32,285 nucleotides of DNA from Victivallales bacterium. GTDB taxonomy: Bacteria > Verrucomicrobiota > Lentisphaeria > Oligosphaerales > Oligosphaeraceae. Under the pieces are notes generated by a model, which saw only the letters and a list, made by a program, of their open reading frames with translations, was not told the origin of the DNA and did not search any database. The stretch is from assembly GCA_017458805.1 (NCBI GenBank), contig JAFTAC010000355.1, positions 1-32,285 on the forward strand. Direction: 5' to 3'. Both the position numbers and the translations under genes were made by a program. How positions within the stretch are numbered: position 1 is the first letter of the stretch; each line of letters begins with the position of its first letter. Positions 1-32,285 of the stretch are shown in pieces.

Positions 1-1
1 G

Positions 2-472
2 ATGATCTGCAATTCGAACCGCATAGCGCTTTTCATCGACGAAGAGCACAAGACCACCCAGAACCTGCTTAAGAGCAAGGCGTTCACCGTGAGCATCGCC
101 GACCGCGCCCACATGGATGTGGCCGACTTCTTCGGCATTGCGTCAGGGAACAAGATGACCGACAAGTTCGAGCGCACGGGGTACACGGCGGTCAGGAGCG
201 CCTTTGTAAACGCCCCCGTCATAGAGGAGTTCCCCGTGGTCATGGAATGCGAACTTGCAGAGGTCGTGCAGAACGACAGTTTCTACTGCATTGTCGGAAC
301 AATCGTGAACACTGCGGCTGAAGAGTCCGTCCTGGATGGCAAGGGAAAAGTCGATCCGTCAAAAGTGGATGCGCTTATCTTCGATCAATTCCAGCACGGG
401 TACTATGCTGTCGGCGAGCTGGTTGGCAAAGCCTGGAACGCTGGTGCGCCGCTGATGAAAAAGAACTCGTGA
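2..472 (+). CDS. flavin reductase-like FMN-binding protein (partial, 5' end off-window)
   Basis: The ORF is open to the left edge and ends at TGA 470-472. The translated sequence looks like the flavin-reductase split-barrel family. This is a family-level call by eye only. Confidence 0.55.
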   Translation: MICNSNRIALFIDEEHKTTQNLLKSKAFTVSIADRAHMDVADFFGIASGNKMTDKFERTGYTAVRSAFVNAPVIEEFPVVMECELAEVVQNDSFYCIVGTIVNTAAEESVLDGKGKVDPSKVDALIFDQFQHGYYAVGELVGKAWNAGAPLMKKNS

Positions 473-683
473 CGCTCAAGGCGGATGCCTGGCTGTCTTC
501 GCCAGGGCAATAGCCTCCGTGAATACTCCTGTGGTTCATGTCTCATGGAGGCAATTGCCATTGCCATGTTTCTGCATCAAGAGCACATCTCCACCAACCA
601 TGTGCCCGTCCAGGGATGCCGCATGGCTTCAGCCGGCGCATTTCGCGCTAGTTTTGCAATTACCTCTTAAGGATAAAATCCGA

Positions 684-1889
684 ATGAAATCAGGGGCAGT
701 CTCGAACAACAGTGGGAAAGTAAAATTGAAAATCACCAAAATTGAAAGCATATTCGTCGGGGCGAAGACTCCAGGTGTTGGGCTTCTTTCCAACCGCAAT
801 TACCATTATGTCCGTGTGCATACCGATGAAGGGATTACTGGTCTGGGCGAAGCCACGCTGGAAAGCCATGACCACGCCGTGGCAGGAACAATCAAGGACT
901 TGGAATGTCTGGTGATTGGTGAAGACCCGACGCGGATTGAGTATCTCACGCAGAAAATGGTCAAGCAGCTTTTCTGGAAGGGCGGCGTCATCAAAGGCAG
1001 CGCCATTGCAGGGATTGAGCTTGCTTTGTGGGATATCCTCGGCAAGGTATCGAACTTGCCTGTTTACAAGCTGATAGGCGGAGCCTGCCGCGATAGGATG
1101 CGCGTCTATGTCAACGGCTGGAGCGGCGGTTCCCTTGATCCGTCCGTGGTTCGTGAAAAAGCGCAGATTGCCATGGCCGCAGGATATGATGCTTTTAAAT
1201 TCAGCCTGGCGCTTCCTGTGTGGAGCGTCAACGATCCTGCCAATCTACGCAAGATCGAAGTGGTTGCGAAAACCATCAGGGAAACGGTCGGACCCGATGC
1301 CATGCTCATGTATGACGGGCATGGGCGATACGACGCCGATCTCGCAATCCGTATCGGGCGCATACTGGAAGCATACGACTTCACCTTTTTCGAGGAACCG
1401 TGCCAGCCTGAAGATGAAGAAGGGCTGGCGAAAGTTGCATCACGACTTGACATCCCTGTTGCCACAGGGGAAAGACTCTCGTTCCTGCCTGAATTCAAGC
1501 GTCTGCTGACGCGGAACTGCGCCTCGATCATTCAGCCTGACATCGGACACAGCTGCGGCTTTGGAACCGCGCTCAAAGCTTCGCACCTGGCTGAAGCGTT
1601 CAATGCGTTCGTCGCCCCGCACGGTCCCATGAGTCCAGTCATCACCACGGTTTCGCTTCATCTGGATGCCGTGATCCCGAATTTCCTGATACAGGAGAGA
1701 TTGTTCTTGAACGACTGGCGCAACGAGGTCATCACCGAGCCTATCCAGGTGAAGGATGGCTATGTGTATTTGAACGACAAACCTGGCTGGGGGATTGAGC
1801 TGAATGAGGAGCTCTGCAAGGCACATCCTGCAATTCCCTCCTACACGCCTCAGCTCACCCGTCCAGACGGCGCAGTCTGCGACTGGTAA
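684..1889 (+). CDS. enolase-superfamily dehydratase (mandelate racemase / galactonate dehydratase-like)
   Basis: Metal-ligand motifs are present: MYDGHGRY, FFEEP, ATGERL and IQPDIGH. I chose ATG 684 (MKSGAV...) instead of the track start 519 because the upstream 55 codons run through a repeat/palindrome remnant. Confidence 0.85.
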   Translation: MKSGAVSNNSGKVKLKITKIESIFVGAKTPGVGLLSNRNYHYVRVHTDEGITGLGEATLESHDHAVAGTIKDLECLVIGEDPTRIEYLTQKMVKQLFWKGGVIKGSAIAGIELALWDILGKVSNLPVYKLIGGACRDRMRVYVNGWSGGSLDPSVVREKAQIAMAAGYDAFKFSLALPVWSVNDPANLRKIEVVAKTIRETVGPDAMLMYDGHGRYDADLAIRIGRILEAYDFTFFEEPCQPEDEEGLAKVASRLDIPVATGERLSFLPEFKRLLTRNCASIIQPDIGHSCGFGTALKASHLAEAFNAFVAPHGPMSPVITTVSLHLDAVIPNFLIQERLFLNDWRNEVITEPIQVKDGYVYLNDKPGWGIELNEELCKAHPAIPSYTPQLTRPDGAVCDW

Positions 1890-1904
1890 AGGAGACAGCG
1901 GAAA

Positions 1905-2633
1905 ATGGATGATTTCAATGGGAAAACCGTATTGGTGACTGGCGGATCACGGGGGCTTGGCGAAGCATTCTGCCGCGAATTCGCCCGTATGGGCTGCAAG
2001 GTGATTCTGAACTACGCCCATGGAAAAGACGTGGCGGAAGCTGTGGCTTCCGAAATCGGTGCGCTGGCATATTCCTGCGACATTTCCGATGAAAAAGCGG
2101 TGGAAAAGATGTTTCAGGATGCGGGACCAGTGGATATTCTGGTCAACAATGCCCGAATCGATCCCTATAAACGGCCAGCCGACGCCACGGACGGAGAGTG
2201 GTGGGACCAGGTGATGAGCGTCAATCTGAAAGGGGCTTATCTATGCGGAAAGTTTGCGCTGGAAGGGATGAAAAAGAAAAACTGGGGGCGGATGCTTCAT
2301 ATTTCCTCCATCTGGGCATATCAGAAACCGAATGAACGGATGCTTTCATACGCGGCGGCCAAGTCTGCCATGCATGCCTTGAGCCGTGGATTTGCCGCGA
2401 TTGGAGCACCTTACAACATCACCTCCAACGTGCTGGCGCCAGGACTCATCATGACAAAACTGGTTTCCGAACGACTGACTGGAGAAGCACTCGAACGGGA
2501 AATTGCGACCATTCCCCTTGGACACGGCGAATCCCCACAGGAGATCGCCCTGGCAGGCATCAACATGATTCGTTCATCGTTCATCACGGGAGAAGTTCTG
2601 GACATCAACGGCGGCGCGTTCATGCGACCATGA
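1905..2633 (+). CDS. SDR-family oxidoreductase (FabG-like)
   Basis: It has the TGGSRGLG Rossmann motif, NNA, and the YxxxK motif (YAAAKSA). An SD (aaaggaga) lies upstream, and the gene starts 15 nt after the dehydratase stop. Confidence 0.9.
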   Translation: MDDFNGKTVLVTGGSRGLGEAFCREFARMGCKVILNYAHGKDVAEAVASEIGALAYSCDISDEKAVEKMFQDAGPVDILVNNARIDPYKRPADATDGEWWDQVMSVNLKGAYLCGKFALEGMKKKNWGRMLHISSIWAYQKPNERMLSYAAAKSAMHALSRGFAAIGAPYNITSNVLAPGLIMTKLVSERLTGEALEREIATIPLGHGESPQEIALAGINMIRSSFITGEVLDINGGAFMRP

Positions 2634-2755
2634 CCATTATTGAATCGGCTGTTTTTGCGACGATGCACTCTGCTCTTCCCGAACAAACTGCACTGCACTG
2701 TTTCCATAACGCTATGTTCCTAAAGTAGGGTAGTTAACTAAAGGCATTTTTTAGA

Positions 2756-2898
2756 AACCACAGATTACACAGATTACACAGATGTTTTCAGCCGCATGCG
2801 CGGCTGAAAACGGGTTATTTATGGGGTACGACAAAATGAACTGCGAAGTGCCGCAAATGCGGCACTTCGCATCTGTGTAATCTGTGTAATCTGTGGTT
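2756..2898. repeat. 143-bp composite inverted-repeat element with two internal hairpins
   Basis: There is a perfect 29-bp IR (2756-2784 / 2870-2898). Its arms are 2.9 copies of the 9-mer cacagatta. Inside are an 11-bp stem hairpin (2785-2795 / 2800-2810) and a 12-bp stem hairpin (2843-2854 / 2859-2870). Confidence 0.9.
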
Positions 2899-3056
2899 AA
2901 TAAACTATCCTTATGGGGAGCATAGCGTTCTATAAACGACCCTGCTGGAGGACAGAGCGTACCGCAAAAGAAGGGGACACGGATGTTTTTTTCAATGGAC
3001 CGATTTGCAATTTGAAAAAAACATGGTAAATTAAGCAACTGTTAATCCTGAAGACT

Positions 3057-3134
3057 GGGGTTGTAGCGCAATTTGGTTAGAGCATCGCCCTGTCACGGCG
3101 AAGGTCGCGGGTTCGACCCCCGTCAACCCCGCCA
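3057..3134 (+). tRNA. tRNA-Asp (anticodon GTC), CCA encoded
   Basis: A manual cloverleaf fits. The acceptor is GGGGTTG/CAACCCC, the anticodon stem is TCGCC/GGCGA with loop CTGTCAC, and the T arm is GCGGG-TTCGACC-CCCGT. The discriminator is G, followed by CCA. There is one D-stem mismatch. Confidence 0.93.
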
Positions 3135-3148
3135 GCTTGTTTTTGGTG

Positions 3149-3180
3149 AGCCGCAGAGTTTTGATTCTGCGGCTTTTTTG
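3149..3180 (+). terminator. rho-independent terminator after tRNA-Asp
   Basis: An 8-bp stem, agccgcag (3149-3156) / ctgcggct (3167-3174), has a 10-nt loop (3157-3166). The last stem base begins a TTTTTT run (3174-3179). Confidence 0.7.
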
Positions 3181-3191
3181 TTGTCTGCGAC

Positions 3192-3220
3192 TTGACAAGT
3201 GTCGAAATGCTGGTTATTTT
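3192..3220 (+). promoter_or_regulatory. sigma70-like promoter candidate for the Gfo/Idh/MocA gene
   Basis: TTGACA (3192-3197), a 17-nt spacer and TATTTT (3215-3220) lie about 40 nt upstream of ATG 3260. This is a sequence match only. Confidence 0.4.
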
Positions 3221-3259
3221 TTGAAGTGTTATTTCCCAAAATAATCACAGGAGCTATTT

Positions 3260-4504
3260 ATGTCTGATCGCATCAACATCTGTTTCATCGGCTGCGGGCG
3301 GTTCGTCCGCAATTTTATCCCCCTGTTCAAGGCGCATCCCTTTGTGGAAAGCGTTTCTGTGTGCGACATCTTGAAGGACCGCGCGGACGCATACGGGAAG
3401 GAGTTCGGCGTGAGCCGCGTCTTCTATGACTTCAACGACGTTCTGAAGGACAGCAAAATCAACGCTGTCGCCATCTTCACGCAGCGCCAGCTTCACGCTC
3501 CGCTTACCATCGCCGCATTGAAGGCGGACAAGAATGTCTATAGTGCCGTGCCGACAGGGCTGACGGTCGAGGAGATTCAGGAAATCGAGCAATTAGTACG
3601 TGAAAAGCGACTGATTTTCTCCAGCGGAGAGACTGGTGCCTACCGCGCCTGTTCCGTCTTCTGCCGCAGTAAGATACTCAGCGGTGAGATGCGCAATTTC
3701 GTCTATGGCGAGGCGCAGTACAATCACGACATGCGCCACTTCTACGACAGCTACAAGCACTCTGGCGGTCCTGACTGGAAGAAGGTGGCTGGCTTTCCGC
3801 CGATGCTCTACCCGACTCACTCCACCTCCATGATACTCTCCTGCCTGCCAGGCGTCTATGCCACAAAGCTGGCCGCGTTCGGCTATCGTGAGAAGCAGGA
3901 TCTGGACATTTTCGGCGAGAACGGGCAGAACTACTGGAACAACCCCTTCTCGAACACCAGCGCCTTGATGCAGCTTTCAAACGGCGGTATCGCACGCATC
4001 AGCGAAAACAGGCGCATCGGCTGGCACGCACCCCAGTCCTACATCTCCAACTTCCATACGGAGACCGCCTCATACGAGTTCTCCGTGATGCACCACTACT
4101 ATTCGACCTGGGACAAGACCGACCCCAAGAAGATTGTACTGACAGAGGTGAGCGACCAGCTGAATCCGCCCGAGCTTCAGGCGCGCATCAACGACCCTGC
4201 GATGGTGCAGGAGTGCGGGCAGGGCTTCGGCTTTGTCATGACCTCGCCCATCCAGCCGCAGGAGCGCATCCCCAAGGAGCTGGATGGCCTGCGGAACGGC
4301 CACAACGGCACGCATAAGTTCATGTGTGATGACTTCTGCCGCTCAGTCCAGACAGGCAAGCTCTCGCCCACCAACATCTGGCAGGCGGCCCGCTTCAACA
4401 TCCCTGGCATCATCGCGCACCAGTCCGCCATGCGGGACGGCGAGACGATGACCGTGCCCGATCTGGGCAACCCGCCCGCCGACTGGGAAGTTTTGCCGTT
4501 CTAA
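3260..4504 (+). CDS. Gfo/Idh/MocA-family oxidoreductase
   Basis: The N-terminal Rossmann segment is NICFIGCGRF. Overall length and pattern are typical of the family. An SD (aggag) lies upstream. Confidence 0.8.
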   Translation: MSDRINICFIGCGRFVRNFIPLFKAHPFVESVSVCDILKDRADAYGKEFGVSRVFYDFNDVLKDSKINAVAIFTQRQLHAPLTIAALKADKNVYSAVPTGLTVEEIQEIEQLVREKRLIFSSGETGAYRACSVFCRSKILSGEMRNFVYGEAQYNHDMRHFYDSYKHSGGPDWKKVAGFPPMLYPTHSTSMILSCLPGVYATKLAAFGYREKQDLDIFGENGQNYWNNPFSNTSALMQLSNGGIARISENRRIGWHAPQSYISNFHTETASYEFSVMHHYYSTWDKTDPKKIVLTEVSDQLNPPELQARINDPAMVQECGQGFGFVMTSPIQPQERIPKELDGLRNGHNGTHKFMCDDFCRSVQTGKLSPTNIWQAARFNIPGIIAHQSAMRDGETMTVPDLGNPPADWEVLPF

Positions 4505-4612
4505 CAACTGGGGCCGCAGGTAGCTTCCCCCACGCCGCTTCGCTTGCCTGGGGAAGCCATCCAAAGCGGGGCGCGCGCTCTGAAGGAGCACGCTATCAGG
4601 ACGATTGGAATC

Positions 4613-4640
4613 GCCGCGCATTTGCGCGGCTTGGTTGGTG
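4613..4640 (+). terminator. possible terminator hairpin downstream of the Gfo/Idh/MocA gene
   Basis: A 7-bp all-GC stem, gccgcgc (4613-4619) / gcgcggc (4624-4630), has loop attt. It is followed by a T/G-rich tract, ttggttggtggtttgtt, with no clean U-run. Confidence 0.3.
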
Positions 4641-4718
4641 GTTTGTTAATTGTGCGCACTGTTCGAAGTCGTGTACAGTTTTGGCGCGTTTGCGCATGCC
4701 ACAAAGGAATATATAATT

Positions 4719-5681
4719 ATGCTTGATATTCAACCCTATCTTTACGGCGTGCATCATATAGAGCAGTCGGATGCAGGCGTTGTCTTCCACCGCATGAATG
4801 CCGAGCTGGAGGCGTTCTATCATTACAATGACGCGGCGTTTCTGCGGGCGACCTGTGCCACGAATGTGCGCCTTCGCTTCCGCACCAACAGCACGAAGTT
4901 GTATCTGAAGATGGCATACGGGCAGTTTGCACGCCCAATCAGCTGCGTCAATGTGCTGGTGGAAGGTGCTGACCCCATTTGCGTGGATGCGGAGAAGGTG
5001 GAAGAGGGCTTTTCAAAGGAGATTCCCTTGAATACGAATGGCGAGATGCGGGATGTTCAGGTGAGCTTCCCGCATCTGGCGCAGGTTGTTCTGCAGGATT
5101 TCAGGCTTGAGGAGGGTTCGCGAATCGAGGCGGCTTCTCCGCTCAAGGGCAAGATGGTCTTCGTCGGCGATTTGATTTTCCAGGGTATGACCAGCTCCTG
5201 TGCGGAAAACAGCGTCGAGGCTATCTTCGGCAGGATGCTAGGCTGCGATATCCACAATCTGGCAGTGGGCGGAGCCGTCATGCAGCCAGAGGCCGTCAGA
5301 CTCTCCCGTGCGCTGGGCGGCACGATGGTGGCCATCAACTTTGGCGTGAATGACTTTGCGCAGGCCATCCCGATGGCGGTCTTCGAGCTACGCACCCGTG
5401 AAGCGGTCAGGCTGCTGGCGGAGGACGCTCCGAACCGCAAGCCATACGTCGTCGTCCCGATTCCCTTCCCCGGCGAGAACGGCCCGAACAAGGAGGGGCT
5501 TGTCAGCGAAGACTATCGAAACTGCATCCGCAAGGCAGCAAAAGAATACCCTGCCATCACGCTGGTCGAAGGCATGGAGTTCTATCCCAACGACCGCAAG
5601 TACTTCATTGACAGCTGCCACCCGAACGACGCTGGCTCCGCGCTTTATGCAGATGGCTTTGTGAAGGCGGTCAGGGTGTAA
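4719..5681 (+). CDS. SGNH/GDSL-type esterase with N-terminal beta-sandwich (CE2-like); nucleophile position reads Leu
   Basis: Block III is INFGVNDF and block V is DSCHPND, but block I reads FVGDLIFQG instead of GDS. I chose ATG 4719 (SD aaaggaa) over the track start 4650. Confidence 0.65.
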   Translation: MLDIQPYLYGVHHIEQSDAGVVFHRMNAELEAFYHYNDAAFLRATCATNVRLRFRTNSTKLYLKMAYGQFARPISCVNVLVEGADPICVDAEKVEEGFSKEIPLNTNGEMRDVQVSFPHLAQVVLQDFRLEEGSRIEAASPLKGKMVFVGDLIFQGMTSSCAENSVEAIFGRMLGCDIHNLAVGGAVMQPEAVRLSRALGGTMVAINFGVNDFAQAIPMAVFELRTREAVRLLAEDAPNRKPYVVVPIPFPGENGPNKEGLVSEDYRNCIRKAAKEYPAITLVEGMEFYPNDRKYFIDSCHPNDAGSALYADGFVKAVRV

Positions 5682-5819
5682 CGACGACGTCCTCGTCGTC
5701 GCAAAACCATGCCTATGCCAACAAAGTCAGGGGTAACGACGACGTCCTCGTCGTCGCAAAACCATGCCTATGCCGACAAAGTCAGGGGTAACGACGACGT
5801 CCTCGTCGTCGCAAAACCA
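5671..5819. repeat. ~55-bp tandem repeat, 2.7 copies, each with a cgacgacg/cgtcgtcg hairpin
   Basis: The copies lie at 5671-5726, 5727-5781 and 5782-5819 and are near-identical. The first copy overlaps the esterase stop codon (5679-5681). Confidence 0.92.
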
Positions 5820-5859
5820 AACAAACTCCATTGAGACGGCTAATCACAGGATAACCACA

Positions 5860-6666
5860 ATGCATACATACAAGACACTGACAGAGGATTTGGAGAAATC
5901 TGGCCTGAAGCGGGATGACGCGATTCTCATCCACTCCTCGATGAAGTCCATCGGCGAGGTGGAGGGTCGTGCTGACACTGTGTTGGACGTCCTGATGGAC
6001 TACTTTGGAAAGGAGGGGCTGCTGGTATTTCCCACGCTGACCTGGAGCAATGTGAACGCCGACCAGCCGATATTCGACGTGCGGAACACGCCCTCTGTTG
6101 TGGGCATCCTGCCGCAGCTCTTCCGCCAGCGTCCCAATGTCTGGCGTTCCCTTCACCCCACCCACTCCGTCGCGGCGTATGGTCCCGAGGCGATACCGTT
6201 CGTGGAGGGACATGAACGTTCGGATTCACCTGCAAACAGCTTTTCTCCATGGAGAAAGCTGATTCTCGCCAAGGCGAAAATCATGTTTTTGGGGGCAACC
6301 ATCTCCCATAACACCTTCCTGCATGGCGTGGAGGAGTGGGGCGATGCCGACGACGACCTCTGCGAAAACCTGCAGGAGCTTTACGTGATCGACTATGAAG
6401 GCGTGAAACACCCCTGCTTCCAGCATCGTCACACAGGCGGCCATTCAGGCTACTACGACCGCCTTGCAGAGCATTTCAAATACATCGGTGCCTGGTCGGA
6501 GTTCACCTTTGGCGATGCGCATTGCATCGTGCTGGACGCACCGAAAATCGCCCGATATGTCATCTCCGTCCTCGCAAAATACCCTGCTGCCTTCACAAAG
6601 AAGTGGAATGAGGCTCACCCGACGTTCTTCCAGGACCTCTACAAGGAGCTTGTGGCGGAGAAGTAG
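5860..6666 (+). CDS. AAC(3)-family (aminoglycoside N3-acetyltransferase-like) protein
   Basis: The family pattern is present: ILIHSSMKSIG, VFPTLTW, PNVWRSLHPTHSVAAYGP and FLGATISHNTFLHGVEE. I chose ATG 5860 because the track start 5764 lies inside the tandem repeat. Confidence 0.85.
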   Translation: MHTYKTLTEDLEKSGLKRDDAILIHSSMKSIGEVEGRADTVLDVLMDYFGKEGLLVFPTLTWSNVNADQPIFDVRNTPSVVGILPQLFRQRPNVWRSLHPTHSVAAYGPEAIPFVEGHERSDSPANSFSPWRKLILAKAKIMFLGATISHNTFLHGVEEWGDADDDLCENLQELYVIDYEGVKHPCFQHRHTGGHSGYYDRLAEHFKYIGAWSEFTFGDAHCIVLDAPKIARYVISVLAKYPAAFTKKWNEAHPTFFQDLYKELVAEK

Positions 6667-6824
6667 TATTTAATTGATTTAATTCGAATACATCTGCACT
6701 GTTCTTTGGGGCTGCTTTTTCGTGAATGGCTCCTTGCATACGAGGGTATGCGCGTTGCCAATCGCAAAATAACATCTCCAAAACTCCAATGCAATGTGTA
6801 TCCGAATTAAATCAATTAAGTACT
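6665..6824. repeat. 160-bp AT-rich inverted-repeat (MITE-like) element
   Basis: A 28-bp IR with 2 mismatches (6665-6692 / 6797-6824) flanks 104 bp. The left arm overlaps the AAC(3) stop codon (6664-6666). No TSD or transposase was seen. Confidence 0.7.
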
Positions 6825-7100
6825 AGCAGGCTGTGTGCGAATAAACCAAACGTAACTAATCAGCAGGGATTACATAGCACCGAAGAGCGACAAGGCGCAG
6901 AATACCAAGTGGTTTAAACTTTCCTTCGGTGGTTACACTTGCATTTTCGACGACGTGACTGTCGTCGTTACTCTCTCGTTTATTGTATAAATGAGGAGAG
7001 GACGTCTTTTTCTTCCTTGCATAATGGTATTTTTGACATTTTACGTTAAATTATATTACTTAGGTATTTGTTTTCGTTTGGGGCTTCACCCCAAGAAAGC

Positions 7101-7217
7101 CTAGAAGCTCTAGATGCTCTAGAAGCTCTAGAAGCTCTAGAAGCTCTAGAAGCTCTAGAAGCTCTAGAATCTCTAGAATCTCTAGAAGCTCTAGAACCTC
7201 TAGAAATGCTAGAACAG
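7101..7217. repeat. 9-bp tandem repeat (ctagaagct) x13
   Basis: I parsed 13 head-to-tail units by hand, of which 5 consecutive units are perfect (7119-7163) and the edges are degenerate. The array ends 11-29 nt before the lysS start candidates. Confidence 0.95.
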
Positions 7218-7245
7218 ATAGTTAGAAATGTTTGAGGAACAGAAA

Positions 7246-8748
7246 ATGAGTGACGAACAGACAGCGATGGCTCCAGAGGAGCAGAATGTCAAGAAGGAAG
7301 ATATTCGGGCGCAGCGCCTGAAGAAGGTCGAGGAGATAAAGGCGAAGGGCGGGAACCCATACGGGCACCGTGTGGATGGCATCGTCAGCAGCACGGCTGC
7401 CAAGGCGGCGTATATCGACGAGGAGCATCCCGTCAACGTGAAGGTTGCGGGACGTCTTGTTTCGTGCCGTCTGATGGGCAAGTCGCTCTTTGCGCACCTG
7501 CTGGACCAGGAGGGGCGGATACAGCTCTACGTCCAGAAGAACGTGGTGGGTGATGACGAATATGCAGCGTTCAAAGCACTGGACCTGGGCGACATCATCA
7601 GCGCGGAGGGACCTGTGTTCAAGACGCGCACAGGGGAGGTCAGCGTGAGAGCGGAGAAGTTCGAGCTGCTCTCCAAGTCCATTCGTCCGCTGCCCGAGAA
7701 ATACCACGGCCTGGTGGATATGGAGCAGCGCTACCGCCAACGCTACCTGGACCTCATCTCCAACGAGGAGGTGCGCAAGACGTTTGTGCTGCGGAGCCGC
7801 ATTGTCTCCGAGATTCGCAACTATCTTGACAGCAAGGGGTTCATGGAGGTTGAGACCCCGATGATGCAGCCTCTGGCGGGGGGCGCGGCTGCGTGCCCCT
7901 TCACGACGCACTACAATGCACTGAATGCCACGATGTACCTGCGCATTGCCACGGAGCTTTACCTGAAGCGACTGGTTGTCGGCGGCTTCGAGAAGGTCTA
8001 TGAGATTGGCCGCAACTTCCGCAACGAGGGAATGGACCGCAAGCACAATCCCGAGTTCACGAGCATTGAAATCTACCAGGCCTACTCTGACTGCCGCGGC
8101 ATGATGGAACTCATCGAGGACATGGTCTGCACTGTTGCGATGAAGCTCTTCGGCAGCCTGGTCTTCAAGCGTGAGGACGGCGTGGAAATCAACCTGACGC
8201 GCCCCTGGCGCGTGGCCCCCTACATGGACCTCATCAAGGAGAAGATGGGCGATGACTGGTTTGGCCTGCCGACCGCCGTCAAGCGCGAGAAGGCTCGTGC
8301 CCTTCAGCTCCGCATCCCCGACGAGATGGAGGACAAGGACATCACGCAGGAAATCTACGATAAGGTGATTGAGCAGACGCTCATTCAGCCCACCTTTGTG
8401 ACGCGCCTCCCCGCGTTCCTGGTGCCGCTTGCCAAGCGCTGCGAGGACGACCCCGAGCTGGTGGATGTCTATGAGCTGGAAATCAACGGGCAGGAAATCT
8501 CCCCCGGTTACTCCGAACTCAACGACCCCATTGAGCAGCGTTCGCGCTTCGACCAGCAGCTCATCGGGCGTGGCGACGTCGAGGGCGAGGTGAACCGCAT
8601 TGACGAGGACTTCCTCACGGCTCTGGAACATGGCATGCCCCCGACGGGCGGTCTTGGCATGGGCATCGACCGCATCGTCATGCTGCTGACAGGCGCCCCC
8701 TCCATCCGCGACGTCATCCTCTTCCCGCAGATGAAACTAGAGAGGTAA
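7246..8748 (+). CDS. lysS: lysine--tRNA ligase, class II
   Basis: The match is unmistakable: YLRIATELYLKRLVVGGFEKVYEIGRNFRNEG plus the motif 3 region GGLGMGIDRIVM. ATG 7246 has an SD (gagga); the alternative in-frame ATG is 7228. Confidence 0.95.
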   Translation: MSDEQTAMAPEEQNVKKEDIRAQRLKKVEEIKAKGGNPYGHRVDGIVSSTAAKAAYIDEEHPVNVKVAGRLVSCRLMGKSLFAHLLDQEGRIQLYVQKNVVGDDEYAAFKALDLGDIISAEGPVFKTRTGEVSVRAEKFELLSKSIRPLPEKYHGLVDMEQRYRQRYLDLISNEEVRKTFVLRSRIVSEIRNYLDSKGFMEVETPMMQPLAGGAAACPFTTHYNALNATMYLRIATELYLKRLVVGGFEKVYEIGRNFRNEGMDRKHNPEFTSIEIYQAYSDCRGMMELIEDMVCTVAMKLFGSLVFKREDGVEINLTRPWRVAPYMDLIKEKMGDDWFGLPTAVKREKARALQLRIPDEMEDKDITQEIYDKVIEQTLIQPTFVTRLPAFLVPLAKRCEDDPELVDVYELEINGQEISPGYSELNDPIEQRSRFDQQLIGRGDVEGEVNRIDEDFLTALEHGMPPTGGLGMGIDRIVMLLTGAPSIRDVILFPQMKLER

Positions 8749-8790
8749 TTGCAAAACTAGCGCAAATGCGCTAGTTTTGCAATTACCTCT
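8741..8790. repeat. 50-bp near-perfect palindrome spanning the lysS stop codon
   Basis: A 23-bp stem (8741-8763 / 8768-8790) has loop aaat. The lysS TAA (8746-8748) lies in the left arm. No U-run follows on either strand. Confidence 0.9.
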
Positions 8791-8816
8791 GGAACAAATA
8801 AGTTTAGGAGTCTAAT

Positions 8817-9734
8817 ATGAGAGTACTTGTAACAGGTGGCGCAGGCTTCATCGGAAGCCATATCGTGGAGCATTTTCAAGGCAAGGCGGAGGTGCGCGTG
8901 CTGGACAACCTGCGCAGCGGCTTCCTGCGCAACATCGAGCCCTTCAAGGTGGAGTTCATCGAAGGCTCCGTGCTGGACACGGAGATTCTCAAGCGCGCCA
9001 TGGAAGGTGTTGACTACGTCTTCCATCTGGCGGCCATGATCAGTGTGCCCGAATCCATGGGCAAGCCCGTGGAGTGCGTCCAGATCAACACCATCGGCAC
9101 GCTGAATGTGCTGGAGGCGGCGGCACAGGCGGGCGTCAAGAAGATGACCCTGAGCACTTCGGCGGCCATCTACGGCGACAACCCAATCGTTCCCAAGCGG
9201 GAGGACATGTTCCCCGAGCCGAAGAGCCCTTACGCGGAGACGAAGCTCTCTGGCGAGTACTACTGCGGCATCTACACGAAGGAAGGGCGTTTGAACACCG
9301 CCTGCCTGCGCTACTTCAACGTCTTCGGCCCGCGCCAGGATCCGAAGAGCCAGTATGCGGCGGCCATCCCGATCTTCATCTCCAAGGCCCTGCGCAACGA
9401 GCCCATCACCATCTTCGGGGATGGCGAGCAGACGCGCGACTTCATCTACGTGAAGGACATTGCCGCCGCCAACGCCTTCTTTGCCACGGAATCGCCTGAA
9501 ACGGGCGTCTTCAACGTGGCGTACGGCGGGCGCATCACCATCAACGACCTGGCGAAGAAGATCATCGCGATATTGGGCTCCAAGTCCGAAATCGTCTATA
9601 AGCCAGTTCGCGCAGGGGATGTGAAGCACTCCACGGCGGCCATCGACAAACTGCGCAAGGCAGGCTTCAAGCCCACCTCGGACTTCGACAAGGGGCTGGA
9701 GGCCACCGTCGCCTTCTTCAAGGCGCAGATGTAA
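8817..9734 (+). CDS. NAD-dependent sugar-nucleotide epimerase/dehydratase
   Basis: It has VLVTGGAGFIGSH and the catalytic YAETK (YxxxK). Length is typical of extended SDRs. Confidence 0.88.
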   Translation: MRVLVTGGAGFIGSHIVEHFQGKAEVRVLDNLRSGFLRNIEPFKVEFIEGSVLDTEILKRAMEGVDYVFHLAAMISVPESMGKPVECVQINTIGTLNVLEAAAQAGVKKMTLSTSAAIYGDNPIVPKREDMFPEPKSPYAETKLSGEYYCGIYTKEGRLNTACLRYFNVFGPRQDPKSQYAAAIPIFISKALRNEPITIFGDGEQTRDFIYVKDIAAANAFFATESPETGVFNVAYGGRITINDLAKKIIAILGSKSEIVYKPVRAGDVKHSTAAIDKLRKAGFKPTSDFDKGLEATVAFFKAQM

Positions 9735-9744
9735 GGGGCTGTTT

Positions 9745-10203
9745 ATGGTCAACATCCTTTTTGTCTGCGAATCGAACCGCATCGCCAGCAAGATGGCGGC
9801 AGCCTACCTTGCTGGCAAGTTGAATAGCCTTGGCGCGACTGATTTCAATGTTCAGTCGGCTGGGCTTCGCGTGCGCAAGGGCGACGGCATGCCGCCAGCC
9901 GCGCAGCAGGTCATCACCGAACTGGGGTATGACTGTGGGCGGCTGGGTGCCAAGCAGGTGGACCTAAAGGACGTGCGCTCCTCGGAGCTGATTGTCTGCC
10001 TGAGCGCAGCCGTTCTGAAGAAGCTGACGGACGACTTCTTCTCCGCGCGCGGGAAGGCCATCCACATCATGACCCAGCTTCCCGACCGTCCAGAGAACCT
10101 GCGCGACGTCTTCGAGCCGCGCTCCAACGTAGAATCCTGCCGCAACTGCCTTGCCATGATGCGCCCTGCGCTGGACAACATGGCGGAAAAGATGAAGGAA
10201 TAG
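9745..10203 (+). CDS. low-molecular-weight phosphatase-like protein with non-canonical P-loop
   Basis: The N-terminus ILFVCESNRIASKMAAAY resembles the LMW-PTP/ArsC fold signature, but the CX5R(S/T) arginine is displaced. Confidence 0.55.
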   Translation: MVNILFVCESNRIASKMAAAYLAGKLNSLGATDFNVQSAGLRVRKGDGMPPAAQQVITELGYDCGRLGAKQVDLKDVRSSELIVCLSAAVLKKLTDDFFSARGKAIHIMTQLPDRPENLRDVFEPRSNVESCRNCLAMMRPALDNMAEKMKE

Positions 10204-10263
10204 GAACTTTTCAAACTTATTCATGTCTAACGGAGTAGCACAACCACTCCCATAAGGGCCACT

Positions 10264-11559
10264 ATGAGCATCACGATAAAGAACACAGACTGCAACTTTG
10301 AGCGGGAACCGCTCATTCGCCCCTTTGGCTTCAAGGGCGGCTACATGTCGGAAATCTGGCAATCCGTGGCGGCGATGGAATCGACCAACGGCGTGCGCTC
10401 CATCGGGCTGAACACCCAGAGCGTGCTCTGGTCGGACGCCAGCATCTTCACCTCCAACAGCGAGTCCGCCGGCAACGCCATCATGTTCGCCATGACGAGC
10501 TATGCGCTGAAACTGGCGAAGGGGATGTCGTTCGAGACGCCGTTCGACCTGCTGGATCAGTTGCTTCAGCCTGTCTGGGAGTATGGCAAGTTGTTGACTG
10601 GCAACAAAAATCTGCGCCAGACCTTTGCGTTGAACTCGCTGGTGGGCGTCGATGCCGCAGCCTGGCTGCTCTATGCGCGCGAACACGGCTTCAAGAGCTT
10701 TGACGAGATGATTCCTGCGCAGTACCGTCCGATTCTCTCCTCGCGCCACGCCAAGCTGGCCTCCATTCCGTTGATGGCGTATGCCATTCCGATGGAGGAG
10801 ATTGTGCGCCACGTTGAGGAAGGCTACTTCTTCCTGAAGGTCAAAATCGGCTCCGATCCCGACAAGGACGGCGACCGCGAGAAGATGCTCCAGTGGGACA
10901 TGGCGCGTGTCGAAGCCATCCACAAGGCCATTGGCAGCCGCGAGACCCCCTACACCGAAAACGGCAAAATCCCCTACTACTTCGACGCCAACGGGCGCTA
11001 TGACTCGAAGGAACGCCTCCAGCGCTTCCTCGACCACTGCCGCAAGATTGGCTGCTTCGACCAGATAGCCATCATCGAGGAGCCTTTCCCCGAGGACTAC
11101 CTCGCCGAGGTTGGCGACCTGGGTGTGCGTGTCGCCGCCGATGAAAGCGCGCACTGCGACCACGACGTGGCGCAGCGCATCGAGCTGGGCTATTCCGCCA
11201 TCGCACTGAAGCCTATTGCCAAGACCTTGAGCATGACGCTGAAGATAGCGGAAGTGGCTGCCCGCAGCAATGTTCCGATGTTCTGCGCGGATTTGACCGT
11301 CGGCCCCATCCAAGTTGATTGGAACAAGAGTTTCGCCGCTCGCATCGGCGCTCTGCCAGGCATGAAGGTGGGCGTTGTGGAGACCAACGGCCACCAGAAC
11401 TACAAGAACTGGGCTACGATGGGCAGCAACCACTACCGCCCCAATGCCCCTTGGTCCAAGGTGGAGGGAGGCTGCTTCACCCTCAACGACGATTTCTATG
11501 CGGAATCCGCTGGCATCATGCAGGATTCACAGCACTATACACAACTGGTATTCAAATAA
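10264..11559 (+). CDS. enolase-superfamily enzyme, MLE/dipeptide-epimerase-like subgroup
   Basis: It has KxK (LKVKIG) and the metal ligands DANGRY, IIEEPF and AADES. Confidence 0.8.
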   Translation: MSITIKNTDCNFEREPLIRPFGFKGGYMSEIWQSVAAMESTNGVRSIGLNTQSVLWSDASIFTSNSESAGNAIMFAMTSYALKLAKGMSFETPFDLLDQLLQPVWEYGKLLTGNKNLRQTFALNSLVGVDAAAWLLYAREHGFKSFDEMIPAQYRPILSSRHAKLASIPLMAYAIPMEEIVRHVEEGYFFLKVKIGSDPDKDGDREKMLQWDMARVEAIHKAIGSRETPYTENGKIPYYFDANGRYDSKERLQRFLDHCRKIGCFDQIAIIEEPFPEDYLAEVGDLGVRVAADESAHCDHDVAQRIELGYSAIALKPIAKTLSMTLKIAEVAARSNVPMFCADLTVGPIQVDWNKSFAARIGALPGMKVGVVETNGHQNYKNWATMGSNHYRPNAPWSKVEGGCFTLNDDFYAESAGIMQDSQHYTQLVFK

Positions 11560-11595
11560 AGCGGGGTTCTCCCGCGCAACCACAAGGAGTTCAAC

Positions 11596-12471
11596 ATGTA
11601 TTTCACAGGTTTTGCAGACGAAGCATCCAAGGGCCTCGAAGGCCAGATCAAGGCGACAAAGGAACTGGGATGGACCAATATCGAATCCCGCGCCATTGAC
11701 GGTGTGAACATCCACGACCTCCCCGAAGACAAGTTCAACCAGGTGGCGGACGCTTTGGACGCCGCTGGCATCCACGTCAACTGCTTCGGCTCCACGATTT
11801 GCAACTGGGGCAAGAAGGTCACAGACCCCTTTGACATCACGCTTGAGGAAATCAAGCGCGCCATCCCGCGCATGCAGCGCCTCGGCACAAAGCTCATCCG
11901 CATCATGAGCTATGCACGCATGGACGACCGCGACCCGCACGACCAGATGCAGGACGAGCGCTTCCGCCGCCTGCGTGAGGTCACCAAGCGCTTCCTTGAT
12001 GCGGGCATCCAGCCTGTCCACGAGAACTGCATGAACTACGGTGGCATGGGGTGGCCCTTCACGCTGGAGCTGCTGGAGAATGTCCCTGGCCTGAAGCTGG
12101 TCTTTGACACGGGCAACTGCGTCGGCAACGATGACAAGGCGAAGGCGAAGCCATATCCCAAGCAGTCCAGCTGGGAGTTCTACGACCATGTCAAGGAGGC
12201 GGTTGCCTACATCCACATCAAGGACGGTCACTACAGCCCCGAGCGCAAGGACCTGATCTGCACCTGGCCTGGCGAAGGCAATGGCGATGTGAAGAAGATC
12301 CTTACCGACGCCTTTGCGCGTGGCTATGACGGCGGCGTCTCCATCGAGCCCCACATGCAGGTGGTCTTCCACGACGCCTCCATCAAGGCGGATCCGCAGG
12401 CGATGTATGACAACTACGTCGAGTACGGCAAGCGCATCATGGCGATGGTTGCCGAAATCAAGAAGGCGTAA
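11596..12471 (+). CDS. sugar phosphate isomerase/epimerase (xylose isomerase-like TIM barrel)
   Basis: The family pattern was recognised by eye (FADEAS..., IHIKDG, SIEPH). An SD (aaggag) lies upstream. Confidence 0.7.
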   Translation: MYFTGFADEASKGLEGQIKATKELGWTNIESRAIDGVNIHDLPEDKFNQVADALDAAGIHVNCFGSTICNWGKKVTDPFDITLEEIKRAIPRMQRLGTKLIRIMSYARMDDRDPHDQMQDERFRRLREVTKRFLDAGIQPVHENCMNYGGMGWPFTLELLENVPGLKLVFDTGNCVGNDDKAKAKPYPKQSSWEFYDHVKEAVAYIHIKDGHYSPERKDLICTWPGEGNGDVKKILTDAFARGYDGGVSIEPHMQVVFHDASIKADPQAMYDNYVEYGKRIMAMVAEIKKA

Positions 12472-12474
12472 CCT

Positions 12475-13155
12475 ATGAGCATCGAAACTGGTCTCGCAGA
12501 AGTCAAGGCACGGCTGGCCGCCGCGTTGAAGGCGGCAGGCCGCGCCGAAGGGGACGCGCGACTAATCGCGGTGAGCAAGACCGTCCCTGCGGAATGCGCG
12601 GCGGAAGCGTATCGCTGCGGTCAGCGCGCGTTCGGTGAAAACCGCGTGCAGGAGCTTTCTGAGAAGGCTCCCAAGCTGCCGACTGACATCGAGTGGCACC
12701 TCATCGGCCATTTGCAGCAGAACAAGGTGCGTGCTGCCCTGGAGCACGCCGCCTGGATTCACTCCATCGATTCCCTGGCGTTGCTTCAGCGCACGGTCAA
12801 AATCGCGGGCGAGCGGGGCGTGACGCCGAAATTGCTGCTGGAGGTCAACATCTCTGGCGAGGAGAGCAAGTTCGGGTTGACACCGTCGGATGTTCCATCT
12901 GTTCTGGAAGGATGCAAGACGCCGATGCTGGCGGGCTTTATGACGGTCGCACCGCTGGGTGCATCCGAGGCGGAACTGCACCGCATCTTCGGCGGACTGC
13001 GGGAACTGCGGGAGAGGATGGAGGTCCAATTCGGCCTTCGCCTGCCAGAACTCTCCATGGGGATGTCGGGCGACTTCGAGATAGCCGTCGCCGAGGGGGC
13101 CACGATGGTGCGCGTCGGCACCGCCATCTTCGGCCATCGCGACTACTCAAAATAA
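12475..13155 (+). CDS. yggS: YggS-family pyridoxal-phosphate homeostasis protein
   Basis: It has the LIAVSKT PLP-lysine motif, FGENRVQE, WHLIGHLQQNK and MGMSGDFE. The gene starts 3 nt after the previous stop. Confidence 0.9.
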   Translation: MSIETGLAEVKARLAAALKAAGRAEGDARLIAVSKTVPAECAAEAYRCGQRAFGENRVQELSEKAPKLPTDIEWHLIGHLQQNKVRAALEHAAWIHSIDSLALLQRTVKIAGERGVTPKLLLEVNISGEESKFGLTPSDVPSVLEGCKTPMLAGFMTVAPLGASEAELHRIFGGLRELRERMEVQFGLRLPELSMGMSGDFEIAVAEGATMVRVGTAIFGHRDYSK

Positions 13156-13173
13156 CATATTTGCGGGGGCGGA

Positions 13174-13653
13174 ATGGAAGACGAGAAACTGAAAAGCCTG
13201 CACCAAAAGAGAACTGGATGGCTGACGCGCAACGACAACCGCCTGGAAGGGGAGTTCTATGGGATGCCCTCTCCACGTGAGCGTGAACGCGAGGCTGTGC
13301 TGGCTTACTGGGTTGGCGAGGAGCGTCGGGCGGAGGTCTTTGCGGAGTTCCGCCCCGAGCCTCTTGCCATCGGCAATGTGGCCGCCTCCATCATCTCCTC
13401 CGTCTCCGTGCAGGAAATCAGCTTGCTGGACAAGTTGAAAAAGGATTGGGAGAGCATCGTGGGGCCTGTGAATGTGAAGCAGTGCCAGCCCTGCGCCCTT
13501 GAAGGAAGCCAGTTGCGCATTGAAGTTTATGCCTCCACCTGGTTGTATATTCTGAAAAGCCAGAGCCGAATCATCCAGGGAAGGGTGGAGGCCTACAGCA
13601 ACGGAGCCATCAAGGCAGTGACGTTTGCCGCTGCACGAGCGAGCAGAAAGTAA
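13174..13653 (+). CDS. DUF721 (DciA-like) domain protein
   Basis: The pattern W..IVG...........L.G..L.I.V.S..W...L over residues ~80-150 resembles DUF721, recalled from memory. Confidence 0.55.
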   Translation: MEDEKLKSLHQKRTGWLTRNDNRLEGEFYGMPSPREREREAVLAYWVGEERRAEVFAEFRPEPLAIGNVAASIISSVSVQEISLLDKLKKDWESIVGPVNVKQCQPCALEGSQLRIEVYASTWLYILKSQSRIIQGRVEAYSNGAIKAVTFAAARASRK

Positions 13654-13665
13654 AGGATTATTGGA

Positions 13666-15945
13666 ATGAAAAAGACAACGACAATGGTCTGGATATTCGT
13701 ACTTCTCCTTTTGGGGAGCTATCATAGCCTATTTGCGCAGCCAGCCGAGGCGCTGCCGCCTGTGATAAAGCCCCTGCCGCCTCCATCAGTGCAACCGACT
13801 GCGCCACCTTCTGCCGTTGAGATGAAAGCGGTGGACAACACCTCCTCGGAGCGGAAGCTGACCATTGAGGAGATGCTGGCAACCCCCATTCCCGACTACA
13901 AGCCGACCAGGGCGCATTACGTTATATCCAACACCACCGTGGATTTTCTGCGCCGCTTCCACTACAAGGCGCAGCCCGTTACGCCTGCAATCTCAAGCCA
14001 GTGGTTCAAGGAGTATCTGCGCATGCTGGATTCGCAGCATGTCATGTTTTTGCAGAGCGACATCGATGAGTTCATCTCCTATGAGACCGTGCTTTGGATG
14101 CCCGACAGGCGCCTTGTGAACGTGGAGTTTGCCTTCAAAGTCTATACGCGTTCTCTTGAACGCCTTCGGGAGCGCACGCAGTTTTTCGTCGAGGAGTTGA
14201 AGAAACCGCAGGATTTCACCGTGAAGGAGGTCCTTGTCATCGACCGCAAGGACATGCCTGCGCCGAAGGATGTCCAGGAGCAGCATGACCTCTGGCGGAG
14301 GGTCTTGAAAAACGAGCTTCTCCTGGACATTATGGACGAGGAGGCTGACGCGGAAAAAATCGCCACTGGCAAGAAGAAGCCCCCGAAAGAGCAGAAATCC
14401 AAAGAGGAGAAGCTGAACGACAAGGCGAAAATGTACGCGCGCGCCTATATGCGCCGCTGCGAGATGGAGGCTGGCGAGGTGCTAGAGTTCTTCCTCACCT
14501 CCCTCTGCCACGTTTTCGACCCTCATTCGAACTACATGGCTCCGCGCACCAAGGAGGACTTCGACATCGACATGCGCCTCTCCCTCCAGGGCATCGGCGC
14601 AACCTTGACCACCAAGGATGGCTACACCACCGTCGTCGAGGTTGTTCCAGGCGGACCTGCCGACAAGGATGGGCGCCTGAAGAAGGATGACCGCATCATC
14701 GCCGTTGCTCAGGACGGCCAGGAGCCAGTCGATGTTATCGAAATGCCGCTGAACCGTGTCGTCTCCATGATTCGCGGCCCCAAGGGCACCAAGGTTCATT
14801 TGACTGTTCTGGAGGAGGGGTCGCGCACGGGCACCGTCATCACCATCGTCCGCGACGAGGTGAAGCTTACGGAATCGGAGGCTAAGTCGGAGCTGCGCAA
14901 GATTCCGATGGAGGATGGCAAGGAGGCCACTGTCCTGATTATGCATCTTCCCTCCTTCTATTGCGACTTTGAGGGAAAATACAAGCGGAAGCCTGACTAC
15001 AAGAGCACCACGCGCGACATGCTGGCCCTGCTTCAGAAGGCGGAGCAGGATGGTTCGCTTGACGGCATTATCATGGATTTGCGGAGCAACGGCGGCGGTG
15101 CGCTGGACGAGGCCATCAGCCTGGCTGGACTATTTGTCGAGGACGGGGCGGTTGTCCAGGTGCGCAACGCGAATGGCACCATTGAAAAGCGTTATGACAA
15201 GCAGTCGGAACCCCATCATTACACACAGCCCCTGATTGTGATGGTGGACCGCTTCAGCGCCTCTGCCTCAGAAATCGTAGCGGCGACCTTGCAGGACCAT
15301 AAGCGCGCGTTAATTGTGGGGGACAGGATTACGCATGGAAAAGGCACTGTGCAGAATGTCTTTGATTTGGGACGTTACATATCGTCTAGGGCATTGCCGA
15401 ATATCAACAAGAAGGAGTTTGGCTCGCTAAAGATGACCATAGCCAAGTTCTACCGCATCAACGGCGGTTCCACGCAGGTGGAAGGGGTCAAGTCCGACAT
15501 CGTCTTTGAGTCCGTCACGGATGAGATGGAGCTGGGCGAGGAGCGTCTCCCCTACGTGCTGCCATGGGACGAGATACCCGCCATGCGCTACAACGAGTAT
15601 CAGGAGGTGGAGGCACTGCTGCCAGCCCTCAAGGCGGCCTCCGAAAAGCGCCGCGCCGAAAACGTCGATTTCCAGACCTACCACAAGGAAATCGAACTCT
15701 ACGGCCAGTTTATGAAAATCAAGGAACTGCCCTTGGATTTGGAAGGACGCCGCGCATTCCGCAAGAAGCAGGAGGAGGCTGATAATATCCTCAAGCAGTT
15801 CCGCAAGCAGTCCACCCGCAAAAAATCCTCCAAGAAGGTCTCCAAGCAGGATGACGAGGAGGAAGATGAGAAGCCACGCACCGACTTCATCCTTGATGAA
15901 ACCGTCAACATCATGGCCGACTATATCCGTGAAAAAAGGAAATAA
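13666..15945 (+). CDS. S41 carboxy-terminal (tail-specific) processing protease, secreted
   Basis: It has a signal peptide, a PDZ-like region (GIGATL...), the catalytic Ser context DRFSASASEI and the Lys context THGKGTVQ. The tail is lysine-rich. Confidence 0.88.
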   Translation: MKKTTTMVWIFVLLLLGSYHSLFAQPAEALPPVIKPLPPPSVQPTAPPSAVEMKAVDNTSSERKLTIEEMLATPIPDYKPTRAHYVISNTTVDFLRRFHYKAQPVTPAISSQWFKEYLRMLDSQHVMFLQSDIDEFISYETVLWMPDRRLVNVEFAFKVYTRSLERLRERTQFFVEELKKPQDFTVKEVLVIDRKDMPAPKDVQEQHDLWRRVLKNELLLDIMDEEADAEKIATGKKKPPKEQKSKEEKLNDKAKMYARAYMRRCEMEAGEVLEFFLTSLCHVFDPHSNYMAPRTKEDFDIDMRLSLQGIGATLTTKDGYTTVVEVVPGGPADKDGRLKKDDRIIAVAQDGQEPVDVIEMPLNRVVSMIRGPKGTKVHLTVLEEGSRTGTVITIVRDEVKLTESEAKSELRKIPMEDGKEATVLIMHLPSFYCDFEGKYKRKPDYKSTTRDMLALLQKAEQDGSLDGIIMDLRSNGGGALDEAISLAGLFVEDGAVVQVRNANGTIEKRYDKQSEPHHYTQPLIVMVDRFSASASEIVAATLQDHKRALIVGDRITHGKGTVQNVFDLGRYISSRALPNINKKEFGSLKMTIAKFYRINGGSTQVEGVKSDIVFESVTDEMELGEERLPYVLPWDEIPAMRYNEYQEVEALLPALKAASEKRRAENVDFQTYHKEIELYGQFMKIKELPLDLEGRRAFRKKQEEADNILKQFRKQSTRKKSSKKVSKQDDEEEDEKPRTDFILDETVNIMADYIREKRK

Positions 15946-15948
15946 CAC

Positions 15949-16737
15949 ATGAAACTCTCTTTGTCAGGACGCATCGTTGAACTGGACGGCAAGACCTCTG
16001 CCATGCCTGTCGTCGCATTTCTGGAAATGGCCGCGCGCTGCGGCTACGAGGCAGTGGATTTGCGTGCCTCCCAGGTGAAACCGACCACCACATCGGCTGA
16101 ATTGCAGGAAATCAAAGACGCTCTTGCCAAGCTGAAGCTTGACGTGTTCGCTGGGCAGTACAACGGGCCTCTGGCAACTCCAGAGGATGAGAAGGCTTTT
16201 ATGGCGTTCGCGGAGGCCTTGAAGGGCCTGGGAGCGCACGGCATCCGCATGTCCGCAGATGTGCCAGTGCTGAAGCGTGCCTCGCAATTGGTCGCCCCTC
16301 TGGGGCTGCGCATTCAATACCAGATGCACACAAACAGCCCCTTTGAGACGATTACGGGCGGTGCTGAAGTGGTGTCGCAGATTGGCGAGCCAAACTTCGG
16401 TCTCGTTCCCGAACCCGCCAACTTCGCGCTGGCAGGGCTGGAGTTTACAGAGACCATGCTGGAGCCTCTGCGCGGGGCCATCGCAGGCGTCCACGTCCAG
16501 ACCCTGACCGTCTTCCCTGGCGGAGCGCAGACGCTGAAGCTGAAGGACGGACGTTCCGTCAGTTACACGCGCGTTCCATACGCTGAAAACACCTGCATCC
16601 CCTTTGGCACCTTCTTCAAGGCCCTGCGCAACGTCGGCTTCGACGGCTACGTCAACGAACTAGAACCACGCCCGAAGGACGGACGCTCCGAGGAGATGGC
16701 CCTGGAGGCCGCTCGCTTCTTGAAAACCATGATTTAG
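15949..16737 (+). CDS. sugar phosphate isomerase/epimerase-like TIM-barrel protein
   Basis: This is a family-level resemblance by eye. The gene starts 3 nt after the protease stop. Confidence 0.55.
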   Translation: MKLSLSGRIVELDGKTSAMPVVAFLEMAARCGYEAVDLRASQVKPTTTSAELQEIKDALAKLKLDVFAGQYNGPLATPEDEKAFMAFAEALKGLGAHGIRMSADVPVLKRASQLVAPLGLRIQYQMHTNSPFETITGGAEVVSQIGEPNFGLVPEPANFALAGLEFTETMLEPLRGAIAGVHVQTLTVFPGGAQTLKLKDGRSVSYTRVPYAENTCIPFGTFFKALRNVGFDGYVNELEPRPKDGRSEEMALEAARFLKTMI

Positions 16738-16742
16738 AAGAA

Positions 16743-16807
16743 AATGGGACAAAGGGGACGGGGGACGGAGGAGGTAAGACCGTCCCTTCCGTTCCTTCCG
16801 TCCCATT
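16743..16807. repeat. 65-nt imperfect purine/pyrimidine hairpin built from ggacgg / ccgtcc-type repeats
   Basis: A perfect 8-bp outer stem, aatgggac (16743-16750) / gtcccatt (16800-16807), encloses a G/A-rich 5' arm and a C/T-rich 3' arm. The two arms can pair with G-U wobble. No U-run follows. Confidence 0.65.
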
Positions 16808-16822
16808 AACAGCCCACCGACC

Positions 16823-19009
16823 ATGAAAACAATCCTGCCCTTGATATTTGCCCTTCTTCTTTCCGCCTGGGCGCAGTTGGACACGGCGATGCCGTCGCGC
16901 CCCTGGTTTGACCATGTGCGCATGCCTGTTGAAATGAGCCATCAGGAGCTGTGCGCACTGACCAATTCCATCCGCACGGCATTGAAAGGGAAGGCGGATG
17001 CAAAGCAGATTGGGGCGTTGGCTCCAGAGGACAATCGCGCACGTGTCGTCTTTGTCACCGTTGGCGGCGGCAGTTGGCCAGGCAGGACCTATTTTGGCAC
17101 GGGACGCAGTTTCCGCATCGCCTTGACAAGCGCCATTGAAATCATGCTTTCCAACGAGCCAGTGTTTGCGTCGGAGACCGTCAAGCTGGCGGATGCGACC
17201 ATCGGCGACATGCAGAAAGTAGGGCAGCAGCCACCGCCCGAATGGCTGGAGCGCAAGGCGAATCCGACCCAGTGGAACTGGCTGCGTTTGGATGTGGTGC
17301 AGGCGGCAAAGCCCACTTTCGGTTTCTCTGTTGGTCATTCGCGCATTGCGCTGGGCTGTCTGGTCGGCTTTGCGTTCGGACCCGACTTGGGCTTTGCCTT
17401 CTCTCCCAGCCAGGTCATGGCACGCAACATCTTGGATGAGACGGGGCACATCAACACACAGCAGGTGGGAAACCTTATCTCCGAAGGCTACAACTGGCCT
17501 GCGCTCAAGATGTGGATGAAACTGTGCGCGGTGGATGCAGGCCACCGCATCTGCCTCTTCGAGACCGATACCTACTACAGCGACGACGCTGGCACCGTAA
17601 GGCTCTACCGCGGCCATCTGCTGCCTGACGCCCCACCCACGCCTGAATTCTGCCTGGAGGCGGCCTCGCGCTGTGCCAACCGCATTGGCGAACGTCTCAC
17701 TACGAATGGCGTCTTTCCGCCACCCATCCCCGAGTGGTTGCCGAGCTATAGGGAGCAGAATATGACCAAGAGCGAGCGGAAGAAGCGTGCCAAGGCGGAA
17801 AAGGCACTTGGTGTACGTGGCGATGAATCGCTGGAAGTCAAGGCCGAACTTGCCATCGCGCTTGCACGCCTTGCCCGTGCCACTGGCAAGCCTGCCTACA
17901 ATGTAACCGCCAGCAGGCTGCTTAAGCCTATCCTTGCCGCTGTGAAGAAGAGCCGCGATGGCCGCTGGGCTGTCGTGGAGGATGAGGAACTACCCGAATC
18001 CACTCTCCAGCTCCCAGAAAAGGTGGCTCTTCTTTCAACCAACGCCCTCACCTGTCTTGCCCTGCTGGAACTGAAGCAGAACGGCGAACAGGCCACCGAG
18101 CAGCAGGAGGCCCTGATTGGCGCACTTGCCGTCTATCTTGCAAACCAGCTGGAGACGGGGTGCGACTTCGTCTATGCGCGCTACTGGAAAACAGGCAAGA
18201 ACGCCCTGGATGAAAATGGCGAGATGTTTGCAAACGTGGAGGAGACTTCGCTTGCACTTCTGGCCCTTAACAAGGCGGCTGAGGCTCTTGGAAAGCCAGA
18301 GTTGAAGAAGACAGAGGCGCTGAATCTGCTGATGGAGTTGAAGCTGGTCAAGCCACAGCTGGAGAACGTCAATACCAGCCCCTGGTTCGCCGAGGCTCTT
18401 GCCAGCTGCGACAGGACGGACAAGGCGTTCACCCTTTCTTTGCGCAAACTCGGCTTTGCCGTGAGCACCGCCACAGACACCACTCCCCTCTACCCTGATT
18501 ATTACGGCAGCGTCAAACGCCGCCCCAGTTGTACGAGTGCCGCAGAGCGCAGCTGGCTGCTGGCCGTCTTGTCGCAGAAGCTGCGCAGTTACGACAAGCC
18601 GATGCTGGCACAGGAGCAGTTGCAGGAGGCATTGCCTATCCTGATGTTCCAGATGCAGGCCGCCATCGACGTGCCTTCTTCGTCGCTTCTCCCCAGCCCT
18701 TCTGCATACGTTTCGTATTTCCGTGACAACCTTGAAAACTACTATTTCACGATGCCTGGCCAGGTGGCGCAAATCCTTTCGATTGTGGCTGTTTCGCAGG
18801 AACTGAAGGCAACGCCAGCCGTTACTGGGTCCAAGTTTATTCCGCAACTTATGGCCTCCCGTCGGGAGACTGACGTGCATCCAGGACCCGTCACCATCGA
18901 CCTGGTGCTGACGCTTGACAACGACCCTGACGCCAAGGCCCGCGACCTGATGGGCGGTTTCTCCAAGCCCCGCCAGGTGCGCCGTCGCAGTAAGTTGAAG
19001 GGAAAATAA
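16823..19009 (+). CDS. hypothetical secreted protein (728 aa), no family recognised
   Basis: It is a long ORF with a signal peptide (MKTILPLIFALLLSAWAQ) and host-like codon usage. The C-terminal half is helical-repeat-like. Confidence 0.7.
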   Translation: MKTILPLIFALLLSAWAQLDTAMPSRPWFDHVRMPVEMSHQELCALTNSIRTALKGKADAKQIGALAPEDNRARVVFVTVGGGSWPGRTYFGTGRSFRIALTSAIEIMLSNEPVFASETVKLADATIGDMQKVGQQPPPEWLERKANPTQWNWLRLDVVQAAKPTFGFSVGHSRIALGCLVGFAFGPDLGFAFSPSQVMARNILDETGHINTQQVGNLISEGYNWPALKMWMKLCAVDAGHRICLFETDTYYSDDAGTVRLYRGHLLPDAPPTPEFCLEAASRCANRIGERLTTNGVFPPPIPEWLPSYREQNMTKSERKKRAKAEKALGVRGDESLEVKAELAIALARLARATGKPAYNVTASRLLKPILAAVKKSRDGRWAVVEDEELPESTLQLPEKVALLSTNALTCLALLELKQNGEQATEQQEALIGALAVYLANQLETGCDFVYARYWKTGKNALDENGEMFANVEETSLALLALNKAAEALGKPELKKTEALNLLMELKLVKPQLENVNTSPWFAEALASCDRTDKAFTLSLRKLGFAVSTATDTTPLYPDYYGSVKRRPSCTSAAERSWLLAVLSQKLRSYDKPMLAQEQLQEALPILMFQMQAAIDVPSSSLLPSPSAYVSYFRDNLENYYFTMPGQVAQILSIVAVSQELKATPAVTGSKFIPQLMASRRETDVHPGPVTIDLVLTLDNDPDAKARDLMGGFSKPRQVRRRSKLKGK

Positions 19010-19014
19010 CCACT

Positions 19015-20277
19015 ATGCCAGAATACCTTATCGTCCATGCCTGTGTCATCGATCCTCTGAACGACTATGTGGGGGTGCGGGATCTTGCCATCAAGGACGG
19101 CGTTTTTGTCCGTCCCGAAGAGCTGCGTTCGCCAGAGCGTCTGGATATGAAGGGGCTTGTGGTCTGCCCTGGCTTCACCGATGTGCATGTGCATTTGCGT
19201 GACCCAGGCCAGACCTACAAGGAGGATTTGCAGAGCGGTACCGCAGCAGCGGCGGCGGGCGGCTTCACCTCCATCCTCGCCATGCCAAACACTGTTCCTG
19301 CCATGGATTCCCCCGAGATGGTGCGCGATATCCACAGGCGTGCTGTTGATGCGCCTGTCCACGTCTATCAGGCGGCGTGCTTCACGAAAGGTCGACTGGG
19401 GCAGGAGCTGTCACCGATGGAAGAGCTGGCCGCCGCTGGCACTCCCGCCTTCTCCGATGACGGCAGCACCACGCAGAGCAATGCGTTGATGGAAGAGGCG
19501 ATGGCTCGTGCCGCCGCGCTGGGATTGCCCGTCATCGACCACTGCGAGGACACGTCTATTTCCAAGCCAGGTGTCATGCACCGTGGCTTTGTCTCCATGG
19601 AGATGGGGCTGCCTGGGCAACCGCGTGTCGCCGAAGAGATCATTGTGGAGCGGGATATACGCTTGTCGCGCAAAACAGGGTGCCACGTCCACTTGCAGCA
19701 CTTGAGCTCTGGCGGTTCCGTCAAGATGCTTCGCGAGGCAAAGAAACAGGGTGTGAAGGTGACTGGCGAGGCTACGCCGCACCATCTTTTCCTGACCGAT
19801 GAGGCCTGCCGCAAGTACGGCACCAACGCAAAAATGGCACCGCCTCTGCGCGAAGAGGTTGACCGCCAGGCGCTTATTTCAGCACTTCAGGACGGCACCA
19901 TCGAACTTATCGCCACCGATCATGCACCACACACCGCTGAGGAGAAGGCTCGTGACTGGGCTTCGGCACCCTTTGGAATTGTCGGCATTGAGACAGTTGT
20001 TCCGCTGTGCATCTCGCGCCTGTATCATCCAGGGCTGCTGTCGCTTATGCAGCTGGTTTCACTCTTCACCATCGGCCCTCGCCGTCTCCTCAACCTCCCC
20101 ATCGGCAGCCTGAACATCGGTGAACCTGCGGATTTGACGGTCCTCGACCTTGAGAAGAACCACACCATCGACACGTCCAAGTTCCGCTCACGCGGCCAGA
20201 ACTGCCCCTACAACGGCTGGGAATGCACAGGCGCAGTCCACAGCACCTTCCTTGCGGGCAAGCATATTGGAGGGTGA
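19015..20277 (+). CDS. pyrC: dihydroorotase
   Basis: It has PGFTDVHVHLRDPG and IATDHAPH, with a typical length of ~420 aa. Confidence 0.92.
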   Translation: MPEYLIVHACVIDPLNDYVGVRDLAIKDGVFVRPEELRSPERLDMKGLVVCPGFTDVHVHLRDPGQTYKEDLQSGTAAAAAGGFTSILAMPNTVPAMDSPEMVRDIHRRAVDAPVHVYQAACFTKGRLGQELSPMEELAAAGTPAFSDDGSTTQSNALMEEAMARAAALGLPVIDHCEDTSISKPGVMHRGFVSMEMGLPGQPRVAEEIIVERDIRLSRKTGCHVHLQHLSSGGSVKMLREAKKQGVKVTGEATPHHLFLTDEACRKYGTNAKMAPPLREEVDRQALISALQDGTIELIATDHAPHTAEEKARDWASAPFGIVGIETVVPLCISRLYHPGLLSLMQLVSLFTIGPRRLLNLPIGSLNIGEPADLTVLDLEKNHTIDTSKFRSRGQNCPYNGWECTGAVHSTFLAGKHIGG

Positions 20278-20280
20278 AGC

Positions 20281-20751
20281 ATGGAAGACCGCTTCATCTA
20301 TCATGGTAGTCAGCAGAGGGTTGAAAAGCCAGAAATTCGTGTCAGTAGATTTGGCAAGGATTTCGGTGTTGGGTTTTATTGCACGATTATAAAGGCGCAG
20401 GCCATCCGATGGGCGACACGCTTTCCTGTTACGGGCTTTGTCAGCGAGTTCGCCTACACACAGAATCCTGCCCTGAAGATGAAGTTCTTTGAGACAATGA
20501 CCGAAGAGTGGCTTGACTTCATTGCCGATTGCCGCCATGGCAAACCTCATGATTATGACATCGTGGAAGGACCAATGGCCAATGACACCATTTTCAATTA
20601 TGTTGAAGATTTCATTAACGGCAACATCTCGCGCGAGGCTTTTTGGGCTTTGGCCAAGTTCAAAAGGCCGACGCATCAAATATGCTTTCATACGACAGAA
20701 GCACTTGCCACGCTGACATTCAGAGGATGTGAAACGTATGATACCGTTTGA
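20281..20751 (+). CDS. DUF3990-like protein, copy 1 (PARP/ART-like YHGS...GFYCT signature)
   Basis: ATG lies 3 nt after the pyrC stop, with an SD (ggaggg). Motifs are IYHGS, DFGVGFYCT, IRWATR and YDIVEGPMAND. The family name is from memory. Confidence 0.75.
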   Translation: MEDRFIYHGSQQRVEKPEIRVSRFGKDFGVGFYCTIIKAQAIRWATRFPVTGFVSEFAYTQNPALKMKFFETMTEEWLDFIADCRHGKPHDYDIVEGPMANDTIFNYVEDFINGNISREAFWALAKFKRPTHQICFHTTEALATLTFRGCETYDTV

Positions 20752-21199
20752 TTACGATTTATTCTTCACGTGCAGTCTTCTGGAACTTATGGCTCGGAAA
20801 ACCCTCCAGAAGCGCGGGGCTTTGGTGACACTGCTTGGCAAGAAGATTGTCGCTCATATCTACTCCCATGCTGATGTCCTGCATTGCGAGCCAATTGAGA
20901 AGACAGCGGAGACATTCATTGAGATGTGCAATGTTCCGCAAGGAGATTTCGACAATATCAGCTCATGCAAGTTCACGGTGCCCACGTACTGGGACATTGG
21001 TAAGGTCTATACCCGCCTGATACAGGATGTCAACGACGGCGACCTTATCGATACACTTTTCACGGTCTATACCTCCATCACCAGCGACCTTATCTGCAAT
21101 TTCAACAGTGCCTTTTACTATCAGTCGCGCGATGCAATCAAGTTCTATTATTATGAATTTGCAGGACCCAAACAAACGTCAACGGCTTCGGGGAGGTAA
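20738..21199 (+). CDS. DUF3791-like partner protein, apparent two-domain fusion
   Basis: ATG 20738 overlaps the upstream ORF by 14 nt (the alternative start is GTG 20729). By eye, the N-terminal half aligns to ORF 21921 and the C-terminal half to ORF 21673. Confidence 0.6.
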   Translation: MIPFDYDLFFTCSLLELMARKTLQKRGALVTLLGKKIVAHIYSHADVLHCEPIEKTAETFIEMCNVPQGDFDNISSCKFTVPTYWDIGKVYTRLIQDVNDGDLIDTLFTVYTSITSDLICNFNSAFYYQSRDAIKFYYYEFAGPKQTSTASGR

Positions 21200-21202
21200 A
21201 TA

Positions 21203-21676
21203 ATGTTGTTATATCATGGAAGTTACATGGTGGTTGATGCCCCGAGGCTGATTATTCCGCAGCGTCTGTTAGATTTTGGTCCAGGTTTTTACTTGACGAG
21301 CGACTTCGAGCAGGCTCGGAAATGGGCGACCCGTACCAAGATTATTCGCAATTCGGGAACGTCTGCAGTCTCCGTATTTGATTTTGACGAACAAGAGTTG
21401 GCACGCCTTGAGGTTTTGACTTTCAGCTCGCCTAATCGTGAATGGCTTCGTTTTGTTGTTGCCAATCGTACTGGTAAGCTCACGCCACAATACGATATTG
21501 TTCATGGTCCTGTGGCAAATGACCAGACGGTGCGTACAATCAATGACTTCCAAAACGGTTATTTCTCCGAAGAGATTGCTCTTCAGCTTTTGTTGCCTCA
21601 AAAGCTGAAGGACCAATTTGCGTTCAAAACAGAAAAAGCTTTGCAATGCTTGCATTTCAAGGAGGCTCTTGCATGA
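21203..21676 (+). CDS. DUF3990-like protein, copy 2
   Basis: ATG lies 3 nt after TAA 21197-21199, with an SD (gggagg). Motifs are LYHGS, DFGPGFYLT, RKWATR and YDIVHGPVAND. Confidence 0.75.
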   Translation: MLLYHGSYMVVDAPRLIIPQRLLDFGPGFYLTSDFEQARKWATRTKIIRNSGTSAVSVFDFDEQELARLEVLTFSSPNREWLRFVVANRTGKLTPQYDIVHGPVANDQTVRTINDFQNGYFSEEIALQLLLPQKLKDQFAFKTEKALQCLHFKEALA

Positions 21677-21918
21677 ATCGTCCTGCACCTGAAATCATCG
21701 ACTTCCTCGACTGTGAAGTTACCAAGATGATAGCGGAGAAGTATGGCTATGAGCCGATGGAAGCTCTGCGACAGTTCGTATATTCCGCAACGCATGAACT
21801 GTTGGAGAATGCGGACATGGGGTTGCATTTGTACAGCGCGGGGGTTATCTTTGATCTCTGGGAAGCGGAGAAGGTGACGGGTGATCCGCGCAGGTCCATT
21901 TACATCAGGGAGGGGTGA
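21673..21918 (+). CDS. small helical partner protein (DUF3791-like)
   Basis: There is an ATGA start/stop overlap at 21673-21676 and an SD (aaggagg) at 21658-21664. The protein is 81 aa. Confidence 0.6.
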   Translation: MNRPAPEIIDFLDCEVTKMIAEKYGYEPMEALRQFVYSATHELLENADMGLHLYSAGVIFDLWEAEKVTGDPRRSIYIREG

Positions 21919-21920
21919 AT

Positions 21921-22145
21921 ATGTCCGAGGAAATGAAGTTTTTCATCTATCTTCTGGAGCAGTATGCGGCATATCGCAATATGAAAACGGGCGATGTCTT
22001 GCGCGAATGGGATCAGAAGCAACTTACAAAGCGGATTTACGACAGCTATTGGGGGTATCACACAGAGCGGCTTGAAAACGCATTCACCGACATCGACAGT
22101 TTGCTTGAAACTGGCAAGTCCGCATGGATCGCACCACATGCGTGA
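21921..22145 (+). CDS. DUF3791-like small protein
   Basis: ATG 21921 follows TGA 21916-21918, and an SD (agggagggg) is present. The alternative start is GTG 21915. The pattern FFIYLLEQYA...IYDSYWGYHTERLE resembles DUF3791 from memory. Confidence 0.65.
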   Translation: MSEEMKFFIYLLEQYAAYRNMKTGDVLREWDQKQLTKRIYDSYWGYHTERLENAFTDIDSLLETGKSAWIAPHA

Positions 22146-22167
22146 CAACATCAATAGTAGGCTGTTT

Positions 22168-23301
22168 TCAACAAGTTACAAGACTTGCCATTACAGTTGT
22201 ACGCATACTGCCTTTTTCAGCGAACAAGGCGCTGTCCGTCACCACGGCGGCGTTTTCGCCAAACGGTGCGCAATGGAAATTGCCGTATCTTGCCTCAATG
22301 CCATTGTGGTTTTGTTGCGGGAAAACCACTTTTTCGCTGTCCCGTAGAAGAGATGCGTTCTCAACATTAGCCTCTGCAATAAAGAGCGGTGCGCGGAAAC
22401 GCATGATGTGCGTATTGCTTCCGTTGTTTCGCGTATAGACGAGAAACACCTTATTGCCGAGGCGTATCCAATGCTGCTGCGTGGAGTCGGTTTCAATCGG
22501 ACTACCGTCATCCCAACGCCATGGGCGTATGTCGCGCCACGAAAGGCCATCCACGCTAACCGCACGGTACATATTGCCGTCTTCCGCACGCAATGTCAGC
22601 GCAAACGTCGAATCCGCAAGGCGTATGGCCGATGGTTCTACGCAGCCGCGTAGAACGGGCAGCTCCAGCAGGTCGCTTTGCGCTTCCAAAACCAACTGCG
22701 ACGCCTCAATGCGATAGATTGCCGTCATGGATGCAAAGCGAGGAGAGGTATATCCATGGAAATCGCAGGTCTTGCCACTGTCCAAATAAATCGGCAGGAG
22801 TATGCGATCATTCTCCAGTAGTACTGCCTGCGTGCAAGCTGTGCGATAGGAACGCGTTATGCCATTGAGTTCCAAAACGCCATAACCACTCCACGTTCCC
22901 GTGTCAGGCGACCATAAACTATAGACTGCCTTGCCAGACGGCGGCTTTGCCGTCTGGCCTTTGTCCCAAAAGGCATTGCCTTTTGCTGTGTAGTGACTTG
23001 TGCAGCCAAACACGGCAACCCGTCCATCCTGCAACGTGAATGGCCGCACATCGGCGACTCCCTCTGTAAATGGCGTGCTCTCAAGAGTTCTGCACTTGAA
23101 GGCAGGAATCTCTTCTGGCACCGACCATTCTTCCTCTAGGCCGTTGCACAGGGCGTACATCGGCGCTCCATAATGGTCGGAGCCGTTGATTTCCTGCATG
23201 GAGGCAAAGACCCTCCCGTCATGCAGAAGTGTGGTCGAAGGATGGAACCAGGCAGTTTGACTCGTTCCAAAGTTATTGATTTTAAGTGACTTGAGTATCA
23301 T
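22168..23301 (-). CDS. BNR/Asp-box (sialidase-fold-like) protein, no signal peptide
   Basis: It has one Asp-box-like SVDGLSW and beta-rich composition. ATG 23301 lies 1 nt after the upstream ATPase stop. Confidence 0.45.
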   Translation of the reverse strand: MILKSLKINNFGTSQTAWFHPSTTLLHDGRVFASMQEINGSDHYGAPMYALCNGLEEEWSVPEEIPAFKCRTLESTPFTEGVADVRPFTLQDGRVAVFGCTSHYTAKGNAFWDKGQTAKPPSGKAVYSLWSPDTGTWSGYGVLELNGITRSYRTACTQAVLLENDRILLPIYLDSGKTCDFHGYTSPRFASMTAIYRIEASQLVLEAQSDLLELPVLRGCVEPSAIRLADSTFALTLRAEDGNMYRAVSVDGLSWRDIRPWRWDDGSPIETDSTQQHWIRLGNKVFLVYTRNNGSNTHIMRFRAPLFIAEANVENASLLRDSEKVVFPQQNHNGIEARYGNFHCAPFGENAAVVTDSALFAEKGSMRTTVMASLVTC

Positions 23302-23302
23302 A

Positions 23303-24640
23303 CTAATTTGAGGAGTTTTTCAGGAATCTCCTTAGCAGAAACGCGCAGAAGTATGGGAATGTCGTGATGGTTTCTGTTTGACCGAGGTTTCCATTGATGA
23401 ACTTGATGCCGTGGCGGATGTCAGGATAGTGGTCAGAGGCTATCAGATTGCGCAGGGATTTTGAGATGGAGTTTCCGCCTTTTACTTCAATGGGAAGCAG
23501 CTCACTTGCTGTCCTCACGAAGAAATCCTGTTCGAGCGAGCCGTCTTCGCGGCGGTAGTAATAGAGGTCATAGCCAGACTTGGAAAGCGCTTCTGCTACG
23601 ATGTTTTCGTAGATCGCCCCCTTATAGACGCCGAGATTGTTGTTAATGCGCAAATCATCGCCAGCCTCGTCGTCAAGCATGGCAACCAACAGGCCCGTAT
23701 CAGGAACATAGAGCTTGAACTTCTGCATATCGGCATTGCCTTTCAGCGGCAGTTCGGGAAAGTTGAGGCAGTGGCAGATGGAGGCGACGCCTGCGTCCAG
23801 CAGCCATTCAACGCATCCAAAATACTCCCTTGAACGGGCTCCCGGTGCTATCTTGCTGTATTGGAACTTCTTGTTTTCTTTGGCAAGCTGCGGCGCAATC
23901 TGATTGAACACCGCCTGAATCTTGGTTTTGTCCAGGCTTTCCGCATATTTGCGGATGTCCGCCTGGTAATCCTGCAGGATCTGCCGTTGAATATCCAGCG
24001 TCCGTTCAAATGTGTGCCGCGTAACATAATCACGCAGAACAGCGGGCATTCCGCCAAGCAGAATATAATCCATGAATAGGTTTGAAAACAGCTTCAGTTC
24101 CCCAGGCGTGAATGGCTTGAGAGATTGCATTTGCTCAAATATCTCATCAGCAATGTCTTCTTGATACCCAAGAGCCCAGAGGTACTCCTCGAAGTCAAAG
24201 GAACGCATGAGGTAGTCTGTTTTGTAGCCGACACTTTGCGATGCAATCCGCTTGTACTGAATGCCAAGCAGCGACCCGCTGCAGATGACATCAAAACGCC
24301 CGTCCTGCTTGAAGAACTTCAACGATGTCGTGATGTCGGGAAACTCCTGCACCTCATCGAAGAATATCAAGGTATGGCCAGCCTCAAAGCGAAATTGCGG
24401 GGTCACTTTGGACATCAGCTTGACGATGCTTGAAGCACTATATCCCTCTTCAATAATGGTTTTGAACTTCGGCTCTTCAACAAAATTGACCTCAAGAAAA
24501 CGGCGATAATTCTCCTTGGCGAAAGACCGTATGGTCTCCGTCTTCCCAACCTGGCGCGCTCCACGTACAATCAGCGGCAGACGCTCCTCCGACTGCCGCC
24601 ATTCCCGCAGAAAACCATCTGTTTTTCGTTTCAAATACAT
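23303..24640 (-). CDS. AAA-type ATPase with DUF4143-like C-terminal domain
   Basis: Walker A is GARQVGKT and Walker B is LIFFDEVQ. Length and layout are typical of this widespread ATPase family. Confidence 0.8.
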   Translation of the reverse strand: MYLKRKTDGFLREWRQSEERLPLIVRGARQVGKTETIRSFAKENYRRFLEVNFVEEPKFKTIIEEGYSASSIVKLMSKVTPQFRFEAGHTLIFFDEVQEFPDITTSLKFFKQDGRFDVICSGSLLGIQYKRIASQSVGYKTDYLMRSFDFEEYLWALGYQEDIADEIFEQMQSLKPFTPGELKLFSNLFMDYILLGGMPAVLRDYVTRHTFERTLDIQRQILQDYQADIRKYAESLDKTKIQAVFNQIAPQLAKENKKFQYSKIAPGARSREYFGCVEWLLDAGVASICHCLNFPELPLKGNADMQKFKLYVPDTGLLVAMLDDEAGDDLRINNNLGVYKGAIYENIVAEALSKSGYDLYYYRREDGSLEQDFFVRTASELLPIEVKGGNSISKSLRNLIASDHYPDIRHGIKFINGNLGQTETITTFPYFCAFLLRRFLKNSSN

Positions 24641-24707
24641 CTTGCATCCTATTGTTTTCTTGTTCAGATATTATTACAATATACGTATAGGATGTTTTTT
24701 CAAGTAT

Positions 24708-24801
24708 GAAATCACGTTTTTTGGAGTTTTTAGACGCGAAAAATCACGTTTTTCGGAGTTTTTAGACGCGAAAAATCACGTTTTTCGGAGTTTTTAGACG
24801 C
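24708..24801. repeat. 32-bp direct repeat x3 upstream of the ATPase gene
   Basis: Copies 24738-24769 and 24770-24801 are identical (gaaaaatcacgtttttcggagtttttagacgc). Copy 24708-24737 is 30 nt, two A shorter with one further substitution. The array lies 68-161 nt upstream of ATG 24640. Confidence 0.92.
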
Positions 24802-24847
24802 AAATTGAACAGTAATTGGAATTGTTCATTGTCGCGACTTAATTATT

Positions 24848-24864
24848 CAGGCGCAGAGCGCCTG
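24848..24864 (-). terminator. possible terminator hairpin after the 844-aa gene
   Basis: The hairpin caggcgc-aga-gcgcctg (7-bp stem) lies 30 nt downstream of the stop. On the - strand it is followed by AAUAAUUAAGU, which is a weak U tract. Confidence 0.3.
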
Positions 24865-24894
24865 GGTGCATTTCGCCAGAGCCATAGGCACTGG

Positions 24895-27429
24895 CTACAG
24901 CTCCATCAGGAATGGATTGAGGCTGATCATGTTGACACCGAGGGCCTCGCCTGTGAGGGCTTTGGCGTTGCTGAGGGTGAGGGTTGCCTCGGAGGCGTTG
25001 GCGATGAAGACGATGTGGTGCAGGTTGATGGGGGCGAAGCTGGCCTGGGGCTTCGAGCCGTCGCGCCTGTTGTTGACGTAGTGCCACGTGAGGTCGGGGC
25101 GGATGGTCACGCCGTCGATGGTTGCCTCGATGCCTAGGGCGCGCGATTTGACGGGGTTGACCCCGAGGGCAGCGGTGTCAAATACGGCGAACTGCAGGCA
25201 GTAGGCTTTGCCTGGTACCAACCCCTTGATGACCTGCGAGAGGGTGGTTGTCTCGTCAGCCTTCTTGGTCATAACGGCGTAGGTGTCGCCTGTGCCGTCA
25301 AGGCAGGACCAGCGGGCCTCGCTGGCGTTTGAGAAGCCAAGTGTGGCGGTGGTGGAGACGTTGCCGACGGCTTTCCATCCATCGAGGCTGCCTCGGAAGT
25401 CACCGTTCTGCAAATGGTTCGGGATGTAAGAGTAGCCGTACTGGTCGGAGAGCATGTCGCGCCTGCCTTCAATGCAGTAGTGCCTAAGGAGCAGCATGGA
25501 CCAGCGGTGCAGTTCGTGGTCGCCGTAGTAGCTGCCCCAGTAGCCTGTGCATGCGATGTTCTTGAGTTCGGGATGGTTGGCGATGAGGTTCAACTGCATG
25601 TCCAGGAAGTACTTGTAATCGACCTCGGGGTGATGGATGACGCTGATGAGCGGCACTTGGTTGAAGTTGCCGAGGATGACTCCAAGGTGCTCCTCGATGT
25701 GCGGGAAGTGCTTCTTGTACATCCGCACGGTGTCAATGATGAAGTTCTCCGTATGTTTGCGCGCAGAGGCCTCGTCAGGCATCGTCGGGCTATAGAGTTC
25801 GGAGAGGATTTTGCCGCGACCGCGCGTGACGTTGACGCATGCGGAGATGACATCGTTGTCAAGCCCTGCAGCGGTGGGTTTTCCCACGAACCAGGAGTAG
25901 AGGTCGCGTCCTTCGGGGAAGTTGTATTGGCGCAGTCCTGCAATGAATCGCAGAAGGGCGTCGTGCTGTCCGAAGAACTGCTCGTCGCATGTCACACCGC
26001 AGTACTGTGGGGCGTAAAGCCCCTTGGCACCGTTTAGGACTTCCATAAAACGTTCTGTGCTAACCATGGGTTTTGTTCCAACGGAACCCATCCAGCGCTG
26101 CCCGTTTTTGCGGATGTAGGCCACCTGCTCATCGGTCAGGATACCTCCATTGAAGGTGGTGACGGCGGGATGGAGGTATTTCTTCTGGAACTCCCAGTCG
26201 TAGGGGGGATTCGTAGGCACGAAGCTGTTGTTGCCAGGGCAGTAGTCGAAGACTTCCGCGATGGTGCGGACGATGATTCGCCCGCCTTTTTCGGCACCCT
26301 TGACTGTGATGGTGTGGTGTCCCATGGGAACGAGCCTGAAGGCCTCCAGGCGGGGTGTTTGGGTGTCGATGACGGCATTGTCTGCATCAAGCGAAATGTG
26401 CAGGTTTAGGTTGGCGGAGGCGTTCTCTGCGGCGATGAATAGCCAGCCGTCGCGGACGGTGTCGAAGCGGAAGGACTGCGGTGCGTTTGTCGCCTTGAGG
26501 TCGCTGTTGACGACTTCGGAGACCAGGTTGTTCAGCACCTTATGCCCTTTGTCGGAGACGTTTGGAAACTCCATTATCGTGTAGTGGAAGATTGGATTCA
26601 GCAGGGCTTTGCCTGTTTCCTTGCGGATGACGGCCACCTCCAGTTTGCCGCCCTTTGCGCCCGCTGGAAGCTTGACGGTGTTGACGTTCTTCACAAGATT
26701 CTGGACAACAGGCTGTTCTGCGCCCTCTGCTTTGACGACAAGGCTGTAGTCGTTGTAGTTGTCTGTGGGGAGGCGTCCGAAGAAGTTGAATGAGATGGTG
26801 GGATTGTCGGCTGGGATTCTGTCAAGCAAGGGTTCCCATGGGACGATGCGCAGGGCACGGTCATCGGAGTCCGAAGGTTCCGTGTATTTGAGGGCACCCT
26901 CGCTGATGGCCTCCAGGCGGAGGTCGGCCACACTGAGTTCGCCCGTGAAGTTGACGGTGAAGACGGCGATGAAGTACTTGCCGTCCTTGGCGGGCATGGC
27001 GGTGACCTCCTCCTGGAAGAGCGTCCAGTCGCAGTTGGCGGGGAGTTTTTTGATGCCTGCGTCCTGAAGCCAGCCAACATTGGCGATGATGATGCCAGCC
27101 TTGCCGTACTTCAGGTCTTTGGTGCGGACGCGTGCGGAGATTCGATAGGTCTCGCCCTCCTTCAGGTTTAGCCCGAACTGGCGGATGGTGAAGCTGCGCC
27201 TGGAGGCGGAGTTGTTGGTGTAGGTGATGGCGGGCAGACCTTCTGGCCCTGCGTTGTTGCTTGCCTTGAGGATGCCAGCCGAGTCCGTGCCTGTAATCCA
27301 GCACATCGGTATGGTGCTCTGGTTCAGCTCAAAACGGCCATTCTGCACGATGTTGTCACCAGGCCTGACCTCCGCCAGCGAAAGAAGGGACGCAAACAAC
27401 AACGAGATGGAGAAGAAAAGCTTTTTCAT
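24895..27429 (-). CDS. large secreted protein with CBM-like (galactose-binding-like) N- and C-terminal modules
   Basis: It has a signal peptide (MKKLFFSISLLFASLLSLA). The N-terminus reads NGRFEL...W...GETYRISARV and the C-terminus reads NGDFRGSLDGW...GKAYCLQFAV, both typical of CBM4/9-like modules. The central catalytic region is not identified. Confidence 0.7.
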   Translation of the reverse strand: MKKLFFSISLLFASLLSLAEVRPGDNIVQNGRFELNQSTIPMCWITGTDSAGILKASNNAGPEGLPAITYTNNSASRRSFTIRQFGLNLKEGETYRISARVRTKDLKYGKAGIIIANVGWLQDAGIKKLPANCDWTLFQEEVTAMPAKDGKYFIAVFTVNFTGELSVADLRLEAISEGALKYTEPSDSDDRALRIVPWEPLLDRIPADNPTISFNFFGRLPTDNYNDYSLVVKAEGAEQPVVQNLVKNVNTVKLPAGAKGGKLEVAVIRKETGKALLNPIFHYTIMEFPNVSDKGHKVLNNLVSEVVNSDLKATNAPQSFRFDTVRDGWLFIAAENASANLNLHISLDADNAVIDTQTPRLEAFRLVPMGHHTITVKGAEKGGRIIVRTIAEVFDYCPGNNSFVPTNPPYDWEFQKKYLHPAVTTFNGGILTDEQVAYIRKNGQRWMGSVGTKPMVSTERFMEVLNGAKGLYAPQYCGVTCDEQFFGQHDALLRFIAGLRQYNFPEGRDLYSWFVGKPTAAGLDNDVISACVNVTRGRGKILSELYSPTMPDEASARKHTENFIIDTVRMYKKHFPHIEEHLGVILGNFNQVPLISVIHHPEVDYKYFLDMQLNLIANHPELKNIACTGYWGSYYGDHELHRWSMLLLRHYCIEGRRDMLSDQYGYSYIPNHLQNGDFRGSLDGWKAVGNVSTTATLGFSNASEARWSCLDGTGDTYAVMTKKADETTTLSQVIKGLVPGKAYCLQFAVFDTAALGVNPVKSRALGIEATIDGVTIRPDLTWHYVNNRRDGSKPQASFAPINLHHIVFIANASEATLTLSNAKALTGEALGVNMISLNPFLMEL

Positions 27430-27430
27430 A

Positions 27431-27532
27431 AGTGGGAAGTGGCTAGTGGCTAGTGGTTAGTGGTTAGTGGTTAGTGGTTAGTATGGGGAGAATAGAAAGT
27501 TAGTGGTTTACCACTAACCACTAACCACTAGT
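27431..27532. repeat. heptamer (agtggtt) array plus inverted copies, able to form a perfect 22-bp stem
   Basis: About 7.5 units lie at 27431-27482. Positions 27450-27471 are exactly complementary to 27510-27531. The right arm contains the metallophosphoesterase stop codon (27528-27530). Confidence 0.93.
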
Positions 27533-28382
27533 GTATATTGAGGTGGACATATTCTCGCGGGCAGCAGAGGCGGTGGTGGAGGAAGCCGAAGCCTGATTCG
27601 CCCACGCCAGAGGCGGTGAGGCAGAGGGTGCCGTCGGTGCGTTGCTGCATGCCATGTACAAACTGGCGTCCGTATTGGGAGGAGGTGTAGATGGGGCCGA
27701 TGAGAGGCGGACATAGCTGTCCGCCGTGAGTGTGTCCGCAAAGCACCATATCGCCGATGAAGGTGTCGTCGGTGGCGTCTGCGGCGGCGTCGGGGTTGTG
27801 GCTGAAGGAGATGACAGGGCGCGGGTCATCGTGGAGGAGGGTCCAGTCTGAGGTGCCGAAACGCATGTCATCGACTCCGTAGAAGAGCAGGTTGCCTGCG
27901 TCGTGAAGCTGGTTGCAGAGCAGAGTGTAGCCGACTTGCGCGTATGCATTCGCCCAATACTCTGTCCCCAGCCAGAAGATGGGGGATTCACGGTTGCCGA
28001 GGATGGCCAGCCGTCCGCGTTTAGCCTTTAGGCGTGAGAGCCACTCAAGGGCACCTTCAACGGTGTCCATATAGACGCTTAGGTCGCCGCCGAAGACAAG
28101 CCAGTCGGCGTCCAAGGCGTTGATGCTATCGACGAGCTCCTCATAGAGCCCGTTCATCTTGCCGTTCCAATGCAAATCAGAGAGGAAGACAAGACTGCAT
28201 GGGCTGGCCATCTTTTTTCGTTGCGCCACTGCATCAATGTCGATGCGGTGAAACTGGGGCGAATCCTTGCAGATGTCCATCTTGATGTCGAAACGGGCAT
28301 CAGGGCGGGGCCAGGGCTGCCAGCTGTCGTTGTGGAGCCTGGCTCGGGTGTAATATGTTCTGTACAGCTTGAAGGAGGTCAT
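27528..28382 (-). CDS. metallophosphoesterase (calcineurin-like)
   Basis: Motifs are VFLSDLHWNG, VFGGDL, GNRE and CGHTHGGQ. ATG 28382 has an SD (aaaggagg); the track start 28433 would overlap the upstream gene. Confidence 0.85.
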   Translation of the reverse strand: MTSFKLYRTYYTRARLHNDSWQPWPRPDARFDIKMDICKDSPQFHRIDIDAVAQRKKMASPCSLVFLSDLHWNGKMNGLYEELVDSINALDADWLVFGGDLSVYMDTVEGALEWLSRLKAKRGRLAILGNRESPIFWLGTEYWANAYAQVGYTLLCNQLHDAGNLLFYGVDDMRFGTSDWTLLHDDPRPVISFSHNPDAAADATDDTFIGDMVLCGHTHGGQLCPPLIGPIYTSSQYGRQFVHGMQQRTDGTLCLTASGVGESGFGFLHHRLCCPREYVHLNIH

Positions 28383-28383
28383 G

Positions 28384-28917
28384 TTAGCCTCCTTTCTGAC
28401 CGAATCGGTGCCAGTAGCGGCGTACGCACTCAAAAAGAATCACGGCGCCGCAGTTGCCGACGTTGATGCTGTTCTTCATGCCGATGGCAGGCAGCTTGAC
28501 GAAGCCGTCGCACAGCTTCAGTGCCTCCTCCGAGATGCCCAGCGCTTCGTTTCCCATGACAAACGCGCAGGGGAAGCGCATATCTGCTTCCCAATACATG
28601 GCTGCGCCTTCCACTGTATCGACGCCATAGACGGTGAATCCGCGTTCTTTCATGGCAATGATGGCGTCGGTGGTCTTCTCGAAGTGCTCGCAGGGAACAG
28701 TTTCATCGCATCCACGCGCGGTCTTCTGAAGCTTGATGTGGGGTGGGGTCGCCGTATAGCCGCAGGTGACGATGCCCATGGCACGGGTCGCCTCCGCCGC
28801 ACGGAAGAGGTTGCCGACGTTATAGGCGCTGCGCAGGTTGTCCAGTATCAGCACGACTGGCATCCAGTCAGGCTGTTCAACGGTCTCCCTATCCCCTAGG
28901 CGTAGCGTGAAATCCAT
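28384..28917 (-). CDS. SpoU/TrmH-family RNA 2'-O-methyltransferase
   Basis: Motifs are LDNLRSAYNVGNLFRAAEA and NSINVGNCGAVILFE. ATG 28917 lies 1 nt after the helicase stop; the longer track ORF overlaps the helicase. Confidence 0.85.
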   Translation of the reverse strand: MDFTLRLGDRETVEQPDWMPVVLILDNLRSAYNVGNLFRAAEATRAMGIVTCGYTATPPHIKLQKTARGCDETVPCEHFEKTTDAIIAMKERGFTVYGVDTVEGAAMYWEADMRFPCAFVMGNEALGISEEALKLCDGFVKLPAIGMKNSINVGNCGAVILFECVRRYWHRFGQKGG

Positions 28918-28918
28918 C

Positions 28919-30568
28919 TTATTTCCTGGGGCCGCTGCGGCGGATGCGCGGACCGCTGGGCCGCCTGGAGAAGCCAGAACGCCCGTATGAGGAGTGGTTG
29001 TCGCCATAATCATGGCGATGGCTTCCAGTGGAACGCGCCGTGCCCAGGTTACGCAGGTTGGGGGGCATTTCAAGCATCTCGTCCGTAGGCTGCGTGATGG
29101 GGAGAGGGCGCTCGATGACCTTCTCGATTTCGGGGATGACGAAGCCGCAGTCTTCGTCGGCGAAGCTGATGGCGCGTCCCTTGTGGCCCGCGCGTGCAGT
29201 GCGCCCGACGCGGTGGACGTAATCCTCCGCCTCGTATGGCAGGTCGTAGTTGATGACGTGCGTCACGTCATCGACATGGATGCCGCGGCCCGCCACGTCT
29301 GTGGCGACGATGATTTTAACCTTGCCATCCTTGAAGTCGTCCAGGATGCGGAGGCGTTTCTTCTGGTCAACGTCGCCTGTTAGCATCTCGCATTGGACAC
29401 CGCAGCGCTGGAGCAGGGCGTGCAAGGATTCCACGTCCTTCTTGCGGTTGCGGAATATCAGGACGCGGTGGCAGTCTTCGTGCTTGAAGAGCCATAGCAT
29501 GATGGCCATCTTTTCGTTGGTCGTGGCTGCATAGACGGTCTCGTCGATGCCTTCGGCAAGGATGTGCTCTGGCTCGATTTCCACGACAACGGGATTGGGG
29601 CGCATCCAGCGGGAGGCGAGGGTCATGATTTCGCCCGTGAGGGTGGCACTGAAGAGCATGGTCTGACGCTTTTCCGACGGTGGGAGATAAGCCATGATGC
29701 GCTTGACATCGGGGATGAAGCCCATGTCCAGCATGCGGTCCGCCTCGTCTATGACGGCGATATCGACCTTGCCCAAATCGACGGCATGCTTGTGCAGGTA
29801 GTCAATCAGGCGGCCAGGGGTGGCGACAACCAGATCGACGCCGTGGGAGAGGGCGGAGAGTTGCTTGTCATAGTCCATGCCGCCATAGACGGCGACCGTG
29901 CTGAACTCGGGGCAGTAGGCGCTGATGTTCGCCGCATCGGTGGCGATCTGAATCGCCAGTTCGCGCGTGGGGGCGAGGATGATGGCCATGGGCTGCCATG
30001 GGTCGCGGTCCTCCTTGTTGGTGTTCAGAAAGCGCTGAAGCACCGTGATGAGGAAGGCAGCCGTTTTGCCAGTGCCCGTCTGTGCCTTGCCTGCCAAGTC
30101 TTTGCCTTGCAGGGAGTGCGGGAGTGCCTGCGCCTGAATGGGGGAGCAACGGCGGAAGCCCAGCTCCTCCAGCAAGGCGCGCAGGATTCGGTTGTCCAGC
30201 CCGAACTCCTGGAAGAAGTGCTCGTCATCCGCCTGGCGGACAGGTTCGGGGGGAACCCAGCCTTCCATGGACTTTGATGGCGCGTTGTTGCTGCTGCCTC
30301 TTGCGGGCTTTGGCTTCTTGGGATTAGCTGAGGTTTGCTTCTGGGTGCGCGTATCCTGCTTCTGTTGGGGAGGAACAGACCCTTGGGCTGTGCGACGTGA
30401 CGACGAGGCATCGTCGTTACCCCCTTTGCGTTTTGGGGAGTGGCGTTTCGCTCCCTCGTCTGGAAGATACACGGTGTTTTGCACCTGCGGCTGCTCTTCG
30501 GTGATTTCCTGCGTGCCGCCGAATATGTTCTTGAACCAATTAACTATTGATGAAAAAAAGCCAGACAA
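28919..30568 (-). CDS. DEAD-box ATP-dependent RNA helicase (RhlE-like) with low-complexity N- and C-terminal tails
   Basis: Motifs are AQTGTGKT, VIDEADRMLD, SAT and HRVGRTARAG. The start is TTG 30568 with an SD (aggaga). There is no in-frame ATG upstream, because an in-frame TAG lies at 30583-30581. Confidence 0.88.
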   Translation of the reverse strand: MSGFFSSIVNWFKNIFGGTQEITEEQPQVQNTVYLPDEGAKRHSPKRKGGNDDASSSRRTAQGSVPPQQKQDTRTQKQTSANPKKPKPARGSSNNAPSKSMEGWVPPEPVRQADDEHFFQEFGLDNRILRALLEELGFRRCSPIQAQALPHSLQGKDLAGKAQTGTGKTAAFLITVLQRFLNTNKEDRDPWQPMAIILAPTRELAIQIATDAANISAYCPEFSTVAVYGGMDYDKQLSALSHGVDLVVATPGRLIDYLHKHAVDLGKVDIAVIDEADRMLDMGFIPDVKRIMAYLPPSEKRQTMLFSATLTGEIMTLASRWMRPNPVVVEIEPEHILAEGIDETVYAATTNEKMAIMLWLFKHEDCHRVLIFRNRKKDVESLHALLQRCGVQCEMLTGDVDQKKRLRILDDFKDGKVKIIVATDVAGRGIHVDDVTHVINYDLPYEAEDYVHRVGRTARAGHKGRAISFADEDCGFVIPEIEKVIERPLPITQPTDEMLEMPPNLRNLGTARSTGSHRHDYGDNHSSYGRSGFSRRPSGPRIRRSGPRK

Positions 30569-30589
30569 AATATCATTCTCCTAATTGTG

Positions 30590-30871
30590 TCATTTATGCT
30601 TCGGGAAACGGTAGATGCGTTCCCCTGGGTAGCAGAAGTCGTATGTTTCCCTGGCGGCTCGCTGAAGCGTGTAGGGGTTCTCGTTCTGGAGTTCGCTGTT
30701 CTCCTTTTTGAGTTCGGCTATCTCCTTTTCAAGGGCTTCGTTCTGGAGTTGAAGCTCCCTCAGGAGGGCCTTCTTCTCGTTCATTTCGCGCCTTACAGGC
30801 ATAATCAGCCCCAGCCCGGCTATCGCTATGATAACCATGGCGATGAAGAATATCAAGTCACGCAAGCACAT
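30590..30871 (-). CDS. FtsB/DivIC-type septum formation initiator-like protein
   Basis: It has a single N-terminal TM helix followed by a coiled coil (LLRELQLQNEALEKEIAELKKENSELQNE). The protein is 93 aa. Confidence 0.65.
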   Translation of the reverse strand: MCLRDLIFFIAMVIIAIAGLGLIMPVRREMNEKKALLRELQLQNEALEKEIAELKKENSELQNENPYTLQRAARETYDFCYPGERIYRFPKHK

Positions 30872-30900
30872 AGCCTGTCTTATCCTGTTGTTGTGGTGAG

Positions 30901-32229
30901 CTATTTTAGCAATACCGTCTCCCGTCTCAATTGGTATCTGCCGTTATTGTTCATAACTGCGAAATCCATATTTACTATATTTCCACTTGTCTTTTTTTCC
31001 AGTAGGTTAGCCAATTGTTTTTCATCTTCCATGACAACCCTATTGACTTTGAGGAGCAAATCACCGCGTTTGATGTACTTACGCCACCCGTCGTCCTCGT
31101 CCTTGTAGTCTTCTGGCTTCATGACTTCGCTGATGGCCAGCCCCTTGGTCTCCTCGGGCAGCTCGAGCGCGATGTTGAGCTTGCGCGTCAGTTTCTGGAC
31201 GCGAATGCCGAGGCGGTAGGCTATCCGCTCCTCATTGCTCATGTCGCGAAGGCGAACGATGATTTTGCGGCCATTTGCCAGGTTAAACTCGACTTTGGAC
31301 TTTGCGTCCAGATGCCACAGCTGCTTGCCAAATTCAAGTGGACGACGGACTAGCGTTCCATTGACGGCGGTGACAATATCGCCGTCCTTGAGGCCTGCCT
31401 CTGCAGCTGGCGTCTCCTTTGTAACGAAAATCTTGACGCCCTCATCTGCAAAGGTCGCCTGGGAGATGCCCAGCCTGCCGTTGGAGAAGGTCTCGGGGAG
31501 AAGCCAGTGGGAGACGAATGTTTCTAGACGTTTGGCAGGGATGGCGAAGCCGATGCCTTGTGCATCGCTTCGTATCGCCTGGTTGATGCCGATGACGTTG
31601 CCGTCCAAGTTGATAAGTGGCCCGCCACTGTTGCCTGGATTGATGGCGGCATCGGTCTGAATCATGTCGTTGTAGGGTTCGCCCGTTACACTGAGTTCAC
31701 GGTTGATGGCACTCAGCACGCCGCTGGAGACGCTGTGCTCCAGTCCAAAGGGATTCCCCAGGGTGATGACGCTCTCGCCCAAAAGCAGGTCGTCGGGTGC
31801 GGCGAAGTCCGCAGCCTGCAGTGGGGCGGTTTTGAAATCGCCCGTGAGCTTCACTAGGCATAGGTCGCTCTGGATGTCATAGCCAACGATTTCTGCAGGG
31901 AAGCTCGTGCCGTTGTGAAGCTTGAGCAGCAACTTGTCCGCTGCGCGGGTGACGTGCCAGTTGGTGAGTGCGAGGCCGCTTTCGTCGATGATGACACCGC
32001 TTCCCAGCGGGGTGTATTGGCGCTCAATGCGGGACTTGTACCTCCGCAGCGCAAAGTATTCGTTGAGGCGCACGATGTAGGGATCGTCCACGCGCACGTC
32101 GATTTCCGTGCCGATGCTGACGACCCACGGCATTGCCTTGCGGACCGCCTTTACGGTTGGTGTCATGCGCACGTCTGACTGCGCCAGGAGTGCGAGCGAG
32201 AGGAGAAAGATGGCGAGGAAACGTTTCAT
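30901..32229 (-). CDS. HtrA/DegP-family periplasmic serine protease with PDZ domain(s)
   Basis: It has a signal peptide and the catalytic contexts TNWHV, DLCLVK and GNSGGPLI, with a PDZ-like C-terminal region. Confidence 0.9.
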   Translation of the reverse strand: MKRFLAIFLLSLALLAQSDVRMTPTVKAVRKAMPWVVSIGTEIDVRVDDPYIVRLNEYFALRRYKSRIERQYTPLGSGVIIDESGLALTNWHVTRAADKLLLKLHNGTSFPAEIVGYDIQSDLCLVKLTGDFKTAPLQAADFAAPDDLLLGESVITLGNPFGLEHSVSSGVLSAINRELSVTGEPYNDMIQTDAAINPGNSGGPLINLDGNVIGINQAIRSDAQGIGFAIPAKRLETFVSHWLLPETFSNGRLGISQATFADEGVKIFVTKETPAAEAGLKDGDIVTAVNGTLVRRPLEFGKQLWHLDAKSKVEFNLANGRKIIVRLRDMSNEERIAYRLGIRVQKLTRKLNIALELPEETKGLAISEVMKPEDYKDEDDGWRKYIKRGDLLLKVNRVVMEDEKQLANLLEKKTSGNIVNMDFAVMNNNGRYQLRRETVLLK

Positions 32230-32236
32230 TTTGCTT

Positions 32237-32285
32237 AGTGGTTAGTGGTTAGTGGTTAGTGGTTAGTGGTTAGTGGTTAGTGGTA
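32237..32285. repeat. heptamer (agtggtt) array, 7 units, truncated by the window end
   Basis: This is the same unit as at 27431-27482. It begins 7 nt upstream (in the gene sense) of the HtrA ATG at 32229. Confidence 0.93.

Follow-up and report, generated by a model that had tools for sequence, protein, structure and literature searches.

Five small genes are packed behind a dihydroorotase gene in a Victivallales contig, and they raise the question of whether they form a toxin-antitoxin or defence system and, if so, of what kind. We analysed a window of 32,285 nucleotides from this contig (JAFTAC010000355.1), in which the five ORFs, named O1 to O5 in order, lie on the same strand at positions 20281-22145 with overlaps or gaps of at most 14 nt. 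We refer to O1+O2 as module 1 and to O3+O4+O5 as module 2, and to the component proteins as A (the DUF3990 protein), B (O4-like), and C (O5-like, DUF3791). The original prediction, made from the letters alone, had described the block as a defence-like or toxin-antitoxin candidate in two tandem modules.

Gene layout and family membership

The block follows pyrC (19015-20277, plus strand), a housekeeping gene that forms the left junction of the insertion; its identity as dihydroorotase comes from Amidohydro_1/DHOase Pfam matches on the identical gene in two other contigs. The pyrC stop codon (20275-20277) is separated by 3 nt from the ATG of O1 at 20281. O1 (20281-20751, plus strand, 156 aa) stops at 20749-20751, and O2 (20738-21199, plus strand, 153 aa) begins 14 nt inside it; we placed its start at ATG 20738 rather than GTG 20729 because homologues begin at the same methionine. 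The O2 stop codon (TAA, 21197-21199) is followed by the ATG at 21203 of O3 (21203-21676, plus strand, 157 aa), which overlaps O4 (21673-21918, plus strand, 81 aa) in an ATGA at 21673-21676. O4 ends with TGA at 21916-21918, and O5 (21921-22145, plus strand, 74 aa) runs from ATG 21921 to a stop at 22143-22145. All of these starts, stops, and overlaps agree to the base with the original prediction, as does the purine-rich, Shine-Dalgarno-like site that it had noted for each ORF: GGAGGG, GAGGA, GGGGAGG, AGGAGG, and GGGAGGGG lie 7-15 nt 5' of the five starts. The tight packing is not due to chance, because relatives spread over more than 10 phyla share both the gene order and the overlaps; in these, the A-B gap has its mode at -4 (ATGA) and the B-C gap is approximately +1 to -8. 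Scans for promoters and terminators yielded little, with no convincing promoter in the pyrC-O1 interval, and the cassette is probably co-transcribed with pyrC.

The large proteins had been said to resemble DUF3990 and the small ones DUF3791. Against DUF3990 (PF13151, gathering cut-off 32.2 bits), O1 scored 166 bits (E 6e-49, full length) and O3 163.7 bits (E 3e-48), with alignments spanning 150-152 of the 152 profile positions. The DUF3791 assignment (PF12668, gathering cut-off 25 bits) stood for O5 (35.6 bits, E 9e-9, profile positions 2-58 of 60), but not for O2, whose match over residues 10-65 was sub-threshold (16.3 bits, E 0.0097), nor for O4, which matched no Pfam family. NCBIfam gave zero matches for all five proteins. 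In PADLOC-DB, O1 matched the PDC-M10A profile PDLC04411 (E 4e-74) and O2 the PDC-M10B profile PDLC04414 (E 2e-50), while O3, O4, and O5 matched PDC-M13A (PDLC04436, E 7e-63), PDC-M13B (PDLC04440, E 1e-30), and PDC-M13C (PDLC04446, E 4e-36). O1 and O2, overlapping by 14 nt, have the adjacent A and B genes on one strand by which PDC-M10 is defined, and O3, O4, and O5 have the three adjacent same-strand genes of PDC-M13, in the order of cassette CAS_00120. PDC-M10 has been described as FAM_00403>>FAM_01732, and one PDC-M13 arrangement as FAM_00403>>FAM_00080>>FAM_00109; both are listed as phage defence candidates on account of their placement inside RM, BREX, or DISARM loci (Payne et al., bioRxiv 10.1101/2024.01.29.577857). 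The catalogue treats them as separate systems and gives no function or mechanism. The five window proteins share profiles, gene number, order, and strand with these entries, the difference being that here both candidates stand back to back, outside RM, BREX, or DISARM loci.

PADLOC-DB thus arrived independently at two candidate modules for the same five genes, and the family cannot be called unrecognised: it is catalogued and very abundant, with DUF3990/DUF3791 modules forming 7,821 clusters at 50% identity and PDC-M13 reaching a count of 3,324 across 6,530 rumen genomes (PMC13356809). With both modules already listed as PDC-M10 and PDC-M13, this locus on its own is an unremarkable representative of candidate families in that catalogue. 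The searchable literature yielded no experiment on PDC-M10, PDC-M13, DUF3990, or DUF3791, in line with the earlier statement that no function had been assigned by experiment. Homologues are rare in phage records (7 of 50,697). PHROGs gave a single marginal match, so the cassette is unlike a phage-gene family.

The GC content of the cassette is 0.44-0.50 in 300-nt windows, below the values of pyrC (0.58-0.65) and of the 844-aa gene (0.55-0.63), which agrees with the lower GC first noted for the block relative to its flanks. The low-GC stretch exceeds the cassette: it extends to approximately 24900 and takes in genes at 22168-23301 and 23303-24640. Searches around it for direct repeats at the flanks, att sites, a tRNA, and an integrase were all negative. 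The gene at 23303-24640 (minus strand) encodes an ATPase with AAA_14 (E 5e-23), DUF4143 (E 6e-34), and PADLOC PDC-S01 (E 6e-147) matches. Homologues of PDC-S01 adjoin M13-type cassettes in four other loci (59.5% identical in one, L022). It is the sole defence-like neighbour of the cassette, and PDC-S01 gave no protection in the single test that we found. We treat this ATPase, which shares the low-GC stretch, as genomic context of the cassette.

Predicted fold of DUF3990 and its helical partners

DUF3990 belongs to the ART clan of Pfam (PMC7955679). The AF2 model of O3 (pLDDT 91.6) had as its top Foldseek match in the PDB a RES toxin (9r35, E 6e-4), followed by PARP4, PARP1/2, cholix toxin, ExoA, KptA, and Arr. 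The matches to the RES toxin, PARP4/1/2, cholix toxin, and ExoA had probabilities of 0.9-1.0 and TM scores of 0.43-0.49; those to Arr and KptA were weak. The one significant match not identified as an ART-fold protein was a cyanophage pre-ejectosome chain (9k3a_B). Searching PDB sequences with O1, O3, and the DUF3990 family profile gave only matches at chance level and no relative of known structure, and DUF3990 family members gave sub-threshold matches to ART-PolyVal. With the PARP catalytic core profile, hhalign aligned the N-terminal half of DUF3990 only (E 0.0015), pairing H5 with H862, Y30 with Y896, A38 with S904, and W41 with Y907; against a single PARP1 sequence, the DUF3990 profile gave only a C-terminal match, which was rejected as spurious. 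The PARP-like pocket residues HGS, GxGFY, and W are kept in DUF3990, and none of the residues that are invariant in the family (H, G, S, DFG, FY.T, QA..W, GP..ND, and Q..F) is lost in O1. As modelled, DUF3990 is an ART fold with a predicted NAD+ pocket of the PARP/diphtheria-toxin type.

We examined the family for the signature of the H-Y-E clade, using 150 representatives of 50%-identity clusters. The strand-1 His and the strand-2 Tyr are both present (in 143/146 and 147/147 representatives, respectively), and the catalytic Glu of strand 5 appears to be absent. The topologically equivalent position is Q138, within DQFAF, where 144 of the 145 representatives have Gln and none has Glu or Asp. 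By strand order, Q138 would take the position of PARP E988, an assignment that stays topological because hhalign left the C-terminal half unaligned. In PARP1 and diphtheria toxin, changing this Glu to Gln causes a strong loss of activity. With an invariant Gln at the expected catalytic Glu, DUF3990 may accordingly use a chemistry unlike that of classical ART toxins. We infer that A may have an NAD+-dependent enzymatic activity in which the invariant Gln would play a role.

The partners are small helical proteins. The AF2 model of O2 (pLDDT 92.3) consists of 8 helices and had no PDB or BFVD structural match with E <1. At the profile level only, its N-terminal half is DUF3791-like, hhalign matching the O5 family to residues 12-59 with E 0.0017 and HMM comparison giving E 2e-4 to 4e-4; the C-terminal half is probably O4-like. 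Direct profile comparisons were not significant (B versus C, E 0.063; B versus the C-terminal half of O2, E 0.15), so the link among B, C, and O2 rests on a 149-aa B-C fusion protein of Bacteroides, which bridges O2 to B and C by HMM, with the domain order swapped in O2. O2 thus looks like a fusion of an O5-like and an O4-like domain in the order C-B, from which it would follow that both modules are one three-domain system, with B and C as separate proteins in module 2 and fused in module 1. These profile relationships suggest that PDC-M10 and PDC-M13 are one system in two gene architectures.

Conservation in the partners is pronounced. O4 keeps all residues that are at least 90% conserved in its family, except for the conservative M43L, and O5 keeps every conserved residue, including Y46, H47, E49, N53, and D57-I58-D59. 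Invariant polar motifs are YH.E..ENA..DID in C, LHCEP in O2, and WE.E.TG.P..S.Y.R in B. Pfam searches with O2, O4, and O5 and structure searches with the O2 model found no DNA-binding or hydrolase domain in the partners, and Pfam and NCBIfam found none of the HTH, RHH, or AbrB domains of type II antitoxins; in this respect the partners are unlike typical type II antitoxins and DarG. The pI values of the proteins were uninformative.

Gene partnership and a proposed mechanism

Large and small genes co-occur almost obligatorily across relatives, as the original prediction would lead one to expect. All 77 informative loci carry A-B-C (the three that seem to deviate, out of all 80 loci, are truncated by contig ends); after dereplication, 51 of 60 loci have exactly A-B-C and 6 more have A-B-C plus extra copies. 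The A-X arrangement, in which X is an O2-type partner gene directly downstream of the DUF3990 gene, was found in 23/26 dereplicated loci. An O4 homologue directly follows DUF3990 in all informative relatives, and extra B-C pairs are present at some loci. Natural fusions occur as well: three proteins carry an O4-like domain on the C-terminus of DUF3990, and a B-C fusion is carried on Bacteroides plasmids. Pairwise distances are correlated (Mantel correlations: A-B 0.74, A-C 0.53, B-C 0.53, each p<=0.001), indicating at the sequence level that A, B, and C diverge together. In the loci examined, A was never found without partners. Partners were found without an intact A at L081, which adjoins a CRISPR-Cas locus and combines an internally deleted A with an intact partner, and as orphans at two further loci. 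Partners that outlast A, while A is never alone, would represent a toxin/antitoxin-like asymmetry.

We lean towards the interpretation that the block contains, in two copies that are adjacent but independent, a single widespread type of three-domain conflict module, in which A would be a latent toxin and B and C its inhibitors. O1 and O3 would be the effectors of modules 1 and 2, respectively. As an NAD+-dependent toxin, A would ADP-ribosylate a target or consume NAD+. B and C would be made stoichiometrically via translational coupling, bind A, and keep it off until a trigger, for example phage infection or the loss of the element, releases A and growth stops; the overall logic would be that of abortive infection or of a toxin-antitoxin system. 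DUF3990 is already known as a C-terminal toxin domain of T6SS Rhs effectors, forming the toxin tip of Serratia Rhs5 and Enterobacter RhsA (PMC4524185, PMC10763514). O1 and O3 differ from these in being DUF3990 alone (156-157 aa), without a PAAR/Rhs delivery region.

Two known groups of systems come close to this arrangement. DarTG, which combines the DarT ART toxin with the DarG macrodomain antitoxin, is both a toxin-antitoxin and an anti-phage system. Like DarTG, the cassette combines a small effector of the ART fold (H-Y-[EDQ] clade) with a protein partner on the same transcript, and the conflict logic that we propose for it likewise depends on NAD+. It differs in its partners, which are two small helical domains without a solved structural relative, and in the Gln at the predicted catalytic Glu position; none of the five proteins matched DarT (DUF4433), the macrodomain, or the PADLOC DarTG models. 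Xre-RES, MbcTA, and ParST use RES-domain ART-fold toxins that degrade NAD+ or modify Prs. Their toxins are similar in size to A and are encoded in two-gene operons, and our model finds its closest structural counterpart in the RES toxin of P. putida (9r35 and 6gw6; E 6e-4 to 8e-3, TM ~0.45). The resemblance to Xre-RES is structural only. The cassette motif is H-Y-Q rather than R-E-S, the partners are not Xre-HTH or COG5654 antitoxins, and Pfam RES and HTH had no match in the five proteins.

A third comparison concerns genomic context. The commonest neighbours of cassette relatives are type I RM subunits: a Moraxella plasmid has the gene order hsdM-A-B-C-hsdS, and gene calls fusing HsdS to DUF3990 occur. 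The position between hsdM and hsdS is also that of prrC, and by analogy with PrrC it is plausible that A is a latent toxin guarding the RM system. PrrC and RloC differ in being ABC-ATPase anticodon nucleases, where the cassette has an ART and brings its own partners, and in that the RM locus is absent from this window. The present cassette has pyrC on one side and a BNR-like gene on the other, and RM, BREX, and DISARM genes are absent from its neighbourhood, whereas relatives are embedded in the type I RM, BREX, or DISARM loci on which the PADLOC listing depends.

This isolated position bears on an alternative that we rate as unlikely, namely that the modules are selfish addiction modules only, which stabilise plasmids or genomic islets by post-segregational killing and have no role in phage defence. 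Homologues are carried by 88 plasmids. One of these is mobilizable, 7.6 kb in size, and otherwise annotated with rep, two genes related to mobilisation, and unnamed hypotheticals; others belong to the pBF9343 family, in which the homologue lies beside a zeta toxin gene. The O1+O2 polymorphism described below involves no mobility gene, and the chromosomal copy follows a housekeeping gene with no RM locus nearby. All of this is as expected of addiction; the prevalence of type I RM neighbours and the placement between hsdM and hsdS in several lineages are not. The alternative overlaps with our main explanation, because many toxin-antitoxin systems are both addictive and defensive.

The conservation of the partners bears on a second alternative, that A, B, and C are the obligate subunits of a heteromeric enzyme which does not poison its own cell, with B and C activating A or recognising its substrate. 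Such an enzyme might be an NAD+-dependent modifier of DNA, RNA, an RM complex, or a small molecule, for which Arr, which modifies rifampicin, and Tpt1/KptA, which acts on nucleic-acid ends, provide precedents. The partners change no faster than the enzyme does (mean pairwise distances of 0.51 and 0.51 versus 0.49). Together with their invariant polar motifs, this is atypical of simple antitoxins and would be in keeping with obligate subunits. The invariant Gln at the putative catalytic position, fusions in every combination, the Arr-like size of A, and the weak Foldseek matches to Arr and KptA point in the same direction. We nevertheless consider this alternative unlikely, too: DUF3990 serves Rhs effectors as their toxin tip, A never occurs without partners although these persist where no intact A is left, and the modules are patchy, horizontally transferred, and dispensable between strains that are 98-99% identical, as is typical of conflict systems and not of metabolism.

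Two modules side by side

Our preferred explanation, a latent toxin held by two inhibitors, treats the two modules as separate copies. O1 and O3 are indeed two diverged paralogues of about 156 aa, as originally described (36% identical, E 1e-24); the tandem duplication that had been proposed with them did not hold, as the two belong to different subfamilies and a strain exists without exactly one of the modules. Contig L169 from this strain is 98.2% identical to the window up to position 20282 and 99.0% identical from 21190 on. Between these points, 64 nt replace a 907-nt segment (20283-21189) that holds exactly O1+O2, with the left junction directly after GGAGGG and the right junction directly before GGGGAGG. 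The 64 nt add 12 codons to pyrC and also contain a hairpin and a spacer, such that the pyrC protein has 432 aa in the strain without O1+O2 and 420 aa here, and pyrC in L169 is followed directly by O3-O4-O5. An identical O3 with O4+O5 and without O1+O2 is also present in a contig of GCA_016648615.1. We conclude that the modules are independent units, mobile separately from each other, rather than products of duplication in situ. A conserved pyr-linked hotspot in other Victivallales was considered and rejected, the pyrC junction being common to near relatives only.

These observations leave it very improbable that the block is one five-gene system that arose by in-situ tandem duplication and in which all five proteins cooperate. 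Translational coupling of all five genes in one apparent operon and the paralogy of O1 and O3 are what such a system would show, but the identity of O1 and O3 is low, their best PADLOC subfamilies differ, M13-type and M10-type cassettes are almost always single elsewhere, and module 2 stands without module 1 in the two contigs above. That the five are chance ORFs in a low-GC spacer can be dismissed for practical purposes, as their small size is all that speaks for it, against Pfam and PADLOC E-values of 9e-9 to 4e-74, thousands of homologues that share conserved residues, and confident AF2 models.

A more far-reaching version of the conflict-module interpretation joins these elements, and we offer it tentatively, as a possibility that we consider less probable than the module itself. 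DUF3990 with B and C would be a new, very widespread NAD+-dependent class of abortive infection in gut and rumen anaerobes, consisting of a His-Tyr-Gln ART that might, for example, ADP-ribosylate nucleic-acid ends or another non-classical target, and a two-domain sensor/inhibitor with a fold lacking a solved relative. PDC-M10, PDC-M13, and the 'DUF3791-DUF3990' pairs of Bacteroides plasmids would then be one system, permuted or fused.

The modules are extremely common, including on widespread pBF9343-type Bacteroides plasmids. If the ART model is right, gut microbiomes would possess in them a major NAD+-based conflict system, so far unexplored, that combines an unusual chemistry at the active site with a new fold in the partners. 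The near-identical strains that differ only in module 1 are a natural experiment, and the diverged modules side by side would allow simple tests of specificity and cross-neutralisation.

Gene layout and catalogue status

The five same-strand open reading frames that follow pyrC lie exactly where the original prediction had placed them: O1 at 20281-20751, O2 at 20738-21199, O3 at 21203-21676, O4 at 21673-21918, and O5 at 21921-22145. We refer to O1 and O2 as module 1 and to O3, O4, and O5 as module 2. The five junctions are also as it described: O1 starts 3 nt after the pyrC stop, O1 runs 14 nt into O2, O2 and O3 are spaced by 3 nt, the end of O3 and the start of O4 overlap as ATGA, and O5 begins 2 nt after O4. 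A purine-rich SD-like site lies 5' of every start, and the low GC content attributed to the cassette was borne out (0.44-0.50, versus 0.58-0.65 for pyrC and 0.55-0.63 for the 844-aa gene). This low-GC stretch extends past the cassette to about 24900, taking in the genes at 22168-23301 and 23303-24640.

O1 and O3, which are 36% identical, are both full-length DUF3990 proteins (Pfam E 6e-49 and 3e-48, respectively). The proposed family assignments thus held for these two and for O5 (DUF3791, 35.6 bits where the cut-off is 25), but not for O2, whose DUF3791 match in Pfam is sub-threshold only, or for O4, which has no Pfam match. NCBIfam gives a name to none of the five. Strong matches were obtained in PADLOC-DB v2, in which O1 is assigned to PDC-M10A, O2 to PDC-M10B, O3 to PDC-M13A, O4 to PDC-M13B, and O5 to PDC-M13C. 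PDC stands for "phage defence candidate"; the catalogue holds 145, all of them candidates by proposal, put forward because their homologues are embedded in restriction-modification (RM) type I, BREX or DISARM loci (bioRxiv 10.1101/2024.01.29.577857). In supplementary file 8 of that paper PDC-M10 is a cassette of two families and PDC-M13 one of three, the latter given in two permuted orders with the DUF3990 family in common. In rumen genomes, PDC-M13 ranks with the commonest PADLOC calls (PMC13356809). We found no experimental test of PDC-M10 or PDC-M13 in the literature searched; validation exists for other PDCs. This locus adds a new member to families that are known and catalogued but uncharacterised.

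DUF3990 and the ADP-ribosyltransferase fold

Pfam assigns DUF3990 to the ADP-ribosyltransferase (ART) clan (PMC7955679). An AF2 model of O3 (pLDDT 91.6, 38 homologues in the alignment) had as its best Foldseek match in the PDB the RES toxin of Xre-RES (E 6e-4), followed by PARP4, PARP1/2, cholix toxin, and exotoxin A, with weaker matches to KptA and Arr. The significant PDB matches are ART-fold proteins, apart from one of unassigned fold, 9k3a_B, a cyanophage pre-ejectosome chain. No solved structure was found among the sequence relatives of DUF3990 proteins.

Profile-profile comparison with PARP catalytic cores (E 0.0015) pairs LLYHGS with PARP LLWHGS, placing H5 at PARP1 H862, and DFGPGFYLTSD with MFGKGIYFADM, placing Y30 at Y896; A38 and W41 pair with S904 and Y907 (the sequence of the PARP1 fragment was confirmed as exact). 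These four PARP1 residues line the nicotinamide site. In a set of 150 representatives of 50%-identity clusters, H5, Y30, W81, R89, D98, and G102 show essentially no variation, D107 is kept in 136/148, and Q138 in 144/145, with Glu or Asp in none; O1 and O3 carry every family-invariant residue. Q138 sits on the penultimate strand (DQFAF), which we infer to be the topological counterpart of PARP1 NEYIV. On this mapping DUF3990 would be an H-Y-Q variant, in contrast to the H-Y-E of classical ART toxins. In Serratia and Enterobacter, T6SS Rhs effectors also carry DUF3990 as their C-terminal toxin tip, which is the sole published hint of toxicity.

Partner proteins of DUF3990

Below, A denotes the DUF3990 protein, B the O4-like domain, and C the O5-like DUF3791 domain. 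We kept 80 loci related to module 2 (M13-type), one genome per species, mostly from gut and rumen and spread over Lentisphaerota, Bacillota, Spirochaetota, Fibrobacterota, Actinomycetota, Bacteroidota, Kiritimatiellota, and other phyla. An exact A-B-C order was found in 69/80 (51/60 after dereplication), the remainder being mostly A-B-C plus extra copies, and ATGA was the commonest A-B junction. Contig ends truncate the three apparent exceptions, so both partners are present in 77/77 informative loci. Among 80 loci related to module 1 (M10-type), taken from a metagenome scan, DUF3990 lies directly 5' of an O2-like gene and overlaps it in 70 (23/26 dereplicated). The predicted co-occurrence of large and small genes is therefore seen for both modules. 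Pairwise distances are correlated across the three components (Mantel A-B 0.74, A-C 0.53, B-C 0.53; each p<=0.001).

Fusions link the components further. Three cluster representatives are DUF3990-B fusions (E 3e-31, 2e-5, and 3e-5), and a 149-aa Bacteroides plasmid protein joins a B domain (E 5e-11), placed first, to a C domain (E 1e-10). The O2-family profile matches this protein in swapped domain order, with residues 92-142 of O2 corresponding to the B part of the fusion (E 1e-5). For the N-terminal half of O2 the match is to O5/DUF3791 (hhalign E 0.0017; HMM E 2e-4 to 4e-4). These comparisons give moderate support for O2 as a C-B fusion, in which case a single three-domain system in varied gene architectures would comprise PDC-M10, PDC-M13, and the plasmid "DUF3791-DUF3990" pairs. 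The O2 model is all-helical (pLDDT 92.3), with no structural match in the PDB or BFVD.

Genomic context and independence of the two modules

Of the 221 flanking genes at about 80 dereplicated loci, type I RM subunits make up the most frequent Pfam families (Methylase_S 10, N6_Mtase 7, HsdM_N 7, HSDR_N 7), followed by AAA_14/DUF4143 and integrases; the remainder are single housekeeping families. On a Moraxella plasmid the gene order is hsdM-A-B-C-hsdS, with 4-nt overlaps, and five database proteins (P0316, P0318, P0337, P0339, and P0242) join a C-terminal HsdS (Methylase_S) part to a full DUF3990 domain; these are genuine fusions or else gene calls that read through an hsdS-DUF3990 junction of a type I RM locus. 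Homologues occur on 88 plasmids, among them a 7.6-kb mobilizable plasmid and pBF9343, on which the module adjoins a zeta toxin gene. Only 7/50,697 phage records carry a homologue; DUF3990 homologues of 29-42% identity are present in Geobacillus virus E3 (KP144388.1 / NC_029073.1 25691-26212) and five uncultured gut 'Bacteriophage sp.' contigs.

At one locus (L081; GCA_001244545.1, LN852694.1, 7750-8444), A lacks residues about 47-129 through an internal deletion and the O2-like partner is intact. On one side of these two genes is a D12 methyltransferase/DUF6339 pair, on the other a type I CRISPR-Cas locus, and the arrangement looks like a decayed toxin with its partner retained within a defence island. 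Two further loci (L111 and L131) have orphan partners, some loci carry extra B-C pairs, and A was never seen without partners at the loci examined, which is the pattern expected of a toxin and its antidote. We lean towards a reading in which A would be a latent NAD+-dependent ART effector in each module, B and C would restrain it, and each module would act as a toxin-antitoxin-like abortive-infection or defence module; membership of all five proteins in PADLOC "phage defence candidate" families supports the toxin-antitoxin or defence-like function first proposed, as a candidate. We judge it unlikely that the cassettes are addiction modules with no role in defence. B and C are as slow to evolve as A and have invariant polar motifs, so obligate subunits would also fit; an obligate A-B-C enzyme, non-toxic or with an RM-accessory role, seems to us a slightly weaker contender again.

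In this genome the two modules sit among housekeeping genes of a Victivallales-like organism, and no flanking repeats, tRNA or integrase were found. A 377-aa BNR-like gene (22168-23301, minus strand; GC 0.49-0.57, intermediate), with only a sub-threshold match to BNR_2 (sialidase-like), is convergent with the cassette. Beyond it lies an AAA_14/DUF4143 ATPase gene (23303-24640, minus strand; PDC-S01 in PADLOC-DB v2, E 6e-147), homologues of which adjoin M13-type cassettes at four other loci (one, in an Acutalibacteraceae MAG, 59.5% identical), suggesting co-localisation or joint transfer. In the one test found, a PDC-S01 representative failed to protect against T4, T5 or T7. An AT-rich gap (GC about 0.41), upstream of the ATPase gene and also downstream of the 844-aa one, holds a 32-nt tandem repeat, AAATCACGTTTTTCGGAGTTTTTAGACGCGAA (24709-24801; 2.9 copies, 98% matching), that might be regulatory or iteron-like.

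Two relative contigs, L167 and L168, are from the same strain as the window (99.7-99.9% identity). The 844-aa secreted-protein gene has an indel between the window (26140-26155, about 14 nt) and L167 (11683-11755, about 71 nt) within sequence 99.8-99.9% identical, and its L167 counterpart is called as a shorter 383-aa product. In a third contig, L169 (98-99% identical), and in a GCA_016648615.1 contig encoding the same O3 protein, pyrC is followed directly by O3-O4-O5. Window positions 20283-21189, exactly O1+O2, are replaced in L169 by 64 nt comprising 12 extra pyrC codons, a hairpin, and a spacer, with junctions GGAGGG| and |GGGGAGG. The pyrC product is 420 aa in the window and 432 aa in the strain without O1+O2 (window 20270-20285; L169 3485-3561), and the hairpin downstream of pyrC, CCAGGCCGTCCACGGCCTGG, is absent where O1+O2 are present; the cassette therefore appears fused into the pyrC transcription unit. 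The pyrC-O1-O2 junction is also present in a more distant contig, L084 (88% nt identity). From these layouts, the two modules are independent units with no in-situ duplication, contrary to the tandem duplication of the original prediction. L169 likewise contradicts a single five-gene system arisen by duplication, which we hold to be very improbable, and the chance that O1-O5 are spurious reading frames is negligible.

The analysis adds evidence for an ART fold and an NAD+ pocket with an invariant Gln in DUF3990, a moderately supported case for treating PDC-M10 and PDC-M13 as a single three-domain system, and the presence or absence of module 1 at the strain level.

Follow-up and report, generated by a model that had tools for sequence, protein, structure and literature searches.

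DUF3990 paralogues predicted to be H-Y-D ADP-ribosyltransferases in a natural tandem of two mobile, toxin-antitoxin-like cassettes of a Victivallales bacterium

The RES-Xre, ParST and DarTG modules each combine a small toxin of the ADP-ribosyltransferase (ART) fold with an adjacent neutralising gene, and all three are mobile and linked to defence. RES toxins possess a conserved R-E-S set and are countered by an Xre HTH antitoxin; DarTG begins with the toxin gene, and its antitoxin is a macrodomain (DarG) or NADAR protein. In ARTs of the H-Y-[EDQ] clade, the front edge of strand 5 carries the third catalytic residue (Glu, Asp or Gln; PMC7955679). The same 2021 paper counts DUF3990 as one of the 23 families in the ADP-ribosyl (ART) clan of Pfam, and as late as 2023 and 2025 T6SS papers termed the function of this domain unknown. 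DUF3990 forms the C-terminal domain of Serratia marcescens Rhs5, a putative T6SS Rhs effector according to its authors, downstream of which a small ORF is the predicted immunity gene, and also that of Enterobacter bugandensis RhsA, a predicted T6SS Rhs effector. Two PADLOC systems, PDC-M10 (A, B) and PDC-M13 (A, B, C), likewise contain the domain; PDC systems are 'guilt-by-embedding' phage-defence candidates, and PDC-M13 is among the commonest predicted defence loci in rumen MAGs. No functional study was found in the literature on DUF3990, PF13151, DUF3791 or PDC-M10/M13.

The window analysed here, the whole 32,285-nt stretch of Victivallales bacterium contig JAFTAC010000355.1 (assembly GCA_017458805.1), holds both candidate systems, head to tail. 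All five genes, on the + strand, matched PDC-M10 or PDC-M13 components (E 1.5e-30 to 4.4e-74) and are adjacent, co-oriented and ordered as expected, overlapping or abutting one another. In cassette 1, copy 1 (20281..20751; 156 aa; PDC-M10A, E 4.4e-74), a DUF3990 protein and predicted H-Y-D ART-fold effector, is followed by a presumed antitoxin or immunity protein of 153 aa (20738..21199; PDC-M10B, E 2.2e-50), whose first 14 nt are shared with the end of copy 1. The ATG of this partner lies at 20738 and the mechanical ORF begins at GTG 20729; public gene calls give 153 aa. In cassette 2, copy 2 (21203..21676; a DUF3990 protein of 157 aa; PDC-M13A, E 6.6e-63) is followed by an 81-aa protein (21673..21918; pI 4.6; PDC-M13B, E 1.5e-30; 81 aa in public gene calls also), whose start shares an ATGA with the stop codon of copy 2, and then by a 74-aa DUF3791 protein (21921..22145; PF12668, E 9.8e-09; PDC-M13C, E 4.5e-36). 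The genes within each cassette are translationally coupled. The DUF3990 gene stands first in both, as the toxin gene does in DarTG, and the predicted layout is similar to that of the three modules named above. Together the five genes form a low-GC islet (20281..22145, + strand; ~47% GC vs ~59% in the flanks) that begins 3 nt past the stop codon of a dihydroorotase gene, and a promoter and terminator scan of positions 19900-22400 returned nothing above shuffled expectation.

An earlier note on this DNA had described two 156-aa paralogues. Alignment (36% identity, E 1e-24) bore out that the copies are true paralogues, and the size of copy 1 was correct; copy 2, in contrast, has 157 aa. Translation of 20281-20751 and 21203-21676 reproduced exactly the motif positions which that note had given: YHGS at residues 7-10, GFYCT at 31-35 and YDIVEGPMAND at 92-102 in copy 1, and YHGS at 4-7, GFYLT at 28-32 and YDIVHGPVAND at 97-107 in copy 2. 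Its further claims of an identical His-to-Tyr spacing (25 residues in each copy) and of a common acidic block, Y-D-I-V-x-G-P-x-A-N-D, spanning the last of these segments in both, were equally accurate. The key codons, all on the + strand, are those of H8 (20302-20304), Y33 (20377-20379), D93 (20557-20559) and D102 (20584-20586) in copy 1, and of H5 (21215-21217), Y30 (21290-21292), D98 (21494-21496) and D107 (21521-21523) in copy 2. When either copy was shuffled 20,000 times, an H-G-[ST] with a G-x-Y-h 15-45 residues further on arose in no more than 0.055% of cases, and among the 117 stop-to-stop ORFs of the window (at least 100 aa, six frames) the pair was unique to copies 1 and 2; its presence in them exceeds chance.

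Against the 152-position Pfam model of DUF3990 (PF13151; gathering threshold 32.2 bits), copy 1 scored 166.0 bits (E 6.4e-49, model positions 3-152) and copy 2 163.7 bits (E 3.1e-48, model positions 1-152). By these scores both are ordinary full-length members of the family, which comprises 8,360 clusters at 50% identity. As DUF3990 already belongs to Pfam's ART clan, the ART reading of the earlier note rediscovers an existing classification, and PADLOC likewise already contains both cassettes. The HMM of ART-PolyVal (PF18760) matched 21 of 100 DUF3990 relatives over the His-Tyr region, always below its gathering score of 31.2 bits, and did not match copies 1 and 2 themselves at E up to 1; these matches point to ART-PolyVal as the nearest sequence family. 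ART-PolyVal domains are part of giant phage polyvalent proteins, whereas DUF3990 stands alone with small partners. The PARP HMM (PF00644) matched just two of the 100 relatives (E 0.088 or weaker) and neither copy at E up to 1, and no Pfam match to Tpt1/KptA (PF01885, PTS_2-RNA) or to DarT (PF14487) was obtained with either copy or with any of the 100 relatives. Judged by these HMMs, the copies lie outside the PARP, Tpt1 and DarT families proper. A Tpt1/KptA identity was rejected, there being no HMM match, a Tyr and not a His as the strand-2 residue, and no Tpt1 chain among the 50 best fold matches; a DarT-type or RhsP2-type identity was rejected because such chains were absent from the fold and sequence matches. 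All PDB chains were searched by sequence with copy 1 and with the family profile, with no meaningful match, so that no DUF3990 relative with a solved structure was found. NCBIfam yielded no matches and PHROGs a single marginal one, of unknown function.

The AlphaFold (AF2) model of copy 1 (pLDDT 92.2, pTM 0.87) contains strands at residues 4-10, 32-35, 52-59, 67-69, 94-99 and 131-136 (b1 to b6), and its predicted fold is an ART-like split beta-sheet. The earlier note had proposed structure prediction and a Foldseek search as a check on its ART reading, and the outcome agreed with it: every PDB match with E up to 0.1 was an ART-superfamily chain, namely PARP1 (8u4w, E 5.5e-4), PARP4 (8swz, E 5.8e-4), PARP2, the RES toxin or ExoA (1dma). 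TM-scores to the solved ARTs were only 0.40-0.51 (probabilities 0.84-1.0). In the viral models of BFVD, the annotated matches were mostly ART-PolyVal, 'NAD(+) ADP-ribosyltransferase' or PARP-domain proteins. The split-sheet fold of the model is common to PARP and to the H-Y-E ARTs of the diphtheria toxin/ExoA type, with TM-scores to PARP/ExoA of just 0.40-0.46. The arrangement of the motifs is similar as well: H-G-S falls on strand 1 and G-x-Y-h on strand 2, and the putative third residue, an acidic one, at the predicted strand-5 front. The window proteins differ from PARP/ExoA-type ARTs in having Asp and not Glu as the putative third residue, and in a domain of ~155 aa with neither a helical nor a regulatory subdomain.

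Conservation singled out the same residues. Across 100 relatives from both subfamilies H8 was conserved in 99%, Y33 in 100%, D93 in 99% and D102 in 100%, and in 150 representatives (50% clustering) the corresponding counts were 141/146, 147/147, 149/150 and 145/150; the motif residues, whose conservation the earlier note had put forward for checking, are therefore near-invariant. E96 of copy 1 aligned with H101 of copy 2 and was conserved in 45% of the 100 relatives, in keeping with that note's preference for the conserved Asp residues over E96. In the model, H8 lies within strand 1 and Y33 within strand 2, and D93 directly precedes strand 5. The position of D93 at the predicted strand-5 front edge suggests that it is the third catalytic residue, D102 being equally conserved, and hence that DUF3990 is an H-Y-D member of the H-Y-[EDQ] clade. 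The putative set would consist of His8, Tyr33 and Asp93 in copy 1 and of His5, Tyr30 and Asp98 in copy 2. When aligned by hhalign to PARP1 (a sequence identical to 8u4w_A), H8 fell on H862 and F-G-x-G-x-Y33 on F-G-K-G-I-Y896, at a probability of just 2%; the comparison of the family profile with the PARP1 C-terminal segment containing the E988 region, run to locate the third catalytic residue, was uninformative (E 0.54).

The 153-aa partner is acidic (pI 5.3), and its AF2 model (pLDDT 92) is all-alpha, with eight helices; its N-terminal half is weakly DUF3791-like (E 0.01). Foldseek of this model against the PDB found no fold match (best E 4.5), and a macrodomain, ARH or NADAR-like antitoxin was rejected on that account. 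A Pfam search of the partners gave no macrodomain, NADAR or HTH_Xre match. When the three partner proteins were compared pairwise and by profile, only weak signals emerged (E 0.045-0.08), over the DUF3791-like stretch, and the proposal that the two small proteins are fused in the 153-aa one could not be upheld on these values. Membership of the DarTG group was rejected, since no DarT match was obtained and the modelled partner, unlike DarG, is all-alpha and has no macrodomain or NADAR match. Linkage to the partner was strict, 79 of 80 genome loci having a partner homologue immediately downstream of the DUF3990 gene, and the three-gene M13-type cassette was kept in four unrelated contexts, with the 81-aa gene second and the DUF3791 gene third.

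Both cassettes are independent and horizontally mobile. A second DUF3990 gene occurred within 3 kb in only 2 of 80 related loci, and in strain L099 (~98% identical) copy 1 and its partner are missing as a unit: blastn of that strain against the window and the junction sequence placed the presence/absence unit at 20275..21189, which is replaced there by 72 bp of unrelated DNA. This presence/absence is also supported by pyrC, alleles of which, encoding 420 and 432 aa, coexist in one 90% cluster. To the PADLOC entries the window adds a natural tandem of both types of cassette and, for cassette 1, a clean indel between strains. DUF3990 relatives were found on 88 plasmids, beside rep on the 17.5-kb C. 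botulinum plasmid pCLI, and on mobilisable elements next to HicAB and PIN modules. Cassettes were also present at unrelated chromosomal sites, several of the M13 type sitting between housekeeping genes. Relatives at 55-67% identity showed a patchy spread over several bacterial phyla and methanogens (archaea), and DUF3990 was abundant in gut and rumen microbiomes.

We consider it probable that the two copies are NAD+-using, ADP-ribosyl-transferring toxic effectors of two toxin-antitoxin (TA)-like cassettes and are neutralised by their partners. In such a scheme the two copies would be minimal single-domain ARTs of the H-Y-[EDQ] clade, predicted to bind NAD+ and to modify an essential target of the cell or of a phage with ADP-ribose. 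They would act as the toxic effectors of two independent mobile cassettes, PDC-M10 (DUF3990 and the 153-aa protein) and PDC-M13 (DUF3990 and the 81-aa and 74-aa proteins), and the acidic, helical partners encoded downstream in translational coupling would restrain the enzyme, probably by binding it directly. What the analysis shows is the family membership, the ART fold, the conserved motifs, the strict linkage of the genes and the mobility of the cassettes; that the copies use NAD, act as transferases and are toxic, that the partners neutralise them, and that the cassettes may act against phage, is what we infer. A toxin role would be compatible with the small overlapping partner genes, the locations on plasmids and mobile elements, and the use of DUF3990 at the C-terminus of Rhs proteins. 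The last of these supports the toxic potential of the fold; the Rhs5 and RhsA domains, of predicted toxicity, are fused to Rhs delivery cages, whereas the window proteins are free-standing, cytoplasmic and housed in TA-like cassettes. As to the target, neither copy is basic (pI 6.0 and 6.8 for copies 1 and 2, respectively), so a nucleic acid is not favoured.

One alternative explanation is that the ART fold serves to destroy NAD+, as a glycohydrolase or phosphorylase like RES and MbcT, and that toxicity or abortive infection would follow from NAD+ depletion and not from a modified macromolecule. The Xre-RES module's RES toxin did give the copy 1 model its highest TM-scores (9r35_A, 0.51; 6gw6_A, 0.48), the ~155-aa size and small-cassette layout are RES-like, and the non-basic copies suggest no nucleic-acid-binding surface. 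Nevertheless, the conserved set is H-Y-D and not the R-E-S of RES toxins, ART-PolyVal and PARP are the families closest in sequence, PARPs account for the best Foldseek E-values, and no partner matched the Xre-type HTH in Pfam. We therefore regard NAD+ depletion as unlikely, and membership of the RES-Xre group was rejected on the residue set and the partners despite the TM-score of 0.51. It could also be argued that the copies are non-toxic housekeeping or regulatory enzymes outside any TA or defence module: a Tpt1/KptA-like RNA 2'-phosphotransferase, an RNA-end modifier, or an ART that reversibly regulates its partners. The start of the window genes 3 nt after dihydroorotase, with promoter-like sites not above chance, and the housekeeping neighbours of several M13-type cassettes would suit this proposal. 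It seems very unlikely to us, given that neither PTS_2-RNA nor, among the 50 best fold matches, a Tpt1 chain was found, and that strain-level presence and absence, plasmids, mobilisable elements, patchy spread and Rhs fusions are typical of conflict systems. Modest TM-scores (0.40-0.51) and the low hhalign probability (2%) might even indicate a superficial motif likeness, the protein being either a catalytically dead ART-fold scaffold such as PARP13 or no ART at all. Dead ARTs such as PARP13 have, however, lost the catalytic set, whereas H, Y and D are near-invariant across DUF3990, and the fold matches with E up to 0.1 were all ARTs, as were most of the annotated viral ones; this explanation is extremely improbable.

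Among the ART-clan families without biochemistry DUF3990 ranks with the larger ones, and it is a good experimental lead. Once identified, its substrate and the manner in which DUF3791-type partners restrain it may provide a new paradigm of ART toxin-antitoxin or defence systems. An additional scenario, to which we give little credence, is that the partners (PDC-M10B and the DUF3791-type proteins) are enzymes or sensors of a PDB-unmatched fold that reverse or gate ADP-ribosylation by the H-Y-D ART; if true, this would amount to a new kind of defence module, based on reversible ADP-ribosylation and widespread among methanogens and the bacteria of gut and rumen. The invariant polar residues of the M10B family include C12, R20, R26, H49-C50-E51, D72, W85, R93 and N123, and their large number suggests that the role of the partner may go beyond binding. 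The His and Glu of the H49/E51 motif fell on a His and a Glu of the cassette 2 DUF3791 protein in a single, weak pairwise alignment.

The two paralogues share 36% identity (E 1e-24), and both are full-length members of the Pfam family DUF3990 (PF13151, gathering score 32.2 bits), with E-values of 6.4e-49 for copy 1 (20281-20751, + strand) and 3.1e-48 for copy 2 (21203-21676, + strand). The earlier note had described H-Y-[D/E] motifs of ADP-ribosyltransferases (ARTs) in the two proteins, and a scripted check reproduced all of the positions: YHGS at 7-10, GFYCT at 31-35 and YDIVEGPMAND at 92-102 in copy 1, and YHGS at 4-7, GFYLT at 28-32 and YDIVHGPVAND at 97-107 in copy 2. The His-Tyr spacing is indeed 25 residues in each, and E96 of copy 1 does lie opposite H101 of copy 2; the length of 156 aa given for both holds for copy 1, while copy 2 has 157 aa. 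The His-Tyr motif pair is not a chance occurrence: the window has 117 ORFs of 100 aa or longer and these two are the only ones with it, and when either protein was shuffled 20,000 times it arose in no more than 0.055% of the shuffled sequences.

Identical and near-identical proteins are already present in public assemblies; MBR4220096.1, a near-identical protein of their cluster, bears the annotation 'DUF3990 domain-containing protein [Victivallales bacterium]'. The profile retrieved 8,360 clusters at E <=1e-3 from 1.84 billion representatives, which makes this a very large family. DUF3990 is one of the 23 families in the Pfam ART clan (PMC7955679), an assignment that already embodies the conclusion of the earlier note, and PADLOC likewise already lists the cassettes; proteins and cassettes are thus catalogued but uncharacterised. 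In Serratia marcescens Rhs5, a putative T6SS effector, no domain other than DUF3990 is recognisable in the C-terminal part, and the small ORF after the gene is predicted to supply immunity (PMC4524185); RhsA of Enterobacter bugandensis also ends in a DUF3990 domain (PMC10763514). T6SS papers of 2023 and 2025 still give its function as unknown, and our literature search found no biochemical study of DUF3990; the value of the finding is that it points to a large ART family, experimentally untouched.

To examine the fold, an AlphaFold2 model of copy 1 was built from an alignment of 100 relatives of both subfamilies, and was confident (pLDDT 92.2, pTM 0.87). All Foldseek matches in the PDB at E <=0.1 were ART-superfamily chains, including PARP1 (8u4w, E 5.5e-4), PARP4 (8swz, 8swy and 8sx2, some NADH-bound), PARP2, the RES toxin of Xre-RES (9r35_A) and exotoxin A domain III, with PARP12 and PARP13 lower in the list. 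TM-scores to solved ARTs were modest (0.40-0.51), the best being 0.51 for the RES toxin. Against viral models, one close relative (TM 0.76) was followed by ART-PolyVal-like proteins, a phage 'NAD(+) ADP-ribosyltransferase' and PARP-domain proteins, interspersed with uncharacterised phage and giant-virus proteins. Sub-threshold Pfam matches in the 100 family members were to ART-PolyVal (21/100) and PARP (2/100). When the family profile was aligned by hhalign to the PARP1 ART subdomain (a sequence identical to residues 96-250 of 8u4w_A), H8 was paired with H862 and F-G-x-G-x-Y33 with F-G-K-G-I-Y896; the statistics are weak (E 0.025 in a single comparison, probability 2%), but the pairing is consistent with the Foldseek matches. 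The ART inference is supported by each of the computational tests proposed for it. Pfam searches with both copies and the PDB fold search with the copy 1 model place the proteins outside the PARP, Tpt1 and DarT families.

The motif residues are conserved across the family: in the 100-sequence alignment H8 is present in 99%, Y33 in 100%, D93 in 99%, D102 in 100% and N101 in 90%, and among 150 representatives (50% clustering) the counts are 141/146 for H8, 147/147 for Y33, 149/150 for D93 and 145/150 for D102, with D27, W77, R85 and Q133 also near-invariant. Position 96, in contrast, is Glu in 45% and Ile in 36% of the alignment. By the definition in PMC7955679, the first two ART catalytic positions lie on strands 1 and 2 and the third at the front edge of strand 5; the model has strands at 4-10, 32-35, 52-59, 67-69, 94-99 and 131-136. 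Because strand 5 of this predicted secondary structure spans 94-99, D93 would fill the canonical third position, in line with the earlier note's preference for a conserved Asp, and the catalytic set would be H-Y-D, within the H-Y-[EDQ] clade. D102 caps the helix after strand 5 in the model. Sequence alignment of the D93 region to PARP1 gave no usable match.

Both genes lie in a co-directional block of five (20281-22145) whose starts and stops overlap or abut, with ~47% GC against ~59% in the flanks, beginning 3 nt past the dihydroorotase stop codon. PADLOC models recognise two adjacent candidate defence systems: PDC-M10, comprising copy 1 (A, E 4.4e-74) and a 153-aa protein (B, 20738-21199, +, E 2.2e-50), and PDC-M13, comprising copy 2 (A, E 6.6e-63), an 81-aa protein (B, 21673-21918, +, E 1.5e-30) and a 74-aa DUF3791 protein (C, 21921-22145, +, E 4.5e-36). 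The PDC set consists of 145 untested candidates found by 'guilt-by-embedding' in BREX, DISARM and type I RM loci (bioRxiv 10.1101/2024.01.29.577857). Representatives of 310-411 aa (P0244-P0247) carry an N-terminal HsdS (Methylase_S) type I restriction specificity segment before DUF3990; whether they are genuine fusions or gene calls that run on within RM loci, they fit discovery by such embedding.

The partner proteins are acidic (pI 4.6-5.3). The M10B model (pLDDT 92) is all-alpha, with eight helices, and no fold match was found for it in the PDB; it is therefore not a reversing enzyme of known fold of the macrodomain, ARH or NADAR type. Invariant polar residues of the M10B family are C12, R20, R26, H49-C50-E51, D72, W85, R93 and N123, a lot of constraint for an antitoxin that simply binds; a single pairwise alignment, itself weak (E 0.045), matches the His and Glu of H-C-E to those of H-T-E in the DUF3791 protein of the second cassette.

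An M10B homologue lies immediately downstream, on the same strand, in 79 of the 80 genome loci with copy-1-like proteins, the lone exception stopping at a contig edge. The hosts include MAGs of Bacillota, Bacteroidota, Synergistaceae, Treponema and Coriobacteriaceae, and the methanogens Methanosphaera and Methanobrevibacter; identity of 55-67% across such bacteria and methanogens implies horizontal transfer. The methanogen cassettes, from gut and rumen MAG contigs (L038, L046, L050 and L056), retain the downstream partner at 56-63% protein identity, and suggest bacteria-to-archaea transfer or, possibly, binning contamination. A 73%-identical relative lies within mobilisable elements (Mob_Pre, TraX, resolvase, integrase), adjoining HicAB and PIN modules, and 88 plasmids carry relatives. 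On the Clostridium botulinum plasmid pCLI (NC_009700.1, 2274-3209) the order directly after the rep gene is DUF3791, DUF3990 and a 75-aa hypothetical protein, so the DUF3791 partner can lie upstream. The M13-type layout (157-159/81/69 aa, first two genes overlapping by 4 nt) is kept in four unrelated chromosomal contexts. In one lineage (L181, 2274-4590; L182, 280-2596) its neighbours are a Fic-domain gene on one side and, on the other, a gene for a NADAR protein (PF08719), a type known to hydrolyse ADP-ribosyl-nucleobases (PMC11543638); this single context may be coincidence. DUF3990 also occurs on putative phage DNA, as relatives of up to 60% identity are encoded on six human faecal contigs that are recorded as 'Bacteriophage sp.' and carry no annotation (MT836695.1 and five others), and a viral protein in BFVD, A0A0H3UZB3, matches the copy 1 model at TM 0.76.

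In the mechanism that we consider probable, the DUF3990 proteins are H-Y-D ARTs that use NAD+, each acting as the toxic effector of a toxin-antitoxin-like or candidate defence cassette and restrained by its co-translated helical partner(s); of this, family membership, fold, conservation of the pocket residues, gene linkage and mobility are shown. The protein would use NAD+ and transfer ADP-ribose, would be toxic to the cell and would be neutralised by the partner(s), and the cassette may serve phage defence; the near-neutral pI of the DUF3990 proteins lends no support to a nucleic-acid target. The match to the RES toxin bears on another scenario, that the proteins degrade NAD+ as RES toxins do; with PARP chains among the same matches, we regard this as rather unlikely. 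That they are non-toxic RNA or regulatory enzymes appears less probable still. A dead scaffold, or an ART resemblance by chance, is very improbable given the near-invariant H8, Y33 and D93, even with the modest TM-scores.

Two DUF3990 genes within 3 kb were found at 2/80 loci; the tandem in the window is unusual, and looks like sequential acquisition. In a ~98% identical strain (metagenome contig JAEEGL014431604.1), 20275-21189, exactly copy 1 and its partner, is swapped for 72 bp of unrelated DNA (1048-1119 of that contig), and the second cassette directly follows pyrC, which is 13 codons longer than in the window; in public data, both a 420-aa and a 432-aa form of pyrC occur within one 90% cluster. 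Just upstream of pyrC, a 728-aa protein (16823-19009, +) with a signal-peptide-like N-terminus, conserved in Victivallales relatives, had no Pfam match at E <=0.001. An AAA_14/DUF4143 ATPase gene (23303-24640, -) is also absent from that strain, where 23343 is joined to ~24739 and followed by ~740 bp foreign to the window, making this a second strain-variable site a few kb from the cassettes.

Follow-up and report, generated by a model that had tools for sequence, protein, structure and literature searches.

The window analysed here is the whole 32,285-nucleotide contig JAFTAC010000355.1 of the Victivallales bacterium assembly GCA_017458805.1. Its minus strand carries an ORF that matches Pfam Metallophos (27528..28433) and, downstream of it, an ORF for an 844-amino-acid protein with a CBM_4_9 domain and a signal peptide, whose homologues in Kiritimatiellia, Lentisphaeria and Verrucomicrobia metagenome-assembled genomes (MAGs) align with it from residue 1. 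The entire 97-nt gap between these two genes is filled by a pair of tandem heptamer arrays in inverted orientation, which provides both the TAG of the upstream gene and the complete leader of the 844-residue protein gene. The features of the locus, together with a second array of the same unit in the window, are as follows.

27427..27429, minus strand: ATG of the 844-amino-acid CBM_4_9 signal-peptide protein, ORF 24895..27429 (ORF map, Pfam)
27431..27482, minus strand: 3' arm, in the mRNA sense (UAACCAC)x4 and then degenerate UAGCCAC, UAGCCAC and UUCCCAC (TRF, inverted-repeat search)
27483..27509, minus strand: 27-nt spacer or loop, unique sequence plus one extra unit at 27499-27508 (sequence, inverted-repeat search)
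27510..27531, minus strand: 5' arm, in the mRNA sense (C)UAGUGGU x3, beginning with the TAG of the upstream metallophosphoesterase gene (TRF)
27528..27530, minus strand: stop codon (TAG) that the first repeat unit provides for the Metallophos gene (ORF map)
32235..32285, minus strand: second array of the same unit, in the mRNA sense (UAACCAC)x7, truncated by the contig end (TRF)

On the plus strand, positions 27431-27482 read AGTGGGA, AGTGGCT, AGTGGCT, four copies of AGTGGTT and a final AGT. TRF reports 27438-27482 as a period-7 repeat of 6.4 copies with 97% matches, and 27510-27530 as 3.0 perfect copies of ACCACTA. The segments 27450-27471 and 27510-27531, which have 38 nt between them, are 100% complementary over 22 nt, and the inverted-repeat search also finds register-shifted pairings of 18-22 nt between the arms. 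The RNA of the junction is predicted to fold into a perfect 22-bp stem with a minimum free energy of -38.55 kcal/mol (shuffle mean -15.6; z = -8.8). The extra unit in the spacer, GTTAGTGGTT, is able to pair locally with 27516-27525, and the resulting alternative hairpin of 10-11 bp is followed by a weak U-rich run. A single base (27430) separates the array from the ATG of the 844-residue ORF, and no GGAG-type Shine-Dalgarno (SD) sequence lies between array and ATG. The 14-mer AGTGGTTAGTGGTT, allowing one mismatch or none, has 12 matches in the window and 0 in 100 shuffles. An earlier note on this DNA had described an (AGTGGTT)n array 1 nt from the ATG, a perfect 22-bp stem that could form in several registers, an upstream TAG inside the inverted arm and a (UAACCAC)n leader lacking a GGAG-type SD; all of this description is borne out by the sequence, TRF and the inverted-repeat search.

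The locus in other assemblies

One further assembly spans the locus; it comes from a near-identical strain with 2 SNPs in 7.3 kb, located at 27492, in the 27-nt hairpin loop, and at 25898. In both arms its unit counts match those of the window, which at a distance of only 2 SNPs in 7.3 kb says little about variability, and the equal structure indicates that the hairpin is not an assembly artefact. The 844-amino-acid, C519, fabG and lolE proteins have no record in the other assemblies, and the contigs of those assemblies that carry the glycosyltransferase and HtrA genes end inside arrays.

Between the end of the second array of the window (32235-32285) and the ATG (32229) of an HtrA-like protease gene there are 5 nt. 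Upstream of this gene two other assemblies (L052 and L053, 1-128) have an array of at least 17 units (120 nt), whose irregular units show an additional CTAA or lack an A; all assemblies break inside it.

A genome-wide family of heptamer arrays

The MAG comprises 709 contigs and 4.05 Mb at 56% GC and is 85% complete. Its genes were mapped crudely as greedy longest ORFs, and about 90% of the genome is coding on that map. A census of the heptamer across this genome with the positions of its arrays, a check proposed in the earlier note, was the decisive test. The 21-mer (AGTGGTT)3 has 406 matches (0 for a control pattern), and there are 133 arrays of the same unit, with 2-26 units each, all but four of which (129/133) are intergenic on the crude gene map. 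Thirty-three of the 133 lie at contig ends, which makes the family a main cause of the fragmentation of this MAG. Altogether TRF finds 190 period-7 arrays in the genome, none of them composed of TAACTGA; the main units, TTAGTGG (100 arrays), TTAGCAA, TTAGAAA, CTAGTGG and TTAGTGA, all have a TTAG/CTAA core, so that every unit holds a stop codon on both strands (TAG and TAA).

About half of the arrays take part in 32 inverted pairs, and most of these pairs, like that of the locus, occupy the full gap between their two genes. Among the 25 pairs that could be classified, 20 lie between genes on the same strand, 3 between convergent genes and 2 between divergent genes.

An array of a variant unit, TATCCAC, with about 30 units, is present in the MAG itself (here G000; C464:2884-3104). 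Read in tandem this unit gives CTATCCACT, which we take to resemble the DnaA-box consensus TTATCCACA; to that presumed consensus the CTAACCACT of the main unit has 6/9 matches.

Orientation of the arrays

The arrays obey a polarity rule, in that the G/T-rich strand points 5' to 3' away from the ORF that the array abuts. For arrays with both flanks present, the TTAGTGG strand has an ORF within 12 nt of its 5' end in 54/69 cases and within 12 nt of its 3' end in 1/69. The inverted pairs are arranged with the G-rich arm first in 32 cases and the opposite way in none, so the layout in DNA is 5'-(AGTGGTT)n-spacer-(AACCACT)m-3' on either strand and that in RNA is stop-(UAGUGGU)n-spacer-(UAACCAC)m-AUG. 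Viewed from the genes, 32 of 50 start-side (UAACCAC)n arrays end within 10 nt of the start codon (opposite orientation, 0/34), and 48 of 66 stop-side (UAGUGGU)n arrays include the stop codon or lie within 10 nt of it (opposite orientation, 1/48). Unpaired arrays follow the rule separately at starts (17:0) and at stops (25:1).

The rule extends beyond this MAG. The genome G015 of genus g13, with 29 arrays, gives 11:1 for abutment and 2:0 for pairs, and 80 metagenome contigs (GC 30-68%) with 108 arrays, 107 of them outside ORFs, give 59:8 and 9:0, respectively. The sister families TTAGCAA and TTAGAAA follow it more loosely (abutment 15:3, pairs 11-12:0). With the polarity rule holding across the family, the locus studied here is a textbook member, stop-(UAGUGGU)3-27 nt-(UAACCAC)n-AUG. 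Selection acting on RNA may explain the orientation on the start side but not that on the stop side, since nucleotide composition after stop codons shows no bias genome-wide. A single rule acting at the level of DNA is more economical than two separate rules acting at the level of RNA.

Adjoining genes and their leaders

Arrays precede and follow genes of all classes, among them trpB-, ilvB-, pheT-, priA-, lolE- and aconitase-like genes. A forward array lies within 30 nt of the start codon of 45 genes, and of these 43 begin with ATG. By a crude measure 15.6% of the array-preceded genes encode signal peptides, compared with 14.5% genome-wide. An association with secreted proteins was rejected on these frequencies and on the housekeeping character of the adjoining genes; at this locus it is a coincidence.

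SD-like motifs precede 16% of the array-preceded genes and 38% of genes genome-wide. In 38 genes the forward array terminates within 12 nt of the start, and only 2/38 have an alternative SD plus start codon downstream, so that the array is itself the ribosome-binding region in about 30 genes. Start codons were taken from the longest ORFs, a procedure that placed at least one start, that of fabG, 12 nt (four codons) too far upstream; fabG retains an SD. The forward arm contains no G and 43% A, which agrees with the A-rich, G-poor leaders of the genome as a whole (A 0.39, G 0.20).

Turnover between species

The sites are mostly not common to related species. No arrays are present at the orthologous junctions of the congeneric G002, whose proteins are 74-97% identical, or at those of G015, and conversely 0/8 of the array-adjacent genes of G015 have an array at the orthologous end in G000. 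A site may also endure and be altered, as is seen upstream of fabG, where both congeners have heptamers: in G002 two units follow the orthologous stop codon and precede a unique spacer of 165 nt in which a GAGGAGG SD lies, and in G000 there are 3.4 units plus an inverted arm, all inside a spacer of 71 nt. Only 3/401 genomes of the phylum contain (TTAGTGG)4. At least 120 metagenome contigs (GC 30-68%), whose habitats differ widely, contain the same tetramer of units, and when set against the 3/401 genomes of the phylum this distribution indicates that the same unit recurs in unrelated lineages.

PF05635 genes between heptamer arms

Genes of the family PF05635 (23S rRNA intervening-sequence protein, a small four-helix-bundle, Avd-like protein) are present in 34/41 relatives. 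Significant inverted arms composed of tandem 7- or 8-mers flank 8 of 12 PF05635 loci in these relatives, and in all 8 armed loci the first arm is the G-rich one. Within the same bacterial family the arm units are of the NTAGTGG type in G006 and G011 and TTAGGGR in G002. Two metagenome contigs (L119 and L144) have the arrangement (TTAGTGR)n-IVP gene-(CTAAYCA)m, with arms that abut the flanking ORFs. The PF05635 cassette of G002 is located between the stop codon of a gene and the ATG of lolE, and the orthologous lolE of G000 is preceded, at a contig start, by ...CCCCTAATCC(AACCACT)6, which ends 5 nt from its ATG.

The PF05635 ORF on one G002 contig (L074, G002:C9, 1401-2124) extends past the conserved core into the C-strand heptamer arm, giving a product of 177 amino acids with a proline-rich tail encoded by the repeats.

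HMM and tblastn searches of the MAG yielded no PF05635 gene, two marginal matches being rejected as DnaG and non-coding DNA, and none was found in the array-rich G015. Both assemblies are broken at arrays and have no contigs below 1.5 kb; a gene of 400 nt flanked by long arms would thus be missing from them. Wherever both are visible the arrays are far more numerous than the IVP genes, and the link may therefore be one of shared architecture only. Shared ancestry of the arrays and the PF05635 cassettes is probable but not proven.

The locus itself has the long terminal-inverted-repeat stem of an intervening sequence (IVS), here a perfect 22 bp, and its 27-nt loop contains no ORF; ORF-less IVSs exist, so the missing ORF excludes only the ORF-bearing form. 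The element lies between two protein-coding genes and not at helix 25 or 45 of 23S rRNA.

Relation to known repeats

Dispersed repeats of heptamers became known in 1990 with STRR and are the most common long microsatellites in bacteria; they reportedly belong to the class that Mrazek et al. in 2007 called 'long SSR'. We know of no explanation for their origin, polarity or function, nor, to our knowledge, have heptamer repeats of this kind been described in the PVC phylum. What is new in the MAG family is thus a further example, in PVC, of an already known kind of dispersed heptamer repeat, and the many long arrays, intergenic bias and ORF-anchored polarity of the long-SSR/STRR-like class are all found in it. 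REP/BIME elements are dispersed, transcribed intergenic palindromes that often lie inside operons and can stabilise upstream mRNA. They resemble the MAG family as dispersed intergenic palindromes, but they differ in lacking a tandem microsatellite structure and a 7-nt register and in being conserved in sequence, whereas the arms of the MAG family are resizable. Because the same armed design brackets PF05635 genes, the closest described relatives of the family are IVS-type elements, STRR, TAACTGA and GGGAATC.

The TAACTGA direct repeats, described in marine Beggiatoaceae, Cyanobacteria and Bacteroidetes, are separated by about 1 nt from the start codons that follow them, and these have no ribosome-binding site (MacGregor 2015, PMC4679880). 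They share with the MAG family a heptamer that starts with TAAC, a 'forward' orientation a few nt from starts without a ribosome-binding site, downstream genes of all classes including essential ones, a patchy phylogenetic distribution and, with about 170 sets per genome, an almost wholly intergenic location. They differ in that the MAG unit is TAACCAC, its arrays reach about 26 units (2-6 for TAACTGA), it forms 32 inverted pairs (1 for TAACTGA), its arrays abut stops as often as starts, and its host belongs to the PVC phylum.

The GGGAATC repeats of Xanthomonas and GGGGAYT repeats of Nostoc lie nearer to their 5' neighbouring ORF whatever the orientation of that ORF (Rehm et al. 2015, PMC4692102). 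This polarity, with the 5' end of the G-rich strand next to the ORF, is common to them and the MAG family, and they, the cyanobacterial STRR and the long SSRs are likewise dispersed intergenic heptamer arrays of variable length with inverted copies. GGGAATC, GGGGAYT and STRR repeats also resemble the MAG arrays in having no tie to surface genes or mobile elements. In contrast to GGGAATC and GGGGAYT, the MAG unit has no G-tracts, so that no G-quadruplex is possible, its arrays show no preference for four units, and every unit has a stop codon on both strands.

The IVS of Coxiella burnetii has an S23p ORF and a 28-bp inverted-repeat stem that is cut by RNase III, with tandem heptamers of strain-variable number at its 5' cleavage site (Warrier et al. 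2016, PMC4990558). Both the 23S rRNA IVS and the element at the locus are stem-loops with terminal inverted repeats, the Coxiella arm that adjoins the ORF contains tandem heptamers, and the PF05635 genes of the relatives and metagenomes lie between heptamer arms of the same polarity. The differences are that the locus lies between protein-coding genes and has a 27-nt loop without an ORF, and that RNase III cleavage, known for Coxiella, is at this locus only predicted. In Haemophilus influenzae the 5'-UTR of hmw1A contains an (ATCTTTC)n hairpin that serves as a substrate for RNase III (Rapun-Araiz et al. 2025, PMC12721329), and there too a heptamer array in a 5' leader forms a long hairpin with a complementary arm, although transcription across the locus studied here is putative. 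The hmw1A repeat is, however, part of a contingency system confined to adhesin genes for which phase variation has been demonstrated, whereas the MAG family is found genome-wide at housekeeping genes and its second arm is itself a heptamer array.

Interpretation of the locus

The locus is best explained as an ORF-less ('solo') IVS-like copy of a dispersed family of heptamer-armed hairpins and not as the device of one gene, a reading to which we give a probability of about 0.7. Such arrays would arise and change in size by a process at the level of DNA, with slippage a likely contributor, and would persist where they are harmless to genes. Three candidate origins were considered for the family and rejected. 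A MITE with a conserved core does not fit because the spacers of the 32 pairs have nothing in common except additional heptamers, and directional growth does not because unit degeneracy shows no gradient along the arrays (0.62 vs 0.55, p = 0.24). An origin by reverse transcriptase in the manner of telomerase was set aside since PF00078 does not co-occur with the arrays: G002 has arrays and no reverse transcriptase, and many array-less relatives have reverse transcriptases.

The most plausible effect of the element on RNA is that of an intercistronic processing or stability hairpin. No sigma-70-like promoter is found in 27300-27700, and the metallophosphoesterase and 844-residue protein genes are presumably co-transcribed. 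If they are, RNase III might cut or bind the 22-bp duplex, or the duplex might act as a stabilising hairpin; the genome encodes an rnc (RNase III) homologue, and by analogy with the systems above the element, if transcribed, is a likely substrate of this enzyme. After cleavage the upstream message would carry the G-rich arm at its 3' end, and the downstream gene would have an unstructured, SD-independent leader in the form of the G-free (UAACCAC)n. The earlier note had proposed an intercistronic stability or processing hairpin here, and the structural part of that proposal agrees with the 22-bp fold (z = -8.8); a device specific to this gene does not agree with a locus that is 1 of 133 arrays. 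A search for known RNA families returned only sub-threshold chance matches, and the 3' end of 16S rRNA, with which the heptamer could be compared for pairing, is absent from the MAG.

The same leader could instead belong to a dedicated post-transcriptional or translational-coupling module, a genome-wide regulon in which (UAACCAC)n would bind a factor (S1, a Csp- or CsrA-like protein, the IVP pentamer) or serve as a ribosome standby site, and the hairpin would make initiation at the AUG depend on termination at the upstream TAG. The upstream stop and downstream start do lie at the base of one stem, the 38 genes with an array within 12 nt of the start have no room for an SD (SD-like motifs 16% vs 38%), the forward arm is A/C-rich and free of G, in keeping with the A-rich, G-poor leaders genome-wide, and the same idea has been put forward for TAACTGA repeats (PMC4679880). 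We nevertheless regard such a module as unlikely, because its sites are not conserved across species or genera, the genes involved have no common function, there is no known binding factor for (UAACCAC)n, and the orientation rule holds equally well for unpaired arrays and at the stops of convergent genes, with no compositional bias after stops genome-wide. A slipped-strand (phase-variable) contingency tract was also raised in the earlier note. In such a tract, phase-variable or rheostat-like, a change of unit number would act on the hairpin or leader and thereby adjust expression of the 844-residue protein, as at hmw1A. In favour of it, the 5' leader of this signal-peptide protein gene consists of a heptamer repeat that pairs with a complementary arm, the RNase III-cut (ATCTTTC)n hairpin in the hmw1A 5'-UTR is required for phase variation (PMC12721329), heptamer number varies among Coxiella strains (PMC4990558) and the length of the fabG-site array differs between species. 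Yet there are only four perfect units at the locus and more than 130 loci in the genome, mostly at housekeeping genes instead of being confined to surface, virulence or restriction-modification genes, and with no enrichment of signal peptides, and both published surveys of dispersed heptamers were likewise negative (PMC4692102, PMC4679880); the second assembly has equal unit counts, a point of little weight for a strain only 2 SNPs in 7.3 kb away. With the wrong gene classes and so few perfect units this proposal finds no support, and we consider it very improbable.

A role as transcription terminator or insulator, with the two genes transcribed separately, is very unlikely. One terminator-like site does occur on the minus strand (27526 to 27498), where an 11-bp stem is followed by UUCUAUUCUC, and three of the inverted pairs lie between convergent genes; but the 22-bp stem has no U-run, the local stem, with only 4 G-C pairs, precedes a weak U-run, the 70 nt from it to the ATG contain no promoter-like site, and 20/25 classifiable pairs separate genes on the same strand. 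The strict, ORF-anchored G-arm-first polarity shared by many different units and the bracketing of PF05635 genes also raise the possibility of mobility. The heptamer arrays might be the arms of a cassette, mobile or self-propagating, with a pentameric IVP/Avd-like four-helix-bundle protein at its centre, the solo hairpins then being non-autonomous derivatives that are placed or maintained by a directional DNA-end process. We hold this as a speculative proposal of low probability; if true, it would account for the predominance of 7-nt repeats among the long SSRs of bacteria.

As a solo copy of a dispersed hairpin family the locus belongs to an unusually clean case, with near-absolute polarity, pairs that replace whole intercistronic spacers and arrays that replace SDs before dozens of housekeeping genes. 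The family gives independent support to a link of heptamer arrays with RNase III-processed IVS-type and PF05635 cassettes, and with it a testable handle on an old question.

Other features of the window

Two 9-mer repeats of the window are also dispersed through the genome. The first, CACAGATTA (window 2756-2898), has 62 arrays and 22 inverted pairs genome-wide, and all of its pairs have the polarity 5'-(CACAGATTA)n...(TAATCTGTG)n-3'. Its arrays do not abut ORFs, from which their median distance is more than 100 nt, and this difference from the heptamers indicates that it is a separate composite repeat element. The second consists of CTAG-containing 9-mers (CTAGAGNTT; window 7097-7205) with about 60 arrays genome-wide, which show no orientation rule (9 vs 8) and about a quarter of which lie inside ORFs on the crude gene map.

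A DEAD-box helicase gene at 28384-30568 on the minus strand is apparently split into the overlapping frames 28919..30568 and 28384..29073. Another assembly has a run of N at the split point (window about 29103-29111), and the split may come from a frameshift or, the stretch being G+C-rich, from a problem of the assembly.
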